A stretch of DNA of 61,662 nt, the filler included, from Candidatus Babelota bacterium (lineage in GTDB: Bacteria > JAGOBX01): NCBI GenBank assembly GCA_017999075.1. It is 13 parts of 13 records of this genome, joined end to end, with 100 filler letters (N's around TTAATTAATTAA, not from the genome) between each part and the next. Parts side by side here need not be neighbours in the genome. Positions count along the whole stretch, not along the records: positions 6,208 to 20,089 come from JAGOBX010000039.1; 12 more parts are not named here. One strand, written 5' to 3'. Shown piece after piece: positions 1 through 61,662 of this stretch. The notes beneath the pieces are model-generated. The model was not told the origin of the DNA. It made no database searches and worked only from the letters and a program-made list of their open reading frames with translations. The stretch's first letter is position 1. The number at the start of each line of letters is the position of its first letter. A program made the position numbers and the translations under genes.

Positions 1-100
1 ATATTAATGCTTTTTTCATTTTTTTTAATATAATAATTATATTTTTAACATATTTATGTTGAATTAAATTTAAATTATAAATAATAATAGATAAAAAAAT

Positions 101-1294
101 ATGTTTTTTTATGATTTAATAGTAATTGGAGCAGGCCCGGCTGGAAGCACTGCTGCAAGATACGCGGCAAAAAATAATCTGAAAGTTTTATTAATTGACA
201 AAGAAAAATTTCCTCGAGTTAAACCATGTGCTGCAGGATTGCCAAAGCATATTGATGAAATAATTGATTTTGATTTTTCTTCTGTTATAAAGAAAATTAC
301 AGATACCACTTTATTTACTTATAAATTTAAAAAACCTGTCAAACTTCAAAATGAAGAAGTTAAAATTAAAATGACAATGCGGCCGGAATTTGATTCCCTG
401 CTTGTAGAACACGCTGTTAAAAACGGAGCTGAATTTAAAGATTCCGTTAAAGTCAGGTATGTTGAAGAATCAGTAGATTCGGTTAAAGTTGTTACTGAAA
501 AAGATTCATACCACGCCAGGTATGTAATTGGCGCAGATGGAGCATTCAGTATAACAGCTAAATCAGCAGGTCTTATGAAAGACAGGGTTATGGGGTGGTC
601 AATAAATGCTGAAGTTTATGTTTCTGATAATATGCTTTTGAAACAGGGAAATGTTGTTAATATTGAAATGGGATTTATACCGGCAGGATATGCTTGGGTG
701 TTTCCGAAAGATGATCATTTGTCCTGTGGAGTAGGCACCAATTTGTCATTCAATATTAATAATTTTAAAAAAAGTTTTTATGAATATCTTGAAAAAAATC
801 CCACCACTCAAAAAATCAAAAAAATTTTTATGAAAGGACATCCACTCCCTCATAATTATTCTGATAATATAAAAATCAATACGCCCCGCATTATGCTTGC
901 TGGAGATGCTGCTTCTCTTGTTGAACCGTTGTCAGGAGAAGGAATTTATTATGCCATTAAAAGCGGGATTGTTTCAATAAAACATTTATTGAACAATATG
1001 AAGAATAATGAAACTTTGGACAATTATTCAAATGAAATTAATAAAACTTTCAGAATAGAATTTTATTATGCCGAAAGGTTTGCGAGAATATTTCATAAAT
1101 TCCCTAAATTGACTTATGATTTAGGAGTGGCCAACAATTTAGTCAATCAAAGATTTAAAAATTTACTAATAGGAAAAACATCTTATAAACAAATGTATGA
1201 CGAATTAAAACCGTTATATTCAAATTCATTTGTAAAACCTGCTGTAAAAATTATATCCAAAATTTCAAATGTATTAAATACTAAATCCATATAG
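101..1294 (+). CDS. Geranylgeranyl reductase family FAD-dependent oxidoreductase
   Basis: N-terminal GAGPAG dinucleotide-binding motif, KPCAAG, GADG, GYAWVFPK and GDAA..EPLSGEGI motifs typical of GGR/FixC flavoproteins. Confidence 0.88.
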   Translation: MFFYDLIVIGAGPAGSTAARYAAKNNLKVLLIDKEKFPRVKPCAAGLPKHIDEIIDFDFSSVIKKITDTTLFTYKFKKPVKLQNEEVKIKMTMRPEFDSLLVEHAVKNGAEFKDSVKVRYVEESVDSVKVVTEKDSYHARYVIGADGAFSITAKSAGLMKDRVMGWSINAEVYVSDNMLLKQGNVVNIEMGFIPAGYAWVFPKDDHLSCGVGTNLSFNINNFKKSFYEYLEKNPTTQKIKKIFMKGHPLPHNYSDNIKINTPRIMLAGDAASLVEPLSGEGIYYAIKSGIVSIKHLLNNMKNNETLDNYSNEINKTFRIEFYYAERFARIFHKFPKLTYDLGVANNLVNQRFKNLLIGKTSYKQMYDELKPLYSNSFVKPAVKIISKISNVLNTKSI

Positions 1295-1306
1295 TAAACC
1301 GTTTAT

Positions 1307-3006
1307 TTGTTTATGATAAAAAAAAAAAAAAATGTATATGATTTTTTCTTGAAAAAAAATTATGACGCAATTTTTATTTCGATTATCTGCCTGATAATTT
1401 TGGTCCATATAAGCAGATTCAATGGAATACATATTGATGAAGGAATTTATTTATCAAAATCTTTGGGATTCGGGAAATGGCTTTTAAAAATTTTGACTTC
1501 TTCAAATTATGAAGAGTTTTCTGATCTTGCTTCAATAAAAACAATGACAGAATATTTTGATGATCTTGGCGGCAATAATATGTTTAAACCGGGAGGATTA
1601 GATCCACATCCGCCGTTAACTAAGATTATAACTTTTTTTGGATATATTTTATCTCCTGATTTTCTTACAGGATTACAAAAATTAAGATTAGGAAATTGCC
1701 TGCTGATAACTGTTATGATTTATTTTTTATACAGATTTGCTGTTGTAAATTTAGGCAGACTTACCGCTTTTATTTCTATTTTTATATTTATGACTTTTCC
1801 GCAGGTTTTAGGGTATGCTCCGACAGGTTTGACTGACCCTACAGCAATGTCAATTAATTTTTTGTGCATAATATGTTTTTTTGAATTTCACAACACGAAT
1901 AAATTTTATTATTGGCTGACTCCATTTTTGTTCGGTTTAATGTTTCTTGCTAAAATCAGTGTACTGATAACTTTATTTACAGTTTTAATAATAATTATAT
2001 TTCAATCCAGAAAAATATATTTTATTTTAAAATTTGCAGTTTCAGTTATTTTCGGATATGTAATTTTTATATGTTTGACTCCTCAATTTTGGAATGATCC
2101 TGTTTTAAAACCTTATAATTATTTTTTACAGCATATAAAACATTATCACACTGAAATTTTAGTTTTTAATCACCTGGTTCCTTCTCAATATAGCAAATAT
2201 ATTTTTTGGTATCCTTTTTTTATTTTTTTGTTCACGCTTCCTTCAGCATATCTTTTTTTATTTATTTACTGGATAAAAAACATTATAACACGCTCATTCA
2301 AATTTGATAAAATAAAATTATTCATTGCAATAAATTCGTTTATCCCTTTGCTGATATCATGTCTTCCTTTTCCTCCGAAATATGGATCAACAAGATTATT
2401 TTTGTCTGTTTTTCCTTTTGCCGCATTACTATTTGGTATTATAACTGTAAAATTCATATCAAAATTTTCATTCAGAATCAAGATTTTTCTTTTGACATTA
2501 TTATTTATTGTACAACCGGTCTTATTATATATAATTCATCCTCATTATCTGCTTTATTCAAATGAAATATCGAAGACTATATATGAAAATGAAAAATTGG
2601 GAATTAAAATGCAGGAATGTTTTATGGAATTAAATGAAACAGTAATTTCATATCTCAATTCTTTGCCGGAAAATACAAAAATTATTTTTGAACCGTATAA
2701 CTATGATTTTTTAAATTTAATGTATGACAATAAAATTTTAAATAAAGGAATTATTGCTGTAAAAAATATAAAAGAAGCTGATTATGTTGTAATGCTGGCG
2801 AGTTTTCATGTCAACCTGCTTGATTATGCATGGAAAAAAATTCCTGCTTTCAAAACGTTTTCATCAAATAATATTGATTATGTAAAAATATTTAAAATTT
2901 CGGATTACAAATTTTATAATTTGGAAAAACCATATGACTTCCCGGGAAAAAATCCAGGAAAACTATTTTGGATTTTAAATTGGCTGATAAATATTATATT
3001 TTATTT
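1307..3006 (+). CDS. Polytopic GT-C fold glycosyltransferase (ArnT/PMT-like), 3'-truncated at contig end
   Basis: DE motif after first TM helix (HIDEGIY), HPPL motif, many hydrophobic helices; ORF runs into the N spacer. Confidence 0.7.
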
Positions 3007-3106
3007 NNNNNNNNNNNNNNNNNNNNNNNNNNNNNNNNNNNNNNNNNNNNTTAATTAATTAANNNNNNNNNNNNNNNNNNNNNNNNNNNNNNNNNNNNNN
3101 NNNNNN
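3007..3106. other. Artificial contig spacer N44-TTAATTAATTAA-N44 (first of 12)
   Basis: Identical 100-nt all-frame-stop linkers at 3007, 6108, 20090, 23181, 37101, 40184, 43262, 46336, 49408, 52480, 55543 and 58605. Confidence 0.99.
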
Positions 3107-3548
3107 ATTTAACCTGACTTTTTATTTTCAAATATATTTCATCAAATTTTCTAAACGGGCAATGTGAATCAAGAATAAATACTTTTCCTATAAGATTAAT
3201 TAACGCAATCATAATATTATTTTTTTCTATTACAGAATAACCGAAACCCGGGACTCCTTCTGAAAAATTTGCAGGACGTATAAGTTTGGGGTTAGCGCTG
3301 ATATATGGATAAATTTCTTTTTTACTCCAAATATGATTTCCTGAAGTAATTATATCCACTCCAAGTTTAAAAAAATCATCCGCTATTTTCGGAGTGATTC
3401 CAAACCCTCCGGCAGAATTTTCTCCATTTAAAACAGTAATATCAATTTTTTGAGATTCCACTGAATTCTTATAATTTTTAAAAACAGATTCTCTTCCCGC
3501 AGAACCAAAAACATCTCCAATAAACCATAGTTTAATAAATTTTGTCAT
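3107..3548 (-). CDS. ymdB: YmdB-like (TIGR00282) metallophosphoesterase, 3'-truncated
   Basis: FIGDVFG, NGENSAGGFGIT, TSGNHIW and RPAN motifs. Confidence 0.88.
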
Positions 3549-3572
3549 AACAATCTTCCTTAATTGTTTTTT

Positions 3573-5294
3573 CTATTGTTTCAAATAATTAATTTTTTGC
3601 TGAATCGTATCGCTATTTTTTATAAGCACTGATTTATTATACCATTCAACAGCCTCATTTTTTTTATTCAATGCGGATAAAATATCTCCGTAATGTTCAA
3701 ATATAATCGGATCTTCGAACTCAGTAAAATTAATTTTTTTTATTATTTCAAGGGATTTTTCATATTTTTTCACAAGAAAATAATACCATGCCAGACTATC
3801 TGTATAAAAAGGATTATCGGGTTTGGATTTAACCGCTTTGGAAATATAAATAAAAGCCGAATCAAAATTAACATTCTTTTCAAGATAACTGTATCCCACA
3901 TAATTATAAATATGCGGATCAGCATGATTAGGATAATTGATAATAATTTTCTCAAAATATTCAAAAACTTTATCCACATTATTCTTGATTGAATATAAAT
4001 TCGCTATATAATTAAAAACATCCGGATCATTTATTACAGGATAATTTTTCATTCCATTTTCAAGCAATATAATTGCAGAATCAATATCTTTATTTTTAAA
4101 ATAGACATTAGCAGTCATTATCCATATTTCTGAAATTTCAGGCCGAAGCGTCAAAGCAGTTTTAAATGATTCTATTGACTTTTTGTAGGCAAATTTATTT
4201 TCATAAATATATCCGGAAAAAATATAAGGTTCAGGCATTTTGGGATTCATTGCAATAATATTACTGCATAAAAAAAGGGAACTGTCATAATTCTGATTAT
4301 AAAAATAAAGTTTTGAAAGCAAATACATTATATTTATATTGTCAGGATAATTAATAAAAAGATTTTCAAATGCCGATACAGCAATATCAAATTTCTGTTT
4401 TTTAGCAAAATATAATCCCGCTTCAGTAATAAACATATCTCTTTTTTTAATATTATCAGTTTCATTCATTCCGATCAATAAAAATTTATCAAAAATTCTA
4501 TTTGCTTCTTTTATATTATTTTTAAGCGCGTAAATCTGCATAAGTTGAAGATAAGCATCTATATACGAAGGATCAATTTCTATTAAACGATTCAAAATTT
4601 CTTCAGATTTATCAAACTTATTGACTAAAAAATATGAGAGCCCGAGGTTATAAAGCAATGATGGATTATCAGAATAATAATCATAACATAAAGAATAATA
4701 ATATATTGCATTATCATATTTTTTATTTAAAAAATATGAATTGCCTAGAAAAAATAAAAATTCCGGATTTTTCAAAAAAGCTTCTGTATCAGAATTAAAT
4801 GATTTGAGAAGATATACAAGCGATTGCTGAGGAATATCCAATAAAACATACAATTTCCCTATTTGATAATAAATATCAGCAGAATTATCCGGAGATATCA
4901 TTAAAGCCGTAAGATAATCTTTCAATGCTTCCTTATATTTATTCATATCTATAAATATTTTGGCGCGCGTTGTTATAAACCTCTGATTATCAGGTTCAAA
5001 TTTAAGTGCTTCATCAATATATTTTATAGCTTTATTCAAATCTCCGTTATTATAATGGGACGTTGCTATATGAAATTTTAAGATTCCGCTTCTTTCAGAT
5101 ATGCTGTTTTTTTTAGAAACCGATGAAAAAAAAGCCGAAGTATCGGGATTTTCAGGTGCAGCATTAACAATAACTTCAGAAAGATCGTCTGTATATTCTG
5201 AAGCTTTCAAATCCTGAATAAAACAAAAAAAATTATTCAAAAACAATATTAAACTTAACAAAAAAATGAAAAAAATATGTTTATTATATTTCAT
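3573..5294 (-). CDS. Exported tetratricopeptide-repeat protein
   Basis: Signal-peptide-like N-terminus and repeated TPR helices; C-terminal NYVGYSY..DSLAW..EHYGD pattern common in periplasmic TPR proteins. Confidence 0.85.
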   Translation of the reverse strand: MKYNKHIFFIFLLSLILFLNNFFCFIQDLKASEYTDDLSEVIVNAAPENPDTSAFFSSVSKKNSISERSGILKFHIATSHYNNGDLNKAIKYIDEALKFEPDNQRFITTRAKIFIDMNKYKEALKDYLTALMISPDNSADIYYQIGKLYVLLDIPQQSLVYLLKSFNSDTEAFLKNPEFLFFLGNSYFLNKKYDNAIYYYSLCYDYYSDNPSLLYNLGLSYFLVNKFDKSEEILNRLIEIDPSYIDAYLQLMQIYALKNNIKEANRIFDKFLLIGMNETDNIKKRDMFITEAGLYFAKKQKFDIAVSAFENLFINYPDNINIMYLLSKLYFYNQNYDSSLFLCSNIIAMNPKMPEPYIFSGYIYENKFAYKKSIESFKTALTLRPEISEIWIMTANVYFKNKDIDSAIILLENGMKNYPVINDPDVFNYIANLYSIKNNVDKVFEYFEKIIINYPNHADPHIYNYVGYSYLEKNVNFDSAFIYISKAVKSKPDNPFYTDSLAWYYFLVKKYEKSLEIIKKINFTEFEDPIIFEHYGDILSALNKKNEAVEWYNKSVLIKNSDTIQQKINYLKQ

Positions 5295-5378
5295 AATAAT
5301 TCAAATAACATTTTAATATTCAGATTTCTATTGTCAATGAGTTTTTAAAATTACACACTATATTTATATTCTAATTTT

Positions 5379-6089
5379 TTAAAGTTCCTTGTGTAAAGAA
5401 ATTATATACTGGCTGCCAAAAGGCAGATAATTTAAAAATTTTTCAATATGCCGAATTTTCTGTAATTTTTCGGGAAAATAAAGAATATATTTTTTTATTC
5501 GAGTTTTTAACCCTGTTTTTTCAGCAGAACAAATTATTTCTTTTGGGTGGATTATTAGGCATCCCTTGTCAAAACTGCAGCTGTTTACAATATATCTTGT
5601 AAGAGGATTAAACGGGTTGTGTTCGCAAATAATTATTGAACCTCCGGATTTCAACATATCCCTCAACCCCAAAAATAATTTATTAAATTTATTCGCGCCA
5701 ATATGATGGAGAACATTTATAAATATAATTGAATCCACAGTTTCAGGCTTAAATGGAATACTGAATATATCCATGTTTAATTTTAATGGAGTATTATTAT
5801 TTAAAAGCATATTAAAACTTATGTCGGCAGCTATAACTACACTATCCTGAGAAATCAATTTATATAATTGGCTTTGTCCGCTACCTGCTTCAAGAATAAT
5901 TTTTTTCCCATCAGGCAAAAGTTCATTAATATATTCCGCTCTGACTTTTTCAAAATAGTGGGAATTTCCTGCAAAACCATACTCATTTTTCCGAATATTA
6001 TTATAATCATCTGCAATAATATTGAATATTTTCTTTGAAGAATTAAGTTCTTTTGCATAATCAATAATGTTTTTAGTTTTAAAATTCAA
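5379..6089 (-). CDS. Class I SAM-dependent methyltransferase (start possibly truncated by contig end)
   Basis: ILEAGSG motif I, AADIS, VLHHI, EHNPFNPLTR. Confidence 0.8.
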   Translation of the reverse strand: MNFKTKNIIDYAKELNSSKKIFNIIADDYNNIRKNEYGFAGNSHYFEKVRAEYINELLPDGKKIILEAGSGQSQLYKLISQDSVVIAADISFNMLLNNNTPLKLNMDIFSIPFKPETVDSIIFINVLHHIGANKFNKLFLGLRDMLKSGGSIIICEHNPFNPLTRYIVNSCSFDKGCLIIHPKEIICSAEKTGLKTRIKKYILYFPEKLQKIRHIEKFLNYLPFGSQYIISLHKEL

Positions 6090-6207
6090 TGCGCAAGTAT
6101 ATTTTTCNNNNNNNNNNNNNNNNNNNNNNNNNNNNNNNNNNNNNNNNNNNNTTAATTAATTAANNNNNNNNNNNNNNNNNNNNNNNNNNNNNNNNNNNNN
6201 NNNNNNN

Positions 6208-6324
6208 ATATTTGGGCAAACAATTTTTCTTTAAATTATTATAAACTGTTTTTCTTGAAATACCCAGCATTTCAGCAATTTGTGTTTGAGTTAAACCTTT
6301 ATTTAATAAACTTTTTATTTCCAT
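6208..6324 (-). CDS. Helix-turn-helix protein N-terminus, resembling IS21-family IstA; truncated by contig end (not in ORF track)
   Basis: Translates MEIKSLLNKGLTQTQIAEMLGISRKTVYNNLKKNCLPKY, preceded by AGGAGG SD. Confidence 0.65.
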
Positions 6325-6343
6325 GTATTCCTCCTATGATAAA

Positions 6344-6349
6344 TATCAA
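6344..6349 (-). promoter_or_regulatory. -35 half (TTGATA) of IS110 circle-junction promoter
   Basis: After circularisation at AGGAG it lies exactly 17 nt from TATGAT (7884-7879). Confidence 0.65.
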
Positions 6350-6606
6350 TATTTTTTATAAATAACCTACACTTTGTATTTTTAACACAATAATTACATT
6401 GACAAATGTCCTTAAATTTTATATTTAATTATTTGCCTCTTGCTTTTTGCTTTTTTCAGCCGTTTTAACCATTCGGCTGTTTTTATCTTTGAAGCACAGG
6501 CAAGGGGTTCCTATAAAAATATAAAACCTCTTTCAAATCAAAGGAAAAAACATAAATAAAAATGGTTCGGGGTTTGGGGCAGAGCCCCAATATTATTTTT
6601 CCCTTT

Positions 6607-7635
6607 TTATATTTTCTTTAATTCAAAGTTCTTGAAATTTTCAAACTCCCAATTATTTTTTAACGTTTTATATATAATTCCTAACATTTTTCTTGCTGTT
6701 GCTATTATCGCTTTACCTGCGCCTCGTTTTAACTTTATTCGTTTATAAAATTCTTTTATATGCGGAGAAAACTTCATCGCTATCAGAGTTATTTGCACTA
6801 ATGTCGTTCGTGCTATTTTATTTCCGAATTTTGTTATATGTCCTCGTTTTTGTTTTCCGCCACTGTCATATCCACGTGGTACTATTCCGAAATATGCAAA
6901 CAATTTTTTCTCGCTGGCAAAATTCATTATGTTCCCGATTGTATTCAGTAAGATAGACGCACTCAATGTTCCGATTCCGGTTATACTTATTAAATTTTTG
7001 AACCCGTCCATTTTTTGTCCGTGTTTTTCAATCTCTTCGTCAAGCTTTTTTATCTGCTCATTTAACGCATGTATCGTATCTACAATATTGCCTACTACAA
7101 AACGATTCGTTTCGCTAATTCCTTTTACTAACTTCACTTCTTCCAACTGTTTGCGGCTTCCGAATGTTTCGCGTTCTGTTACAATGCCTTCACTGTTCAA
7201 TATCCCGTGAAGCTGGTTCTTTAATGTGCTTCGGCATTTAACAAGTTTGTCTCGCGTGTTTATCAAATTTTGTATTGCTCGTTCATCTTTGTTTTTCATA
7301 CGTATTTCCGGTATCATATCTTTTTTTAAAAATTCGCTGATAGTTTCAGCATCTCGTTTATCAGTCTTGTTTACTGATTCGCTTATTACTTTAAACTTAT
7401 GCGTGTTTATCACTTTAACCGTTTTTACCAAACCTGAAATCTGATCATAAAAATATCCTGTATTACCGCTCGATTCAACCGCAACTTCACACTCTTTATT
7501 CAATTTTTTTTTGAATAGCGCATATCCGACCGCGTCTGTTTTATATTCCGTCGTTTTTTTTCGACCCTTATCGCTAATCCAGCACACTGTAAAACTTCGT
7601 TTGTGTAAATCTACACCTGCATATCTGTAATTCAT
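6607..7635 (-). CDS. IS110-family transposase/recombinase (DEDD RuvC-like + Tnp20 domain)
   Basis: GVDLH, VAVES, KTDKRDA (D-E-D-D), ITGIG, YFGIVP..YDSGGK (catalytic Ser), ITKFGN, KAIIATARK. Confidence 0.96.
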   Translation of the reverse strand: MNYRYAGVDLHKRSFTVCWISDKGRKKTTEYKTDAVGYALFKKKLNKECEVAVESSGNTGYFYDQISGLVKTVKVINTHKFKVISESVNKTDKRDAETISEFLKKDMIPEIRMKNKDERAIQNLINTRDKLVKCRSTLKNQLHGILNSEGIVTERETFGSRKQLEEVKLVKGISETNRFVVGNIVDTIHALNEQIKKLDEEIEKHGQKMDGFKNLISITGIGTLSASILLNTIGNIMNFASEKKLFAYFGIVPRGYDSGGKQKRGHITKFGNKIARTTLVQITLIAMKFSPHIKEFYKRIKLKRGAGKAIIATARKMLGIIYKTLKNNWEFENFKNFELKKI

Positions 7636-7644
7636 CTTAACCTA

Positions 7645-7872
7645 CCTCCGCTTAAAATATTTTAAAATTCCGCAGAGTAGATTATTTATTGCGACTTGGG
7701 TTCGTCTTACTCCTATCCAGGCATTAACGCCTATATTGGCTTTTACGACAGCAGGTGGCAAGATTACTCTCCTTTCCCGGGTTCTTTTATGACCCACAAA
7801 AAATAATCCAATCTGCTGCCTTCTACTCCGCGTTGTTTTATTTTACTTCGCGAAGTTAACCCGCGCTATATT
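7645..7872 (-). ncRNA. Putative IS110 bridge RNA (seekRNA) with target- and donor-binding loops; ends approximate
   Basis: GC-richer non-coding left end. Outer stem 7832-7822/7681-7671 and two internal-loop hairpins. Guides AAAGGAG (7775-7769) and ATAGGAG (7716-7710) match the left flank and right end. Confidence 0.75.
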
Positions 7873-7878
7873 TTATTT

Positions 7879-7884
7879 ATCATA
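7879..7884 (-). promoter_or_regulatory. -10 half (TATGAT) of IS110 circle-junction promoter
   Basis: 4 nt inside the left end; pairs with TTGATA of the right end at 17-nt spacing in the circle. Confidence 0.7.
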
Positions 7885-7911
7885 CCATCTCCTTTTTTTA
7901 AAAATGAACAA

Positions 7912-8826
7912 TTAAAACCAGTCAATCAAAATTTTTAAATCTTCAATATCTCCGTTTTCGATTTCAAGAGTGAAAAGGTTCAGACCCTTTTCTTTCAGCT
8001 TTCTTACGATAGGCTTTAAATTTTGGGAACATTCATTATAAAGATGGGAATGAGAATCTCTGATTTTAGTTTTTTCAGTGACTTCAGTCATTAAATTATG
8101 ATTTAAATGAACCCCGAAAATTTTTTTTTTTTCTATTATTTCTTCGCATATTTCATAAAAATTAAAATTATGAATCAGAGAAGAGCACCATAAATGTCCT
8201 GTATCTAACCATAAATTGTCTATAAGTTCAAATATTTCTATAGGTCTTTGCAGACCGCTTCCCACTCCGACAAAATCATTTTCAAAACAAATTATATAAT
8301 CAGGATAACAATTTCTTAAAAATAAATAATTGCGTTTGAATATATTTTTATAATATTCGAATTCTTCAGTTTCGAAAAAAGAAGGATTCATTATAAAAGA
8401 TTTATCAAGGCAATATTTTTCAGGGATATTTGCCCTTAAAATTTTTCTGTAGTTTGCCATATCATGAGGTATCAAACGATCTGTCATAAAGAAACCATGG
8501 GAAAAAAATATGTTGGTGTCGAATATTTTAAGGTGATTTACAGCATTGGCACTTTGTTTTTTGATATTTTCAAAATCAGGATGAGCAAGATTGAAAAAAT
8601 ATTCCGCAAGCACAGGAGAATGAACTGTAAACCGTATATGGTTTTTTAATTCCAACAACTTGTCATATAGATTTTTTGTTATAGAATTATGGATTTGAAT
8701 GCCGAAATTAAACCCTGCCAGTTCGGCAATTTTTTTTGCTTCAGATATCTTAGATAAATAATTATCTTCATTCAGACACATTGAACTGTATTCTACAGTG
8801 ATTTTTTTATTAAACAAATCAGGCAT
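7912..8826 (-). CDS. Xylose-isomerase-like TIM barrel (sugar phosphate isomerase/epimerase family)
   Basis: Metal-ligand motifs TVHSP, FEND, WLDTGH, VHLNHN..DSH, TLEI. Confidence 0.7.
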   Translation of the reverse strand: MPDLFNKKITVEYSSMCLNEDNYLSKISEAKKIAELAGFNFGIQIHNSITKNLYDKLLELKNHIRFTVHSPVLAEYFFNLAHPDFENIKKQSANAVNHLKIFDTNIFFSHGFFMTDRLIPHDMANYRKILRANIPEKYCLDKSFIMNPSFFETEEFEYYKNIFKRNYLFLRNCYPDYIICFENDFVGVGSGLQRPIEIFELIDNLWLDTGHLWCSSLIHNFNFYEICEEIIEKKKIFGVHLNHNLMTEVTEKTKIRDSHSHLYNECSQNLKPIVRKLKEKGLNLFTLEIENGDIEDLKILIDWF

Positions 8827-8849
8827 ATTGAATATAATATTTTTTTAAA

Positions 8850-10184
8850 TTATTTCAGCGACAAAAATTTATTCATTTTCATTTCGTCTATTTTTTCCGT
8901 AACAGAAACAAGCAGGCAATCAGTAGTGTTATTTATTGTTAATGGAATTCCTGCAGTGATTCCATTAGATTCGGCTTTATATAAAAAAGTTTTGAGTTCA
9001 GCTTCATTATTGAATTGTATTACAAACTCATTAAAAACTTTTGATTTAAATTTTATTTTGAAGCCTTTTTCTTTACATTTTTCTTGAAAATAAGAAGTGT
9101 TCTCGTATAATAAATTGCTTAAATATTTGAACCCTTCGCATCCGAGCATTGACATATAAACAACTGCGCGTAAAGCGCATAATGATTCGTTTGAACATAT
9201 ATTTGACATGGCTTTTTCGCGCCGGATATGCTGTTCTCGTGTCTGAAGCGTAAGCACATATCCTGTTTTTCCGTCTTTATCAAGGGTTTTACCGACTATA
9301 CGTCCTGGTATAAATCTTGAAAAATCAGTTTTAGCTGAAATTACTCCAAGCAGAGGTCCGCCCGCAGACATTGGCAATCCGAGACATTGTCCCTCAGCTA
9401 CGGCTATATCAAATCCTATTTCCCCTGGTTTTTTCAATAATCCGAGAGATATAGGGTAATAAACCATGATTTTTATTATAGATTCGTTTAATTTAAAAAT
9501 ATTTTTCAATTCTTCCAAATTTTCAATTATTCCAAAGTAATTTGGAGATTGAATACATATTACATCAGCTTTTTTTATATTATTTTTTAAAAATTCCGTA
9601 TCAATAGCTCCTGATGATTGGTCGAATGGAATTTCAATAAATTGAATATTTGAATATTTTAAATAAGTATCAATTGTTTTTTTGAAATTATAATTTAAAG
9701 AAGATGGTAATAACACGGTTCCTTCGATTTTTTTGTTCTTTTTTAATAATGCCATTTTTATGGATTCAATTAAAGCTGTAGCTCCGTCATAAAGAGAAGC
9801 GTTGGAAATATCAAGCTTTGTCAACTCGCATACTGCGGTTTGATATTCGAAAATATACTGCAGAGTCCCCTGACTTATTTCTGGTTGATACGGAGTATAT
9901 GCTGTAAAAAATTCAGAACGGTTTGAAATAAAATCTACTGCCGCAGGTATGTAATGATCATAAATTCCGCCGCCTGCAAAACAGATTGAAGGATTTAACG
10001 AAACTCCGGTTAATTCATTTTCTATTTCAATCATTGACTTTTGGCACAATTCTTTTCTGTTTGTGTTTTCGTTCCATAAAAATTTTAAATTTTCAGGGAT
10101 ATCGCAAAATAAATCATCGATTTTATTTATTCCGGTTTCTTTAATCATTTCATTGATTTTATCCTGGTTTATAGGTATATACAT
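8850..10184 (-). CDS. gcvPA: Glycine dehydrogenase (decarboxylating) subunit 1
   Basis: MYIP start, FAGGGIYDHYIP, TAYTPYQPEISQG, NASLYDG, LQTREQHIRREKA.SNIC. Confidence 0.96.
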   Translation of the reverse strand: MYIPINQDKINEMIKETGINKIDDLFCDIPENLKFLWNENTNRKELCQKSMIEIENELTGVSLNPSICFAGGGIYDHYIPAAVDFISNRSEFFTAYTPYQPEISQGTLQYIFEYQTAVCELTKLDISNASLYDGATALIESIKMALLKKNKKIEGTVLLPSSLNYNFKKTIDTYLKYSNIQFIEIPFDQSSGAIDTEFLKNNIKKADVICIQSPNYFGIIENLEELKNIFKLNESIIKIMVYYPISLGLLKKPGEIGFDIAVAEGQCLGLPMSAGGPLLGVISAKTDFSRFIPGRIVGKTLDKDGKTGYVLTLQTREQHIRREKAMSNICSNESLCALRAVVYMSMLGCEGFKYLSNLLYENTSYFQEKCKEKGFKIKFKSKVFNEFVIQFNNEAELKTFLYKAESNGITAGIPLTINNTTDCLLVSVTEKIDEMKMNKFLSLK

Positions 10185-10319
10185 AATATGACTCCTGAAA
10201 CTTGTTGTTATTGATAATTTTGAAAATTGAAAATAATGCTTTAAAATAATATTTTATAAAAATCTATAAAAATTATTTTAAGAATAGTTTTTTTTTATTA
10301 AAAAGCAAGAGTTTTTTTA

Positions 10320-10347
10320 TTGACTTTTTTTTGTGTTGAAATATACT
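10320..10347 (+). promoter_or_regulatory. Putative sigma70 promoter for the TonB-receptor operon
   Basis: TTGACT-16 nt-TATACT in the divergent intergenic region; AT-rich background lowers specificity. Confidence 0.5.
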
Positions 10348-10493
10348 TTTATAAAAATATTAAACTATAATTGTTTTTTAAATATTATTAAATGAATATA
10401 AAAAGTGCCTTGGTTCATTTATTCTTATTATTATCTTTAATTTTTCATCTTTTTAAATCAATTAACCTAAACAATTTTTTTGGAGTAAAATCA

Positions 10494-11267
10494 ATGTTAA
10501 GGAAAAGTTTTATAGTGGTGATGTTTGTTTTTGTTTTATCTGCTGTAGTTACAGCAGCTGAAATAACAATATTTTTTTATAACCCTGATGCGGCTCCTAC
10601 TGATCCTTCAATATTAATCAAAACATCAAGTGATTATTTTAAAAAAGCAGGAGTCCAAATAAAAATTCAGCCGGTAATTGATGCTGACGTTTTTGCTAAA
10701 CTGGTTAAAGAAAATAAAGCGAAAGTTTTTATAGCTTCTTCAGGATTATTGAAAAGTTTGGGCGCAGGATTTAAAGAAATATTGATTCCGAATAGTGAAG
10801 ACGGAACCCCGACTTATAAAAAAATAGTTATGGTAAAAGAAGATTTTAAATCAGTTGCGGATTTAAAAGGTCAGAATGTGGGTTCGACTTCGTTGGGACC
10901 GGAAAGTTTGAACTTTTTAAATGAATATGTGTTTAAACCGTCGGAATACGATTTGTCTAATTCAAAAGTAATATATGTTAAAAAAGACATTGATGCGTTA
11001 TTAGCAGCTAAGATAGGGCAAATAAAAGCTGCGGTTATATCTGAAAAAAATTTATCTAAAATAGAAAAAATAAATCCTGCTGCAGTTGCAGGAATAAAAA
11101 AATTATTAACTTCAGGAAATATTCCTGAATCACCTCTGTGCGCTGCGAATGATGTTCCGGCCGGAGATATAGATACCTTAACCAAAGCATTTACCGATAT
11201 GCATAATACGCCTGAAGGCAAAGAGTTCTTGAAAATACTCGGTTACTCAAAATGGGTAACAAAATAA
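10494..11267 (+). CDS. Periplasmic binding protein, PhnD/phosphonate-binding-like (type 2 PBP)
   Basis: Likely ATG at 10494 after GGAG; signal peptide; DLKG, DALLA..GQIKAA and MH.TPEGKEFL patterns. Confidence 0.7.
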   Translation: MLRKSFIVVMFVFVLSAVVTAAEITIFFYNPDAAPTDPSILIKTSSDYFKKAGVQIKIQPVIDADVFAKLVKENKAKVFIASSGLLKSLGAGFKEILIPNSEDGTPTYKKIVMVKEDFKSVADLKGQNVGSTSLGPESLNFLNEYVFKPSEYDLSNSKVIYVKKDIDALLAAKIGQIKAAVISEKNLSKIEKINPAAVAGIKKLLTSGNIPESPLCAANDVPAGDIDTLTKAFTDMHNTPEGKEFLKILGYSKWVTK

Positions 11268-11281
11268 GGAGAATAATTATT

Positions 11282-12250
11282 ATGAATAGAATATTATCAA
11301 CTAAAGTTTGGGCACTCATAATATTTATATGTATTGTTAGTTTTTTAATAGGTTTGCCCGTTTTCGCCGAGTTTAATATAGCAGTGGTTAAAACTACCGG
11401 AGAACGTTCGCAATTCAATGAAGTTGCAACTAATTTTATTTCTACTATAAATCAGAAAAAAGGGTTTACTATTAAAGAATATGATTTAAAACAGACTGAT
11501 GCAGAAGATCTTGCCAAGGATCTTCAAAAGTCTAAAACAGATTTAATTTATGCTATTGGAGATAAAGCTGCTGCGAATATGACTGAATATACCAAAGATA
11601 TACCTATAATTTTTTCTATGATATTGAATTATAAAAATCCTAAATTAAAACTTTATAACAGTTCGAAAGTGGCTGGAATTTCTCTTGAAGTGCCTGCGGA
11701 AGTAACATTTATGCAGATGCAGATGCTTATACCTAATGTGAAAAATGTCGGAATAATATATTCTGATAAAAGTAAAGAAATTGTTGATGGAATATTGAAA
11801 AAACAGGCTGATTTCGGTATAAACATAAATGCTTTGAAAATCAATTCTTCAGATGATATAGATGATGCGTTCAATAATGTGAAAAAAAGTTCCCAGGCGA
11901 TTTATATGGTTGCTGACCCTGCAATTTATAATCAAAAAACAACATTGGAACTAATAGAAAAATGCAAAGAATATAAAATGCCTTTTATAGCATTTTCAGA
12001 TAATTTTGTTAAAGCAGGAGCGTTAATGTCGATTTCTCCGAGTTATTCGACAATCGGTTCGCAAGCTGCAAGCATAGCTGAAAAAATATTGATTGATAAA
12101 ATGTCTCCGGATAATGTCGGAGTTGAACCTCCAATAGGAACTTTTTTTGTTATAAACGCATTGACTTTGACAGAAATAGGAATTACTTCTAACGAAGATG
12201 TATTGAGTTTTGCAGATAAGGTTTACAGGCAGGCAGATTTTGAAAAATAA
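11282..12250 (+). CDS. ABC-type substrate-binding protein (ABC_sub_bind family, type 1 PBP)
   Basis: Signal peptide; IYAIGDKAA, VAGISL, VGIIYS, FVKAGALMS, IGSQAA, FVIN motifs. Confidence 0.8.
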   Translation: MNRILSTKVWALIIFICIVSFLIGLPVFAEFNIAVVKTTGERSQFNEVATNFISTINQKKGFTIKEYDLKQTDAEDLAKDLQKSKTDLIYAIGDKAAANMTEYTKDIPIIFSMILNYKNPKLKLYNSSKVAGISLEVPAEVTFMQMQMLIPNVKNVGIIYSDKSKEIVDGILKKQADFGININALKINSSDDIDDAFNNVKKSSQAIYMVADPAIYNQKTTLELIEKCKEYKMPFIAFSDNFVKAGALMSISPSYSTIGSQAASIAEKILIDKMSPDNVGVEPPIGTFFVINALTLTEIGITSNEDVLSFADKVYRQADFEK

Positions 12251-12348
12251 TTTTTTTTGCCGAAATTAATTAAGAAGAAATTGTATTTTTTATTACAATA
12301 TTCGGTAAAAAATGATATAGATAATTAAAAAGGAAGAGGAGGATTTTT

Positions 12349-14640
12349 ATGAAAGAACGGTTTTTGTGGGTTGTAAGTTTGGTTTTTATTTTTACTTTCA
12401 TAGTTGCTGTTCAGGCTGCTGACGATGATTTTGAAAGTGAAGATGCATTCTTTAAAGTTGAAGAAGAAATTGCTTCAGTTGCATCAAAATACGCTCAGAA
12501 AGTCAGTGAAACACCGGCAATAATAAGCGTTGTGTCCGAAGAACAAATCAGGAATTCTGGAGCTAAAAATTTGCTGGAAATAGTTAAATTGATTCCGGGC
12601 GTTGAAACTTTTATTACTCAGGACGGATATCCTGAAATTTCTTTCAGAGGAATAAGAGGAAGAGCAAATGTTTTATTCCAGATTGACGGACATAGACTTA
12701 ATAGTTTTTATGATGGCCAGTCAATGTATAATTTTTCTGTACAGGGTATCAAAAAAGTTGAATTGATTCGCGGACCAGGTTCGTCAATGCACGGAACTAA
12801 CGCATTTGTCGGAGTTATTAATATAATAACAAAAGAATATGACGGAGAAAGCGAATTAAAATTTGTCAGCGGGGACAATTCTACTAACGGAATTACAGTT
12901 TTTACAGGTAAAAAATTTTCAGAAACAAATAAATTTACTGTTTTTGCGCATTCAATTAAATCCGATAATTCTGATTTACAGTTAAGAAGTGACGCAAGAT
13001 ATAATCAAAAAGCTACTAACACAGAATATCCGTCACCGATTGATGATAAAAATGAGCAGAATTACCTGTCTTTTATATACAACCTTAAAAAATCTAAAAT
13101 TAATTTTCATTATTTTGATGAGAACAGAGGCGCATACATAGGCACAAATTCTTATGCTGATTCAAATCAGTTTGTTAAAAGCAGACAGATGGTGATTGAT
13201 TATTTACTTAATGAAATAAAAATTAATGATAAATCAAATATCAGCAGCAAAGTATATTTTGATAATGGAAAATATGAAAAATATACTTTTGCAGGATTCA
13301 GCGATGAACGCGATGGCCCGACTGGAAGCAGGGGATATACCAAAACAGATTATAAATCAATGACAATAGGAACTGAAATGCAGTTAAACTGGCAGCCTGT
13401 AGAAAGCCATAAGATTGTATCCGGTTTTCAATATGAATATATGAAACTGTCTGATTACGAATTTTTAACTAATTTCGCAAAACCTTACGATGGAAAATGG
13501 GTTAAAGATTATTTATACGGATATGGATTAGGATATCCTACGAGCTTTACTACTGATCCAAGAACAGGCGCTGTTATAACAGGGTTGGGAAATTGGCATG
13601 GTCTTACATTCCCGCAGAATACGGATAGAAAAATTTTCGGATTGTTTTTACAGGATGAGTGGAAAATTCATTCTAAATTTATAACTACTCTCGGATTGAG
13701 ATATGATAATTACAGTGATTTTGGTTCTACAGTGAACCCTAAAGTTGCTGCAGTTTCTCCAATCATTCCGGATAAATTCATTATCAAAGCTTCTTATGCT
13801 ACTGCATTCAGAGCCCCTACTTTTCAAGAGTTATATGACAGAAGCCAAATATCTGTTAAAAACGGATCAAACGGAAATGTTAACCTTGATCCTGAAAAAA
13901 TTAAAACTTTTGAACTTGGGTTTGAATACAGGCCTCATAAATCTGTAAAAGTAAAACTTAATGGTTTTATAAACGAAATTGAAGATAATATTTTTGCACA
14001 GAATGTTAATAAACTTTGGGGAGCTTCAGGTCCTTACGATCAGTATGAAAATATTAATGGAATTGATATCAAAGGTTTTGAAAGTGAAATTAAATACGAT
14101 TATGATAAACAGAACTATAGCTTTTTTAATTATTCATGGTTTGAAGCTGTTAATAAAGGCGGTTATATAGTAGGAGTTGACGGCAATGGTCCGGTTCGTA
14201 CTTCTTATGAATCTGATATGATGGAAGTTCCTCAGAAACGTTATAACTTGGGTGTTAACGTGGATGGAACTTTGTTCGGATGTTTAAAAAATAAAAAAGG
14301 CAGAAATTATTCTCTGAATGCAGCATATCTTTATGCTTCAGAACGATACATCAATATGCTTGATTTGGTTTCAGCAACAGGAACTTCATATTCGAATAGC
14401 GGCGGAAGAAGATGGAAAATAGATAAATACGGAGTAATAAATTTATCTTTGAGAACAACTGAATCTTTAAGTAAAGATTTTTCCGTTCAATTATCAGTTT
14501 ATAATTTAACCGATGAAGATGTTTATGATAATTATTATGATACCGTGAATCTTAATAAAACAACAATAGACTGGACGTCTGATAAAATTTTCCCTGTTCA
14601 CGGCAGATTTTTTAATGCGAGCGTTTCGGTTAAATTTTAA
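12349..14640 (+). CDS. TonB-dependent outer-membrane receptor
   Basis: Signal peptide; plug motifs (IPGV, IKKVELIRGPGSSMHG..A..GVINIITK); barrel motifs (LGLRYD, AFRAPT, LDPEKI); C-terminal Phe. Confidence 0.95.
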   Translation: MKERFLWVVSLVFIFTFIVAVQAADDDFESEDAFFKVEEEIASVASKYAQKVSETPAIISVVSEEQIRNSGAKNLLEIVKLIPGVETFITQDGYPEISFRGIRGRANVLFQIDGHRLNSFYDGQSMYNFSVQGIKKVELIRGPGSSMHGTNAFVGVINIITKEYDGESELKFVSGDNSTNGITVFTGKKFSETNKFTVFAHSIKSDNSDLQLRSDARYNQKATNTEYPSPIDDKNEQNYLSFIYNLKKSKINFHYFDENRGAYIGTNSYADSNQFVKSRQMVIDYLLNEIKINDKSNISSKVYFDNGKYEKYTFAGFSDERDGPTGSRGYTKTDYKSMTIGTEMQLNWQPVESHKIVSGFQYEYMKLSDYEFLTNFAKPYDGKWVKDYLYGYGLGYPTSFTTDPRTGAVITGLGNWHGLTFPQNTDRKIFGLFLQDEWKIHSKFITTLGLRYDNYSDFGSTVNPKVAAVSPIIPDKFIIKASYATAFRAPTFQELYDRSQISVKNGSNGNVNLDPEKIKTFELGFEYRPHKSVKVKLNGFINEIEDNIFAQNVNKLWGASGPYDQYENINGIDIKGFESEIKYDYDKQNYSFFNYSWFEAVNKGGYIVGVDGNGPVRTSYESDMMEVPQKRYNLGVNVDGTLFGCLKNKKGRNYSLNAAYLYASERYINMLDLVSATGTSYSNSGGRRWKIDKYGVINLSLRTTESLSKDFSVQLSVYNLTDEDVYDNYYDTVNLNKTTIDWTSDKIFPVHGRFFNASVSVKF

Positions 14641-14661
14641 TGATAAAGGAGGAAAAATATT

Positions 14662-15759
14662 ATGAAAAAAACAGTTATTTTCAATGTTTTAATTTTTATT
14701 ATACCGGTTTTATTTTTTATTGGATGCGGTTCTGTTAATGAACCTCAGACATATTCTCCGACGACTTCGGTTTCTGATGTAATAAGTCTTGCGCCTCTTG
14801 CAGATTATAAAACTTATTATGATACTGCTATGACACAGGCAGGATTGGTTTGGCCTGATGTAACGCCTGCAGTTCAGGCGCAAGATACGTATACTACAAT
14901 ATCTGCTTCAAAGTACGGTTTATTCTATAAAACTACTGGTTTTATATATTCTACGACAAAAGGAATATATATGCCAGGAAGTTATATAGGTAATGCCAGA
15001 GGATATGAAAGTCTGGTAGGAAATCTTTTTGTTGACGCGATGTTTTACGGAGCAAGAACAATTGATTCAAGGGTTCAGTTTTTTTATGGTAATTTAGGCG
15101 GAATCAGAGATGATAAAGCTACTGCAGGAAATTATCTGTCAAATTCTGATCCGTTTAAAAATTATATAGTTCCCGGAGCAGAATTAAGCGCAGGAGTTCA
15201 GACAGGACTTTTCTTTTATGCAAATTATCTTGAAGTACTGAAAATTAAAGGGGAAAATCTGCTTGATATGTTTGAACACGGAGCAGCAGCATGGACAAAT
15301 AAAACAACTATAGGAAGCCGTGGAAAATTCACTCAGATTGCTGGAGCTAAGGTTGAATTAGACAGAAGCAAAGTAAGTTACCCTTCTACTGGATATGAAA
15401 AAGTAAGGAAAATTTATATTACGACTAATAATGATACCGCAGTATGGGCAATTGATTACAGCGATGCATCAGATACTACTAAATGGACAAAAATATATGA
15501 TAAAGATTTAGGCGGATGGATGGCAGGATATTCTAATACAACAGAATTTTATATGGCGACTTCGAATTATGTGGCGAATGCAGGCGATGATTATACGATG
15601 TTATATTATGCTAAACAATATCAGGGTGGATTTATTAAAACTGATCCACGTACACAAGGGCAGTGGTTTGGAGAATACATATCTGCTTATAAAAGCGTTA
15701 GAGGAGCTAATGCTACATTTATGCCCACAATGCAGCAGAGAATTAAGTTTGTAGATTAA
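14662..15759 (+). CDS. Lipoprotein with 5'-nucleotidase C-terminal (substrate-binding) domain only
   Basis: Lipobox FIGC; ESLVGNLFVDAM, NLGGIR, TSNYVANAGDDY; no calcineurin-like metallophosphoesterase motifs. Confidence 0.75.
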   Translation: MKKTVIFNVLIFIIPVLFFIGCGSVNEPQTYSPTTSVSDVISLAPLADYKTYYDTAMTQAGLVWPDVTPAVQAQDTYTTISASKYGLFYKTTGFIYSTTKGIYMPGSYIGNARGYESLVGNLFVDAMFYGARTIDSRVQFFYGNLGGIRDDKATAGNYLSNSDPFKNYIVPGAELSAGVQTGLFFYANYLEVLKIKGENLLDMFEHGAAAWTNKTTIGSRGKFTQIAGAKVELDRSKVSYPSTGYEKVRKIYITTNNDTAVWAIDYSDASDTTKWTKIYDKDLGGWMAGYSNTTEFYMATSNYVANAGDDYTMLYYAKQYQGGFIKTDPRTQGQWFGEYISAYKSVRGANATFMPTMQQRIKFVD

Positions 15760-15819
15760 AGTTTTATATAGAAAATGCGGGATTTCCTGTGTTTTAAATG
15801 TAAATGTGAGTGAGTGAAT

Positions 15820-15861
15820 AAAACGGCATCGTTTTAATTTAAAGCGGTGCCGTTTTTTTTT
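15820..15861 (+). terminator. Rho-independent terminator
   Basis: AAAACGGCATCG...CGGTGCCGTTTT stem followed by a T-run, just after the operon. Confidence 0.8.
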
Positions 15862-15982
15862 GTATTGATTAAAATCGAGAAAAAGTGCCGAAAAAGTGCC
15901 GTATCGTCAAAAGTCATTTTTTATTTTTTAAAATATCCGGGTATATTTGAAGAATTGTGTGGCGCAAAAAAATGCGGATATT

Positions 15983-17176
15983 TTATTTTGAATAAAATAA
16001 ATTGCTGTATAATTCTTCAAAGTTGTCAATAAGTTTTTTTATTGTGTATCTGCTTAAAACATATTCCTGTCCTGATTTACTCAGTTTTTCACGTAAAATT
16101 TTATCAGTGCATAAAGTATAAATTTTTTCTGAAAGTTTTTCTGGATTTTGGGATTCTGCAAGAAGTCCGGTCTGATTGTCGATTATTAAATCCCCCACTC
16201 CTCCGACATCTGTAGAAATTACAGGTATTCCGGCTGCAAGAGATTCTATTATTACCGTTGGTAACCCTTCGTTTATTGAAGTCAGAACTACAATATCGCT
16301 CATTCCGTAATATTTATCAAGTTCACTTGAAAATCCTGTGAATTCAAAATAATCGGATAATTTATAACTATTGATTAAGTCAGTTATTTCTTGTTTCAGA
16401 TATCCGTCACCTACAATGAATACTTTAAAATTTTGGAACCTGGTTTTTAATATATTTATTGATTCGACAAGCAGTCTGTGATTTTTTATTGGAACTATTC
16501 TCGCAATAATGCTTATAACAATCTGTTCTTCGTTAATTTTATATTTTTTACGCATTTCATTTCTATATTTTTTTGAGTTTATGAATTCGTTAAGTTCCAG
16601 TCCTAACGGGATATTTATTATTTTATCATATCCGCCGAGATTCAGTTCCACAAAATCTTTTCTTTGTTTACTGCTTACACTGATTATTTTATCAGTGAAT
16701 TTAGCCAGAATTTGTTCGATTACAGTAAAAAATTTAGTTTTTGATTTCGAAAAATATCCGTCAAATATATGACCATGAAATGTATGCACTATTTTTTTTC
16801 TGAACGTTAGAATTGCAGCTATCCGCCCGAGGGTTCCTGCTTTAGCAGTATGCGTATGAACAATATCAGGCTGGAATGTCAGCATTATCCATATAAGTTT
16901 TATTAAAGCAATAAAATCGTATAGAAAGATAAGTTCACGCTGCATTTTTTCTATCAATATAAATTTTACATTCATTTTTTCGCATAAATAAAACATATTG
17001 CCTTCAGCTTCTGATTCTTTGCCGGTTATTAGTTTAACATCGAATTTTGTTTTATCAAGAAGAGCAGCAAGGTAAATTACATTTACCGCAGGTCCGCCGA
17101 TATTTAATCTTGTGACAATCTCAAGAATTTTAATTTTTTTATTCTTTTTATTAGACATAATATTTTTTTGATTCAT
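15983..17176 (-). CDS. GT4 glycosyltransferase
   Basis: RLNIGGPA, HTHTAKAG, EGLPTVIIE (EX7E), TDVGG. Confidence 0.92.
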   Translation of the reverse strand: MNQKNIMSNKKNKKIKILEIVTRLNIGGPAVNVIYLAALLDKTKFDVKLITGKESEAEGNMFYLCEKMNVKFILIEKMQRELIFLYDFIALIKLIWIMLTFQPDIVHTHTAKAGTLGRIAAILTFRKKIVHTFHGHIFDGYFSKSKTKFFTVIEQILAKFTDKIISVSSKQRKDFVELNLGGYDKIINIPLGLELNEFINSKKYRNEMRKKYKINEEQIVISIIARIVPIKNHRLLVESINILKTRFQNFKVFIVGDGYLKQEITDLINSYKLSDYFEFTGFSSELDKYYGMSDIVVLTSINEGLPTVIIESLAAGIPVISTDVGGVGDLIIDNQTGLLAESQNPEKLSEKIYTLCTDKILREKLSKSGQEYVLSRYTIKKLIDNFEELYSNLFYSK

Positions 17177-18275
17177 ATAAATCGGAAATTGATTTTATGA
17201 ATTTCCCTATTGAAAAATTTGTTTTTACAGTTTCAAAAGCATTTTCAGAAATTTTATAATTTAATTGTTCATCCTTCAACAACATAGAAGTTTTTTCTAT
17301 AAATTCATCTGCCGAATGTTCGCATAGAAAACCGGATTCGAAATCTTTTACAAGTTCAGACATTCCTCCGACATCAGGAATCACAACGGGTAATCCTTCT
17401 GCCATTGCTTCAAGTACAGCTCTTGAGGAACTTTCCCACAAAGAAGTTAAAATAAAAATATCAAACATTTTAAGCAAATATCTTACATTATTCTGATGAC
17501 CTAAAAATTTTATGTTTTCAACTTTTTTTTCCGAAGCATAATTTCGGATATTTTTTAATTCAGGTCCGGAACCGATAGATACAAAATATAAATCATTAAA
17601 AATTTGGTTCAAACCTGAACAAATATCAATAAATAATTTATAATTTTTTACCGGGGTTAAGTTTGCGACAATTCCTATAACTCTGCAATTTTCCGGTATT
17701 TTATGTTCGTTTTTTATTTTTAATGAAATTGTTTTTTTTATTGATAAATCGAATTTTTCAAATTCTAATTTTATCCCGTTAGGTATCACAATAATTTTTT
17801 TTTTATCGATTTTTTCTCTTTCAGAAACAACAGTTTTTACAAGTTCCGAGTTTGATGTGAAAACATCAACAAGTTTTGCAGTTAAAAAATCGATGAATAT
17901 ATGATATATTTTTTTCCAGTAATCAGGACTGCGGTATGAAGATATAATTGTCTTAACTCCTGCAATTTTTGATAATATTCTTCCTGCCTGGTCCGCGTGG
18001 AACAGATATGTGTTTACAATATCAGGTTTTTCGTTTTTTATTATTTTATATAATTTTAATATTCCGATAATATCAAATTTGTTTTTCATTTTTAAAGAAT
18101 ATACTTTGCAATTGCGTTTTTCAAGTTCTTCAATCAATTGACCATTTCCAATCAGAGCTACAAAGTTCATTTCAAACTTGCTTCTGTCGAAATGTTCTGC
18201 TAATGATATCAGCATTTTTTCAGTTCCGCCTATTCTGCTGTCAGTGGTAATATGAAGAATTTTAATTTTTTTCAT
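17151..18275 (-). CDS. GT4 glycosyltransferase
   Basis: IGGTEK, IPNGI, ESSSRAVLEAMA (EX7E), DVGG. Confidence 0.92.
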   Translation of the reverse strand: MKKIKILHITTDSRIGGTEKMLISLAEHFDRSKFEMNFVALIGNGQLIEELEKRNCKVYSLKMKNKFDIIGILKLYKIIKNEKPDIVNTYLFHADQAGRILSKIAGVKTIISSYRSPDYWKKIYHIFIDFLTAKLVDVFTSNSELVKTVVSEREKIDKKKIIVIPNGIKLEFEKFDLSIKKTISLKIKNEHKIPENCRVIGIVANLTPVKNYKLFIDICSGLNQIFNDLYFVSIGSGPELKNIRNYASEKKVENIKFLGHQNNVRYLLKMFDIFILTSLWESSSRAVLEAMAEGLPVVIPDVGGMSELVKDFESGFLCEHSADEFIEKTSMLLKDEQLNYKISENAFETVKTNFSIGKFIKSISDLYESKKYYV

Positions 18276-18321
18276 TTTGTTATGTCCCGCAATTAATTAT
18301 ATTAACAGATTTATTCTTAAT

Positions 18322-19059
18322 TCAGTAATTTTCCGATGAATATTTTTTTAAAATTTCATCTGCTGTTCCTTCCATTTTTATGATTCCTTTATCTAACCAG
18401 AATACATAATCAGCAACTTTTGAAACTGCTCCAAGATCGTGAGAGGCAAAAATTATGCATTTTTTGTTTTTTTTGAATTCATTGATTTTATCAAGGCATT
18501 TATGCTGGAATTTCATATCCCCTACAGCTATTACTTCGTCACAAAGAAAAACTTCAAAGTTTAATTGAATAGCTATTGAAAACCCAAGGCGCATAAACAT
18601 TCCTGCTGAATATATTTTTATTTTTGAATCAATGAATTTTTCGAGTTCCGAAAATTCAAGTATTTTGTCTAAATTTGAGTCAATATCTTTTTTTGACATC
18701 CCCATAATAGAACTGTTAAGATAAATGTTTTCTTTGCCGGTAAGTTCAGGATGAAATCCAGAACAAAGTTCTAATAATGTTGAAATTTTTCCTGAAACAT
18801 TAACTTTTCCAGAACTCGGAGTTATTATTCCTGCCATTGTTTGAAGCAACGTGCTTTTTCCTGAACCATTTCTGCCTATAAGGGCGTAACATTTGCCTTT
18901 TTCAAGATTCATATTAATATTTTTCAGCGACCATAAGATTTCATATGAACCTGGAGTTTTTAGAAAAGGCAGAATATTTTTTATAAGAGCCGGAGATTCA
19001 TAAAATACTTTAAACTTTTTTGAAACATTTTCAAGTTGAACTGCGAATTCAGGCATCAA
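18322..19059 (-). CDS. Wzt/TagH-like polysaccharide export ABC ATPase
   Basis: GRNGSGKST, GFHPELTGKENI, YSAGMFMRLGF, DEVIAVGD..FQ.KC, ASHD. Confidence 0.92.
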   Translation of the reverse strand: MMPEFAVQLENVSKKFKVFYESPALIKNILPFLKTPGSYEILWSLKNINMNLEKGKCYALIGRNGSGKSTLLQTMAGIITPSSGKVNVSGKISTLLELCSGFHPELTGKENIYLNSSIMGMSKKDIDSNLDKILEFSELEKFIDSKIKIYSAGMFMRLGFSIAIQLNFEVFLCDEVIAVGDMKFQHKCLDKINEFKKNKKCIIFASHDLGAVSKVADYVFWLDKGIIKMEGTADEILKKYSSENY

Positions 19060-19060
19060 T

Positions 19061-20026
19061 TTATAACCAATCCTTTTTTCTGAAAAATACCATCATAATA
19101 AGAATAATGAACAGCATTATTTCCATAACTATTACAAATGCATGAGTTGAATTTTGAAAAGGAAGATTTATATTCATTCCGTATATGCCTGATATTAAAG
19201 TTAAAGGCATAAAAATAACTGAAATAATCGTGAGCATTTTCATGATATCATTTCGTCTTATATCCATTAATGCGTCATATGACTGGTATAAACTTTCTAT
19301 TAATTCTTTGCTTGTTTCAAGCATATCAAAAATTTTTTCGCTATGATCCACTATATCTCCGAAATAAACTTCCATATCTTCTGAAATATATTTTAAATCA
19401 GTTAATTCGAGTTTTTTTAATAATGTAATTTCAGGTTTTAAAATATTTTTAAATAACAGAATATTTCTTCTTAAAATCAGTATTTCAGATATTGAATTTT
19501 TATCAAGAGAATCCAATATTTTTTCTTCAATAATACTTATGCTTTTATTAATTTTTTCAGCTACAGGGATACAGTAATCTATAAGCGTGTCAAGAATCGT
19601 ATGAAGAAGATCTGCTGAATCTACACAATCTATTTTATTGTTTTTGACATAATCGTTAAAGATTTTTTTTATAGGAGTAAAGTTCATTTCATGGACTGTC
19701 ACCACATAATTTCTGCCGACGAAAATTGAGATAACTCCGGTTTCAAGTTTTTTGTTGGCAGATATTTCTAACGGAACCTGCATAACAAGAAAAATAAAAT
19801 TATCAAATTCATCCATTTTAGGCCTTTCTATTTTGCTGGTGGCATCTTCAATTGCCAAAAAATGGAAATTGAAAACGTCTTTTAATATAGCAAGGTTTTC
19901 AGGCGCAGGAGTGAAAATGTCCACCCAAAACAAAAAATCTTTATCTCCTATTTTTTCTGATAAAAATTTTTTGTCAATATCAGTATAGAAAATATTTCCG
20001 GGAATATTATATCCTATTATCCGCAT
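19061..20026 (-). CDS. corA: CorA-family Mg2+/Co2+ transporter
   Basis: FHFLAIED, RPK, two C-terminal TM helices with YGMN signature. Confidence 0.93.
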   Translation of the reverse strand: MRIIGYNIPGNIFYTDIDKKFLSEKIGDKDFLFWVDIFTPAPENLAILKDVFNFHFLAIEDATSKIERPKMDEFDNFIFLVMQVPLEISANKKLETGVISIFVGRNYVVTVHEMNFTPIKKIFNDYVKNNKIDCVDSADLLHTILDTLIDYCIPVAEKINKSISIIEEKILDSLDKNSISEILILRRNILLFKNILKPEITLLKKLELTDLKYISEDMEVYFGDIVDHSEKIFDMLETSKELIESLYQSYDALMDIRRNDIMKMLTIISVIFMPLTLISGIYGMNINLPFQNSTHAFVIVMEIMLFIILIMMVFFRKKDWL

Positions 20027-20233
20027 ATATTTTTTGTTATTTTACTTTATATTATAATTTTGACATTAATTTACTAAACAATATTATAGNNNNNNNNNNN
20101 NNNNNNNNNNNNNNNNNNNNNNNNNNNNNNNNNTTAATTAATTAANNNNNNNNNNNNNNNNNNNNNNNNNNNNNNNNNNNNNNNNNNNNTATCAAGAAAT
20201 TTGCGATAGGTGGCAGAAAGGAGAAAAATAATA

Positions 20234-22918
20234 ATGTCTATACATCCAAATTTTCCTGTTTCTCCATACGAAATATTAAACCCTGATATCCGCTGGTTTC
20301 CAGCAGACGAAGCATTACGAGAATCAAGCTATGAAAAATTATTACCGCCGTTAGTCGTAACGCTTCGTAAACAAGTGTCGGAATGGCGGAATATTAATTA
20401 TAATGGTGCAAGCGAAACAAGTATTTCATTATTAAACTGGTGGTTTAAGACAGAACATACAATTACAAATTATGAAGGAAATATCACAACTTTTAATTAT
20501 TATTTTGCACAGCGTGAAGCAGTCGAAACAATAATATATTTATTTGATGTGGTAAAAATAAAAGATAAATACGATTTATTAAGATATGATTCGTCCGGCG
20601 CAGTATCGGCTGGTATGTTTGACGAAGAGTGGCGCAGATTTGTAATTAAGATGGCAACAGGCAGCGGCAAAACAAAGATACTGAGTTTGATATTAGCGTG
20701 GTGTTATTTTCATAAACTTTACGAGGCTGCTTCAGAACTTGCGAGAAATTTTTTGATTATAACGCCGAACATAATCGTTCTTGACAGAATTAGAACTGAC
20801 TTTGACGGATTAAAAATATTTTATGATGATCCTGTTTTGCCAGATAATGGTTTTGAAGGTAGGGACTGGCAATCAGATTTTCAATTGACTTTGCATATTC
20901 AAGATGATGTTCATATAGTCAGAAAAACTGGAAATATTTTTTTAACAAATATTCATCGTGTTTATGCAAGCGGTATTAATGAACCGAATTTTGACGACGA
21001 CGATACGCGCGATTATTTTTTCGGCAAACGACCGACTGGAAAAACAACAGATTCAAAAATAGATTTAGCTGAAATCGTAAGAGAAATAGATGAACTTGTG
21101 ATTTTAAATGATGAAGCTCATCATATACATGACAGCAAACTTGCATGGTTTAAATCTATACAGGATATACACAACCGTTTAAAACAAAAAGAACATTTTC
21201 TATCTTTACAAATCGATGTTACAGCTACGCCAAAACATAATAACGGCGCAATATTTGTTCAAACTGTTTCCGATTATCCGTTAGTCGAAGCAATTTCGCA
21301 AAATGTCGTCAAACATCCTGTTTTGCCTGATTCAGCGAGCCGCGCGAAATTGCAGGAAACACAGAGCGTAAAATATGTTGAAAAATACGCCGATTATATT
21401 CATTTAGGTATAGAAGAATGGAGGAAGGCATATACTGAACACGAAAAACTTGGTAAAAAAGCAGTTTTATTTATAATGACGGATGATACTAAAAATTGCG
21501 ATGATGTTGCTGAATATTTAGAAACAAGTTATCCTGAATTTAAAAAAACCGTATTGGTTATTCATACAAAAGATAATGGAGAAATATCAGAATCAGATAC
21601 AAAACGCAATAAAGAAGAATTAGAAATGTTGCGTGAACAATCGCGAAAAATTGATAGTTGGGAAAGTCCGTATAAAGTGATTATATCTGTTCTTATGCTA
21701 AAAGAGGGCTGGGATGTTCGTAATGTAACTACAATTGTAGGATTACGAGCGTATTCATCAAAAAGTAATATTTTACCTGAACAAACACTGGGGCGAGGAT
21801 TAAGGCGAATGTATCAAGGAACTGAAACAACAGAATATGTCAGCGTAGTCGGAACTGACGCTTTCATGGATTTTGTTGAATCTATACAAAGCGAAGGCGT
21901 TGAACTTGAACGCAAAGCAATGGGCGAAGGAACCAAACCCAAAACGCCATTAATCGTTGAAATAGATAGCGAAAATACTAAAAAGGATATTGAAAAACTT
22001 GATATTGAAATTCCGGTTTTATCTGCCAGAGTTTATAGAGAATATAAAAACCTTAATGAACTCAATCCCGTGAAATTTGAAAATGAGAAAATAGAATATA
22101 AACAATTTGATAAAGAAGAACAGCGTCAGATTGTTTTTAAAGATATAACAACCGGAGAGATTACACATACAACTTTCCTTGACGGCGTAAATGCGGGAAA
22201 TTATTCAAGCGTTATCGGTTATTTTACACAAATAATAATGAAAGATTTGCGGTTGATAAGCGGATATGATATTTTATACGGAAAAGTAAAAGAGTTTATA
22301 AAATTTTATTTATTTAACGCTGATATAGATTTAGAAAATTTAAATACTTTAAGAAATTTGTCGGAATTAAAAGCGACTAAAACAATAATTGAAACCTTTA
22401 AGAAAAAAATTAATGACTTAACTGTTCAGGATAAAGGTAACGCTGAAATACGCGATTATATAAAATTAAAGCAGACACGGCCATTTGTAGTAAAAGAACA
22501 GGGTTACCTTATTCCTAAAAAGAGCGTATTCAATAAAATAATCGGCGACAGTAATTTAGAATTAGAATTCGCGAATTTTCTTGATGAAAAATGCGAGGAT
22601 ATAATTTCATACGCAAAAAATTATATGGCAGTTCATTTTAATTTGGATTATGTAAATGCAGCCGGCAATATTTCAAATTATTATCCCGATTTTATAGTAA
22701 AGATTTCAGACAAAAAAATTGTGATTGTTGAAACAAAAGGTTTAGAAGATTTAGACGTACCTTTAAAAATGGAAAGATTAAAACAATGGTGTATTGATAT
22801 AAATTCGATTCAAAAAAATATTGTTTATGATTTTATATTTGTTGATGAAGAGACCTTTAAAAATTCGAGAATTTCAAATTTTAAAGAATTGCTTGAAACA
22901 TTTACAAAATATAAATAA
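20234..22918 (+). CDS. Type III restriction enzyme Res subunit (SF2 helicase + PD-(D/E)XK nuclease)
   Basis: QREAVET, MATGSGKT, DEAHH, TATP, LKEGWDV, QTLGRGLR, YYPDF..VETKG; likely ATG at 20234 after AGGAG. Confidence 0.9.
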   Translation: MSIHPNFPVSPYEILNPDIRWFPADEALRESSYEKLLPPLVVTLRKQVSEWRNINYNGASETSISLLNWWFKTEHTITNYEGNITTFNYYFAQREAVETIIYLFDVVKIKDKYDLLRYDSSGAVSAGMFDEEWRRFVIKMATGSGKTKILSLILAWCYFHKLYEAASELARNFLIITPNIIVLDRIRTDFDGLKIFYDDPVLPDNGFEGRDWQSDFQLTLHIQDDVHIVRKTGNIFLTNIHRVYASGINEPNFDDDDTRDYFFGKRPTGKTTDSKIDLAEIVREIDELVILNDEAHHIHDSKLAWFKSIQDIHNRLKQKEHFLSLQIDVTATPKHNNGAIFVQTVSDYPLVEAISQNVVKHPVLPDSASRAKLQETQSVKYVEKYADYIHLGIEEWRKAYTEHEKLGKKAVLFIMTDDTKNCDDVAEYLETSYPEFKKTVLVIHTKDNGEISESDTKRNKEELEMLREQSRKIDSWESPYKVIISVLMLKEGWDVRNVTTIVGLRAYSSKSNILPEQTLGRGLRRMYQGTETTEYVSVVGTDAFMDFVESIQSEGVELERKAMGEGTKPKTPLIVEIDSENTKKDIEKLDIEIPVLSARVYREYKNLNELNPVKFENEKIEYKQFDKEEQRQIVFKDITTGEITHTTFLDGVNAGNYSSVIGYFTQIIMKDLRLISGYDILYGKVKEFIKFYLFNADIDLENLNTLRNLSELKATKTIIETFKKKINDLTVQDKGNAEIRDYIKLKQTRPFVVKEQGYLIPKKSVFNKIIGDSNLELEFANFLDEKCEDIISYAKNYMAVHFNLDYVNAAGNISNYYPDFIVKISDKKIVIVETKGLEDLDVPLKMERLKQWCIDINSIQKNIVYDFIFVDEETFKNSRISNFKELLETFTKYK

Positions 22919-22948
22919 TGCCGCCTTCACTATCCTGTTTCGGCGGCA
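22919..22948 (+). terminator. GC-rich hairpin immediately after res stop (possible terminator)
   Basis: TGCCGCC...GGCGGCA inverted repeat; followed by an A-run rather than a T-run on +. Confidence 0.35.
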
Positions 22949-23011
22949 AAAACCAGACAAAATTTTTTAAAAACAAAAAGATATGATTACAAAACAAAAA
23001 GAAAATACGGC

Positions 23012-23180
23012 AGATAACTCGGGCTTATACCTCGTGCCTGCGGCACGGCGCTACGCTCCGACAGGCAAGTAAAAAAATATTGATAAAACAGCGACGTAAT
23101 TCATTGATAATATTAGACTTACATCGCTATTTCTGCCTCATTTGAGTTTGCTTCAATTTCACTTCGAGTAAGCTTCGAGT
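23012..23180 (+). repeat. Long attC-like stem-loop (integron cassette recombination-site-like), cut by contig end
   Basis: AGATAAC R''-like box; ACTCGGGCTTA pairs with terminal TAAGCTTCGAGT with one bulged base; nested hairpins GTGCC/GGCAC and AGCGACGTAA/TTACATCGCT. Confidence 0.5.
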
Positions 23181-23394
23181 NNNNNNNNNNNNNNNNNNNN
23201 NNNNNNNNNNNNNNNNNNNNNNNNTTAATTAATTAANNNNNNNNNNNNNNNNNNNNNNNNNNNNNNNNNNNNNNNNNNNNGAGTTCTAACTGTTATAATC
23301 GGAAAACACAAAAAACAGGAGCCGAAATCAATTGAAATATCTGTGAAATAATTATTGTCAAAATGAAACAGAAAATATCTGTTCTCAAATTATT

Positions 23395-23455
23395 AAATCA
23401 AAATTGCGCTGAAAATACATGGATAGCATTTATTTTCAATGCGCAATTTTGATTT
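23395..23455. repeat. Long inverted repeat
   Basis: Perfect 15-bp arms AAATCAAAATTGCGC / GCGCAATTTTGATTT plus inner TGAAAATA / TATTTTCA. Confidence 0.8.
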
Positions 23456-23739
23456 GCAAAAATGACGCCTGCAGTATAAAATTTCAATAAATGAAAAATG
23501 CAGTTCTACAGGTAAATCATCGGCAAACAAGCTTCTTCTTTTTCTGTTTCAATATACATTTATTATCAATTATTTTTTCAAATATACACTAATGCGCGAT
23601 AAAAAAATTTCCATTTTTTTGAACTCGCCCCAGTTTAAATTTACTCTCCATTAATTTAATTTGACTTTTAAATTCAATTATATTATTTTAAACTTATTAT
23701 TTAAAATTTTAAATTTATTAATTACGGAAAATCATAATT

Positions 23740-24627
23740 ATGCTTACAGACAATATTCTTGATTTAATCGGCAATACGCCGCTTATAAGATTAAAAAATG
23801 AAAAAATATTTGCAAAAGCGGAATTTCTTAATCCTGGCGGAAGCATAAAAGACAGAGTTGCGCTGTCAATGATAGAAGGTGCAGAATCAAAAGGTCTTTT
23901 AAACAAAAACAGCATTATCATTGAACCAACTTCCGGAAACACCGGGATCGGAATTGCTCTCGTCGGAAAGATGAAAGGATATAAAGTTAAAATTGTAATG
24001 CCTGAAAATATGAGTTCTGAAAGAAAAAAACTTATTACATCTCTTGGAGCAGAACTCATACTTACCCCGAGCAGCGAAGGAATAGGCGGTGCAGTTGAAT
24101 ATGTAAAAAAAGAATCTAAAAAAAATAAAAATTATTTTGTCCCCCAACAATTCGAAAATCCTGATAATCCGAAAATTCATTACCAGGAAACCGCAAAAGA
24201 ACTCTGGAGACAAATGAGCGGAGATATACAGTGTTTTGTTGCAGGAGTAGGAAGCGGAGGCACACTTCAGGGAGTCGGGTCATTTTTGAAAGAACACAAA
24301 CATGACGTAAAAATAATTGCTGTTGAACCAAAAAATGTTTCTGCTCTTTTAGGTCATGAACCAGGGCTTCATCAGATACAGGGAATAGGCGACGGTTTTA
24401 TTCCCAAAATTCTAGATGTTTCTCTTGTGGACGAAGTCATTGAAGTAACAGATGAGGATGCGGTAAATACCACAAAACAGCTCGGACAAAAATACGGATT
24501 ACTTGTAGGGATTTCTTCAGGAGCCAATATATGGGCATCTAAAAAAATTTCAAAAAAAATTAAAGGAAACATTGCAACCGTTCTTCCCGACAGGGTTGAA
24601 CGGTATTTCAGCACTGCGCTGATATAA
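23740..24627 (+). CDS. cysK: Cysteine synthase A (O-acetylserine sulfhydrylase)
   Basis: IGNTPL, NPGGSIKDR (PLP Lys), PTSGNTG, GVGSGGT, HQIQGIG, GISSGA. Confidence 0.95.
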   Translation: MLTDNILDLIGNTPLIRLKNEKIFAKAEFLNPGGSIKDRVALSMIEGAESKGLLNKNSIIIEPTSGNTGIGIALVGKMKGYKVKIVMPENMSSERKKLITSLGAELILTPSSEGIGGAVEYVKKESKKNKNYFVPQQFENPDNPKIHYQETAKELWRQMSGDIQCFVAGVGSGGTLQGVGSFLKEHKHDVKIIAVEPKNVSALLGHEPGLHQIQGIGDGFIPKILDVSLVDEVIEVTDEDAVNTTKQLGQKYGLLVGISSGANIWASKKISKKIKGNIATVLPDRVERYFSTALI

Positions 24628-24662
24628 AATTAAAAAAAAATTAAACTAAAAAAAATATTTTT

Positions 24663-25415
24663 CTATTGATCAATGCTGGTCAAATTAATTGATCCCTTAT
24701 CAGTTATGACAATCGTATGTTCATATTGTGCTACCAGAGATTTATCAGGAGTTCTTAAAGTCCAGCCGTCTTTAGAATCAACAACATAATTCGCATTAGA
24801 AGACACAAAACATTCAATGGCAACTACCATTCCTGACTTAAATTTTTTTTTATCTTTAGGGTCGTAATAATTTAAAATATGATGAGGATCTTCGTGCAAA
24901 GATTTACCGACTCCATGCCCGCATAAATTCTGAATTGTTTTAAAGCCGTATTTTTTTGCTTCATTCTCAACTATTAATCCCATTAGATTAATTGCTGTTC
25001 CTGCTTTAGCTGCTGATATGCATTTATTTAAAGCTGCCAATGAACTTTTACATAAATTGGAAACTACAGGCAAAACAGGTTCCAAAGCAGTTGAAGCGCC
25101 AGTATCAGCAAAATATCCGTCAAGTTCAGCAGATACGTCAATATTAACCAAATCTCCTGATTTAATCACTCTATTTCCAGGAATACCGTGAGCCGCTTCA
25201 TCATTAACGCTGATACAGGTTGCTCCAGGGAATTTATAAACTGTGCTTGGCGCAGATTTAGCTCCGTTCAATATCAGAAAATTTCTACCGATATTATCAA
25301 GTTCTGCAGTAGTAATTCCGGGTTTTAAATTCCGGATCATTTCATTTAAAGTCAAACCAACGATTCTGCCGATGCGTTTAAAAGATGCAAGTTCTTTTTC
25401 TGAAGAAATAATCAT
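24663..25415 (-). CDS. map: Type I methionine aminopeptidase
   Basis: CISVNDEAAHGIP, NIDVS..DG.FADTG, GHGVGKSLHEDP, AIE, AQYEHT. Confidence 0.96.
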   Translation of the reverse strand: MIISSEKELASFKRIGRIVGLTLNEMIRNLKPGITTAELDNIGRNFLILNGAKSAPSTVYKFPGATCISVNDEAAHGIPGNRVIKSGDLVNIDVSAELDGYFADTGASTALEPVLPVVSNLCKSSLAALNKCISAAKAGTAINLMGLIVENEAKKYGFKTIQNLCGHGVGKSLHEDPHHILNYYDPKDKKKFKSGMVVAIECFVSSNANYVVDSKDGWTLRTPDKSLVAQYEHTIVITDKGSINLTSIDQ

Positions 25416-25428
25416 AATTATTTTTGAG

Positions 25429-26034
25429 TTACATTACTGAAAAATCAATTTCACTAATATTAGTTATAATTTTATCTACAATTCCGTATTCTTTAGCCTC
25501 TTCAGCACTTAACCAAAAATTCCTATCTGAATCCTTTTCTATTTTTTCATACGGTTGACCTGTAGCCGAACTAATTAATTTATTAAGCCGTTTCCGCATT
25601 TTAATAATTTCCTGGGTTTCAATTTCTATGTCTGAAGCCTGGCCTCTCATTCCGCCTGAAGGCTGATGAATAAGATATCTGGTATTCGGCAGGGAATACC
25701 TGAATTTTTTTTCAGCTCCTAAATAAATAGTTATTCCGGCACTTGCAACCCAGCCAGTACCTATCATTACAACTTTAGGTTTTACAAACTTTATCATATC
25801 ATGTATCGTATCTCCGGATTCCACGTGTCCGCCCTGAGAATTAATAATAATTTTTATTGGTTCAGTTTCAGAAAGAGACTGCAAAAAAATGAGGTCTGAG
25901 ACAACTTTTCCTGCAAGTTTCTGATTAATTTCTCCGCATATCAGAACTGTCCTGGTTTTTTTTAATACTTCATTGGATTTGCGTTTTTCTTCTTTATTAT
26001 TCTGATCGTCGTTTTCATTTTCTTTGTCGCACAT
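25429..26034 (-). CDS. clpP: ATP-dependent Clp protease proteolytic subunit (ClpP2-like)
   Basis: INSQGG, ASAG (Ser), IHQPSGG (His), DRNFWLSAEEA.EYG. Confidence 0.93.
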   Translation of the reverse strand: MCDKENENDDQNNKEEKRKSNEVLKKTRTVLICGEINQKLAGKVVSDLIFLQSLSETEPIKIIINSQGGHVESGDTIHDMIKFVKPKVVMIGTGWVASAGITIYLGAEKKFRYSLPNTRYLIHQPSGGMRGQASDIEIETQEIIKMRKRLNKLISSATGQPYEKIEKDSDRNFWLSAEEAKEYGIVDKIITNISEIDFSVM

Positions 26035-26213
26035 TTTATAATCTCCTTTAAGCTAAGCATATTGTTAATTATACTCTGCTTTGAAATGATTAGTTGACAA
26101 ACCGTTTAATTGATAATCAATAAAATACGGGAAATAAATTTATTTTATAAATTAATTATTTCAAAGCACAATATTTTATTGAATTATATATCAGATTTTT
26201 CAATAATTCAACT

Positions 26214-27443
26214 TTATTTTTCTAAAATATTTTTAATTTTAAGATATACCCTGTCCCAACTGTATTCCTGCACCGTTTCATAAGCTTTTTTTTTGACAGA
26301 GTTACATAATTTGCTATCATTTATATACATTTCAATCTTTTCAATTAAATCTTCAGCATCAAACTTTCTATAAATCAATCCGTTTTCTTTATGTTTTACA
26401 ACGCTGCCCGGTCCTATTGAATCCGACACTATAACCGGAACGCCGCAAGCCATTGCTTCCAGAGTAACTATGCCAAAAGGTTCCGGCCATATAGAAGGAA
26501 CAATGCAAATATCAGCGTTTTTATATACTTCAGATAATTTTTCCTGCGGAAGCCACGGAATAATTTTTATATTATTTTCATTTAATATAAATCCATTTTC
26601 TGCAGTTATATTTAATGAGATATTTGTATATTTTTTACATAATATTTTAAATGCTTTATAAAGTATATGGAATCCTTTTGCAGGATCTGACGCTCTTCCT
26701 GCCATTAAAATATTTATATTTTTTTTGTTTTTCAAATCAGGATGTTCAGAATTGTTAAACACAAAATTGGTCAGATCTATTCCGCTGGGTATTTTATGTA
26801 TATTATTATTAAATGGCGACAGTTTGTCTTTTATAAAATCATTGTAGCAGATAATAGACGAAGCATTCCTTATTGATTCAATAACAATTTTTTTGTAGGA
26901 AGGCAGAAACGCCAAACTTCCAAAATATTCTTGTATAAAAACTTTGGATCTGCTTGTAATTAACCATTCCAGAGCGCAGAAACTGCAGCTAAGCCAATCT
27001 TCAAAATTCCCTGTAAGATAATTCTTTTCGCAAAGACTGTTATTTTTAAAAAATATCCCGTGCTGCCTCAGGCATAACCCTTCGTACGCATAAAAACGGA
27101 TGATATACTTATAATTTTTAAAATATGATATAACAGCAGGTTTAATAAACCATCCGTCTCCAAAAAAAATTAAATCAGGATTATATTCATCTATTTTTTC
27201 TTTTAATTTTTTCGGGTAAGAAAAAAAATTAAAATTAAAAACATCCGTCTTGATTTTTTCTGTTTCAACACCGATTTTTTCAGCATTTTTCCCTCTGTTA
27301 AACCCAAATTCCATTTCAGGTATAAACAATTTTACCGTAAAATCATTATTAAATCTGGTTATTATCTCTTTTATATCAGTCCTCGCTCCGCCGTCAGGCG
27401 GCCAGTTAAAAAGAAAATCTATCACCGCTATTTTTTTTTTCAT
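26214..27443 (-). CDS. GT4 glycosyltransferase with Cys-rich insert
   Basis: PPDGGA, EPFGIVTLEAMACG; internal CLRQH..C..CSFC. Confidence 0.9.
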   Translation of the reverse strand: MKKKIAVIDFLFNWPPDGGARTDIKEIITRFNNDFTVKLFIPEMEFGFNRGKNAEKIGVETEKIKTDVFNFNFFSYPKKLKEKIDEYNPDLIFFGDGWFIKPAVISYFKNYKYIIRFYAYEGLCLRQHGIFFKNNSLCEKNYLTGNFEDWLSCSFCALEWLITSRSKVFIQEYFGSLAFLPSYKKIVIESIRNASSIICYNDFIKDKLSPFNNNIHKIPSGIDLTNFVFNNSEHPDLKNKKNINILMAGRASDPAKGFHILYKAFKILCKKYTNISLNITAENGFILNENNIKIIPWLPQEKLSEVYKNADICIVPSIWPEPFGIVTLEAMACGVPVIVSDSIGPGSVVKHKENGLIYRKFDAEDLIEKIEMYINDSKLCNSVKKKAYETVQEYSWDRVYLKIKNILEK

Positions 27444-28939
27444 TTATTTCTTATTATCTTATAAAAAAATTCATAAAATTTATCTTTACATTTTTCAATT
27501 AATATCTGGAACTTGTTAAGCACTGCTTTACGCGCAGTCAATTCATTAAAATACACTACATCCACATACTTAATTCCATATTTCCTTATAATTCTAAACA
27601 GCTTAATTTTTCTTTGATAACGTATTATTATATTATTTCCTATTCTGTCTGTCCAGTCATTGTCATTTTCTTTATTGTAATATACTAATCCGAATCTATC
27701 AATCAGTTTGTATTCAACAGCCCGATCTTTTCCAATATGGCAAACATCTAATCCAACAACTTTTGATATATATTCGGCATTATTTTTCAACATATCGCAG
27801 GTAACCAAAAAATCTTCTTCTGATTCCATCGGAAATCCTGCTATCAAATCAATATTACATTTTATCCCTGCTTCAAATGTATTTTTCAAGACAAAACGAA
27901 TATCTTTTTCCTTATGAAGTTTTTTCATATTGGAAATAACATTTTGCGAACCGCTTTCTATACCAAATTCAAACTCTGTAAATCCGGCTTTTTTCAATTT
28001 TTTCATAACATCAAGCGTCATATAATCTTTAGCGACTCCAATTCCGTACATTTCAATGTCGATATTGTTATTAATTATCAAGCCGCAAAATTCAATAAGT
28101 TTAGTTATATCGGCATTTATCAGCGAATCACAAAAAAAAAACTGACGCACATTGTTACTCATCAAATGAAATTTTATTTCAGAAAATAAATTTTCAGGAG
28201 TGCGCTGTCTGAATTTTTTCCAGTATCGGTTTACGTCGCAAAATATACATTTACTTATACAACCTCTGCTAAACAGTAAAGGCAATGATTGCGTAGTATA
28301 TTTATATTTTCTGAAATTTTTATAAACCGGGAACGGCAAATCATCCAGATTCCCATCTTCATCTCTTTTCAAATTTATTTTAAATGTGGTTCCAACGAAT
28401 ATTGTATCTGGTATATCATCAAATTTTAATTTATCCTTTAATTTAGTTAATAATTGTTTTAACGGTTCTTCTCCTTCTCCTGTAACAAATAAATCTATAC
28501 AGCCGCAGCTTAAATTATTAATATCTCTGCACCACTCGGTAATAAAACAATCAGGGCCTCCAAATACAATTATTTTTTCATGATCATTATTTTTAATATA
28601 TTTTGCTATTTCAATAGACAAATATTTATTTGATAAAAAAACAGAAAAACCTATAACTTTAGATTTTATATCCAGCAAGGATTTAAAATAAGTGTTATTC
28701 AATAAAATTTTAAAATTTTTTACAGCATTTTCTTGTGTTGACCAAAGGCGTCTATCTCCCATATTAAATTCTTTTATTTTATCATTGTTGGTTTGCACCA
28801 AATTTGATAAGTCTAAAATATCGACAGAAAAATTATTTTTTATAAGATAAGATTCAATATAAGCAACACCTATTAAAGGAAAACTTATTAATGTATAAGG
28901 AGCAATAAATAAAGTTATATCAGGAACATTTATACTCAT
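27440..28939 (-). CDS. B12-binding domain radical SAM protein (class B methyltransferase-like)
   Basis: N-terminal B12-binding region (VFGGP, GEGE), SRGCISKCIFC (CxxxCxxC), GIESGS. Confidence 0.9.
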   Translation of the reverse strand: MSINVPDITLFIAPYTLISFPLIGVAYIESYLIKNNFSVDILDLSNLVQTNNDKIKEFNMGDRRLWSTQENAVKNFKILLNNTYFKSLLDIKSKVIGFSVFLSNKYLSIEIAKYIKNNDHEKIIVFGGPDCFITEWCRDINNLSCGCIDLFVTGEGEEPLKQLLTKLKDKLKFDDIPDTIFVGTTFKINLKRDEDGNLDDLPFPVYKNFRKYKYTTQSLPLLFSRGCISKCIFCDVNRYWKKFRQRTPENLFSEIKFHLMSNNVRQFFFCDSLINADITKLIEFCGLIINNNIDIEMYGIGVAKDYMTLDVMKKLKKAGFTEFEFGIESGSQNVISNMKKLHKEKDIRFVLKNTFEAGIKCNIDLIAGFPMESEEDFLVTCDMLKNNAEYISKVVGLDVCHIGKDRAVEYKLIDRFGLVYYNKENDNDWTDRIGNNIIIRYQRKIKLFRIIRKYGIKYVDVVYFNELTARKAVLNKFQILIEKCKDKFYEFFYKIIRNK

Positions 28940-30072
28940 TTTGGATCAGTTTTTTCCGTATCAATATTTCTAAACGCCGATTTACAATTCGTCCGGCCTT
29001 TTAAATCAGACATTGATACACAATTTTTACAGCAGTATCTTGATAAATTATTTGTAATAATTTCCCAACGCAGTTTCCTGTATCCCGCACTATTCCAAAT
29101 TTTAAAAAAATCATTTTTTATAAGATTTCCCCATGGCATTTCATTATACCAGAATTCACACGGAGTAAATTCTCCATTCGGATATGCCTGAATTTTATGC
29201 CAGGGAAACGAACATTTTCTTAACGGCAACCGATTTTCATTTAATAAATTGTGATTTTCATATTTATCTTCTTCATCAAATTTATCCGGTATTCTAAAAA
29301 TATCAATACTATATTTTTTAGCGTCAGAAACCACTTTATCATAAAATTCATTATATTCTTTTTTATAATTCCACATTGACTCATTTAAAACTTCAGAAGC
29401 TTTTTTATTTATTTGAATATGCCATAAATGTATAACTTTTATTTTTAATTCCGCGGCAAGTTTCATATAATTCTCATCATAATTTTCGACTGTTTTTTTC
29501 ATGATCACAAAATTAAAATGAATCTCCGGTCTTAATTTGCCATATTTCATTTTATAAAAATTAATTTTTTTTATATTGTCAATCACTTTATCGACATTTC
29601 CATTTGTTTTTATCCATTTATAAATTTCCGGTTTATATGAATCAAAAGAAACCTGAATATGTTTTACATTATTTTCGACAATACATTCAGCATGCTCTTC
29701 ATTTAACAAATTCAAATTTGACATTATAAAAATATCGGGAATATTATATTTTTTATTGGTTAATTCAAGAATTTTGCTGAAATCAGGATGTTCCAAACTT
29801 TCAACAGTAGGAGAAAAAGCTATTTCTTTAACATACGGAAAAACATTATCTGCCAGTTTTATAAAATTATCTAAAGTCAAAATTTGATGTTCGGGTTCAG
29901 GTAAAATATAATGATGGCACATTTTGCATTTCATAGAACAATAATTTACCAGACTTAAAAACAAATGCAAAAACCTTGTTCCGTCATATTTATACTTTCC
30001 TTCAAAATAAAATAAAAAATTTTTATATAAAAAATTTTTTAATAACTGTTTTATTTCAGGATCAATAAACAT
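28936..30072 (-). CDS. Radical SAM protein with twitch/SPASM domain
   Basis: CSMKCKMC; C-terminal CSFPW..G.FTPC..GNL..IWN..CCKNC. Confidence 0.9.
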   Translation of the reverse strand: MFIDPEIKQLLKNFLYKNFLFYFEGKYKYDGTRFLHLFLSLVNYCSMKCKMCHHYILPEPEHQILTLDNFIKLADNVFPYVKEIAFSPTVESLEHPDFSKILELTNKKYNIPDIFIMSNLNLLNEEHAECIVENNVKHIQVSFDSYKPEIYKWIKTNGNVDKVIDNIKKINFYKMKYGKLRPEIHFNFVIMKKTVENYDENYMKLAAELKIKVIHLWHIQINKKASEVLNESMWNYKKEYNEFYDKVVSDAKKYSIDIFRIPDKFDEEDKYENHNLLNENRLPLRKCSFPWHKIQAYPNGEFTPCEFWYNEMPWGNLIKNDFFKIWNSAGYRKLRWEIITNNLSRYCCKNCVSMSDLKGRTNCKSAFRNIDTEKTDPK

Positions 30073-30078
30073 ATTACT

Positions 30079-31251
30079 TTACTCGAAAACAATTTCTCTG
30101 AATGAATCAGGATCATTAACATTTCCCTTTAAATCCGACATTGATACGCATTTTCTGCAGCATGTCCTTGATGGTTTATTAAAAGCAATTTCCCATCTTA
30201 ATTTTTTGTATTGATCGCTTTCCCATATTTCTTCAAACTTATCATTTATTAAATTTCCCCATGGTTTTTGATTAAACCAGAATTCGCACGGCTTAAACGT
30301 ACCGTTTGGATAAACAACAAGAATATACCACGGATATCTGCATTTAGGTTCAAACTTATTTGTTTCAGGTTTAATATGATTTAAACTCTCATCCTTCAAA
30401 TTAAATTTTTCAGGAATACGTTCGATTGAAACTCCGTATTTTTTAGAATCAATTATAACTTTATCGTAAAATTCATTATATTTTTCTTTATGATGCCACA
30501 TTGATTCACTACTCATTTCTTTCACGTCTTTATAAACAACCACATGAAAAAAACCCACCGACGTTCCTCCTATTTCCTTGACAAATTTCAAGTAACCGTC
30601 ATAATTCGAAACAGAAGTATTCATTAAAACAAAATTAAAATTTATAAGAGGATATTCTGTATTATATTTTTTTTTAAAATTATTTATCATTTCAATATTC
30701 TTAATCAGAACTTCAAATTTAGCGCCGCGTTTTATATCCTCATATATATTTTTTTTATAACTGTCCATAGAAATTAATAATCTGTAAAATTTCATCCGCA
30801 CTAATTTTTCAGCAATTTCTTCAGTTAAAAGCTGGAGGTTTGTCATCATCCACATCTTCGGGACATTATAATTTTTCAGTATATCGAGCAATCCGGAATA
30901 ATTGCTGTGAACCAAAGGGTCAGTGCACGGAGAAAAAGCGATTTCTTCGGTTTTATATAAAACATTATCTCCGAATTTTTTAAAATCATCCAATTTAATC
31001 TGTTTAGGATCTTTCGGGTGATCTCCTAAAAATCCGAAATGACACATTTTGCAATGTAAATTACAAGTATCCTGAATATCCATAAATATCGTAAGAAATC
31101 TTTCGCGGGGTGGTTTAAACTTAATATATTTATAATATCCCGGAAAATATTTTTGAAAATAATATTTAAGTTTATACGGATAAATTTTTTTAACCAATTT
31201 TATTAAAAATGGATCCGCAATTAAAGAATTATTCATATTTTCCCCGAACAT
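30079..31251 (-). CDS. Radical SAM protein with twitch/SPASM domain (paralogue of neighbour)
   Basis: CNLHCKMC; C-terminal CRYPW..G.FKPC..GNL..IWE..CCRKC; shares EIAFSP, ESMW and CVSMSDLKG with 28936-30072. Confidence 0.9.
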   Translation of the reverse strand: MFGENMNNSLIADPFLIKLVKKIYPYKLKYYFQKYFPGYYKYIKFKPPRERFLTIFMDIQDTCNLHCKMCHFGFLGDHPKDPKQIKLDDFKKFGDNVLYKTEEIAFSPCTDPLVHSNYSGLLDILKNYNVPKMWMMTNLQLLTEEIAEKLVRMKFYRLLISMDSYKKNIYEDIKRGAKFEVLIKNIEMINNFKKKYNTEYPLINFNFVLMNTSVSNYDGYLKFVKEIGGTSVGFFHVVVYKDVKEMSSESMWHHKEKYNEFYDKVIIDSKKYGVSIERIPEKFNLKDESLNHIKPETNKFEPKCRYPWYILVVYPNGTFKPCEFWFNQKPWGNLINDKFEEIWESDQYKKLRWEIAFNKPSRTCCRKCVSMSDLKGNVNDPDSFREIVFE

Positions 31252-34196
31252 CTGTAAAATATTTTTAAAACAAAACCCAATAATTTTGAAACAGGTTTTA
31301 ACAAAATTTTTTCCGGCAACGTAACAGTATTGAGTATATTTTTTATATAAATTGTATCTTGAAGATTATCGCATAATCCGGAACACGGCAAATTATAATT
31401 ATTGATTTTTGTTTTGTCCAATTGATACGTTAGTTTTCTAAACTCAATTTGTTTTTTGCCGTTCCATATATCAGCAAAACTATTTTCATTAATATTTCCT
31501 CTTGCATTTACTATACGGCAGCATGAATTGAATATTCCATCAGGAAAAATCTGAAAATACGCCCACCCTGCATAACAATTAAATTTTTTAAAAAGTCCGC
31601 TGTCGTATTCGGCATCATTATTTTTTTTTTCAATAATATTTTTTAAACGCCTTTCAAAAAAATCAAATTCTATCAAATCAACTTTATGGCAATATTTTTT
31701 TTCAAATAAATTCATTACTGATTTTATTTCTAAAGCTTCCTGATATATTTTTTCAGCCTGTTCGTGAGTCAGCATAAGTTTTTCTGTTTGTCCTTTGACA
31801 ATATCGACATGAGTAAATCTTATCTGTGAAGATTTTGTAATATATGCAAGCTCTATCATTCCTTTAAACTCAAAAAAATTCAAACTTAAAATAACATAAT
31901 TCAATATTACATTAACATTTTTTTTCTTCGACAGCCGCATAAGATTAATTTTGGAAATACTGCTGATAAGGTTATTATATATTTCCGGACTGGCTGACGG
32001 ATGCGTTATTTTATAAGTTTCTGCCGAAGCTGCCCATAAACTTATAATAACAGTATCAACATTATTATCAATAAGCATTCTTATCTTTCGGTTATCCATA
32101 TTAAGAAAATTAGTATTTAAATCTATCCGCGAATAAGGTTTTGATTTAATAAGTTTTATTAAATTTTCTATTTTACTGTAAAGCATTGGTTCTCCGCCGC
32201 CGGAAATCGAAAAATAAAAAGTTCCGTTATCAAGAAGATATTTCACGGTTTCGGAAAGTTTTGAAAACGGGATTTCAACAGTTCTCAAAGTTTTATCAAG
32301 TTTTTTATCTTCCTGAATTTCAGGAGAATAACACCAGCATGCAATGCAGTTTGTATTGCATTTATAAGTCGGACAAATCGAAAATCTGTATGGAGCATTA
32401 AAAGCTAAAAAATGCGTATTAACACTTAAATAAAGTCTGTATGCATAAATTTTATTTTTTATCTTTAATTTAACTCTTCTGATTTTTTGAAAAAACAAGT
32501 CAAAATTAAAATTTATAATCAAATCAATAATATGAAGACGTTTTGCAAGACGGGTTGAATCTTTAAATCCTGAAATGTCTATATTTCTGATCGGAAAAAC
32601 TTCAGAATTATCAATATTTTGAATAAAACCAATTTGAGACAAAACAATAACAGTAACAGCCGAATAATTCCATAAAATATCTTCATTCAATTTTATTTTA
32701 GTTTCTAATTTTAATGCTATTTCTTTTACAGAAAGATTTCCTGCGCACTCATTATAAAACATCCTGACAAATTTAATGTATTCAGCTATTTTTAACATTC
32801 TTTTAAAAAAAGAACTGTCAGGCTGAATAAAAATATATACTGAAGAAATCATAGCTTTAACGCATAATAAAATTTCCCTGTAAGTAAGTTTTTCAATCTG
32901 TTTTACAGGAATCTCATATAACAGAGAATCAGGTATGAAATTAACTCTGTGATGATAATAATCCGACCATTTTTTTGCATTGACTATACCGATATTCTTT
33001 GCTTCTTCAAACAATTTTGTCCCGGGGTGGGGGGTGCACAGCTGACCAATATATAATGGCACGGGAAGCGGATGAAAATATTTTATCCAGCCGCATTCTT
33101 TTAAAATTTTATCGATAATTTCCGCTTGTTTATAATAAGTTGTAAGCGTATCTCCAGGATTTAACGCCATATAAGTAAACATCGGTACCATATTATTTTT
33201 CTTCAAAATTTCTGCTGCTTCAAGAGTAACCTCTATATTTTCTTCTTTGTTTACTGCTTTATGTGACTGCGCGTCAGCAGATTCAATCCCCATCTCCATT
33301 CCTATGCATCCTGATTTTTTTATTAACGGCATCAGCTCCGAACATTGAACTATATGCGATGCCCGGGTCAGTCCAAGCCATTGAATTTCAAGGCCGCGCG
33401 TAATAATTTCATTACATAAATCTCTGATGTAATCTTTTTTTAAAAACAGGTTGTCGTCCCAAAAATGTATTTTATCAATTTTTAAATCATTAGAAATTTT
33501 TTCAATTTCGTCAACTACATTTTTTACGCTCCGCCAGCGAAGTTTGCGTTTCCAATGATACGGCGAAACGCAGTAACTGCATGCATACGGACAACCTCTG
33601 GAGCCCATAACAGGCATACGCCTGCCTCCTGTTATATGCATAGGAGTATCATAATTTTCCATAGGCATTAAATCCCATGCCGGAAATGGAATCGAATCCA
33701 AATCCTCTATAAATTCGCGGTCTCCTGAATATTTAAACATTCCATCTGATTTAAAAACAATTCCTTTAACTAAATTTAAATCGTTCTTTTTATTCAATGC
33801 CTGAAGCAATTCTATAATTGTTGTTTCACCTTCAAATTTCACTACATAATCGGCATATTCCAGACTTTCTTCAGGATAAATGGAAGGGTGCACTCCGCCT
33901 GCTATAATAGTTATTTTATCATCAAAAATTTGTTTTACTGATTTCATTATAGAAAAAGCAGAATCAGCCATAGCAGTCCAATATGAAATCATCAAAATAT
34001 CAGGATTAAATTCAATGATGTATTTCAAAGCATAATCTATAGAAAGATTTCCAGATTCCATATCCAGAAATTTAACTGATACATCAGGAAATTCTTTTCT
34101 TATTACCGCAAGCAGATACCCTATCCCAAGCGGCAAAATCCGTTTATGCTTATAATTCATCTCAAGCGGCGGCTGAATAAAAAGAATCCTATTCAA
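31233..34196 (-). CDS. Fusion: B12-binding radical SAM + second radical SAM/SPASM domain
   Basis: PLGIGYL, AGGVHP, SRGCPYACSYC, then CNTNCIAC, SGGGEP and CYAGW..CC..GNI..IWN; likely TTG start at 34196 after GGAG (ORF track starts at 34250). Confidence 0.9.
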   Translation of the reverse strand: MNRILFIQPPLEMNYKHKRILPLGIGYLLAVIRKEFPDVSVKFLDMESGNLSIDYALKYIIEFNPDILMISYWTAMADSAFSIMKSVKQIFDDKITIIAGGVHPSIYPEESLEYADYVVKFEGETTIIELLQALNKKNDLNLVKGIVFKSDGMFKYSGDREFIEDLDSIPFPAWDLMPMENYDTPMHITGGRRMPVMGSRGCPYACSYCVSPYHWKRKLRWRSVKNVVDEIEKISNDLKIDKIHFWDDNLFLKKDYIRDLCNEIITRGLEIQWLGLTRASHIVQCSELMPLIKKSGCIGMEMGIESADAQSHKAVNKEENIEVTLEAAEILKKNNMVPMFTYMALNPGDTLTTYYKQAEIIDKILKECGWIKYFHPLPVPLYIGQLCTPHPGTKLFEEAKNIGIVNAKKWSDYYHHRVNFIPDSLLYEIPVKQIEKLTYREILLCVKAMISSVYIFIQPDSSFFKRMLKIAEYIKFVRMFYNECAGNLSVKEIALKLETKIKLNEDILWNYSAVTVIVLSQIGFIQNIDNSEVFPIRNIDISGFKDSTRLAKRLHIIDLIINFNFDLFFQKIRRVKLKIKNKIYAYRLYLSVNTHFLAFNAPYRFSICPTYKCNTNCIACWCYSPEIQEDKKLDKTLRTVEIPFSKLSETVKYLLDNGTFYFSISGGGEPMLYSKIENLIKLIKSKPYSRIDLNTNFLNMDNRKIRMLIDNNVDTVIISLWAASAETYKITHPSASPEIYNNLISSISKINLMRLSKKKNVNVILNYVILSLNFFEFKGMIELAYITKSSQIRFTHVDIVKGQTEKLMLTHEQAEKIYQEALEIKSVMNLFEKKYCHKVDLIEFDFFERRLKNIIEKKNNDAEYDSGLFKKFNCYAGWAYFQIFPDGIFNSCCRIVNARGNINENSFADIWNGKKQIEFRKLTYQLDKTKINNYNLPCSGLCDNLQDTIYIKNILNTVTLPEKILLKPVSKLLGFVLKIFYRCSGKI

Positions 34197-34341
34197 AAAT
34201 AGCAGCTCCAATTTTTTATATTTTTTTACTGACCTTGCGACCAGCGCCATTTTAATATTTCCGATTGCGGCGCAGTATTAAAAACATCTGCAAACTTTAA
34301 ATTAAAAACTTAAGCATCAAAACCGAAATATTTATAAACTT

Positions 34342-36912
34342 CTACATATCCAAATTTTTAACTAAAATTTCATATAGTCGCCTGATAATTTTTTTTTGAG
34401 AATATTCAGATTCAACTGTTTTTACAGAATTTTCAGAAACAGCACAATATAATTGCTTGTCCGTTGAAAGACTGATCATATATTTAACAAATTCGTCTTT
34501 TGAATCTGCAAGCATCCCGTTTTTTTTATGTTTTATTATATTTCTTGTTTCTCCAAAATTATGAGATACAGTTGGTAATCCCATTGCCATATATTCAAAA
34601 AGTTTCGTCGGACTTTTTGATTCCATCCATTCTCTGTTTTCATTGTCAGGAATTAACGGCAACAATCCGATTCCTGATTTTTCAAGAAATTCAGGCATTT
34701 TGTCAGGATGAAGGTATCCGGTAAATTTTATCGGCAGATCAGGAAAATGATGTTTTTTAAATTCTTCAAGGTTTTTCATATACGCTCCATCGCCAGCTAT
34801 ATGAAATTCGCTTTTTTTCAAAACTTTATAAACTTCATAAAAACATTCCATCAGAAATACTATGTTATCAAAAATCACTTTTCCCCATACCATTCCGTTC
34901 CATACAAAAATATTTTTTTCATCATTAAATTTCCTGTTAGAACTGATTTTAAATTTATCTGTGTCAACTCCTGTTGGTATGTAAAATGTTTTTTCATTAA
35001 ATTCCTTGAAGATATTAAGCAAATAATTGCTTGACACAATGCATAATTCGGCTCTTTTCGCAATATTTTCAGTTATTTTCGATATATTTCCAGAACCAAA
35101 AATAAACTTATTAAGCAATGGATTTTTAAACATGGGCGACCTGTCAAAATCAAAATCGTCGTAATCAAGAATTATCTTTTTCAATTTCAATTTTGAAAGA
35201 ATATACGACGCAGCAGAATGATAATGAATTTTTTGAAGATACAAATAGTCCGAAGAATCAGCTGCTAAATGAATTAACGATTTAATCATTGCAGTAATTC
35301 TACCGCGTTCTGAAATATTCAGCATATCTTCTCCGGAAATTTCAGGAAAAAATTTTTCCTGATACGAATATACTTTTGTAGTCATTCCGTACCGATTCAA
35401 TCCTTTAGAAAAATCATAGCATCTGACACGCGTATAAGGTTTATGATAATCTGTTAATCCCACAAATATTATATTTTTATTTTTATTTAAAACAGATAGC
35501 AGCCCGGTTTTCACCTTATTTTTCTTAATTTTTTTATACGCTTTTTTAACAGCATTTTCAAGTTGTTCCGGTTTCATATTCTCATGGTTTATGACGCATT
35601 TATTATATCCGTCATACAAAAAATAATTTTCTGTTAAAAGACGGTTTTCTTCTTTAAGTTTATCATAATACCTGCTTCCAGGAAATGGAGTGGCTATAGA
35701 AAACTGAACAGTATCAGGATTCAACTCAATTGCAGTTTCAATTGTTTTATCAATAGTTTCCAATGTTTCTCCAGGAAGTCCGAAACAAAAAGTCAAATGA
35801 ACTTTAACTCCGATTTGTTTTGTGAATTTTATAATTTTTTTTGCAGTTTCAAGGTTAAGCGATTTATCCATTGAATTTATTATTTCCTGCGATCCGCTTT
35901 CAAGCCCGTATTTTACTGATTTAAAACCGCTCCGTTTTAAAACCACCAATAAATCTTCTGTCATCAAATCTGCGCGGCACATAGCAGCCCAATCAATATT
36001 TATTTTTTCATCAATCAGCCTGTTTGCAAAATCATAACAGAATTCTTTGTTCACATTGAAAGTATCATCGTCAAAATACAATGATTTTATATTATAATTT
36101 TCAATCAAATGCTTTATTTCTGAAACTATATTTGAAACCGAACGCTGCCTGAAATTTTTCCCTCCGTAAATTATTTGAGGCCAGGCGCAGAATATGCAAC
36201 CGAACGGGCATCCTCGCGATGCAGTGATTTGAACAGAAGGCGTATTTATTCCTGAGGGAACATCCCAATAATTTTCAGGAGGAAAAGAAACTCTGTCAGG
36301 ATACGGAAGAACATCAAGATTTTTCAGCAAATCTCTGCGGCCTGTATTAAAAATCTCATCGTTCTCAGGTTTAATGCTGTATTTATAATTCTTTTTATAT
36401 AACAGTCCTTTTATTCCGCATAAATCTTTATCGTCCCTTAATGAAACACATAATTCAAGCATTATAAATTCGTATTCACCGATAAGAACATAATCAACAT
36501 TCTTATAATGGTTTTTTATAAATTCCGGCGAATACATGAAACTGTGAAGTCCTGCAAAAACAATTTTCGCCGACGTGCGGAGTTTTAAATATTCCGCATC
36601 TTTCAAATCTTTTTCTATCGAAACCGAACTTACTTCAAGAAGAATAATATCTGGTTTAAAACTAACTATCTTATCTAAAAAATCCTTTTCGCTTAAAAGT
36701 TCCGCCGCACCGTCTATTGCTAAAACTTCAAATCCGTTTTGTTTTAACAAACTTGAGGTGTACCCCAGAAAAAAAGGGTACGGCATATAGCAGATTGACC
36801 CGTCATTCTTAAATTTTTCAAAATGAGGCCATCTGCTTCCAGCTCTTACAAAATAAAATTTTTCCTGTCCTGATTTTTTATAAAAAGGACTATTGCATAA
36901 AGCTATCTTCAT
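34342..36912 (-). CDS. Fusion: B12-binding radical SAM + GT4 glycosyltransferase
   Basis: RAGSRWP N-terminus, SRGCPFGCIFC, FDDD, GLESGS; C-terminal GT-B with PTGVD and KSPTKLFEYMAMG. Confidence 0.9.
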   Translation of the reverse strand: MKIALCNSPFYKKSGQEKFYFVRAGSRWPHFEKFKNDGSICYMPYPFFLGYTSSLLKQNGFEVLAIDGAAELLSEKDFLDKIVSFKPDIILLEVSSVSIEKDLKDAEYLKLRTSAKIVFAGLHSFMYSPEFIKNHYKNVDYVLIGEYEFIMLELCVSLRDDKDLCGIKGLLYKKNYKYSIKPENDEIFNTGRRDLLKNLDVLPYPDRVSFPPENYWDVPSGINTPSVQITASRGCPFGCIFCAWPQIIYGGKNFRQRSVSNIVSEIKHLIENYNIKSLYFDDDTFNVNKEFCYDFANRLIDEKINIDWAAMCRADLMTEDLLVVLKRSGFKSVKYGLESGSQEIINSMDKSLNLETAKKIIKFTKQIGVKVHLTFCFGLPGETLETIDKTIETAIELNPDTVQFSIATPFPGSRYYDKLKEENRLLTENYFLYDGYNKCVINHENMKPEQLENAVKKAYKKIKKNKVKTGLLSVLNKNKNIIFVGLTDYHKPYTRVRCYDFSKGLNRYGMTTKVYSYQEKFFPEISGEDMLNISERGRITAMIKSLIHLAADSSDYLYLQKIHYHSAASYILSKLKLKKIILDYDDFDFDRSPMFKNPLLNKFIFGSGNISKITENIAKRAELCIVSSNYLLNIFKEFNEKTFYIPTGVDTDKFKISSNRKFNDEKNIFVWNGMVWGKVIFDNIVFLMECFYEVYKVLKKSEFHIAGDGAYMKNLEEFKKHHFPDLPIKFTGYLHPDKMPEFLEKSGIGLLPLIPDNENREWMESKSPTKLFEYMAMGLPTVSHNFGETRNIIKHKKNGMLADSKDEFVKYMISLSTDKQLYCAVSENSVKTVESEYSQKKIIRRLYEILVKNLDM

Positions 36913-36919
36913 TCGCGAA

Positions 36920-36948
36920 AGTATATATTTACGATTTCTTTAAGTCAA
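36920..36948 (-). promoter_or_regulatory. Sigma70 promoter of the radical-SAM operon, giving a leaderless transcript
   Basis: TTGACT-17 nt-TATACT with ATG 7 nt downstream and no SD. Confidence 0.65.
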
Positions 36949-37277
36949 GAATTTTTCAAGCTATATATGATAGTTCAATTTCGAGAACTCAACATGACAT
37001 TCGATAAATTACAGAGTTTAAAGAAAAAAAAGCCGCCTACAAAAATCATAAAACAGCAAAAAATGGAATTTTTTGAAAAAAATATTTTTCAACCAATTTT
37101 NNNNNNNNNNNNNNNNNNNNNNNNNNNNNNNNNNNNNNNNNNNNTTAATTAATTAANNNNNNNNNNNNNNNNNNNNNNNNNNNNNNNNNNNNNNNNNNNN
37201 TATTAGATAAAAATAAACCTAAAAAGTTCAAAAAATATTTATATTATATTCAACGTTTTAATATTAAGAGCTTTTAT

Positions 37278-40151
37278 TTATCGTATTTTTTTTACCGAAT
37301 TAATATTATTTTCGAATATTATAATTTTATTATCATATACATTAATAAAATCATAGTCGCCATCATTGTTATAATCAATAAAAAAAGATTGGTAAATTAT
37401 TGAATTTGTATTTAATATTTCATTTTCAACTTTATCAGATGCGAATTCAAAACCTGAATTCTTATATAAAAACAATTTTTTGTTTTTGCATGTAATAAAT
37501 AAATCTTTATCACCGTCGGAATCATAGTCGCCTGTAGATAAAACCGAAACATCGTCAGGTATATCTAATTGAGATTTAGATTCTCTCAATGCAAGATTTT
37601 CTCCAGTATTCCAAAATATCAAGTTGTTGTATATCTGGCCATTTATAGAGATTCCGTTAAATGTCAAAAACAAATCAGTTTTGCCGTCATTGTTAAAATC
37701 GGAAAATTCGGCATTCGAAATTTTTAATTCAACATTATTAATTAAATTTTTTCTAACAAACGATTTTCCTGATTTATTTTCAAAAAACATAAGATTATTA
37801 TTTGAAACAAAATTAGTTCTGCATAAAATATCCGAAAATCCGTCATTGTTAAAATCACAGATTTTTATATAATCAAAAACATCTGTCATGGCAATTCCAA
37901 GTTCTGCGTTTGCATTAGCAAAAATCATATTCCCTGTGTTTTCAAAAATAAAAAGCTTATCGTCTTTCATTAAAATAAGTAAATCAGGATAATTGTCATT
38001 ATTTATATTTAGAACCTGCAAATCTTTTATTTCTGACTTTACAGATAATTGAAATCTTGTACCCATATTTTCAAATTTGTTATATCCGAATCCTCTGAAA
38101 GATTTTAATATTCCATTCTGAAGAATGATTAAATCCTTTTTTCCATCATTATCAAAATCAGCAATATAAGGTTTGATAAAATTCTCGGTATCATCAAGCA
38201 AAATTCCTGTTTCCACAACTTCAAATTTTAAATTATTATTATACAATATTACAATTTTATTATTTTGAACTGTCACTATATCAGTTGTTCCGCTTCCATC
38301 AATATCTGCCTGACAAACAAACGGAATAATATTGTCGATAATCGGCAATGAATTTTGAGAAAATATTTTACCGCTGAATTTTGGAGTTACTTTAACAAAA
38401 ATTTCTTGACTCAAATTAGGCACTTCATCAGCGCATTTTATTCCTATTTTATATTCATAATCGTTTAATACATCCGAAATAGTGTAAACATTTACCCCTG
38501 GCGCAAGTTTAAATTCTTTCAATTTTTTGTTTTCTTTATCATATAAAACTAATAGTTGAAATTCAAGATCTCCATTTAAATCAGGAGACGGAGACCACGA
38601 AGCTGTAATACGGTTATTAATGCCGGCAGCAGTTAGATTTGATACCGGTCCTGGAGATTCCAAATCTGCAGGAACAGCATACGCAATATCATATTCTTCA
38701 CTTTCATTTAGAGATTCATCGTAGGCTGACAATGCTATTTTATATCTTATTCCGTTAGTAAGATTTTCAATAATATATGAATTAAAATTTTTCTGCAGTT
38801 CCACATTTCTGATAAATTCATTTTTATCATTATAAATATATAAAATATATCCTTTCAAATCATAATCGTTTTGTTTTTTAGAAAGCCTTATTCTTATACA
38901 GGTATTTAATGGTTCAACTATCATTTTAGGGGGTTTTGAAGGAGGTACATTGTCTATTGCAAGAGCCTCAATTTCTTTTCCTTCAGACTCAGGACGCAGT
39001 GGTTCCTGAACTGTTACTTTGAACATGTAGCGGCTTCCGTTTACAAGATTTTCGACTACATAACTCTGCATTTGATTTCCTGCAGTTCCAATAAATTCCC
39101 AAGAACCGGTTCTATTATTTTTTTGATAAACAAGCTGTCTGTCAATTTTTCTGTTTACTGACAAATCCCAAAATAATCTTATTCTTTTATCATAAGGTTC
39201 AAATTTTAGATTTATTATTTCTGCAGGTTTTCTTGAATCAAGATTCGGCATCAAGTCAACAGCTTCATATAAAAAGTTCAAACAATATTCAAGTGTTCCT
39301 GCAATTTGATTAACAAAATTATCCTGCCAATCAGTATATGAAACATTTAATCCGGATAATGAACTTAAATTTTTTGAGATAACTACTTTCTTATTCAGCG
39401 GGTCAGACATCGGGATTAAATTATACATAGCTATTGCATTCATTCTTTTATAAGTTTCAGGATTATAAAAATCAAGCGCTGAAAATTTAACAATATTTAC
39501 GACAGCTTCTTCAGCATCAAATTTATTTTTAAATCCGTCAAACTTTATTCTGTTATCAAGTTTAAATAAATTTTCCGAAGAAACAAAAGCATCAAGTTCT
39601 GAAAAAAATTCTTTAATAACTTCATTTTTAGCTGTTCCAAACGCTGAATTTTTTCCCATGCAATATGGCCATAACGCTAAACTGCAAAAATATTTTGTCA
39701 TAGCTCCAAGAAAAAATGCGCCTGCTTCAGGATTTCCATTTTTTATTACCGAAGAAGCTTTATCAATTTCTTTATCTATTATTTCCATATAATAACGAAG
39801 CGAAGTATTATCTTTCAATATACGCATATTGTTTTCATCAGGTAATGGAATATTGTAATAATAATTAGATAAATGCCTGAAATAATAATCTACATCTATC
39901 TGTTTTGTTATAGCATCCTGCTCAAAATTTTCGCCTGAAGCAGCCTGGATCCCTGATTCAAAATATTTTTTATACTTTTCCACCCAAGCAAATTTAGTTT
40001 TTGTCTGTTCATTAAATGAAACAGCTTTCATGAAACAATAATAATAAATATTTTTGTTTTTATCTATAATTTCATAATCATACCCGTAGACTGACGAAAA
40101 CAAACTTAAAATAAACGCTAAAATTATTATTTTTTTCATAAATAATTCCAA
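37278..40151 (-). CDS. Secreted protein: degenerate Zn-phospholipase C/S1-P1-like domain, fibronectin type III repeats, FG-GAP/VCBS repeats
   Basis: Signal peptide; FN3-like W..NL.NG..Y repeats; multiple DFNNDG..D motifs; N-domain AFFLGAMTKY resembles PLC AF.LG...HY. Confidence 0.7.
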   Translation of the reverse strand: MELFMKKIIILAFILSLFSSVYGYDYEIIDKNKNIYYYCFMKAVSFNEQTKTKFAWVEKYKKYFESGIQAASGENFEQDAITKQIDVDYYFRHLSNYYYNIPLPDENNMRILKDNTSLRYYMEIIDKEIDKASSVIKNGNPEAGAFFLGAMTKYFCSLALWPYCMGKNSAFGTAKNEVIKEFFSELDAFVSSENLFKLDNRIKFDGFKNKFDAEEAVVNIVKFSALDFYNPETYKRMNAIAMYNLIPMSDPLNKKVVISKNLSSLSGLNVSYTDWQDNFVNQIAGTLEYCLNFLYEAVDLMPNLDSRKPAEIINLKFEPYDKRIRLFWDLSVNRKIDRQLVYQKNNRTGSWEFIGTAGNQMQSYVVENLVNGSRYMFKVTVQEPLRPESEGKEIEALAIDNVPPSKPPKMIVEPLNTCIRIRLSKKQNDYDLKGYILYIYNDKNEFIRNVELQKNFNSYIIENLTNGIRYKIALSAYDESLNESEEYDIAYAVPADLESPGPVSNLTAAGINNRITASWSPSPDLNGDLEFQLLVLYDKENKKLKEFKLAPGVNVYTISDVLNDYEYKIGIKCADEVPNLSQEIFVKVTPKFSGKIFSQNSLPIIDNIIPFVCQADIDGSGTTDIVTVQNNKIVILYNNNLKFEVVETGILLDDTENFIKPYIADFDNDGKKDLIILQNGILKSFRGFGYNKFENMGTRFQLSVKSEIKDLQVLNINNDNYPDLLILMKDDKLFIFENTGNMIFANANAELGIAMTDVFDYIKICDFNNDGFSDILCRTNFVSNNNLMFFENKSGKSFVRKNLINNVELKISNAEFSDFNNDGKTDLFLTFNGISINGQIYNNLIFWNTGENLALRESKSQLDIPDDVSVLSTGDYDSDGDKDLFITCKNKKLFLYKNSGFEFASDKVENEILNTNSIIYQSFFIDYNNDGDYDFINVYDNKIIIFENNINSVKKIR

Positions 40152-40485
40152 AATCTAATTAAAAAATTTAATTTATTTACAATNNNNNNNNNNNNNNNNN
40201 NNNNNNNNNNNNNNNNNNNNNNNNNNNTTAATTAATTAANNNNNNNNNNNNNNNNNNNNNNNNNNNNNNNNNNNNNNNNNNNNATTGCACAAAAAAAAAT
40301 CTATGTCAATATAAAAAGGATTATATTTAAAATGAAAAACATTTTAATTGTTTTTTTTTATTTTGACATTATACTGTTAACTAAAAATTCTAACAATACT
40401 TTCCGTATTGTTTATGTTAAAAAATTTAAATTGAATTTTGGTTATTAATTTTTTTTATAGAAAAATCAAAGGGAGGCATAATGCC

Positions 40486-41442
40486 GTGGCTAAACCAATC
40501 GGAGACGTTGTAAAAGTCGGAACGAATTTGATGGAGCTTATAGAATTTGTTATTTTAAAAAAAAATAAATTCGGCGAGATAAAAAAATGTCATTACGGCA
40601 TAAATGTTTTTAAAGTTCGCGAAGTGATAAAAACCCCGGATATAGTTCCTCTCCCCAATGATATAAGTTTTATTGAAGGCATGTTTAATTTACGTGATGA
40701 AAATATTCCTTTGTTGAACTTAGTTGAACGGCTTGGAGGAATGGAGCAGGATTATAATAAAAATATAGTTATTGTAGCAGAATTCAATAATATTTATATA
40801 GGTCTTCTTGTACACGAAGTAGTGCAGATTCATAGAATTTCATGGCAGAGAATATTGCCTGCTCCTAAAATGACAGCAGCTCCTGAATCTGATTTAATAA
40901 TAGGAGTTGTAAAACTTGATAATGATGATTCTCTTGTAATCCTTGATTTTGAACGTATTGTCAATGAAATAAATCCTGTTACAGATGTTGAAGTCGGAAA
41001 TGTTAAAGAAGATGATAATACAAAAGAAGTTAATAAAAAACATCATATACTTCTTGCAGATGATTCAAAAATTGTAAGAAAACAAATGCAGGATTTATTA
41101 ACAAAATTAGGGTTTACCGCTACTATGAAAGAAAACGGGGAGGAAGCATTAAAAGAGCTGCTTAAAATTAAAGATGAATGCGAAAAAGAAAATGTTTCTA
41201 TAAGAACTAAAGTTTCTTTTATCATAACAGACATAGAAATGCCTCAAATGGATGGATATACTCTTACCAACAAAGTAAAATCTGATCCTGTTTTATGTAA
41301 AATTCCTGTAATTATGCACACGTCTTTAAGCGGCGACAATGTTAAACTAAAAGGAAAAGAAGTCGGTGCCGATGAATATATTACAAAATTTTCAGTTGAT
41401 CATATTAGAGAAACATTAAATAAAGTATTAGCTAATTATTAA
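40486..41442 (+). CDS. cheV: Chemotaxis protein CheV (CheW + receiver)
   Basis: YGINVFKVREVI, LDFE, LADDS, TDIEMPQMDG, HTSLSG; likely GTG start after GGGAGG. Confidence 0.93.
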   Translation: MAKPIGDVVKVGTNLMELIEFVILKKNKFGEIKKCHYGINVFKVREVIKTPDIVPLPNDISFIEGMFNLRDENIPLLNLVERLGGMEQDYNKNIVIVAEFNNIYIGLLVHEVVQIHRISWQRILPAPKMTAAPESDLIIGVVKLDNDDSLVILDFERIVNEINPVTDVEVGNVKEDDNTKEVNKKHHILLADDSKIVRKQMQDLLTKLGFTATMKENGEEALKELLKIKDECEKENVSIRTKVSFIITDIEMPQMDGYTLTNKVKSDPVLCKIPVIMHTSLSGDNVKLKGKEVGADEYITKFSVDHIRETLNKVLANY

Positions 41443-41523
41443 AATTACTATTTTTATATAATATATAAACTCTAATATAACCTTAAAAAATTTATTTAAT
41501 GAATAAATATAATATAAATTAAT

Positions 41524-42459
41524 ATGATAAATTTAGCAGACAAATATTCATTGATTTACGATATAAAAAATGTTTTAAATCTTATACTTACTACAATAGT
41601 ATCTGATTTAAAAGCTGATATCGGCTCTATAATGCTTGTTGATGATGAAAAAAAAGAACTTGTAATTGTCGAGTCCATAGGTTTATCATTTGATTCAATT
41701 ATGAATATATCTTTTAAATGTGAAGAGGGAATAGCAGGAAAATCATTTTCATATAAAAAACCTATAATTATTAATAATACAACAAACAGCAATGAATTTA
41801 AATATTTTAACTTCCAGCGTGAAAACATAGCTTCAGTCGTTTCATACCCTGTAATTGATAATGATAAAGTTCTTGCCGTTATAAATGTTTCTTCAGTAAA
41901 AATCAGCAATTTTAATGAAAGTACGTTATCTTATTTAGCTAATTACGGAGCTTTAGTGCTGAACGCTATAAAAAATCTGAAATTCAGCAATTCGGATGTT
42001 TCTCTAAATTTTATAGATGAAACCACCGGATTATATAACTATTCTTTTTTTATTGAAAATTTAAAACGCGAATTAGACCGTTCCGAAAGGTATAACGAAA
42101 TTTTTTCATTGATTTTTATCAAAATCAACAATTTTGCTGATATCGTAAAAAAATGGGATGATGAAAAATTAAAACAATCATTAAAATATTTTGCTTTGTT
42201 TTTAAAAAATACTTCACGCCGTGTTGACATATGTTCTTTATATGACATGAATCTTTTTGCAATAATTACCCCTGAAACCGGTAAAGGCGGATGTCAAAAA
42301 AAAACGGAAAGATTGTATGACAACGTAAAAAAAATGAAATACTATCCTGAAAACATAACGAATATGCCTTCATTGGAAATATCATGCGCAATCTCAAGTT
42401 ATCCTGAAGACGGAAAAAAACCCAACGATATCATTGAACATTGTTTGTCTCAATTATGA
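41524..42459 (+). CDS. GAF + degenerate GGDEF domain protein
   Basis: GAF (GSIML, EGIAG, VINV); GGDEF fold (DETTGLYN, ELDRSERY, SYPEDG) with active site replaced by DMNLF and RxxD retained. Confidence 0.85.
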   Translation: MINLADKYSLIYDIKNVLNLILTTIVSDLKADIGSIMLVDDEKKELVIVESIGLSFDSIMNISFKCEEGIAGKSFSYKKPIIINNTTNSNEFKYFNFQRENIASVVSYPVIDNDKVLAVINVSSVKISNFNESTLSYLANYGALVLNAIKNLKFSNSDVSLNFIDETTGLYNYSFFIENLKRELDRSERYNEIFSLIFIKINNFADIVKKWDDEKLKQSLKYFALFLKNTSRRVDICSLYDMNLFAIITPETGKGGCQKKTERLYDNVKKMKYYPENITNMPSLEISCAISSYPEDGKKPNDIIEHCLSQL

Positions 42460-42460
42460 T

Positions 42461-43261
42461 ATGCCCTCAAATCCTTTTATAAAATCATGTTTTCTTATAA
42501 CAGTAATTTTGATAATAGGCATTATTATCAGATTATACGCTCTTGAAAAAAACGAATTAATTCTCGAAGGCGACGAAGCTATAGTCGCTCTTATGGCAAA
42601 ACATATTTCAGAAAACAAAATTATTCCTGCATTTGTTTATGGTCAGGATTATATGGGAAGCCTTGAAGCATACACTGTTTCGATTTTTTTCAGTTTTATT
42701 GACAATTCAATAAAAACTTTAAAATCAGCACCTCTTGCTTATTCGATTATTTCAATACTGTTTTTATGGTTATTACTAAAAAACGAATTTGGAATTTACA
42801 TAGCTGCTGCCGTATCTTTATTATGCGCTGCTCCTCCATATTTAATGATAAAATGGAGCTTATCTCCTACAGGAGGCCATATTGAAAATTTTCTTTTGTC
42901 AATAATAATAATGATTTTTATAAAAAAATATTTTCATGAAGAAAAATTCCTTCATCTTGCCTTGGCGTGTTTTTTTTGCGGACTTGCTTTTTGGGTAAAC
43001 CCATTCTCGATTTTTTTAACAATATCATTTTTGATAATATATTTTCATCATAAAAAAAATAATCCTCAAAAATATATTTTTTCTATTTTTATTTTTTTAT
43101 TTTTTTTCTCTGCCGGAGCATTGCCTTTAATTATTTACAATATAAATCATAACGGCATTACTTTTTTAAAACTCGGATGTTTTTTTTTAGGAGTATCTGC
43201 TTCAACATATAATTCGGGAAATAATATTTTTCAATTAGTATTCAATAAAATAATATCAATG
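42461..43261 (+). CDS. GT-C fold glycosyltransferase (ArnT-like), 3'-truncated
   Basis: GDEAIVALMA, YGQDYMGSLE, multiple TM helices. Confidence 0.75.
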
Positions 43262-43361
43262 NNNNNNNNNNNNNNNNNNNNNNNNNNNNNNNNNNNNNNN
43301 NNNNNTTAATTAATTAANNNNNNNNNNNNNNNNNNNNNNNNNNNNNNNNNNNNNNNNNNNN

Positions 43362-44485
43362 TAAAATGTTATTCAGGAAAATTAAAATCAGGCGTTGATG
43401 TTATAAATTCACGGACAGATTCAAAAGAAAGAATAGGCCAAATCGCAGTAATGATTGGCAAAACAAGAGTTGAAACAGGGGAATTGTCAACAGGCGATAT
43501 TGCCACTTTAGTAAAACTTAAAGAAACCAAAGTTGGCGATACATTAAGGGATTCATCTGTAATTTTCAATTTCAAACCAATCGCTTTTCCAAAACCTGTA
43601 TTATTCAACGCAGTAAAAGCAGAAATAAAAAAGGAACAAGAAAAGTTAACGTATGCACTTCATTCTTTTGCTCAAAGCGATCCTACATTTCAAGTTTATA
43701 CAGATAAAACTTTTAACGAATTTATTATTTCAGGTATGGGAGAAATGCAGCTTGATTTAATGCTGAAAAAACTTAAAGTTAAAACAAATATCAATTTTGT
43801 TATAACTCCACCGCGAATAGCTTATAAAGAAACAATAAAACGAAAAGCCGAAGCACAGGGAAAATATAAAAAGCAGTCAGGCGGCAGAGGCCAGTACGGA
43901 GATTGTCACATTCGTGTAGAACCTTTGAAACGCGGATCAGGCATTGAATTTGTTGATGAATTATTCGGAGGTTCAATTCCTTCAAAATACGTTCCTGCTG
44001 TAGAAAAAGGAGTACGTGAAAAACTTCAAAAAGGATATGTTGCCGGATATGAATTAATAGATATGCGTGTTGCTTTGTATGATGGAAGTTATCACGACGT
44101 TGATTCATCAGATTTGGCATTCCAGATAGCAGGTTCATTCGCAGTTGATGCAGTATGCGAAAAAGCTACGCCAATTATTCTTGAACCTATAATGAACCTG
44201 GAAGTTCAAATTCCTGAAATTTATATGGGAGAAGTTATAGGCGACATAAATTCAAGACGCGGACGTGTATCAGGAATGGATTCACGCGACGGAGTGAGTA
44301 TAGTAAAAACTCAAGTTCCTGAAAGAGAATTATATAAATACGCAACTATATTAAGGTCCATAACTCGCGGGCAAGGGGATTTCGAAGCGTCTTTTTCTCA
44401 TTACGAAGAGGCCCCTGCAGAAGTTGCTAAAAAAATCGTTGCTGAAGCAGAACAATATAAAAAAGAAGCTGAAGAAAACAAATAA
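43362..44485 (+). CDS. fusA: Elongation factor G (C-terminal part; probable paralogue outside the str operon), 5'-truncated
   Basis: GMGEMQL, YKETI, KKQSGGRGQYG, DGSYHDVDSS, ILEPIM, LRSITRGQG; not followed by tuf. Confidence 0.9.
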
Positions 44486-44592
44486 TAATTTTCATGTTAC
44501 CTGTTTTTTTTGAATTTCAATACGGATACCGCTGCTGAGTAATTTTATTTTACTAAATTCAAAAAAACAAAAATATAAAACATGAAGAAATT

Positions 44593-44642
44593 AAAGCCAT
44601 TCCGGTTGGTAATTATTTTACTTATCGAAATGGCTTTTTTTA
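44593..44642 (+). terminator. Rho-independent terminator-like hairpin
   Basis: AAAGCCATT..AATGGCTTT stem followed by a T-run. Confidence 0.6.
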
Positions 44643-44675
44643 TACAGCAATTTAATTTTTTCAGTTAAAGGATTT

Positions 44676-45365
44676 TTGATAAAAATGGCCAAACGAATAA
44701 TTGCAAATTTTCTAAGAAAACCGCTTATCGATAATTTTTTAAGAAATTCATTAATTCCGAATTTAGTTTATTTTTATCTGAATTTTGTCCACAAAACTTC
44801 AAAAATAAAAATAATTAATGGCAGTTATTATTCGGATTTAATAAAAAACAATGATAAAATTGTTTTTGCAATATGGCATGGCCGTCAATTTTCAGCATTG
44901 TATATTCATAAGAATCAGGGAATAACAGTACTTGTAAGTCCATCAAGGGACGGAAATGTCCAATCATCTTTTTTAAAAAAATTCGGTTTTAAAACAATAC
45001 GCGGTTCATCAGATAAAAATCCCGTTAAAAGTTTAATTAAAATGATTAAAACCGCAAAAACAGAAAAATGCCATTTTGCTTTTGCTGTAGACGGTCCTAA
45101 AGGACCTGTTTACAAAGTTAAACAAGGAATAACAGGTTTTGCGGCAAAAACAGGATATAAAATTTTACCGATAACATCATCTTCAAAATTCAAATTTTTT
45201 TTAAAAACCTGGGATAAATGTCTTATTCCGCTTCCTTTTAATAAAATAACAATTATGTATGGTCAACCGGTAAGCGTATCCGAAAACTGCGATATTGACA
45301 CAGAAACAAATTTAATAGAAAAAAAAATGGCGGTTCTTTTAGAAAAAGCGGATGAAGGATATTAA
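44676..45365 (+). CDS. DUF374 / lysophospholipid acyltransferase-like protein
   Basis: WHGR, SPSRDG, IRGSS, VDGPKGP, WDK..IPLPF. Confidence 0.88.
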   Translation: MIKMAKRIIANFLRKPLIDNFLRNSLIPNLVYFYLNFVHKTSKIKIINGSYYSDLIKNNDKIVFAIWHGRQFSALYIHKNQGITVLVSPSRDGNVQSSFLKKFGFKTIRGSSDKNPVKSLIKMIKTAKTEKCHFAFAVDGPKGPVYKVKQGITGFAAKTGYKILPITSSSKFKFFLKTWDKCLIPLPFNKITIMYGQPVSVSENCDIDTETNLIEKKMAVLLEKADEGY

Positions 45366-45467
45366 TTTTTTTTTTGTTTTTTCCGATTACGGAACTGTTT
45401 CCAAAATATATTTATATATTTTTTTTTAAATAAACTTATTGTTTATCAATAATACGGAGAACTGATT

Positions 45468-46130
45468 ATGTTATATGTTACGGCAATACATATAGGAAAT
45501 ATTGAAGATATAACCTTGCGGGCGTTAAAAATATTAAAATCATGCGATATAATAATAGGTGAAAATTATAAATACACGGATAAATTATTAAAACAGTATG
45601 AAATTACCGGCAAAGAAATTGAAGAATTAAACGAACATAACTGTAAAGAAAAAACAGAAGAATTATTGGTCGGACTTAAATCAGGAAAAACTATGGTTTT
45701 GACAACTGATCACGGAACTCCCGCAGTATCTGATCCAGGATCAGAACTTGTAGATGCATGTTATAAAAATAATATAAAAGTAATTTGTGTGCCCGGAGTA
45801 TCAAGTATTACAGCCGCTTTATCAGTTGCCGGAATAAAAGTTGACGATTTTGTTTTTTATAGTAAAATACCAAGAAATAAAGAAGAACGAAAAATATTTT
45901 TTTCAGGACTTCGTAAAAACAAAAATATTAAAGTTTTTATTGACGCGCCTTACCGGCTGATAAACCTGCTTGAAAATATTTATTATAATTTATCAAATTC
46001 GGCGGACGTTATTTTATGTTATGAACTTACTACAGAACGAGAAAATGTTATGCGTGGAAAAATAAATGATATTCTCACCGAATCAAAAAAAAGAAATCTT
46101 AAAGGCGAATTTATTTTAATTTTGCATTAA
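45468..46130 (+). CDS. rsmI: 16S rRNA C1402 2'-O-methyltransferase RsmI-like
   Basis: LYV...IGNIEDITLRAL, GTPAVSDPG, PGVSS, ELT. Confidence 0.85.
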   Translation: MLYVTAIHIGNIEDITLRALKILKSCDIIIGENYKYTDKLLKQYEITGKEIEELNEHNCKEKTEELLVGLKSGKTMVLTTDHGTPAVSDPGSELVDACYKNNIKVICVPGVSSITAALSVAGIKVDDFVFYSKIPRNKEERKIFFSGLRKNKNIKVFIDAPYRLINLLENIYYNLSNSADVILCYELTTERENVMRGKINDILTESKKRNLKGEFILILH

Positions 46131-46171
46131 ATATAAAAAAACTGTTATTAAATTTTTCAGGAGAATTCATA

Positions 46172-46335
46172 ATGAACTGGAAACTTTTTTTTGTAACATT
46201 CGCATCAATTTTTTTGGCAGAACTCGGCGATAAAACACAATTGGCGACAATATCTTTTACTGCTGATAATGTCAAATATAAATGGATTGTTTTTTTTGCA
46301 GCAGCCGGGGCTCTTGTTTTCACAACGTTTATAGG
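46172..46335 (+). CDS. TMEM165/GDT1 (UPF0016) family membrane protein, 3'-truncated
   Basis: ELGDKTQ signature. Confidence 0.9.
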
Positions 46336-46435
46336 NNNNNNNNNNNNNNNNNNNNNNNNNNNNNNNNNNNNNNNNNNNNTTAATTAATTAANNNNNNNNN
46401 NNNNNNNNNNNNNNNNNNNNNNNNNNNNNNNNNNN

Positions 46436-48150
46436 GAATAATAAAACTTGTTCGTGAAAAAAATGTTAGTCCTGAAAAGATACTTGTATTGACATTTTCA
46501 AACAAGGCTGCACTGGAAATAAAAAAAAGACTTGACGGACAGATAGCTGATTCAGAAAAAATTTTTGTATCAACGTTTCATTCGTTCGGATTGAATATCC
46601 TTAAAATATATTATAACCAAAAAGAAGAAGATGCGTTAGAAATAATTGATTACGACTGTGCCTACAATTTAGTGAAAAAATATTTGGATGTTCCGAAAAA
46701 TAAAATTAAAAATTTTTTAAATAAAGTTTCTTTATACAAACAGGGAATTTGTTTTGAAAATGAAAATGAGAATGAAAAATTTTTTGGACAGTATTCCAAC
46801 CTGCTTAATTCCAGGAATATTATTGATATTGATGATCTTGTATATTTACCTGTTGAACTTTTAAAAAATGATCATAACATATTGTTGAAAATAAGAAATA
46901 TGTATGAATGGATACTTATAGATGAATTTCAGGATATAAATTCTAAGCAATATGAATTTGTAAAATTAGTATCGGGAATTATGCCTAATCTTTTTGTGAT
47001 AGGAGATCCAGATCAGTCTATTTATGGATTTAGAGGTTCAGATGTCAGGTTTATAAAAGAATTTGCAGATGATTACAGTTCGGCAAAAATAATTAATTTA
47101 AAACATAGTTATAGATGCCCTGATATTATAATAAAAGCTGGCGGACAAATATTAAATAAAAAAGAATATATGTCAGGTTGTTATGACAATTTAAAAATTA
47201 TAATAAAAGAATGCGATACATCCGGCAGCGAATCTGATTGGATAGCAAGACAAATTGACCAAATGACAGGAGGCCTTCGCCATTTTTCAATAGACAGTTC
47301 AGTATCAGACGGCAGCGAATCTGAGGGAATTTCAGGACTTGGAGATTTTGCAGTATTATGCAGAACCTCATTGATGTATGAAAGCATTAAACAAGCATTT
47401 GATAATTATTCGATACCATATCAGATTGTTGGTGAAAAACCGTTTTATAAAAATGAGCCGTTTAATACTGTCATAAATTTTTTGCGGGAACTGGTCTTAA
47501 AAAATAAAATCATTAATTCAAAAAAAATATTTGCTGACAATAAGGAAATATTATATAAGGATGTTTCAGGGAATGAAGAAATTTTAATGTTGCTTGATAA
47601 AAATTTTGAAATTATAGATTCTATGATATGCGAAAAAAAATCTATTTCTGAAATATTCGAGTTTATATCTAAAATAATTCCAGGACAGAATAATGAAATT
47701 ACAAATGATTTTAATAAAATTATTGAATTTGGAAAGAGTTATACCAATAATTATTCTGAATTTTTAATAAAAATATTGCTTAATAGTTCAATAGATTTTT
47801 TTACGATCGATTCTGAAAAAGTTTCGGTAATGACTATTCATTCTGCAAAAGGCCTTGAATTTAAAACTGTGTTTATTCCGGGCTGCGAGGAAGGAATAAT
47901 TCCGTTTGAATTATATGAAAAAAAGAAGCTTGAAGATATTGAAGAAGAAAAAAGGTTATTTTATGTGGGTATTACAAGAACATCGAAATATTTATTTTTG
48001 ACGCATTCTAAAAAAAGAGTAATAAAAGGAAAAATATTTTATCCTGCGAGGACAAGATTTATTGATTCAATAGAAAAAACATTGTATGATCGCAGTATAA
48101 GAATAAAACTTAAACCCAGGATAAATGAAAATCTGGAATTGCCGTTATGA
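46436..48150 (+). CDS. UvrD/REP-family SF1 helicase, 5'-truncated
   Basis: TFSNKAA, TFHS, IDEFQD, IGDPDQSIYGFRG, YR, TIHSAKGLEF, EEEKRLFYVGITR; Walker A lost with contig start. Confidence 0.92.
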
Positions 48151-48197
48151 TTTAAAATTTATTTTTATTCAGAATTTGTAATAATATAATATAACAT

Positions 48198-49055
48198 ATG
48201 TATTCATTTTTTTCTGATTTGCAGTGGAAAATAAAGTTCAAACTTATTGAAGTGTACGGATTATACGGAACAAGCGGAACAGGTAAAAGTCATAATGCAT
48301 TTAATATAATGGATAAATATGATATTAATGTAATTATTGATGATGGAATAATTATTCATCATGGTTCTATTATAGCGGGTAAATCGGCTAAAAAAGCGCC
48401 TACCAGAATGGAAGCAGTCAGACGGGCTATTTTTTTTGAAGATTCGCACAAACAGGAAATAGAAGAAGCTATAAAACTCGTCAATCCGTCAAAAATTTTA
48501 ATTATTGGAACATCTGAAAAAATGATTTCTAAAATAGTTGTGCGTCTTGGACTGGCGCAGCCGACAAAATTAATTAATATTTTTGATATTGTATCGTCAA
48601 AAGATATTGAACGCGCCAGATATTACAGATATGTGGAAAATAAGCATGTAATACCGGTGCCTGCAATTCAAATAAGTAAAACTTTTCCCGGCGGACTTGT
48701 GGATTATATAGATCAGTTTTTATCAAAAAAAAAATCGAGTGAAAAATCTATAGTTAGACCTTCATATAATTCGATAGGAAATATCGTTATATCAAGAACC
48801 GTAATAGTTTTTTATCTGAAAAATTTTTTTTTGAAATTTCAACGTGGAGAACTGAAACATTTTCAGTTGTCATACAATAAAGTCGAACTTGACCTTGGAA
48901 TAAAAATCAAGCTGTATTTATCGGTTAAATATGGTGAAAATATCAATGAAATATGTTCTATAATTCAGAAAAATTTGAAAAATTATATTGAATTTTTTGT
49001 TGGGCTTGAAGTTAATAAAATTGATGTTAATATAGTTGAAATTATTAAACCATAA
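48198..49055 (+). CDS. P-loop-containing protein with C-terminal Asp23/Gls24-like domain
   Basis: GTSGTGKS, IIDDG, AGKSAK, IIGTS, HVIPVP, SIVRP; C-terminal YG.NI..IQ..GLEV..IDV. Confidence 0.7.
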   Translation: MYSFFSDLQWKIKFKLIEVYGLYGTSGTGKSHNAFNIMDKYDINVIIDDGIIIHHGSIIAGKSAKKAPTRMEAVRRAIFFEDSHKQEIEEAIKLVNPSKILIIGTSEKMISKIVVRLGLAQPTKLINIFDIVSSKDIERARYYRYVENKHVIPVPAIQISKTFPGGLVDYIDQFLSKKKSSEKSIVRPSYNSIGNIVISRTVIVFYLKNFFLKFQRGELKHFQLSYNKVELDLGIKIKLYLSVKYGENINEICSIIQKNLKNYIEFFVGLEVNKIDVNIVEIIKP

Positions 49056-49074
49056 TTTTTTTGAAAATTAAGAA

Positions 49075-49407
49075 TTATATCAGAATTTCAATGAATTCTT
49101 TTTTTATTTTTTTAGTTAATACCTCTGTTTTATTTGAATTTATATATAATAAATCTTCTATTCTGATGCCGAATTTTTCAGGAATATATATTCCTGGTTC
49201 TATAGTTATAATGTTTCCTGGTTTTAGAAAGCAGGTGTTTAATTTAGAAATACCTGGTTTTTCGTGAATTTCTATTCCCACTCCGTGACCGGTACGATGC
49301 AGTTAATATTGGTTTAGATTATATTTCTAAAGTTCCGACAAAACAAAATTTTCTATGCTGCTTATTTTCATTCCGGAACCGCTCATGAAAATGGCGTCTT
49401 TTTGTAT
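49075..49407 (-). pseudogene. Xaa-Pro aminopeptidase (M24B) C-terminal fragment with two in-frame stops
   Basis: HRTGHGVGIEIHE, TIEPGIY, GIRIED intact; upstream frame interrupted by TAG (49329-49327) and TAA (49305-49303) near the contig end. Confidence 0.6.
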
Positions 49408-49507
49408 NNNNNNNNNNNNNNNNNNNNNNNNNNNNNNNNNNNNNNNNNNNNTTAATTAATTAANNNNNNNNNNNNNNNNNNNNNNNNNNNNNNNNNNNNN
49501 NNNNNNN

Positions 49508-49684
49508 TTCATGAACAGGGTTAGGGTTATCGCTGTAGTCGACAGTTTCATTTGATTTTACTGCAGGATTAAGGTTTAAATCAACTGGTTCATTGCTTTT
49601 GTTTATTAAATTTTTAGTATGATTGCAGGCAGGCAATAAAGACAAGATTGAATATATTAAAATTATCAGAAAAAATTTTCGCAT
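49508..49684 (-). CDS. Lipoprotein, 3'-truncated
   Basis: Signal peptide ending LPAC. Confidence 0.6.
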
Positions 49685-49691
49685 ATATTTT

Positions 49692-51428
49692 TTAAAACCA
49701 AATTAAAATAAAATCTAAATTTTCAACTGCAGTCTTTTTAATTTTAACTGATAATTTTATTTTTTCAAGATATTTTTTGTTTTCTTTAGAAAATAAATTT
49801 TCCGGATGTTTATTTGAAAATTCGTATAATAAAATATCATAAGGTTTAATGAAAATATTATATATTTTTTTTTTTGACAGTTCCGATTCTTCGGAATGGT
49901 AGATTTTATAAAAATCTTTTAGGGTATCTCCGTTTATACGTATGGATTGTTTGAATATTTTGTTTATCCTGATTTTGATAAAAGATAAATCTGCAGTAAT
50001 GTTTTCTGCAGCATTAATTATTGCTGTTTTTTTTAATGAATAGTTTTTATAAATCGTAATTATTCTTTTGGACAGAGATTCTGAAATTATTTTTTTGTTT
50101 TCATCTGTTAAATAATTGTTTCCGATAACAGCAATAGTTCCGGAAAAAAATAGAAGATCGTTTAATAATGAATTTTCATTTGCTTGTTCAATTGAAACTG
50201 GATATTGAAAACGAAGGGGAAAATCATCGTTTTTTAAAGTGTAATAAATTTTATTTGGAAACATCTGATTTTCGCACCAGGCGTATTTTTTAGAAGTCTC
50301 TAAAATGGAAAATCCTGAATTTATATAATCGCGAACAAGATTGAATACTGTTACGCAGGAAATTTTATTTATACAATCATTTTTTTTAGGACATTTTTTT
50401 TCCATGCAGCCCGAACAATTTTTATCTGCAACAATTATAAAATTATCCCCAAATGGTATTGTTATTGTAGACGAAATTAAAACAATTGAAGGAGTGTTCA
50501 GATAATTTGATAAATGAAGAATAGCTGTATCATTGGTTATTGTAAATGCCGATTCCGAAATTATTTTTTTTAATTCTCGAAGTTCGATATCGCCCGCATT
50601 TAGAGTTATCCTGTTTTTATATTTGCAAAGAACGTAAATTTGTTCGATCATTTTTTTTTCGGAAACATCGCCTGTTATTAAATATGTAAATTCACCGAAG
50701 TTATCTGAAATCAAATTTATCAGTTCTGCAAAGTTTTTTGGATTCCATAATTTTGAGTCCCATTTTCCTCCGGGACATATGACGATATTTTTGTTTTTAT
50801 CTGATGCTTGAACAATAGAATTAACATTTAATAGAGTTTTTAATGATTGAGAAAAAAGTCGGTACATATCTGCAAGAGGAATATTATAAAAATTGTCAGT
50901 TATCTGACTGTAATATTTTATAAAATATTTTAAGTAAAATGATAAATCAAAATATGCGGTGATTTTTTTGTTTACAGGGTCAAATTTTTGCCCTAAAAAA
51001 TAGTGGGATATTAAACATGAACTTAATACAGCAGAATATTCTGAAGGGTGAAGATTTATTATTAAATCGAAATTGAGTGAATTTATTATATCAACCAGTT
51101 TTTTGAATAAAGTTATTATAAGATTTTTATTTCCTGTAAGAAGAATATTTTGATCCAGTTCAATTTTATTTATTTTTTCAGATACTATTCCTGAATTGTT
51201 TTTCAAGGTCAATATATGAGTTTCAAACCTGTTTTTCAATGTATCAAGTAGATTATTGGTTATTATCACATCTCCAAACGCTGAAAATTGTATTATTAAA
51301 ATTTTTTTTATCTTTGAATAATCTGCTTTGGTATATTCCAGTTCTATTGCTGTGGAACCTGTGGGTTTTTCTTTATTTTCGCATAATATTCCGGCTAAAA
51401 TGTTTAATAATAATTCAGTCTCGTTCAT
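49692..51428 (-). CDS. GT9 family (ADP-heptose:LPS heptosyltransferase-like) glycosyltransferase with C-terminal extension
   Basis: ILIIQFSAFGDV, ICPGG.W.SK.W, NDTAILHL, C..C....C......C; likely ATG at 51428. Confidence 0.82.
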   Translation of the reverse strand: MNETELLLNILAGILCENKEKPTGSTAIELEYTKADYSKIKKILIIQFSAFGDVIITNNLLDTLKNRFETHILTLKNNSGIVSEKINKIELDQNILLTGNKNLIITLFKKLVDIINSLNFDLIINLHPSEYSAVLSSCLISHYFLGQKFDPVNKKITAYFDLSFYLKYFIKYYSQITDNFYNIPLADMYRLFSQSLKTLLNVNSIVQASDKNKNIVICPGGKWDSKLWNPKNFAELINLISDNFGEFTYLITGDVSEKKMIEQIYVLCKYKNRITLNAGDIELRELKKIISESAFTITNDTAILHLSNYLNTPSIVLISSTITIPFGDNFIIVADKNCSGCMEKKCPKKNDCINKISCVTVFNLVRDYINSGFSILETSKKYAWCENQMFPNKIYYTLKNDDFPLRFQYPVSIEQANENSLLNDLLFFSGTIAVIGNNYLTDENKKIISESLSKRIITIYKNYSLKKTAIINAAENITADLSFIKIRINKIFKQSIRINGDTLKDFYKIYHSEESELSKKKIYNIFIKPYDILLYEFSNKHPENLFSKENKKYLEKIKLSVKIKKTAVENLDFILIWF

Positions 51429-51429
51429 T

Positions 51430-52362
51430 TTATGAAAAAAAATCAATAAATTTCTTGAAAGTTTCAAATCTTTTTTTATTTCCTGAAAAATGCGGTTCAG
51501 GATGAAAAAGAAAAACAGGAACAATATTCTTTTTTGTTAAATATTGAATTTTTTCTGACCATAGATTGAATATTTCTTCGTCGTTGAGTTTTGTTATATA
51601 TAATAGGCAATCAGGATAAGTATTTAAAACAACTAATTTTAATTTTTCATCTGTTAAAATACCGGAATATAAAGAACCGTTAATTTTATTTTTTTCTGGA
51701 ACTGTATCGAACAAACTGTAATCTTCAGAAAAATATGATTTTATAAATTCATAGAGCTTTTCAGTCAATACGAATGCGGGAGCCCTGAATTTTGTTATAT
51801 TGAATTTTTCAGAAAATTCTTTGATTTTTATGATTTTGTATGAGAATGTTTTTTCGTCATCAAATGCGAGTTTTCCGCTGTGATCAAAACCGTGGCACCC
51901 GAGTTCCGCTCCGGATTTTTTTAAATCAGTTAAATGAATTTCCGAATATTTAAATGCTGCTGCCGGAATAAAAACTATAGTTGAAAATTTTTTGCCGCCA
52001 ATTGTATATTTAAGAAATTTGTCGATTTGCTTATAACCCTGCATACTGTCAATGTCAAAAGTAATTATTATTTTATTTACTGCGGACTCCGGAAAATTAT
52101 CAGTGTTTTCATTAGTTTTAAGGATTTCATTAAACGGAGAATATAAATTGAATTTTTTTAATTTGTATTCAATATCAGGAACATCAATCCGTGTTTTTAA
52201 AGATGAAATTAGTTTTCTTAATTGGCATGGAATTAAATGATAATGAAAAGGAGTTGACGCATATAAAGATTTTTTTTTGTAAAAAAAATTATTTTTAATA
52301 TAAGGCAATATGTCTTTTTTATTTTTAAACCGGAAATCATTATCTTTTTTTTTTTGTTCCAT
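51430..52362 (-). CDS. Polysaccharide deacetylase (CE4/NodB-like) family protein
   Basis: ITFDID, ELGCHGFDH, FRAP, LFHPE. Confidence 0.75.
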   Translation of the reverse strand: MEQKKKDNDFRFKNKKDILPYIKNNFFYKKKSLYASTPFHYHLIPCQLRKLISSLKTRIDVPDIEYKLKKFNLYSPFNEILKTNENTDNFPESAVNKIIITFDIDSMQGYKQIDKFLKYTIGGKKFSTIVFIPAAAFKYSEIHLTDLKKSGAELGCHGFDHSGKLAFDDEKTFSYKIIKIKEFSEKFNITKFRAPAFVLTEKLYEFIKSYFSEDYSLFDTVPEKNKINGSLYSGILTDEKLKLVVLNTYPDCLLYITKLNDEEIFNLWSEKIQYLTKKNIVPVFLFHPEPHFSGNKKRFETFKKFIDFFS

Positions 52363-52579
52363 AAAATTAAATTATTGCGATTGTTTCAATTTTTTTTTTA
52401 TTTTTATCAGAATAAATGAGATTTTCCCATTTGAACTGATTTTCTTCATCATTAAAATTTATAAGTTCAGCATATTTATNNNNNNNNNNNNNNNNNNNNN
52501 NNNNNNNNNNNNNNNNNNNNNNNTTAATTAATTAANNNNNNNNNNNNNNNNNNNNNNNNNNNNNNNNNNNNNNNNNNNN

Positions 52580-55339
52580 GTCGGAAATATTGCAGGTTCA
52601 ACTCAAATTATAGATATAGCATCCCAAAATTACGATATGCAGATAACAGACGCAGCATTAAACTTTTTTGATGTGGACGCATTAACCGATACATCTGTTC
52701 AAATGAGCGGTTTTACATCTGCAAATTCAGGGTTTATCGGCTCTCAAATCACAGATACCATACTCGCAGGAAATACAAGCACTGTAAATGCTGCTGGTGA
52801 AGTCACTGTAACTCAGACAACAGGAACATTCACAGCAAATAGTTTATCTGTAACAAGAGTTACTGTTGCTGATGCTATAATTTCTAATGAAAACATAACT
52901 ATCGGAGCAGATATAGGGACAACTATAGCTGACGGCGCAGAGGTTTATCAGTTTACTGTCAGCGGATCAAATGTCAGTGCAGTTGAAGTCAATTCCTTTG
53001 TAAGTGATACTAATAATGTTTTATCAGGCGCATTACTGGGAAGCGTTAATGCAGTAAGAGCAGGCAATGCTGGAGATTATTATTATGATTCAACCACAGG
53101 AACATTTACAGTAAAAGTAGCAGGAGGAACTTCCGCCGCACTTGATTCTTCTCAAATTACATATAAAGCCGACTGGCAGTGGATCGGCGCCAATACCATT
53201 GAAAATGCCGATAATACTTTCAGTCTGGCAGCGCAGACTACAGGCAATGGAGGAACTCTCGGATTTAACGGCGGTGAAACAGTAACCTATCTTGACGATA
53301 TAACATATAATGACGCTGAATATGAGAGAATAGAACTTGATGATACAGGTTCTATTGCATTAACAAATTTTATTCATACAAATAATAACAAAGGCCATAC
53401 TTATGGAGCAGGAAACGATTTTAATAATTTAGGCGGAGATTCCACAAGTAATATTTTAGAATGGATTGGCGATTCAATAGGATTTGAAACAGATTTTTCC
53501 ATTGACTACACTTACGGGATAAATTATTTAAGCGCAGGTTTCACTGTAACGGAAAACCTTAATGACGGAACAGTATCCATAACAAAAACATCGCGAAATA
53601 CTACATCTCAATTCATTGACCTTGATGAATCTGCTGCTATTTCCTACAGTTATAAAGATATGTATGTCGATTCATTTCAAATAACTGCTCCATCAAATTC
53701 TTCAGGAAATTACCAGAAAGTTACAGTTCTCGGAACCGGAGGAGCGGATATAACCAATGATGTAGTAGTAACAGCAGGAACAGGCGCTGTTGACATTTCG
53801 GCTGCCGTCACTGAACAATACGTCGGGGATATAGAAATTGAATACACATACAGCGGAACCTGGACAGTTACTAATATAGACTGGGATTCAGGAGTATTCA
53901 CTTTCAATGATCCTGCAGGAGCAATGGCACCAAAAATAAATTCACTAATTGGAAACAGCACTGTTGAAATAACTTATAACACGTTCAAAGATGATCTGTC
54001 TGCAGAGTGGAACACCATAAGCCTTGAAGCAGTTTTATCAACCGCGCAACTTACAGGAGGTGATGGGACTCCTGATTTTATAACTCCTTATGCAGCTTCT
54101 GATTCAGGTTCTGTTGATCCCGGAACTTCTACTTCATTATTTTTCAGAAATATTTCAGCTGCTGATCCAAATGTATGGTTAACTTTTGGTTCAAGCGCTG
54201 ACGTTGATGCAGGAACTGCAGATTATACTATTGAAGGGCAATCCATGCGTTTTAAATCAGGTATTGACCCAGCAGATGTAAGAGCTTATTATGTTACTAA
54301 TTCAAATACAAACACATTAACCTTAAATGCCGGTGATAGACTCGGGAATATTTCAGGAAATTCAAGTGCAGCAAATTATGTTTCAGGCAATCAGGGAATA
54401 TTTCAGGGGTTTTCAGAATCTGACAAAATCTCATTTACGATTGATTCACGGACAATTGATATAGATGTTAATCCTTCTGATACTGTTCAGGACTTGATAG
54501 ATAGAATAAATTCTACATCAGACGACATATTTTTAAATTCAGGAACCTTGCCTGATGAAGCAAATATGGGCAGCGGAAATAATAATAATGCAGGAATATG
54601 GGCAGAATTAATTGGTAATCAGATTGTTATTTCATCAAGAAACGAAACCGACAATTACGGATATAAAGGAACAAGATTCAATATTACTGTAAACGACGAT
54701 CAGATAGGTCCAGGTTCTTTTCTTAACTTTTCAGTACAACCGGGAGATGCCTCGCGAGATCCGTCAATTACTGTAACTGACCCTTCAGGAAATACATATA
54801 CTTCAACTTCTAATGACGGAAGTTATTTTTTCAATAATGCGGCAGATGATGTTGATGGAATTCCAGGAGTCAGAATTCAATTAAGGGAAGACGCGGCAGA
54901 AGGTTCTCAATCAATAATTGAATTATTAAGTTTTGTGTTGCATTCCGGTTCGGAATCAATTGACAAATTAGGATTAACCATGATAGATATGCGCGCCGGA
55001 GCTTTGGGTATAAGCGGACTATCTATAGGAACATCATCAGACGCAGAATCAGCAATCGCTCTTGTAGATACGGCTTTAAATAAAGTTTCATCTCACCGGG
55101 CAACTATCGGAGCTTTAATAAACAGGGTTGAAAATGTTTTAAACTTCAACATGATTCAAAGAGAAAATACATTAAATACAGAATCAAGAATTATGGACGC
55201 AGATATCGCTAAAGAAATGACGGAACTTACTAAAAATGATTTGATATTAAGCGCTAATCTTGATTTTATAACTTCTGCTCAATTACATCTCGGCGATAAT
55301 GTTGTAGAAATTTTCAAGTCTAACTTAAAACATTTTTAA
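52580..55339 (+). CDS. Very large flagellin-like protein, 5'-truncated
   Basis: C-terminal flagellin domain (DMRAGALG, AIALVDTALNKVSSHRATIGALINR, ESRIMDADIAKEM); flagellin-IN-like DTVQDLIDRINS; long T/S/G/D-rich beta region. Confidence 0.85.
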   Translation, partial: VGNIAGSTQIIDIASQNYDMQITDAALNFFDVDALTDTSVQMSGFTSANSGFIGSQITDTILAGNTSTVNAAGEVTVTQTTGTFTANSLSVTRVTVADAIISNENITIGADIGTTIADGAEVYQFTVSGSNVSAVEVNSFVSDTNNVLSGALLGSVNAVRAGNAGDYYYDSTTGTFTVKVAGGTSAALDSSQITYKADWQWIGANTIENADNTFSLAAQTTGNGGTLGFNGGETVTYLDDITYNDAEYERIELDDTGSIALTNFIHTNNNKGHTYGAGNDFNNLGGDSTSNILEWIGDSIGFETDFSIDYTYGINYLSAGFTVTENLNDGTVSITKTSRNTTSQFIDLDESAAISYSYKDMYVDSFQITAPSNSSGNYQKVTVLGTGGADITNDVVVTAGTGAVDISAAVTEQYVGDIEIEYTYSGTWTVTNIDWDSGVFTFNDPAGAMAPKINSLIGNSTVEITYNTFKDDLSAEWNTISLEAVLSTAQLTGGDGTPDFITPYAASDSGSVDPGTSTSLFFRNISAADPNVWLTFGSSADVDAGTADYTIEGQSMRFKSGIDPADVRAYYVTNSNTNTLTLNAGDRLGNISGNSSAANYVSGNQGIFQGFSESDKISFTIDSRTIDIDVNPSDTVQDLIDRINSTSDDIFLNSGTLPDEANMGSGNNNNAGIWAELIGNQIVISSRNETDNYGYKGTRFNITVNDDQIGPGSFLNFSVQPGDASRDPSITVTDPSGNTYTSTSNDGSYFFNNAADDVDGIPGVRIQLREDAAEGSQSIIELLSFVLHSGSESIDKLGLTMIDMRAGALGISGLSIGTSSDAESAIALVDTALNKVSSHRATIGALINRVENVLNFNMIQRENTLNTESRIMDADIAKEMTELTKNDLILSANLDFITSAQLHLGDNVVEIFKSNLKHF

Positions 55340-55642
55340 CAAAACTTTTAAAACAAAATTTTTCCTTTTTTTTTTTATCAAATCAAAATATAATCTTTAT
55401 ATAAGATTTTAGGATTAATCTTTTAAACTAAAATGATTTGTAAAAATTGTCAAAAATTTGTAACACACGAATGGTTTGAATGCCCTATTGGCGTTTTTTA
55501 AAAAATTCTGAGGACCTTTAAAAAATTAATTCTTGAAATTAANNNNNNNNNNNNNNNNNNNNNNNNNNNNNNNNNNNNNNNNNNNNTTAATTAATTAANN
55601 NNNNNNNNNNNNNNNNNNNNNNNNNNNNNNNNNNNNNNNNNN

Positions 55643-56589
55643 CTTATCTGCCGTCGAAAATACTGACTAATTTTGATCTTGAGAAAATGGTCGATACTTC
55701 TGATGAGTGGATTACATCGCGATCAGGCATCAGGGAAAGAAGAATCGCTTCAGAAGGCGAAACATCTTCCACGATGGGAGCAGAAGCTGCGAAAAAGGCT
55801 TTAAAGAACGCAGAAATAAAAAAAGAAAATATAGATTTAATTATTGTTTCCACTCTTGCAGCTGATTGTCTATTTCCTGCAACCGCTTGTCTTTTACAGG
55901 CGTGTTTGGGAATAAAAAACTGCGCTGCATTTGATGTTATAGGAGCTTGTACAGGTTATCTTATGGCATTATCGATTGCTGATAAATACATTAAGACAGG
56001 AATGTCAAAATGCGCTTTAGTGGTAGCAACAGAATGTGTGACAAGGTTTGTTGATTGGCAGGACAGAAATACTTGTGTTTTATTCGGAGACGGAGCCGGA
56101 GCAGCTGTTTTGACAGCGGATAAGAAATATGGAATAATAGCCGAAGATATTCATTCAAACGGTGATTTAGCTGATATTTTATATCTGCCTGGCGGCGGCT
56201 GCAAGTATCCTGCATCTGAAGAAACGGTTAAGAACAGGATGCATTTTATAAAAATGGACGGACCCGAAGTTTACAAAGCTGCTGTAAGGACAATGTCTGA
56301 ATCAACAACGAACATTCTTAAAAATTCAGGAATAAAACAGGATGAAATAGATTATTTTATTCCGCATCAGGCGAACTTAAGAATAATAGATTCGTTAAGG
56401 AAAAGATTGAATCTTCCTACAGAAAAAGTTATGATAAATGTTGACAGATACGGGAATACGTCGTCTGCTACGATTCCGATAGGTTTTGATGAAGCTGTCA
56501 GAGAAAATAAGATTAAAACCGGAGATTTGATTTTAGTAACTGCCGCAGGTGGCGGATTTACTTACGGTTCTATGATAATAAAATATTAA
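55643..56589 (+). CDS. fabH: Beta-ketoacyl-ACP synthase III, 5'-truncated
   Basis: DTSDEWI..RSGI, GACTGY, FGDGAGA, PHQAN, GNTSSA. Confidence 0.95.
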
Positions 56590-56623
56590 ACAGTAAAAAA
56601 ATAAAATCAAGGGGAAATTTAAG

Positions 56624-57868
56624 ATGAGCCAAAGAGTTGTAATTACCGGAATGGGGGCTATAGCACCTGGAAATAGTTTAAACGTGAATGATTTCTGGAC
56701 GACATTGATTTCAGGCGAATCAACAGCGGACATGATTACTCAATTTGACGCATCAAATTATAATACAAGGTTTGCATGTGAAGTAAAAGGATTTGATCCT
56801 ACAAATTATATGGAAAAAAAGAAAGCCAGAAAACGGGACAGATGCACTCAATTTGCGATTGCGGCATCTCAGGAAGCAATGAAAATGTCCGGAATAAATT
56901 CAGGGAATACTGATTTTAACAGGGTAGGAGTAATTATAGGCTCAGGTATAGGAGGGATAGATTCTCTTGAAAAAGAAATCGGAGTGCTTAATGCCAAGGG
57001 ACCATCCAGAGTCAGTCCTTTTGTAATTCCTATGTTTATTTTGAATATTATTTCTGGAGAAGTGTCAATAGATTTGGGGGTTAAAGGAATTAATTACGAA
57101 GTTTGTTCGGCTTGCGCTTCAGGAACCCACGCTATAGGAATAGCATTTCATAACATAAGAAGCGGGTATGCTGACGCAGTAATAACAGGAGGAGCTGAGT
57201 CTGCAATATGTCCGATAGGAGTATCAGGTTTTTGTGCGCTTAGGGCGTTATCTACAAGAAATGATAATCCTAAAAAAGCAAGCAGGCCGTTTGATAAAGA
57301 CAGGGATGGGTTTGTTATGGGAGAAGGAGCGGGAATACTCGTTCTTGAATCTCTTGAAAATGCATTGAAACGGGATGCCACTATAATTGCTGAAATTATA
57401 GGATATGGGGCTTCAGGCGATGCGTATCATATAACTGCGCCTGCTCCTGAAGGAGAAGGCGCAGCGAGGTGTTTTAATCTTGCGTTACAGGATGCTGGAA
57501 TAAATCCAGAAGAAATTGATTATATTAACGCTCACGGAACTTCAACAAGTCTTAATGATGCTCTTGAAACTTCAGCTATAAAAAAAGTTTTTGGGGAACA
57601 TTCGAAAAAACTTAAGATAAGTTCGATAAAATCAGTAACCGGACATTTGCTTGGAGCAGCAGGAGGAATTGAAGCTATAGCATCTATTCTTGCGATAGAG
57701 AAAAAAATCATACCTCCTACAATTAATTATGAAACTCCTGATCAGGAATGCGATTTGGATTATACCCCGAATCAGCCTGCGAATATTACTGTCAACAAAG
57801 TTTTATCGGATTCGTTGGGTTTCGGAGGTCATAACGGAGCTTTAATTTTCAGTAAATTTGACAGCTGA
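56624..57868 (+). CDS. fabF: Beta-ketoacyl-ACP synthase II
   Basis: RVVITG, SACASG, SRPFDKDRDGFV, NAHGTST, GHLLGAAG, GFGGHN. Confidence 0.96.
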   Translation: MSQRVVITGMGAIAPGNSLNVNDFWTTLISGESTADMITQFDASNYNTRFACEVKGFDPTNYMEKKKARKRDRCTQFAIAASQEAMKMSGINSGNTDFNRVGVIIGSGIGGIDSLEKEIGVLNAKGPSRVSPFVIPMFILNIISGEVSIDLGVKGINYEVCSACASGTHAIGIAFHNIRSGYADAVITGGAESAICPIGVSGFCALRALSTRNDNPKKASRPFDKDRDGFVMGEGAGILVLESLENALKRDATIIAEIIGYGASGDAYHITAPAPEGEGAARCFNLALQDAGINPEEIDYINAHGTSTSLNDALETSAIKKVFGEHSKKLKISSIKSVTGHLLGAAGGIEAIASILAIEKKIIPPTINYETPDQECDLDYTPNQPANITVNKVLSDSLGFGGHNGALIFSKFDS

Positions 57869-57889
57869 TTTTAGATTATATAATTTATT

Positions 57890-58423
57890 ATGAAAACAAA
57901 ATTATTGACGGTATTTATTTTAATTTCATTTTTATTTAGTTCTTGCGGTTCTAAAAAGGCTTTTTTTGCGCCATATGTTCAGGAACCTAAAAATATTATT
58001 GCTGCCGTAAAGAAAACTGATGGAAAAGATAAATATGAAGAATATAAAAAAATCTTGAAATTATATGAATACGAATGGAAACTTTATTCAGATATGCGGG
58101 ATAATTTGTCTTCGAAAAAGTATGATGAATTTGATGTGAATGCCGAAAAATTCATAAAATTTCATAATGAAAACAGAATAAAATTGAATTATGATGAGTA
58201 TTATAATGGAATGATTTATTATTGGGCGAAGAGTTTTGTTTATAGATATCAGTTTGATAAATCCATTGAAAAACTTAACAATGTTCCTGAAAACTCAGTA
58301 TTTTACAATAAATCTCTTGAACTTGTCAAAAATCTTATGACAGATTCAGATGATGATGGTTATATTGATGAGTGGGAAGTAATAGAAGGTTATAATCCTA
58401 TTAATCCGTTTTCGCATCCTTAA
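57890..58423 (+). CDS. Lipoprotein with C-terminal Asp-rich Ca-binding-like motif
   Basis: Lipobox-like FSSC; DSDDDGYIDEWE...G.NP (thrombospondin type-3-like). Confidence 0.6.
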   Translation: MKTKLLTVFILISFLFSSCGSKKAFFAPYVQEPKNIIAAVKKTDGKDKYEEYKKILKLYEYEWKLYSDMRDNLSSKKYDEFDVNAEKFIKFHNENRIKLNYDEYYNGMIYYWAKSFVYRYQFDKSIEKLNNVPENSVFYNKSLELVKNLMTDSDDDGYIDEWEVIEGYNPINPFSHP

Positions 58424-58604
58424 ATGTATTCGAAAAAATATTTTGATTCATTATTAAACCAGACAGATTTTAAAATTAGAATTTTAAAAGATCCTGTAAG
58501 TTTTATTTATAATTATAAAAAACCTGAAGATAGAGAAATTGTTGGTTTATTGGCTTCTATGTTTGCATACGGAAGGGTTGAAAAACTTTTAAAAAATGTT
58601 GATT
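58424..58604 (+). CDS. TIGR02757/DUF2400 family protein, 3'-truncated
   Basis: DPVSF..Y...EDREIVGLLAS.FAYGRV. Confidence 0.8.
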
Positions 58605-58704
58605 NNNNNNNNNNNNNNNNNNNNNNNNNNNNNNNNNNNNNNNNNNNNTTAATTAATTAANNNNNNNNNNNNNNNNNNNNNNNNNNNNNNNNNNNNNNNN
58701 NNNN

Positions 58705-58818
58705 GAACTTGTGATTCAGTCAGAACAATTGGTTGTTCAATTGAAAGAAGGCGGATTTTTAAGTAAATTTGAAGTGTATACCGACGAAGAAACCGCGATT
58801 GAACGAATTAATTATTAA
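58705..58818 (+). CDS. C-terminus of a STAS/anti-sigma-factor antagonist-like protein (not in ORF track)
   Basis: ELVIQSEQLVVQLKEGGFLSKFEVYTDEETAIERINY* resembles the STAS tail. Confidence 0.5.
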   Translation, partial: ELVIQSEQLVVQLKEGGFLSKFEVYTDEETAIERINY

Positions 58819-58892
58819 ATCATATAATATCTTAATATTTATGCGGAAATACCATTTTCAGACAATTAATTTTAAACTGCAGGAAAAATCAA

Positions 58893-60824
58893 ATGGGAAA
58901 AATAATAATTCTTGATGAAAACCTTATCAATAAGATAGCTGCCGGGGAAGTTATAGAACGGCCGGCTTCAATAGTCAAAGAATTGATTGACAATTCAATA
59001 GATGCTGGTGCTGATGAAATTTCGGTTTTTGTTGAAAAATCTGGAAAACGCCTTATTAAAATTATTGATAATGGCTGCGGAATGGATGAAGAAGATTTGT
59101 TTTTGTCAGTCGAACGTCATGCTACAAGTAAAATTAAAGAAACTTCGGATTTATTTAAAATTTTAACGCATGGATTCAGAGGAGAAGCTTTGGCGAGTAT
59201 AGCAGCCGTTTCAAAATTAACAGCAGCAAGCAGGCAGAAAAATTCTCTTGAAGGAAACCAAATCGTGGTTGTCGGCGGTCAAATGAAAGAAAAAAATATT
59301 GCCGGATTATCTACTGGAACGGAAATAACTGTTGAAAACCTTTTTTTTAATACTCCGGTCAGAAAAAAATTTTTAAAAACAGAATCTACTGAACTTGCCC
59401 ATATTCTTAATATAATAACCAATCATTCTATGGCGTATCCCTATATTCATTTTAAATTATACTCCGAAAATAAAATTATTTTTGAATCTGTAAAACATGG
59501 ATCACGGCTCGATTCAATATTAGACATATTCGGGCATTCTTTAAAAAAAGATATTGTTTCTGTGAATGATGAATTGGGTGATTTAAAGCTTGAAGCTTAT
59601 TTGGGTTCTCCGAATATTTCGAGAAAATCTAAAGATCGGCAGAAGATTTATGTTAATAACAGATTTATACGTAACTCTACAATAACTTCCGCTGTGTATA
59701 ACGTTTATAAAACACTTTTAACAATAGGCGAACATCCGGTATTTATTATTTTTCTTGATATAAATCCGGAAAATATTGATGTCAATGTTCATCCCACAAA
59801 AAATGAAGTGAGGTTTACAGATAATCAGCATATAATGTATAACATTGAAACAATGCTGAAAAAAGGAATGATGAAAAGTCCTTTTATGTCGCCGCGTGTA
59901 ACTTTAAAATCATATAAAATATCGGATTTATCTGAAAAAGCTGAAATTAATACTGAAACCCTGGTTGAAAGTAAGCCGGAAAATATTAATATCATCCAAA
60001 CCGGATTTTTTTCTAAAAAAAATAGCGAGCAATCAGGAGAAAAAAAATTTTTACCGGTTAAACCCGATAATTCAGAAACAGCTGAAATCGGTTTAATAAA
60101 CTATGATTCCGGTATTAAAAATGAAACAGGATACAGTCGTGATATCAATATTGAAAAAAAAGTTTTGGAAGAAAATAATAATGGAAAAGAAGATGTTGAA
60201 AATGAAAAAAATAATTCCTTGAATAAAAATGAGAATATTCCGAATTTTAAAATTATAGGTCAAGCAGGCAATCTTTATATAATAGTTGAACTTGATACTG
60301 GAATTAAAATAATAGATCAGCATGCAGCGCATGAAAGAATACTCTACAATAAATTCATGAATTCAGTTAAAAATAAAGATTCGGTTGATGCTCAACTCCT
60401 TTTGATACCTCTGAATATTGAGGTGACTCAGTCTGAGAAAATTATTCTTAATGATTGGATTCCTGTACTCAATAAACTCGGGTTCGAAATGGAAGAGTTT
60501 GGTGCAAATTCGTATTTGATAAGGAGTATGCCTGTATTTTCAGGTATGAGAACAGATGACAAACGTGTTTTGCTGGATTTGATAGATGATATTATTTCAT
60601 TGGGGAAAATTAGAAGTTATGATGAAATGATTCATAATATAATAGCTATGATGGCTTGCAGAACAGCTGTAAAAGCTGGAAGCCGTCTTATGCCCGGAGA
60701 AATGAAAGAAATTGCTGAAAAAATTTTAACCGACAATTCTTTATCTTCGTGTCCTCACGGCAGGCCGACTTCATTGGATATAACTTTTGACGGATTGGAA
60801 AAAAATTTTAAACGTAAAAAATAA
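58893..60824 (+). CDS. mutL: DNA mismatch repair endonuclease MutL
   Basis: IAAGEVIERPAS.VKEL..NS.DAGA, GFRGEALASI, DVNVHPTK, DQHAAHERILY, ACR, CPHGRP. Confidence 0.98.
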   Translation: MGKIIILDENLINKIAAGEVIERPASIVKELIDNSIDAGADEISVFVEKSGKRLIKIIDNGCGMDEEDLFLSVERHATSKIKETSDLFKILTHGFRGEALASIAAVSKLTAASRQKNSLEGNQIVVVGGQMKEKNIAGLSTGTEITVENLFFNTPVRKKFLKTESTELAHILNIITNHSMAYPYIHFKLYSENKIIFESVKHGSRLDSILDIFGHSLKKDIVSVNDELGDLKLEAYLGSPNISRKSKDRQKIYVNNRFIRNSTITSAVYNVYKTLLTIGEHPVFIIFLDINPENIDVNVHPTKNEVRFTDNQHIMYNIETMLKKGMMKSPFMSPRVTLKSYKISDLSEKAEINTETLVESKPENINIIQTGFFSKKNSEQSGEKKFLPVKPDNSETAEIGLINYDSGIKNETGYSRDINIEKKVLEENNNGKEDVENEKNNSLNKNENIPNFKIIGQAGNLYIIVELDTGIKIIDQHAAHERILYNKFMNSVKNKDSVDAQLLLIPLNIEVTQSEKIILNDWIPVLNKLGFEMEEFGANSYLIRSMPVFSGMRTDDKRVLLDLIDDIISLGKIRSYDEMIHNIIAMMACRTAVKAGSRLMPGEMKEIAEKILTDNSLSSCPHGRPTSLDITFDGLEKNFKRKK

Positions 60825-60837
60825 CGGATGTGATTTA

Positions 60838-61326
60838 ATGAAGAATACCATAATATATCCGGGGACTTTTGATCCGGTTACTTTTGGACATATTGATATA
60901 ATTGGAAGAGCGGCGAAAATGTTTGAAAAAGTTATTGTCGGTATTATCAAACATCCCGTTAAAACAAATTTTATGTTTGATATTGAAGAACGGGTTGAAT
61001 TTGTGAAAAAATCATCGTTTAAATTTTTAAATGTTGAAGTAGAATCTTTTGAAGGGCTTCTTGTTCATTATGCAAAACAGAAAAATGTTAAACTTGTTCT
61101 TCGCGGACTGAGGGCAATAACGGATTTTGAATATGAATTTCAAATGGCGTTGACCAATAAAAAATTAGACAATGGAATTGAAACGGTATTTATGATGACA
61201 AATGAAAATTATTCTTATTTGAGTTCAAGTATGGTTAAAGAAATCGCGCGTTATAACGGAGATATTTCAGGATTTGTACCTGATTTTATTGTAGAAAAAT
61301 TCAGACAGAAATTGTCGAAAATATAA
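60838..61326 (+). CDS. coaD: Phosphopantetheine adenylyltransferase
   Basis: YPGTFDPVTFGH.DII, RGLRA..DFEYE, SSSMVKE. Confidence 0.97.
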   Translation: MKNTIIYPGTFDPVTFGHIDIIGRAAKMFEKVIVGIIKHPVKTNFMFDIEERVEFVKKSSFKFLNVEVESFEGLLVHYAKQKNVKLVLRGLRAITDFEYEFQMALTNKKLDNGIETVFMMTNENYSYLSSSMVKEIARYNGDISGFVPDFIVEKFRQKLSKI

Positions 61327-61662
61327 AAGATTCCAAGCTGATATAAAAATTTTGAATTTATTATTTTAAGATTTAACCCCATTTTTTTTGACAATAAAAT
61401 TATTTTAGAATTAATCAGACAGCCTTTTAGATTAAACATCATATTTTTCATTTTAGCAGACATAAACCGGTCGCCGTTTAAATTATAATGAGAATATAGA
61501 ATAGGGACTACTGAATTTGATAAAATGATATCAAGATGATGAGTTCCTATACTTTTAAAATTATCTTGATCAAAATTTAGAATTGAATCAAAATATAATT
61601 TTAATTTTTTGTAATTCAAGTTTTTTCCTGTAAAATTTCTATAAATTCATCATCATTTAAAA
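61251..61662 (-). CDS. C-terminal part of a hypothetical protein, possibly DUF2851-like; 5'-truncated
   Basis: IG....DIILSNSVVPILY and YQLG pattern; convergent overlap with coaD. Confidence 0.4.

What the first reader, a model, noticed from the sequence alone, without database searches (positions are those of the whole stretch)
7645..7872. Bridge-RNA-like guide RNA with visible target- and donor-matching guides
Seen (minus strand): an outer stem CGCGGAGUAGA/UCUACUCUGCG encloses two stem-internal loop-hairpin modules. Loop 1 (stem GGCAGCAG/CUGCUGUC, cap GGGUC..GAACCC) carries AAAGGAG, identical to the left target flank plus core. Loop 2 (cap AGGCG-UUAA-UGCCU) carries AUAGGAG, identical to the element's right end, with GCCA opposite that could pair with left-end TGGT. 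Known: IS621 bridge RNA uses two such loops. Inference: this is a programmable RNA-guided recombinase. The long sense-matching guide lies on the 3' side of each loop with an AG-containing core, which appears flipped relative to IS621.
Basis: partly seen in the sequence, partly recalled or inferred. Interest (0 to 1): 0.82.

Follow-up and report, generated by a model that had tools for sequence, protein, structure and literature searches.

The report
Bridge RNA targeting Shine-Dalgarno sites
The folded RNA encoded just upstream of this IS110-family transposase gene looks like a genuine bridge (seek) RNA: its two loops copy a ribosome-binding-site target and the element's own end, which fits the element and its relatives sitting between a gene's ribosome-binding site and its start codon.

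Summary
They are conserved in a clade found in 159 of 160 related loci, 47 of which were used to build the RNA model. The RNA lies in the left end of a 1558-bp IS110-family element (window 6331-7888, minus strand).

Four helices are well supported by compensatory changes. The 3' strand of loop 1 carries NAAGGAG, a sense copy of the left flank. It tracks the flank at position -7 and in four natural guide variants. The 3' strand of loop 2 carries AUAGGAG, which equals the right end CATAGGAG in 90 of 90 ends read.

The 5' strand of loop 1 is weakly but significantly complementary to the right flank.

The target is a Shine-Dalgarno sequence: 70 of 79 right flanks open a reading frame 3-14 nt after the element.

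The guide order is flipped relative to IS621. It matches the order published for IS1111-type seekRNAs, and the element also has 11-bp subterminal inverted repeats. The RNA nevertheless lies upstream of the transposase gene, as in the IS110 group.

I rate it a new variant of a known kind. No RNA or biochemical evidence was obtained.

The parts
7889..7899 (-). Left flank in the window, A-rich and ending in AAGGAG. It is a Shine-Dalgarno-like left target. The last two bases (AG) are the likely crossover core.
   Evidence: the window and L081 diverge upstream of AAAAGGAG; the flank ends in AAGGAG in 77-81 of 81 sites, position by position. L109 places the crossover 3' of position -3.
7885..7888 (-). 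First bases of the element (ATGG). Together with the T at 7884 they form the 5-nt right-donor segment ATGGT.
   Evidence: all copies become identical from this point onward.
7874..7884 (-). Left subterminal inverted repeat (TATGATAAATA). It also holds the -10-like TATGAT (7884-7879) of the promoter that would form in a circular junction.
   Evidence: an 11-nt, 100% complementary pair with 6335-6345. The promoter reading is mine.
7672..7831 (-). Bridge/seek RNA core: an outer stem enclosing a target-binding module and a donor-binding module.
   Evidence: model R1 scores 80.6 bits, E = 3e-18 (this sequence was a seed of the model); the same RNA is found in 159 of 160 related loci; covariation supports the structure.
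7797..7808 (-). 5' strand of loop 1 (GAUUAUUUUUUG), the right-target guide that pairs with the top strand. In this copy part of it can also pair with 7767-7761 within the RNA.
   Evidence: clade-wide complementarity to core plus right flank is 4.2-4.3 nt against 3.6-3.75 nt in controls. The window copy itself reaches only a 4-nt run. The internal pairing appears.
7778..7796 (-). Hairpin cap of loop 1 (GGGUC..GAACCC).
   Evidence: helix 4: 100% of cells paired, and 5 of 5 pairs change on both sides.
7769..7776 (-). 3' strand of loop 1 (GAAAGGAG), the left-target guide. It is a sense copy of the left target plus core and so would pair with the bottom strand.
7767..7768 (-). The two bases after the left-target guide. 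In the clade they tend to copy left-end positions 1-2, a handshake-like feature. In the window they are AG against AT, so one of two matches.
   Evidence: 76 of 88 positions match, against 59.1 in permutations.
7737..7740 (-). GCCA on the 5' strand of loop 2, the candidate right-donor guide complementary to left-end TGGT (7887-7884, with one G.T pair).
   Evidence: column 110 (U/C) is complementary to left-end position 4 (A/G) in 43 of 44 sequences. A longest-run test was not significant.
7719..7732 (-). Hairpin cap of loop 2 (AGGCG-UUAA-UGCCU).
   Evidence: helix 6: 98.3% of cells paired, and 4 of 5 pairs change on both sides.
7710..7717 (-). 3' strand of loop 2 (GAUAGGAG), the left-donor guide. 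It is a sense copy of the element's right end.
   Evidence: the guide is NAUAGGAG in 95 of 97 loci, and the right end is CATAGGAG in 90 of 90 ends read.
6607..7635 (-). IS110-family DEDD transposase (bridge recombinase), 342 aa. Its own GGAGG ribosome-binding site is at 7649-7645.
   Evidence: DEDD_Tnp_IS110 at 3.7e-18 and Transposase_20 at 1.5e-20. D9, E54, D92 and D95 are invariant in 27 sequences.
6346..6606 (-). Right-end non-coding region (about 260 nt). It contains the -35-like TTGATA at 6349-6344.
   Evidence: the region is conserved in L081.
6335..6345 (-). Right subterminal inverted repeat (TATTTATCATA).
6331..6334 (-). Last bases of the element (GGAG). With 6337-6335 they form ATAGGAG, a replacement ribosome-binding site for the gene downstream.
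   Evidence: contigs break at 6330-6334.
6322..6330 (-). Right flank: a 6-nt spacer (GAATAC) and the ATG of the downstream host gene. That gene encodes a helix-turn-helix-like N-terminus and is cut off at 6208.
   Evidence: across the clade the most common spacing to the start codon is 6 nt.

Best explanation
Window 7672-7831 (minus strand) encodes the bridge (seek) RNA of a 1558-bp IS110-family insertion sequence at 6331-7888.

The RNA has an outer stem enclosing two modules of the same design: a stem, an internal loop and a GGGC..GACCC-type hairpin. In each module the 3' strand of the loop is a sense copy of the DNA to the left of the crossover, so it would pair with the bottom strand.
- Loop 1 carries NAAGGAG, which is the left target, a Shine-Dalgarno sequence.
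- Loop 2 carries AUAGGAG, which is the element's right end.

The 5' strands would pair with the top strand to the right of the crossover.
- In loop 1 this strand is variable and loosely complementary to the spacer and start codon of the target gene.
- In loop 2 it is GYCA, complementary to left-end positions 2-5.

By inference from IS621 and from the seekRNA elements, transposase dimers on the two loops bring a circular element junction (right end joined to left end) together with a target and exchange strands at a 2-nt AG core.

The outcome is insertion between a gene's ribosome-binding site and its start codon, in the same orientation as the gene. The element's own ATAGGAG then replaces the ribosome-binding site.

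Shown here: the structure, the guide-to-DNA matches and their covariation, the insertion-site rule, and the end architecture. Inferred: expression of the RNA, its binding to the protein, the strand-exchange chemistry, and the junction promoter TTGATA-17 nt-TATGAT.
For: Protein: both Pfam domains of the family are present, and DEDD residues are invariant in 27 sequences.

RNA fold: z = -4.78 for the single sequence. RNAalifold on 48 sequences predicts 30 pairs, 16 of them with compensatory changes. My 38-pair structure pairs 93.3% of cells against 33-41% when slid; 20 pairs change on both sides against 10.0 in shuffles, and the covariation score is 0.270 against 0.141 (0 of 500 shuffles for each). 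Many G.U pairs (for example 12 at columns 15/101) fit an RNA on this strand rather than a DNA motif.

Presence: model R1 finds one copy upstream of the transposase gene, on the same strand, in 80 of 80 and 79 of 80 loci. Of these, 47 were seeds; the one miss has only 66 nt upstream. R1 also hits a Tardibacter plasmid element.

Boundaries: a relative with 91% protein identity sits in a different site. Multi-copy genomes carry 10, 7, 5 and 5 copies. Public contigs break at 6330-6334 and 7894-7899 and run into at least four other left flanks, each ending in AAGGAG.

Left-target guide: position -7 matches in 60 of 81 sites against 34.05 in permutations (p < 1/5000), and in 45.4 of 63 against 24.5 with one site per RNA. 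Variant guides in L109, L138, L083 and L005 equal their own flanks.

Donor: the right end is CATAGGAG in 90 of 90 ends read, and the guide is NAUAGGAG in 95 of 97 loci. Column 110 is complementary to left-end position 4 in 43 of 44 sequences.

Right-target guide: the longest complementary run is 4.24 nt against 3.60 nt, 4.31 against 3.65, and 4.32 against 3.75 with one site per RNA.

Site rule: an open start codon lies 3-14 nt after the element in 70 of 79 right flanks.

Ends: the subterminal inverted repeats are 11 nt and perfectly complementary.
Against: - There is no evidence that the RNA is made. The one RNA run tried laid no contigs, and no circle-junction joint was seen.
- No sigma-70-like promoter was found on the minus strand within the left end.
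- In the window copy, the stem that closes loop 2 in most relatives is not formed (mismatch marks). Its loop 1 5' strand matches its right flank over only 4 nt.
- The loop 2 to right-end match never varies, so it is identity, not covariation.
- Position -8 shows no signal (25 of 81, p = 0.27).
- Guides and flanks disagree in L053, L095, L111 and L156.
- A longest-run test of the loop 2 5' strand against the left end was not significant (3.55 against 3.45, p = 0.20).
- The 43-of-44 association, and the handshake-like match, may rest on only a few independent evolutionary changes. My permutation tests do not correct for relatedness.
- The window's two flanks may come from two different copies.
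Confidence: 0.85

Rival explanations
1. The structured left end is only a 5' leader that controls translation or stability of the transposase mRNA. Under this reading the exposed GGAG-containing motifs are ribosome-binding-site mimics or sequestering partners, not DNA guides.
For: The region lies directly upstream of the transposase ribosome-binding site (7649-7645) on the same strand. It contains three GGAG motifs. The single-sequence fold pairs sequences next to the ribosome-binding-site region with the far 5' part.
Against: A leader role does not explain several observations:
- the loop 1 motif changes together with the insertion flank;
- loop 2 equals the element's end in every relative;
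- the 5' strand of loop 1 is complementary to right flanks.
A leader role could exist alongside a guide role; only 'leader and nothing else' is rated here.
Confidence: 0.05
2. The motifs are DNA-level subterminal binding sites for the transposase, that is, internal copies of the end sequence. No RNA is involved.
For: AAGGAG and ATAGGAG repeat the junction sequences, and many transposons carry subterminal protein-binding repeats (general knowledge, recalled).
Against: Helices are kept through compensatory changes, and through G.U pairs that would be C.A mismatches on the other strand. The modules are strand-specific and always on the transposase strand, in 159 of 159 hits. The family's experimentally studied members use an RNA (passages of PMC11208160 and PMC11187229).
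Confidence: 0.03
3. The RNA belongs to a real bridge-RNA family, but this particular copy is a decayed, immobile relic.
For: The loop 2 closing stem is degenerate in the window, in L081 and partly in L082. The window scores lowest but a few among full-length hits: 80.6 bits against a typical 100-150.
Against: The transposase frame is intact with its DEDD residues. A copy with 91% protein identity sits in another site and has the same loop 2 variant. Public contigs show the near-identical element abutting several different flanks, and they also show an unoccupied form of the right-flank site. Both point to recent mobility.
Confidence: 0.07

Closest known systems
IS621 bridge RNA (IS110 group; Durrant et al. 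2024, PMC11208160; Hiraizumi et al. 2024, PMC11208158; passages read)
   Same: The RNA is encoded in the left end, upstream of a DEDD/Tnp recombinase gene. It has two internal-loop modules, one for the target and one for the donor. Each loop addresses both DNA strands around a 2-nt core. Two extra positions match the non-cognate partner, which resembles the handshake guides.
   Different: In IS621 the 5' strand of each loop pairs with the bottom strand (8-9 nt) and the 3' strand with the top strand (4-7 nt). Here the order is the reverse. IS110-group elements have 2-3-bp subterminal repeats; here they are 11 bp. The core is AG rather than CT. The right half of the target is only loosely specified. 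The proteins are distant: 48.8 bits to IS621 by phmmer, mostly in the C-terminal domain.
IS1111-type seekRNAs (ISEc11, ISKpn4, ISPa11, ISPst6; Siddiquee et al. 2024, PMC11187229; passages read)
   Same: The top-strand complement lies 5' of the bottom-strand match. The subterminal inverted repeats are about 11-13 bp. The 10 bp between the repeats in a joined circle would fit the published extensions of 7 bp on the left and 3 bp on the right, if the AG core is counted with the left end. A promoter would form across the joined ends. The window protein scores higher against IS5075-like proteins (76-98 bits) than against IS621 or ISCro4 (49-50 bits).
   Different: The non-coding RNA region is upstream of the transposase gene, not downstream. 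The paper mentions a few such exceptions, for example ISMtsp17. Model R1 does not hit IS5075 or ISYen1 loci. Protein identity to IS5075 and IS4321 is only 26-28%.
ISEc21 seekRNA (IS110 type; PMC11187229, passage)
   Same: The non-coding region is upstream, and a short RNA carries matches to both target strands.
   Different: In ISEc21 the top-strand match lies 3' of the bottom-strand match, which is the opposite of the order here.
IS900/IS901/IS902-type mycobacterial IS110-family elements (recalled from memory; no call retrieved a text stating this)
   Same: As I recall, they insert between a ribosome-binding site and the start codon of host genes.
   Different: As I recall, their transposase gene is antisense to the target gene. 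Here it runs in the same direction. I did not compare their sequences or RNAs.

Membership tests
IS110-family DEDD transposase (bridge recombinase) | N-terminal RuvC-like DEDD domain plus C-terminal Tnp domain | tested here: met
   PF01548 at 3.7e-18 and PF02371 at 1.5e-20, both above their cut-offs. D9, E54, D92 and D95 are invariant in 27 sequences. SITGIG aligns with SIPGIG of ISCro4. That the serine in this motif is catalytic is recalled, not tested.
Bridge RNA / seekRNA | Non-coding RNA gene in the long non-coding end, on the transposase strand, conserved with the transposase | tested here: met
   R1 hits 159 of 160 loci (47 were seeds), all on the + strand upstream of the gene.
Bridge RNA / seekRNA | Conserved secondary structure with two internal-loop modules, supported by covariation | tested here: met
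   Helices 1, 2, 4 and 6 are strong. The inner part of helix 3 and helix 5 are weaker (82% and 84% of cells paired).
Bridge RNA / seekRNA | The target loop matches the insertion flank and changes with it | tested here: met
   for the left target. for the right target, where the signal is weak but significant.
Bridge RNA / seekRNA | The donor loop matches the element ends | tested here: met
   AUAGGAG in the loop against CATAGGAG at the right end. This is invariant, so it is identity only. GYCA against left-end positions 2-5, complementary in 43 of 44 at the variable position; the longest-run test was not significant.
Bridge RNA / seekRNA | The RNA is expressed, binds the recombinase and is required for recombination | not testable with these tools
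   the one RNA run held 0.08 of the sampled words and laid no contigs.
IS621-type (IS110-group) bridge RNA geometry | The 5' strand of each loop pairs with the bottom strand and the 3' strand with the top strand | tested here: not met
   The sense (bottom-strand-pairing) guides are on the 3' strands. The IS621 order is taken from a passage of PMC11208160.
IS621-type (IS110-group) bridge RNA geometry | Only 2-3-bp subterminal inverted repeats | tested here: not met
   an 11-nt perfect pair in the window; repeats of 7-11 bp that covary across the clade.
IS1111 group | Subterminal inverted repeats of 7-17 bp (usually 11-13 bp) | tested here: met
   For comparison, the same call gives a 12-bp pair for IS5075.
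IS1111 group | Long non-coding region and RNA downstream of the transposase gene | tested here: not met
   The RNA is upstream in all 159 hits. The window also has a non-coding right end of about 275 nt, but R1 finds nothing there.
IS1111 group | The top-strand complement lies 5' of the bottom-strand match in the RNA | tested here: met
   The published order is taken from passages of PMC11187229.
IS1111 group | Terminal extensions of 7 bp (left) and 3 bp (right) beyond the repeats | tested here: inconclusive
   In most of the clade, 10 bp lie between the repeats in a joined circle. That fits 7 + 3 only if the crossover is AGG|AG. L109 places the crossover 3' of position -3, but this rests on one locus.
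IS1111 group | Transposase related over its full length to IS1111-type transposases | tested here: inconclusive
   By phmmer the window protein scores 75.7-98 bits against IS5075, ISYen1 and a Klebsiella relative, and 48.8-49.7 bits against IS621 and ISCro4. IS5075 scores 51 bits against IS621. No tree with a curated reference set was built.
Any Rfam 15 family | Match at or near a family's gathering score | tested here: not met
   7 matches at E <= 10 in 6300-8200. All are far below their gathering scores, and none covers the RNA core.

The most novel reading that the evidence does not exclude
This is an undescribed lineage that sits between the IS110 and IS1111 groups. It has an upstream bridge RNA like IS110. 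It has IS1111-style long subterminal repeats and IS1111-style guide order (top-strand guide first, bottom-strand guide second).

Its target loop is hard-wired to the translation-initiation region. A 6-7-nt guide copies the Shine-Dalgarno sequence, and a looser second guide complements the spacer and the ATG.

The element would then slot in front of many genes in the sense orientation. It would borrow host transcription for its RNA and transposase, and it would hand the gene a replacement ribosome-binding site. That amounts to an RNA-guided way of keeping insertions cheap for the host.
Probability: 0.35. Interest if true: 0.7.

Novelty: new variant of a known kind. Interest (0 to 1): 0.55.

Why it matters
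- It is a natural case of a bridge RNA aimed at a near-universal sequence signal rather than a rare site, which shows how short a left-target guide can be (6-7 nt) in a working family.
- It gives an RNA-level explanation for IS110-family elements that sit between ribosome-binding sites and start codons.
- It combines features used to separate the IS110 and IS1111 groups, so it bears on how the RNA moved between the element's ends during evolution.
- For engineering, it offers a compact, left-end-encoded RNA with the opposite guide order to IS621.

Tried and rejected
- Whole-genome search of the window's own genome: none is held.
- A close-relative scan of genome contigs with the single protein found no relatives. 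It succeeded with an alignment as query.
- Rfam gave nothing relevant.
- Idea that the loop 1 5' strand pairs with, or copies, the left flank: rejected. Antisense runs were 3.16 against 3.18 nt and sense runs 2.74 against 2.67 nt, neither significant.
- Idea that the two bases after the loop 2 guide copy the right flank: not significant (28 of 83 against 23.1, p = 0.12).
- Longest-run complementarity of the loop 2 5' strand to the left end: not significant.
- An RNA run (X12) laid no contigs, and no circle-junction joints were seen in contigs. This is no evidence either way.
- An internal sigma-70-like promoter for the RNA was not found.
- R1 against IS5075, ISYen1, a Klebsiella IS110-family locus and the second IS110 family of genome G001 gave no hit at E <= 10.
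- Literature searches linking bridge RNA or IS110 with the Shine-Dalgarno sequence or ribosome-binding site listed no paper describing such a clade. One 2026 preprint (10.64898/2026.08.14.744561) contained none of the five terms I searched in it: Shine, ribosome, start codon, subterminal, clade. Supplements of the bridge-RNA and seekRNA papers were not seen and may list related elements.
- Rows dropped. Ten of 58 distinct RNA sequences were left out of alignment A2: near-duplicates L064, L089, L094 and L110, and L070, L075, L080, L096, L120 and L148, which carry large insertions. L142 was a mis-parsed left junction; it was still counted among the 81 sites and was removed.

Full report
**What is at the coordinates.** On the minus strand, an intact 342-aa open reading frame (6607-7635) carries both Pfam domains of IS110-family transposases: DEDD_Tnp_IS110 at 3.7e-18 and Transposase_20 at 1.5e-20. 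The finding (7645-7872) is the non-coding stretch directly upstream. That fold is -69.8 kcal/mol against -49.7 +/- 4.2 for 200 shuffles (z = -4.78; 0 of 200 as good). Rfam 15 has no family for it: the 7 matches at E <= 10 are all far below their gathering scores. The element occurs once in the window, and no whole genome is held.

**Relatives and boundaries.** The protein has 1324 database relatives at E <= 0.001, the best at 91% identity. With a 27-sequence alignment I fetched 80 loci from genome contigs and 80 from metagenome contigs.

- Locus L081 (91% identity) carries the same element in another place. The two sequences become alike at AAAAGGAG followed by ATGGTATG on the left. They stop being alike after CATAGGAG on the right.
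- Four genomes with 10, 7, 5 and 5 copies show the same rule. The left flank ends in AAGGAG, the element starts with ATGGT-like bases, it ends with CATAGGAG, and the right flank differs from copy to copy.
- In the window this gives an element of 6331-7888 (1558 bp), with perfect 11-nt subterminal inverted repeats at 7884-7874 and 6345-6335.
- Public contigs of three DNA runs from two studies break at 6330-6334 and 7894-7899 and run on into other sequences.

**The RNA is a conserved, structured family.** I found 58 distinct upstream sequences and aligned 48 of them. The ten left out were near-duplicates or carried large insertions.

- RNAalifold predicts 30 pairs, 16 of them with compensatory changes.
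- A 38-pair structure of my own pairs 93.3% of cells, against 32.7-41.0% when partners are slid by 1-3 columns. It has 20 pairs that change on both sides, against 10.0 in shuffles, and a covariation score of 0.270 against 0.141 (0 of 500 shuffles reach either).
- The outer stem, stem 1 and both hairpin caps are strongly supported. The inner extension of stem 1 and the stem closing loop 2 are weaker (82% and 84% of cells paired).
- A covariance model built from this alignment finds exactly one copy, upstream and on the transposase strand, in 80 of 80 and 79 of 80 loci. Of these, 47 were seeds; the one miss has only 66 nt of upstream sequence.
- The model also hits an element on a Tardibacter plasmid whose transposase is 42.8% identical. 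It does not hit IS5075, ISYen1, a Klebsiella IS110-family locus, or a second IS110 family in one of the multi-copy genomes.

**Guides on the 3' strands.** The 3' strand of loop 1 reads NNAAGGAG (window 7776-7769).

- Against 81 distinct insertion sites, positions -6 to -1 agree in 77-81 of 81, but both sides are nearly invariant there.
- The informative position is -7. It agrees in 60 of 81 sites against 34.05 in permutations (p < 1/5000). Position -8 shows nothing (25 of 81, p = 0.27).
- With one site per distinct RNA, the figure for -7 is 45.4 of 63 against 24.5.
- Four natural guide variants equal their own flanks: L109 (UAAGGAAG), L138 (UUAUGGAG), L083 (AUGGAG) and L005 (CAGGAG).
- Four loci disagree at one or two positions: L053, L095, L111 and L156.
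- The 3' strand of loop 2 reads NAUAGGAG in 95 of 97 loci, and the right end reads CATAGGAG in 90 of 90 ends read. This is conserved identity, not covariation.

**Guides on the 5' strands.** The 5' strand of loop 1 varies between relatives.

- Its longest run complementary to the top strand of core plus right flank averages 4.24 nt against 3.60 nt when flanks are swapped among loci.
- It averages 4.31 nt against 3.65 nt when each flank is shuffled, and 4.32 nt against 3.75 nt with one site per RNA. All are at or near the smallest p the tests allow.
- The best cases reach 8-9 nt and include the start codon (L055, L069, L103). The window copy reaches only 4 nt.
- In loop 2, a longest-run test is not significant. 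However, column 110 (U or C) is complementary to left-end position 4 (A or G) in 43 of 44 sequences. It may rest on only a few independent changes.
- The two bases after the loop 1 guide copy left-end positions 1-2 in 76 of 88 cases against 59.1. This resembles the handshake guides of IS621 (passages of PMC11208158).

**The target.** In 70 of 79 distinct right flanks, a start codon with an open frame lies 3-14 nt after the element. The most common spacing is 6 nt, and 55 of the 79 lie at 5-7 nt. The left target AAGGAG is therefore a Shine-Dalgarno sequence. The element lies between it and the start codon, in the same direction as the gene, and its own ATAGGAG takes the place of the ribosome-binding site.

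In L109 the left junction keeps the target's own bases up to position -3. The crossover core is therefore probably the last two bases, AG.

Joining the window's ends would place TTGATA (6349-6344) 17 nt from TATGAT (7884-7879). This would be a junction promoter like those described for the family (passage of PMC11187229). This is my reading and was not tested.

**Comparison with what is known.** In IS621 the 5' strand of each loop pairs with the bottom strand and the 3' strand with the top strand, and IS110-group elements have 2-3-bp subterminal repeats (passages and section 12 of PMC11208160).

The same order (top-strand complement first) is published for IS1111-type seekRNAs, together with 11-13-bp subterminal repeats and terminal extensions of 7 and 3 bp. 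Those elements carry the RNA downstream of the gene, with a few exceptions (passages of PMC11187229).

By phmmer the window protein scores 75.7-98 bits against IS5075-like proteins and 48.8-49.7 bits against IS621 and ISCro4. IS5075 scores 51 bits against IS621. The clade therefore mixes defining features of both groups. I built no reference phylogeny, so its placement stays open.

I found no paper linking a bridge RNA to ribosome-binding-site targeting. Supplements were not seen. That mycobacterial IS900-type elements insert at ribosome-binding sites is recalled from memory, not retrieved.

**Limits.**
- No RNA evidence was obtained; the one RNA run laid nothing. No circle junction was seen in contigs.
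- No promoter was found inside the left end. Read-through from the host gene is my inference.
- The window copy lacks the loop 2 closing stem seen in most relatives.
- Contigs show an unoccupied form of the right-flank site, and they show a copy whose left flank differs from the window's. The window may therefore join flanks of two copies.

**Verdict.** This is a bridge/seek RNA of a distinct clade that targets ribosome-binding sites, which makes it a new variant of a known kind.

Noticed in passing
window 6108-6207: Two 44-base runs of N flank TTAATTAATTAA, a linker with a stop codon in all six frames. This suggests the window is made of joined contigs. The gene downstream of the element (start codon at 6324, minus strand, helix-turn-helix-like N-terminus) is cut off after 39 codons.
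   Followed up: partly
window 6210-6334 and 7889-7899, loose ends: Public contigs hold the window's right flank without the element. There it is preceded by a different left sequence ending AAAAATGGAG. One contig holds the element with that same left sequence but with A instead of T at position -5. The window may therefore join the left flank of one copy to the right flank of another. It is also possible that only the allele matching the guide was hit.
   Followed up: partly
L081:1-345: The relative with 91% protein identity abuts a CRISPR array of at least five 30-nt repeats. The end of the last repeat supplies part of the AAAAGGAG target.
   Followed up: no
L005:1460-1545: The right-end terminus (about 33 nt ending in CATAGGAG) occurs twice, 44 nt apart. 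This may be a solo end or a tandem remnant.
   Followed up: no
G001 (genome of L011): L161-L176: This genome has 11 matches with the 369-aa frame of this clade, and 5 copies of a second IS110-family element with a 383-aa frame. Model R1 did not hit the two copies of the second element that were tested (L161, L162).
   Followed up: partly
window 6378-6405 (minus strand): A promoter-like site, TTGTCA-16 nt-AAAAAT, lies inside the long right end and points toward the downstream host gene. It could be an outward-reading promoter.
   Followed up: no
L011-L020, L045-L050, L051-L058: about 10 nt before the right subterminal repeat: The right ends carry GGAGTAGAC, which resembles the 5' outer-stem sequence of the RNA (GGAGUAGAU). 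In a joined circle it would lie where the -35 element of the junction promoter would be.
   Followed up: no
window 7880-7888 (minus strand) and left ends of relatives: The element starts with ATG followed by one to three codons and a stop (ATG GTA TGA in the window). This sits directly after the host's ribosome-binding site. It may be a by-product of the subterminal repeat, or a device that stops incoming ribosomes.
   Followed up: no
L177:1006-2238: A member of the clade with the same two guides sits on a conjugative plasmid (pHSL4) of a cultured bacterium, Tardibacter chloracetimidivorans. That offers a culturable host for experiments.
   Followed up: partly

Follow-up and report, generated by a model that had tools for sequence, protein, structure and literature searches.

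The insertion sequence and its parts

The window, i.e., the whole stretch of 61,662 nucleotides that was analyzed, carries an intact insertion sequence (IS) on its minus strand, placed between a Shine-Dalgarno-like sequence and the start codon of a helix-turn-helix (HTH) open reading frame (ORF). The element, its principal parts, and its surroundings are as follows.

6331 to 7888, minus strand: intact insertion sequence assigned to the IS110 family, 1558 bp, with the right-hand copy of the AG core counted in
6607 to 7635, minus strand: intact gene of the transposase (bridge recombinase), 342 amino acids, identified by Pfam and NCBIfam matches
6331 to 6606, minus strand: right end, 276 nt, with TTGATA (6344 to 6349), the subterminal repeat (6335 to 6345), and TAGGAG (6331 to 6336)
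7874 to 7884, strand not assigned: left subterminal inverted repeat TATGATAAATA, an 11-nt arm including the −10-like TATGAT (7879 to 7884)
7889 to 7899, minus strand: AAAAAAAGGAG, the left half of the target, which resembles a Shine-Dalgarno sequence and closes with the core AG (7890 to 7889)
6209 to 6330, minus strand: right flank with the spacer GAATAC and the ATG (6322 to 6324) of the HTH ORF, which is cut by a contig joint
14645 to 14651, plus strand: unoccupied AAAGGAG, a candidate target that precedes the ATG of a 365-codon ORF by 10 nt

The transposase contains the domains DEDD_Tnp_IS110 (PF01548, E value of 3.7e-18) and Transposase_20 (PF02371, E value of 1.5e-20) and scored 242 bits against the NCBIfam model NF033542, "IS110 family RNA-guided transposase," which has a cutoff of 140. 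Similarity to IS621 and ISCro4 was distant (E value of about 1e-12), with the best stretch in the C-terminal half. Residues D9, E54, D92, and D95 were invariant among 26 aligned transposase sequences and are matched in IS621 by the stretches GIDxxK, xIEATG, and KTDxxDA, and the serine of YDSGG (a motif beginning at residue 256) is matched by YESGS of the same protein; from the catalytic residues of IS621, we take these positions to be the catalytic D-E-D-D set and the serine of the Tnp domain. Judged by these matches, the element belongs to the IS110 family of bridge recombinases. No second copy of the IS was found within the window and no antisense ORF spanning the IS, the longest plus-strand ORFs inside it encoding 87, 93, and 72 amino acids.

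The bounds of the element were set where, at both junctions, its alignment with the 91%-identical copy L001 ends. They are matched by the junctions seen clade-wide, and a 1589-nt public contig covers positions 6330 to 7898. Read along the minus strand, the left junction consists of AAAAAAAGGAG (7899 to 7889) followed by ATGGTATGAT, i.e., a left flank ...TTTTTAAAAAAAGGAG (7899 to 7889) and then the left end of the IS, ATGGTATGATAAAT..., whereas at the right junction ...TTGATATTTATCATAGGAG extends to position 6331 and is followed by GAATAC and the ATG (6324 to 6322). The ORF starting there matches HTH_23 and similar Pfam families. The two arms of the subterminal inverted repeat, 7874 to 7884 and 6335 to 6345, are 100% complementary and lie 4 nt from each end. 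All features named in the original prediction were encountered, namely, both junctions, the TAGGAG right end, and, in the RNA described below, an AAAGGAG guide with a U-rich opposite strand. Most left ends of the clade (in the window, for example, 7888 to 7880) place ATG-NNN-TGA/TAA or a similar sequence directly behind the host AAGGAG, a frame of two or three codons at zero spacing from the Shine-Dalgarno sequence that may merely reflect the −10 box.

Insertion sites of the element and its relatives

More than 1300 relatives of the transposase were present in a large protein collection, the closest being 91%, 64%, and 62% identical and all others at most 56%. A contig scan with the single protein as the query retrieved no relative, whereas alignment-based scans succeeded and yielded 527 and 540 encoding stretches. 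The best 80 of each were taken, giving 160 loci of 46 to 91% identity, which are thus the best-scoring ones of more than 1000 relatives. Those located in genomes came from MAGs labelled Omnitrophota, Zixibacteria, Leptospiraceae, Acidobacteria/Terriglobia, Planctomycetota, Calditrichota, and others, and one from a MAG labelled Bathyarchaeota. Left ends could be placed in 153 loci, as could right ends in 153.

Left flanks were counted if they measured at least 16 nt, which left out fourteen loci. Among the 138 distinct ones, AAGGAG stands at the end of 115, AGGAG of 123, GGAG of 127, and AG of 130. The bases upstream of this hexamer are unrelated, even between copies of one genome. The 15 flanks (of 138) without a terminal AGGAG fall into three groups: about eight belong to left ends that are unplaced or damaged (L012, L015, L029, L089, L127, L153, L158, and L160), four are near-cognate (L007, L037, L069, and L148), and three adjoin elements with a changed guide (L003, L021, and L056). 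At the opposite side, 150 of 153 elements finish with CATAGGAG, so that AGGAG occurs at both junctions; the two copies can be told apart by the sixth base upstream of the junction, consistently A on the left and T on the right.

Beyond the right junction, the insertions are followed by gene starts. These were called by a simple ORF rule and not by homology, in that an ATG, GTG, or TTG had to lie 3 to 13 nt past the junction and to open an ORF of at least 50 codons or one running off the contig, in flanks of at least 25 nt. By this rule, 113 of the 136 distinct right flanks contain a start codon with its ORF, 111 of the 113 start codons being ATG, and with a threshold of 25 codons the count rises to 120 of 136. 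The spacing between junction and start peaks at 6 nt and is 5 to 7 nt in 87 of the 113 cases. When the same rule was applied to control positions in the same flanks, gene starts followed 59 of 199 AAGGAG motifs (30%), 142 of 591 AGGAG motifs, and 2351 of 20000 random positions (12%). The transposase gene and the downstream ORF are co-directional in every case; the insertions therefore sit inside the ribosome-binding site (RBS) of a gene read in the same direction, mostly 5 to 7 nt before its ATG. The compilation of insertion sites proposed along with the original prediction, including the comparison of gene-start frequencies, thus supports the interpretation that the IS targets Shine-Dalgarno sequences and restores them. 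The outcome that would speak against this, sites lacking AGGAG or showing no enrichment at gene starts, was looked for across the 160 best-scoring loci and was not found. As far as these aligned loci can tell, chance is excluded as the origin of the pattern.

The rule left 23 of the 136 right flanks without a gene start, and at L002, L022, L023, and L026 there is no start codon nearby at all. L022, L023, and L026 represent one IS type with AAGGAG left flanks and no start codon within 13 nt on the right; the contig of L023 begins at the hexamer, and the three loci exemplify non-Shine-Dalgarno or degenerate sites. The upstream context was mixed in a crude look at 66 sites, with a co-directional ORF ending less than 200 nt away in 25, a divergent one in 10, both in 17, and none in 14.

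Genomes with several copies behave alike. The 4.3-Mb genome of L091 (G001) holds 11 identical copies, and 11 of the 11 sit at AAGGAG-N5-7-ATG; of its 499 AAAGGAG motifs, 132 have an ATG at a distance of 4 to 9 nt. The corresponding arrangement was found at 7 of 7 sites in a Leptospiraceae MAG, 5 of 5 in an Anaerohalosphaeraceae MAG, and 4 of 5 in a Blastocatellia MAG. As an aside, AAAGGAG is about half as frequent in G001 as the reversed word (499 versus 990). In the window itself there are 8 AAAGGAG sites, of which 3 lie upstream of ORFs of at least 50 codons. The matching unoccupied site that had been pointed out at 14645, AAAGGAGGAA, is real and lies 10 nt upstream of its ATG as listed above.

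For the IS species of the window, defined by copies at least 90% identical, every other left flank found ends in AAGGAG, namely, that of L001 and those from the public runs X1, X2, and X3. L001 is a metagenome contig with an independent insertion of a 91%-identical element. On the left, this element borders a CRISPR array, the last repeat of which terminates in ...GATTAAAAG with GAG behind it; on the right, TAATTATT and then ATG adjoin. In this contig (L001:1-346), the IS stands directly behind the last CRISPR repeat (ATTTCAATTCCACAATGGTTCGATTAAAAG, at least 5 copies), and the repeat end provides the AAAAG of the target AAAAGGAG. The public contigs came from four wastewater, activated-sludge, and digester runs and contributed the further left-flank ends AAAAAAAAAGGAG (X1), TTTCTTTAAGGAG (X2), and GATAAAAAAGGAG (X3) as well as right flanks such as GAATACGA in X2, again followed by ATG.

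The same contigs provide alleles free of the IS. Record 28 of X5, a 190-nt contig, covers positions 7889 to 8068 and is preceded by ten non-IS bases. Since AAAAAAAGGAG is present in this IS-free contig, it belongs to the target and not to the IS. On the minus strand, the contig continues with TAAATGTTAT and not with the GAATAC found in the window. Conversely, records 9, 17, and 24 (2.1 to 2.4 kb) contain the HTH gene without the IS, behind ...GATAAAAATGGAG; 126 nt of the right flank recur IS-free on these public contigs, at depths of up to 88. Record 19 of X3 holds an IS copy whose left flank is the HTH-gene context, with A instead of T at position −5. These data suggest that the pair of junctions seen in the window may be an assembly chimera, its left flank (on the side of a TIM-barrel gene) and its right flank (the HTH gene) coming from different IS copies, and the balance tips slightly toward this explanation. 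The IS is multicopy in the runs that contain it, the contig depth in X1 being about 30 over the IS versus 7.6 over the left flank, i.e., about 4 times higher, and a contig joint, N-TTAATTAATTAA-N with a six-frame stop linker, lies at 6108 to 6208, 122 nt from the IS; because of these two observations, the flanks of the window are somewhat more probably derived from two copies of the element than from one. A search for the native partners of both flanks elsewhere in the window gave neither. Against a chimera, the runs may not be the source sample of the window, contigs can drop rare variants, and true recombination between two IS copies would yield the same arrangement. The window being made of concatenated contigs, gene order across 6108 to 6208 is not evidence of linkage. 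Each of the two junctions is real; the single empty site AAAAAAAGGAG plus GAATACATG that had been reconstructed from them probably is not and would instead combine halves of two insertions.

Two further observations concern the HTH gene. Its ORF (6209 to 6324, minus strand) reaches a depth of up to 88 in the public contigs versus about 4 to 8 for neighboring single-copy sequence and may itself lie in a mobile or repeated element; among its Pfam hits are HTH domains of the resolvase and IS30 types. In addition, the occupied site in X3 record 19 reads AAAAGGAG and the IS-free site in records 9, 17, and 24 reads AAATGGAG, the two differing at the fifth base upstream of the junction. The T allele AAATGGAG could escape the guide, or the difference could be mere strain variation.

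The bridge RNA, its guides, and its predicted transcription

The 249 nt between the left end and the transposase ORF, which begins 253 nt past the left junction, fold far better than shuffled sequences (z-score of −4.5). An alignment of 46 diverse relatives supports a consensus RNA structure of 33 pairs, 19 of which show compensatory changes. In this alignment, 95.9% of the cells assigned to pairs are paired, compared with 85.4% after column shuffling and 30 to 47% with slid partners, and 168 cells with double changes were observed versus 45 expected, a value reached by 0 of 500 shuffles. The RNA begins with a 5′ hairpin, which is followed by two stem-loops with internal loops. Its relevant segments are given below.

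7660 to 7866, minus strand: structured bridge RNA region, from folding and covariation
7747 to 7820, minus strand: target-binding loop with the outer stem GGCAGCAG/CUGCUGUC and a hairpin at 7778 to 7796
7797 to 7807, minus strand: 5′ strand of the target loop, U-rich AUUAUUUUUUG
7769 to 7775, minus strand: 3′ strand of the target loop, AAAGGAG, the same as the seven left-flank bases that adjoin the element
7700 to 7744, minus strand: donor-binding loop with the 5′ strand GCC (7738 to 7740) and a hairpin at 7718 to 7733
7710 to 7716, minus strand: AUAGGAG as 3′ strand of the donor loop, the same sequence as in the right end (6331 to 6337)

Many conserved G-U pairs fit the transposase-sense strand, and the RNA is therefore considered to be transcribed in this direction. 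An RNA on the opposite strand was rejected on the basis of the same pairs and of the direction of the junction promoter, and the 282 nt downstream of the transposase gene, which would be the place of a guide RNA in the style of IS1111, were rejected as they fold like shuffled sequences (z-score of −1.66). No Rfam family matches the RNA; a hit to CrcZ (E value of 0.83, 13 bits versus a gathering score of 95) is a chance match. An inverted repeat of 28 nt with 79% complementarity (6358 to 6385 and 7662 to 7689) connects the right end with the 3′ part of the bridge RNA region, and the heptamer GAGTAGA occurs near the right end and also in the RNA of many relatives.

In both loops, the strand matching the left half and the core is located on the 3′ side. 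For the target loop, this match is general within the clade, as the 3′ strand equals the six bases of the flank in 121 of 133 related elements. Five elements possess variant guides, and in three of the five the flank is changed likewise, to ATGGAG in L003, AAAGAG in L021, and AGGAAG in L056; the left ends of the remaining two could not be placed cleanly. By comparison of guide and flank, L003, L021, and L056 are three independent natural reprogrammings of the guide. They also delimit the crossover: as the flank and the right end have just GAG in common in L021 and just AG in L056, AG (CT on the other strand) is regarded as the core, and the clade lacks a pattern of target-site duplication. In the donor loop, the GCC columns of the 5′ strand covary with positions 3 to 5 of the left end, and one of the pairs shows 17 double changes. 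Because the left-end positions precede the likely start of transcription, the covariation is taken to reflect pairing between the RNA and the right half of the donor DNA.

On its 5′ strand, the target loop is variable across the relatives and often U-rich, and right flanks vary freely within multicopy families. No position-specific covariation of this strand with either flank was detected for 99 sites from 77 families (maximal Z of 2.9), and a complementarity matrix of the 5′ strand against 28 flank positions revealed no diagonal. A statistical signal is nevertheless present. The longest run complementary to the core and right flank is 4.14 nt on average versus 3.70 for permuted pairings (z-score of 5.1), and in a comparison with control windows of the same locus (n = 92) the mean was 4.16 versus 3.1 to 3.6 (Wilcoxon P values of 1.5e-3 to 1.5e-7); part of this signal may be composition, a U-rich RNA being compared with A-rich spacers. 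In L021, the 5′ strand perfectly matches the 9 nt directly after the core. Two parses of the target loop, successful at 129 and 126 of the 153 loci, missed the window and L001, so that these statistics describe relatives other than the IS species of the window. Of the proposal that the U-rich strand pairs with purine-rich right flanks, a weak statistical pairing was thus recovered, but not a position-by-position correspondence.

Transcription of the RNA was considered for both states of the element. If the ends are joined in silico, TTGATA and TATGAT are brought to a spacing of 17 bp and together match 10 of 12 promoter positions; of 106 junction types, 39 score 9 of 12 or better, and 71 conform to a less strict pattern. 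TTGATA (6349 to 6344) would accordingly belong to the usual circle-junction promoter of IS110 elements. The notion that it offers the downstream gene an outward −35 was not confirmed as stated, since it pairs with the left-end TATGAT only in the joined ends, and in the integrated state the position matching the −10 falls on ACATGG, which is not a −10 box. No contig spanning a circle junction was seen among the contigs of the public runs. A minus-strand search past the transposase stop codon, as far as the IS end, gave no terminator-like site; together with the brevity of the right ends, which measure at most 70 nt in 123 of 153 relatives, this makes read-through into the downstream gene plausible. 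On the plus strand, a terminator-like hairpin with a T tail is situated at 6574 to 6590, antisense to the transposase gene and just past its stop, where it would stop transcription entering the IS from the far side.

Proposed mechanism and relation to known systems

The reading that we prefer, with a probability of roughly 80%, is that of an intact IS110-family element guided by a bridge RNA whose target guide is the Shine-Dalgarno consensus itself. The guide, AAAGGAG in the window and AAGGAG clade-wide, repeats the sequence of the DNA that borders the element on its left and would hence pair with the opposite strand, CTCCTT. By analogy with IS621, the RNA would bridge target and donor in a recombinase complex, and strands would be exchanged at the AG core; since the guide order is reversed relative to IS621, mechanistic details of that system may not transfer. 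Recognition would be one-sided, the 5′ strand of the target loop adding just loose pairing to the A-rich spacer, which means that any strong Shine-Dalgarno sequence could serve as a landing site. As the right end finishes with ATAGGAG, the downstream gene keeps GGAG at unchanged spacing, and the right-end AGGAG has presumably been retained because it preserves downstream translation, to the benefit of the host gene. In the excised circle, the right-end −35 and the left-end −10 would come together as a promoter from which the bridge RNA and the transposase gene are expressed. Once integrated, the element would rely on read-through from a host promoter, with host transcription and downstream translation continuing.

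Taken together, these elements would form a multiphylum IS110 clade with a guide fixed on the Shine-Dalgarno sequence, a relaxed other half-site, a spare Shine-Dalgarno sequence in the right end, and a guide order reversed relative to that of IS621; they would insert in the sense orientation, borrow host transcription for an otherwise promoterless RNA and recombinase, and leave downstream translation intact. We hold this combined picture at even odds. If true, each strong RBS in any host would be a landing pad, and the element would be a natural bridge recombinase with a short guide and half-site recognition.

Selection acting on completed insertions could account for all of the enrichment at gene starts. 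In that case, the guide would find any AAGGAG, intragenic insertions would have been lost, and the right-end AGGAG would be a relic or a mechanical requirement. This proposal differs from the preferred reading solely in the cause of the enrichment. It is compatible with a conserved guide that spans only 6 to 7 nt, with the failure to detect a strict guide for the right flank, and with the finding that about 30% of the AAGGAG motifs in the flanks precede ORFs versus 83% of the insertions, as purifying selection would produce. We nevertheless consider it rather unlikely: CATAGGAG is kept in 150 of 153 elements over a range of 46 to 91% protein identity, even where the guide has changed (L003, L021, and L056), donor and target of IS621 need only the core in common according to the part of PMC11208160 dealing with this point, and the 5′ strand of the target loop somewhat favors the spacer side (the mean run of 4.16 versus 3.1 to 3.6, n = 92). 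Far less probable still is that AGGAG, despite its presence at both junctions, is a terminal direct repeat or target-site duplication with coincidental matches to the RNA, given that the IS-free contig already has AAAAAAAGGAG, that the sixth base upstream of the junction is A on the left versus T on the right, that the L021 and L056 junctions have just GAG and AG in common, and that the sequences of both loops agree with the junctions to the exact base and covary.

Under the preferred reading, a guide RNA spelling the Shine-Dalgarno sequence would supply the mechanistic reason for an observation made in 1997, i.e., that some IS110-family elements lie between the Shine-Dalgarno sequence and the start codon, and the habit of targeting this sequence would be widespread outside mycobacteria. 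For the biology of insertion sequences, it would be a case in which a mobile element picks an abundant, universally conserved functional motif while repairing its own damage. For the engineering of bridge recombinases, the clade offers natural RNAs with reversed order, a conserved guide of 6 to 7 nt, and a seemingly loose second half-site, and it bears on the amount of pairing needed and on the risk of off-target events. In annotation, a gene behind ...CATAGGAG and an IS110 transposase gene should be regarded as an intact gene with a donated RBS.

The closest known parallels are IS900 and IS901 of Mycobacterium avium. IS900 has the hed ORF on its complementary strand, which uses host signals, and its orientation is opposite to that of the target gene, whereas here the transposase gene and the target gene are co-directional and an IS-spanning antisense ORF like hed is absent (plus-strand ORFs of 72 to 93 amino acids). 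The elements described here also differ in being spread across phyla. As in the present clade, IS900 and IS901, likewise of the IS110 family, use an AAGGAG-type RBS motif upstream of a start codon: they insert between the Shine-Dalgarno sequence and the start codon, according to a passage of PMC2942039 that cites Doran 1997 and Inglis 2003, and a section of PMC8141618 gives the IS900 target motif as CATGNNNNNNTCTCCTT, the reverse complement of which is AAGGAGA-N6-CATG. The same section states that IS900 insertions are rarely located in coding sequences, with only three genes disrupted. The literature searched yielded no explanation of the IS900 target by a bridge RNA. Targeting of an RBS by IS110 elements was met in the literature searched for IS900 and IS901 only, and none of the full texts searched connects the guide of a bridge or seek RNA with the Shine-Dalgarno sequence; supplementary target tables may do so. 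Neither RBS nor Shine-Dalgarno is mentioned in the main text of PMC11208160 or in that of the preprint 10.1101/2025.10.25.684509.

With IS621 and ISCro4 (structures 8wt6 and 9t56), the element shares the DEDD RuvC-like and Tnp domains and an upstream RNA with target and donor loops; a core dinucleotide (CT on one strand) is a further feature in common with IS621 as presented in parts of PMC11208160, and the circle-junction promoter described there would have its counterpart in the one predicted in silico here. The order of the guides is reversed relative to IS621, as the strand for the left half and core lies on the 3′ side here, and IS621 reads about 11 to 14 bp of a REP-type target, whereas only 6 to 7 conserved bases are evident in the present clade. 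A reversed guide order relative to the IS110 type is described for seekRNAs of the IS1111 type in sections of PMC11187229. Elements of this type (ISEc11, ISKpn4, and ISPa11) have subterminal inverted repeats and a transposase of about 340 amino acids in common with the element studied here, but their noncoding region, by the same sections, is found downstream of the gene for the transposase, in contrast to the covarying upstream RNA found here, and they target attC, REP, and similar sequences instead of ribosome-binding sites. Having the reversed order and subterminal repeats, yet an upstream RNA, the clade mixes features of the IS110 and IS1111 subgroups. Insertion at Shine-Dalgarno sites has already been published for IS900 and IS901; what is new is its explanation by a guide RNA and its extension to a large clade with reversed guide order and sense orientation.
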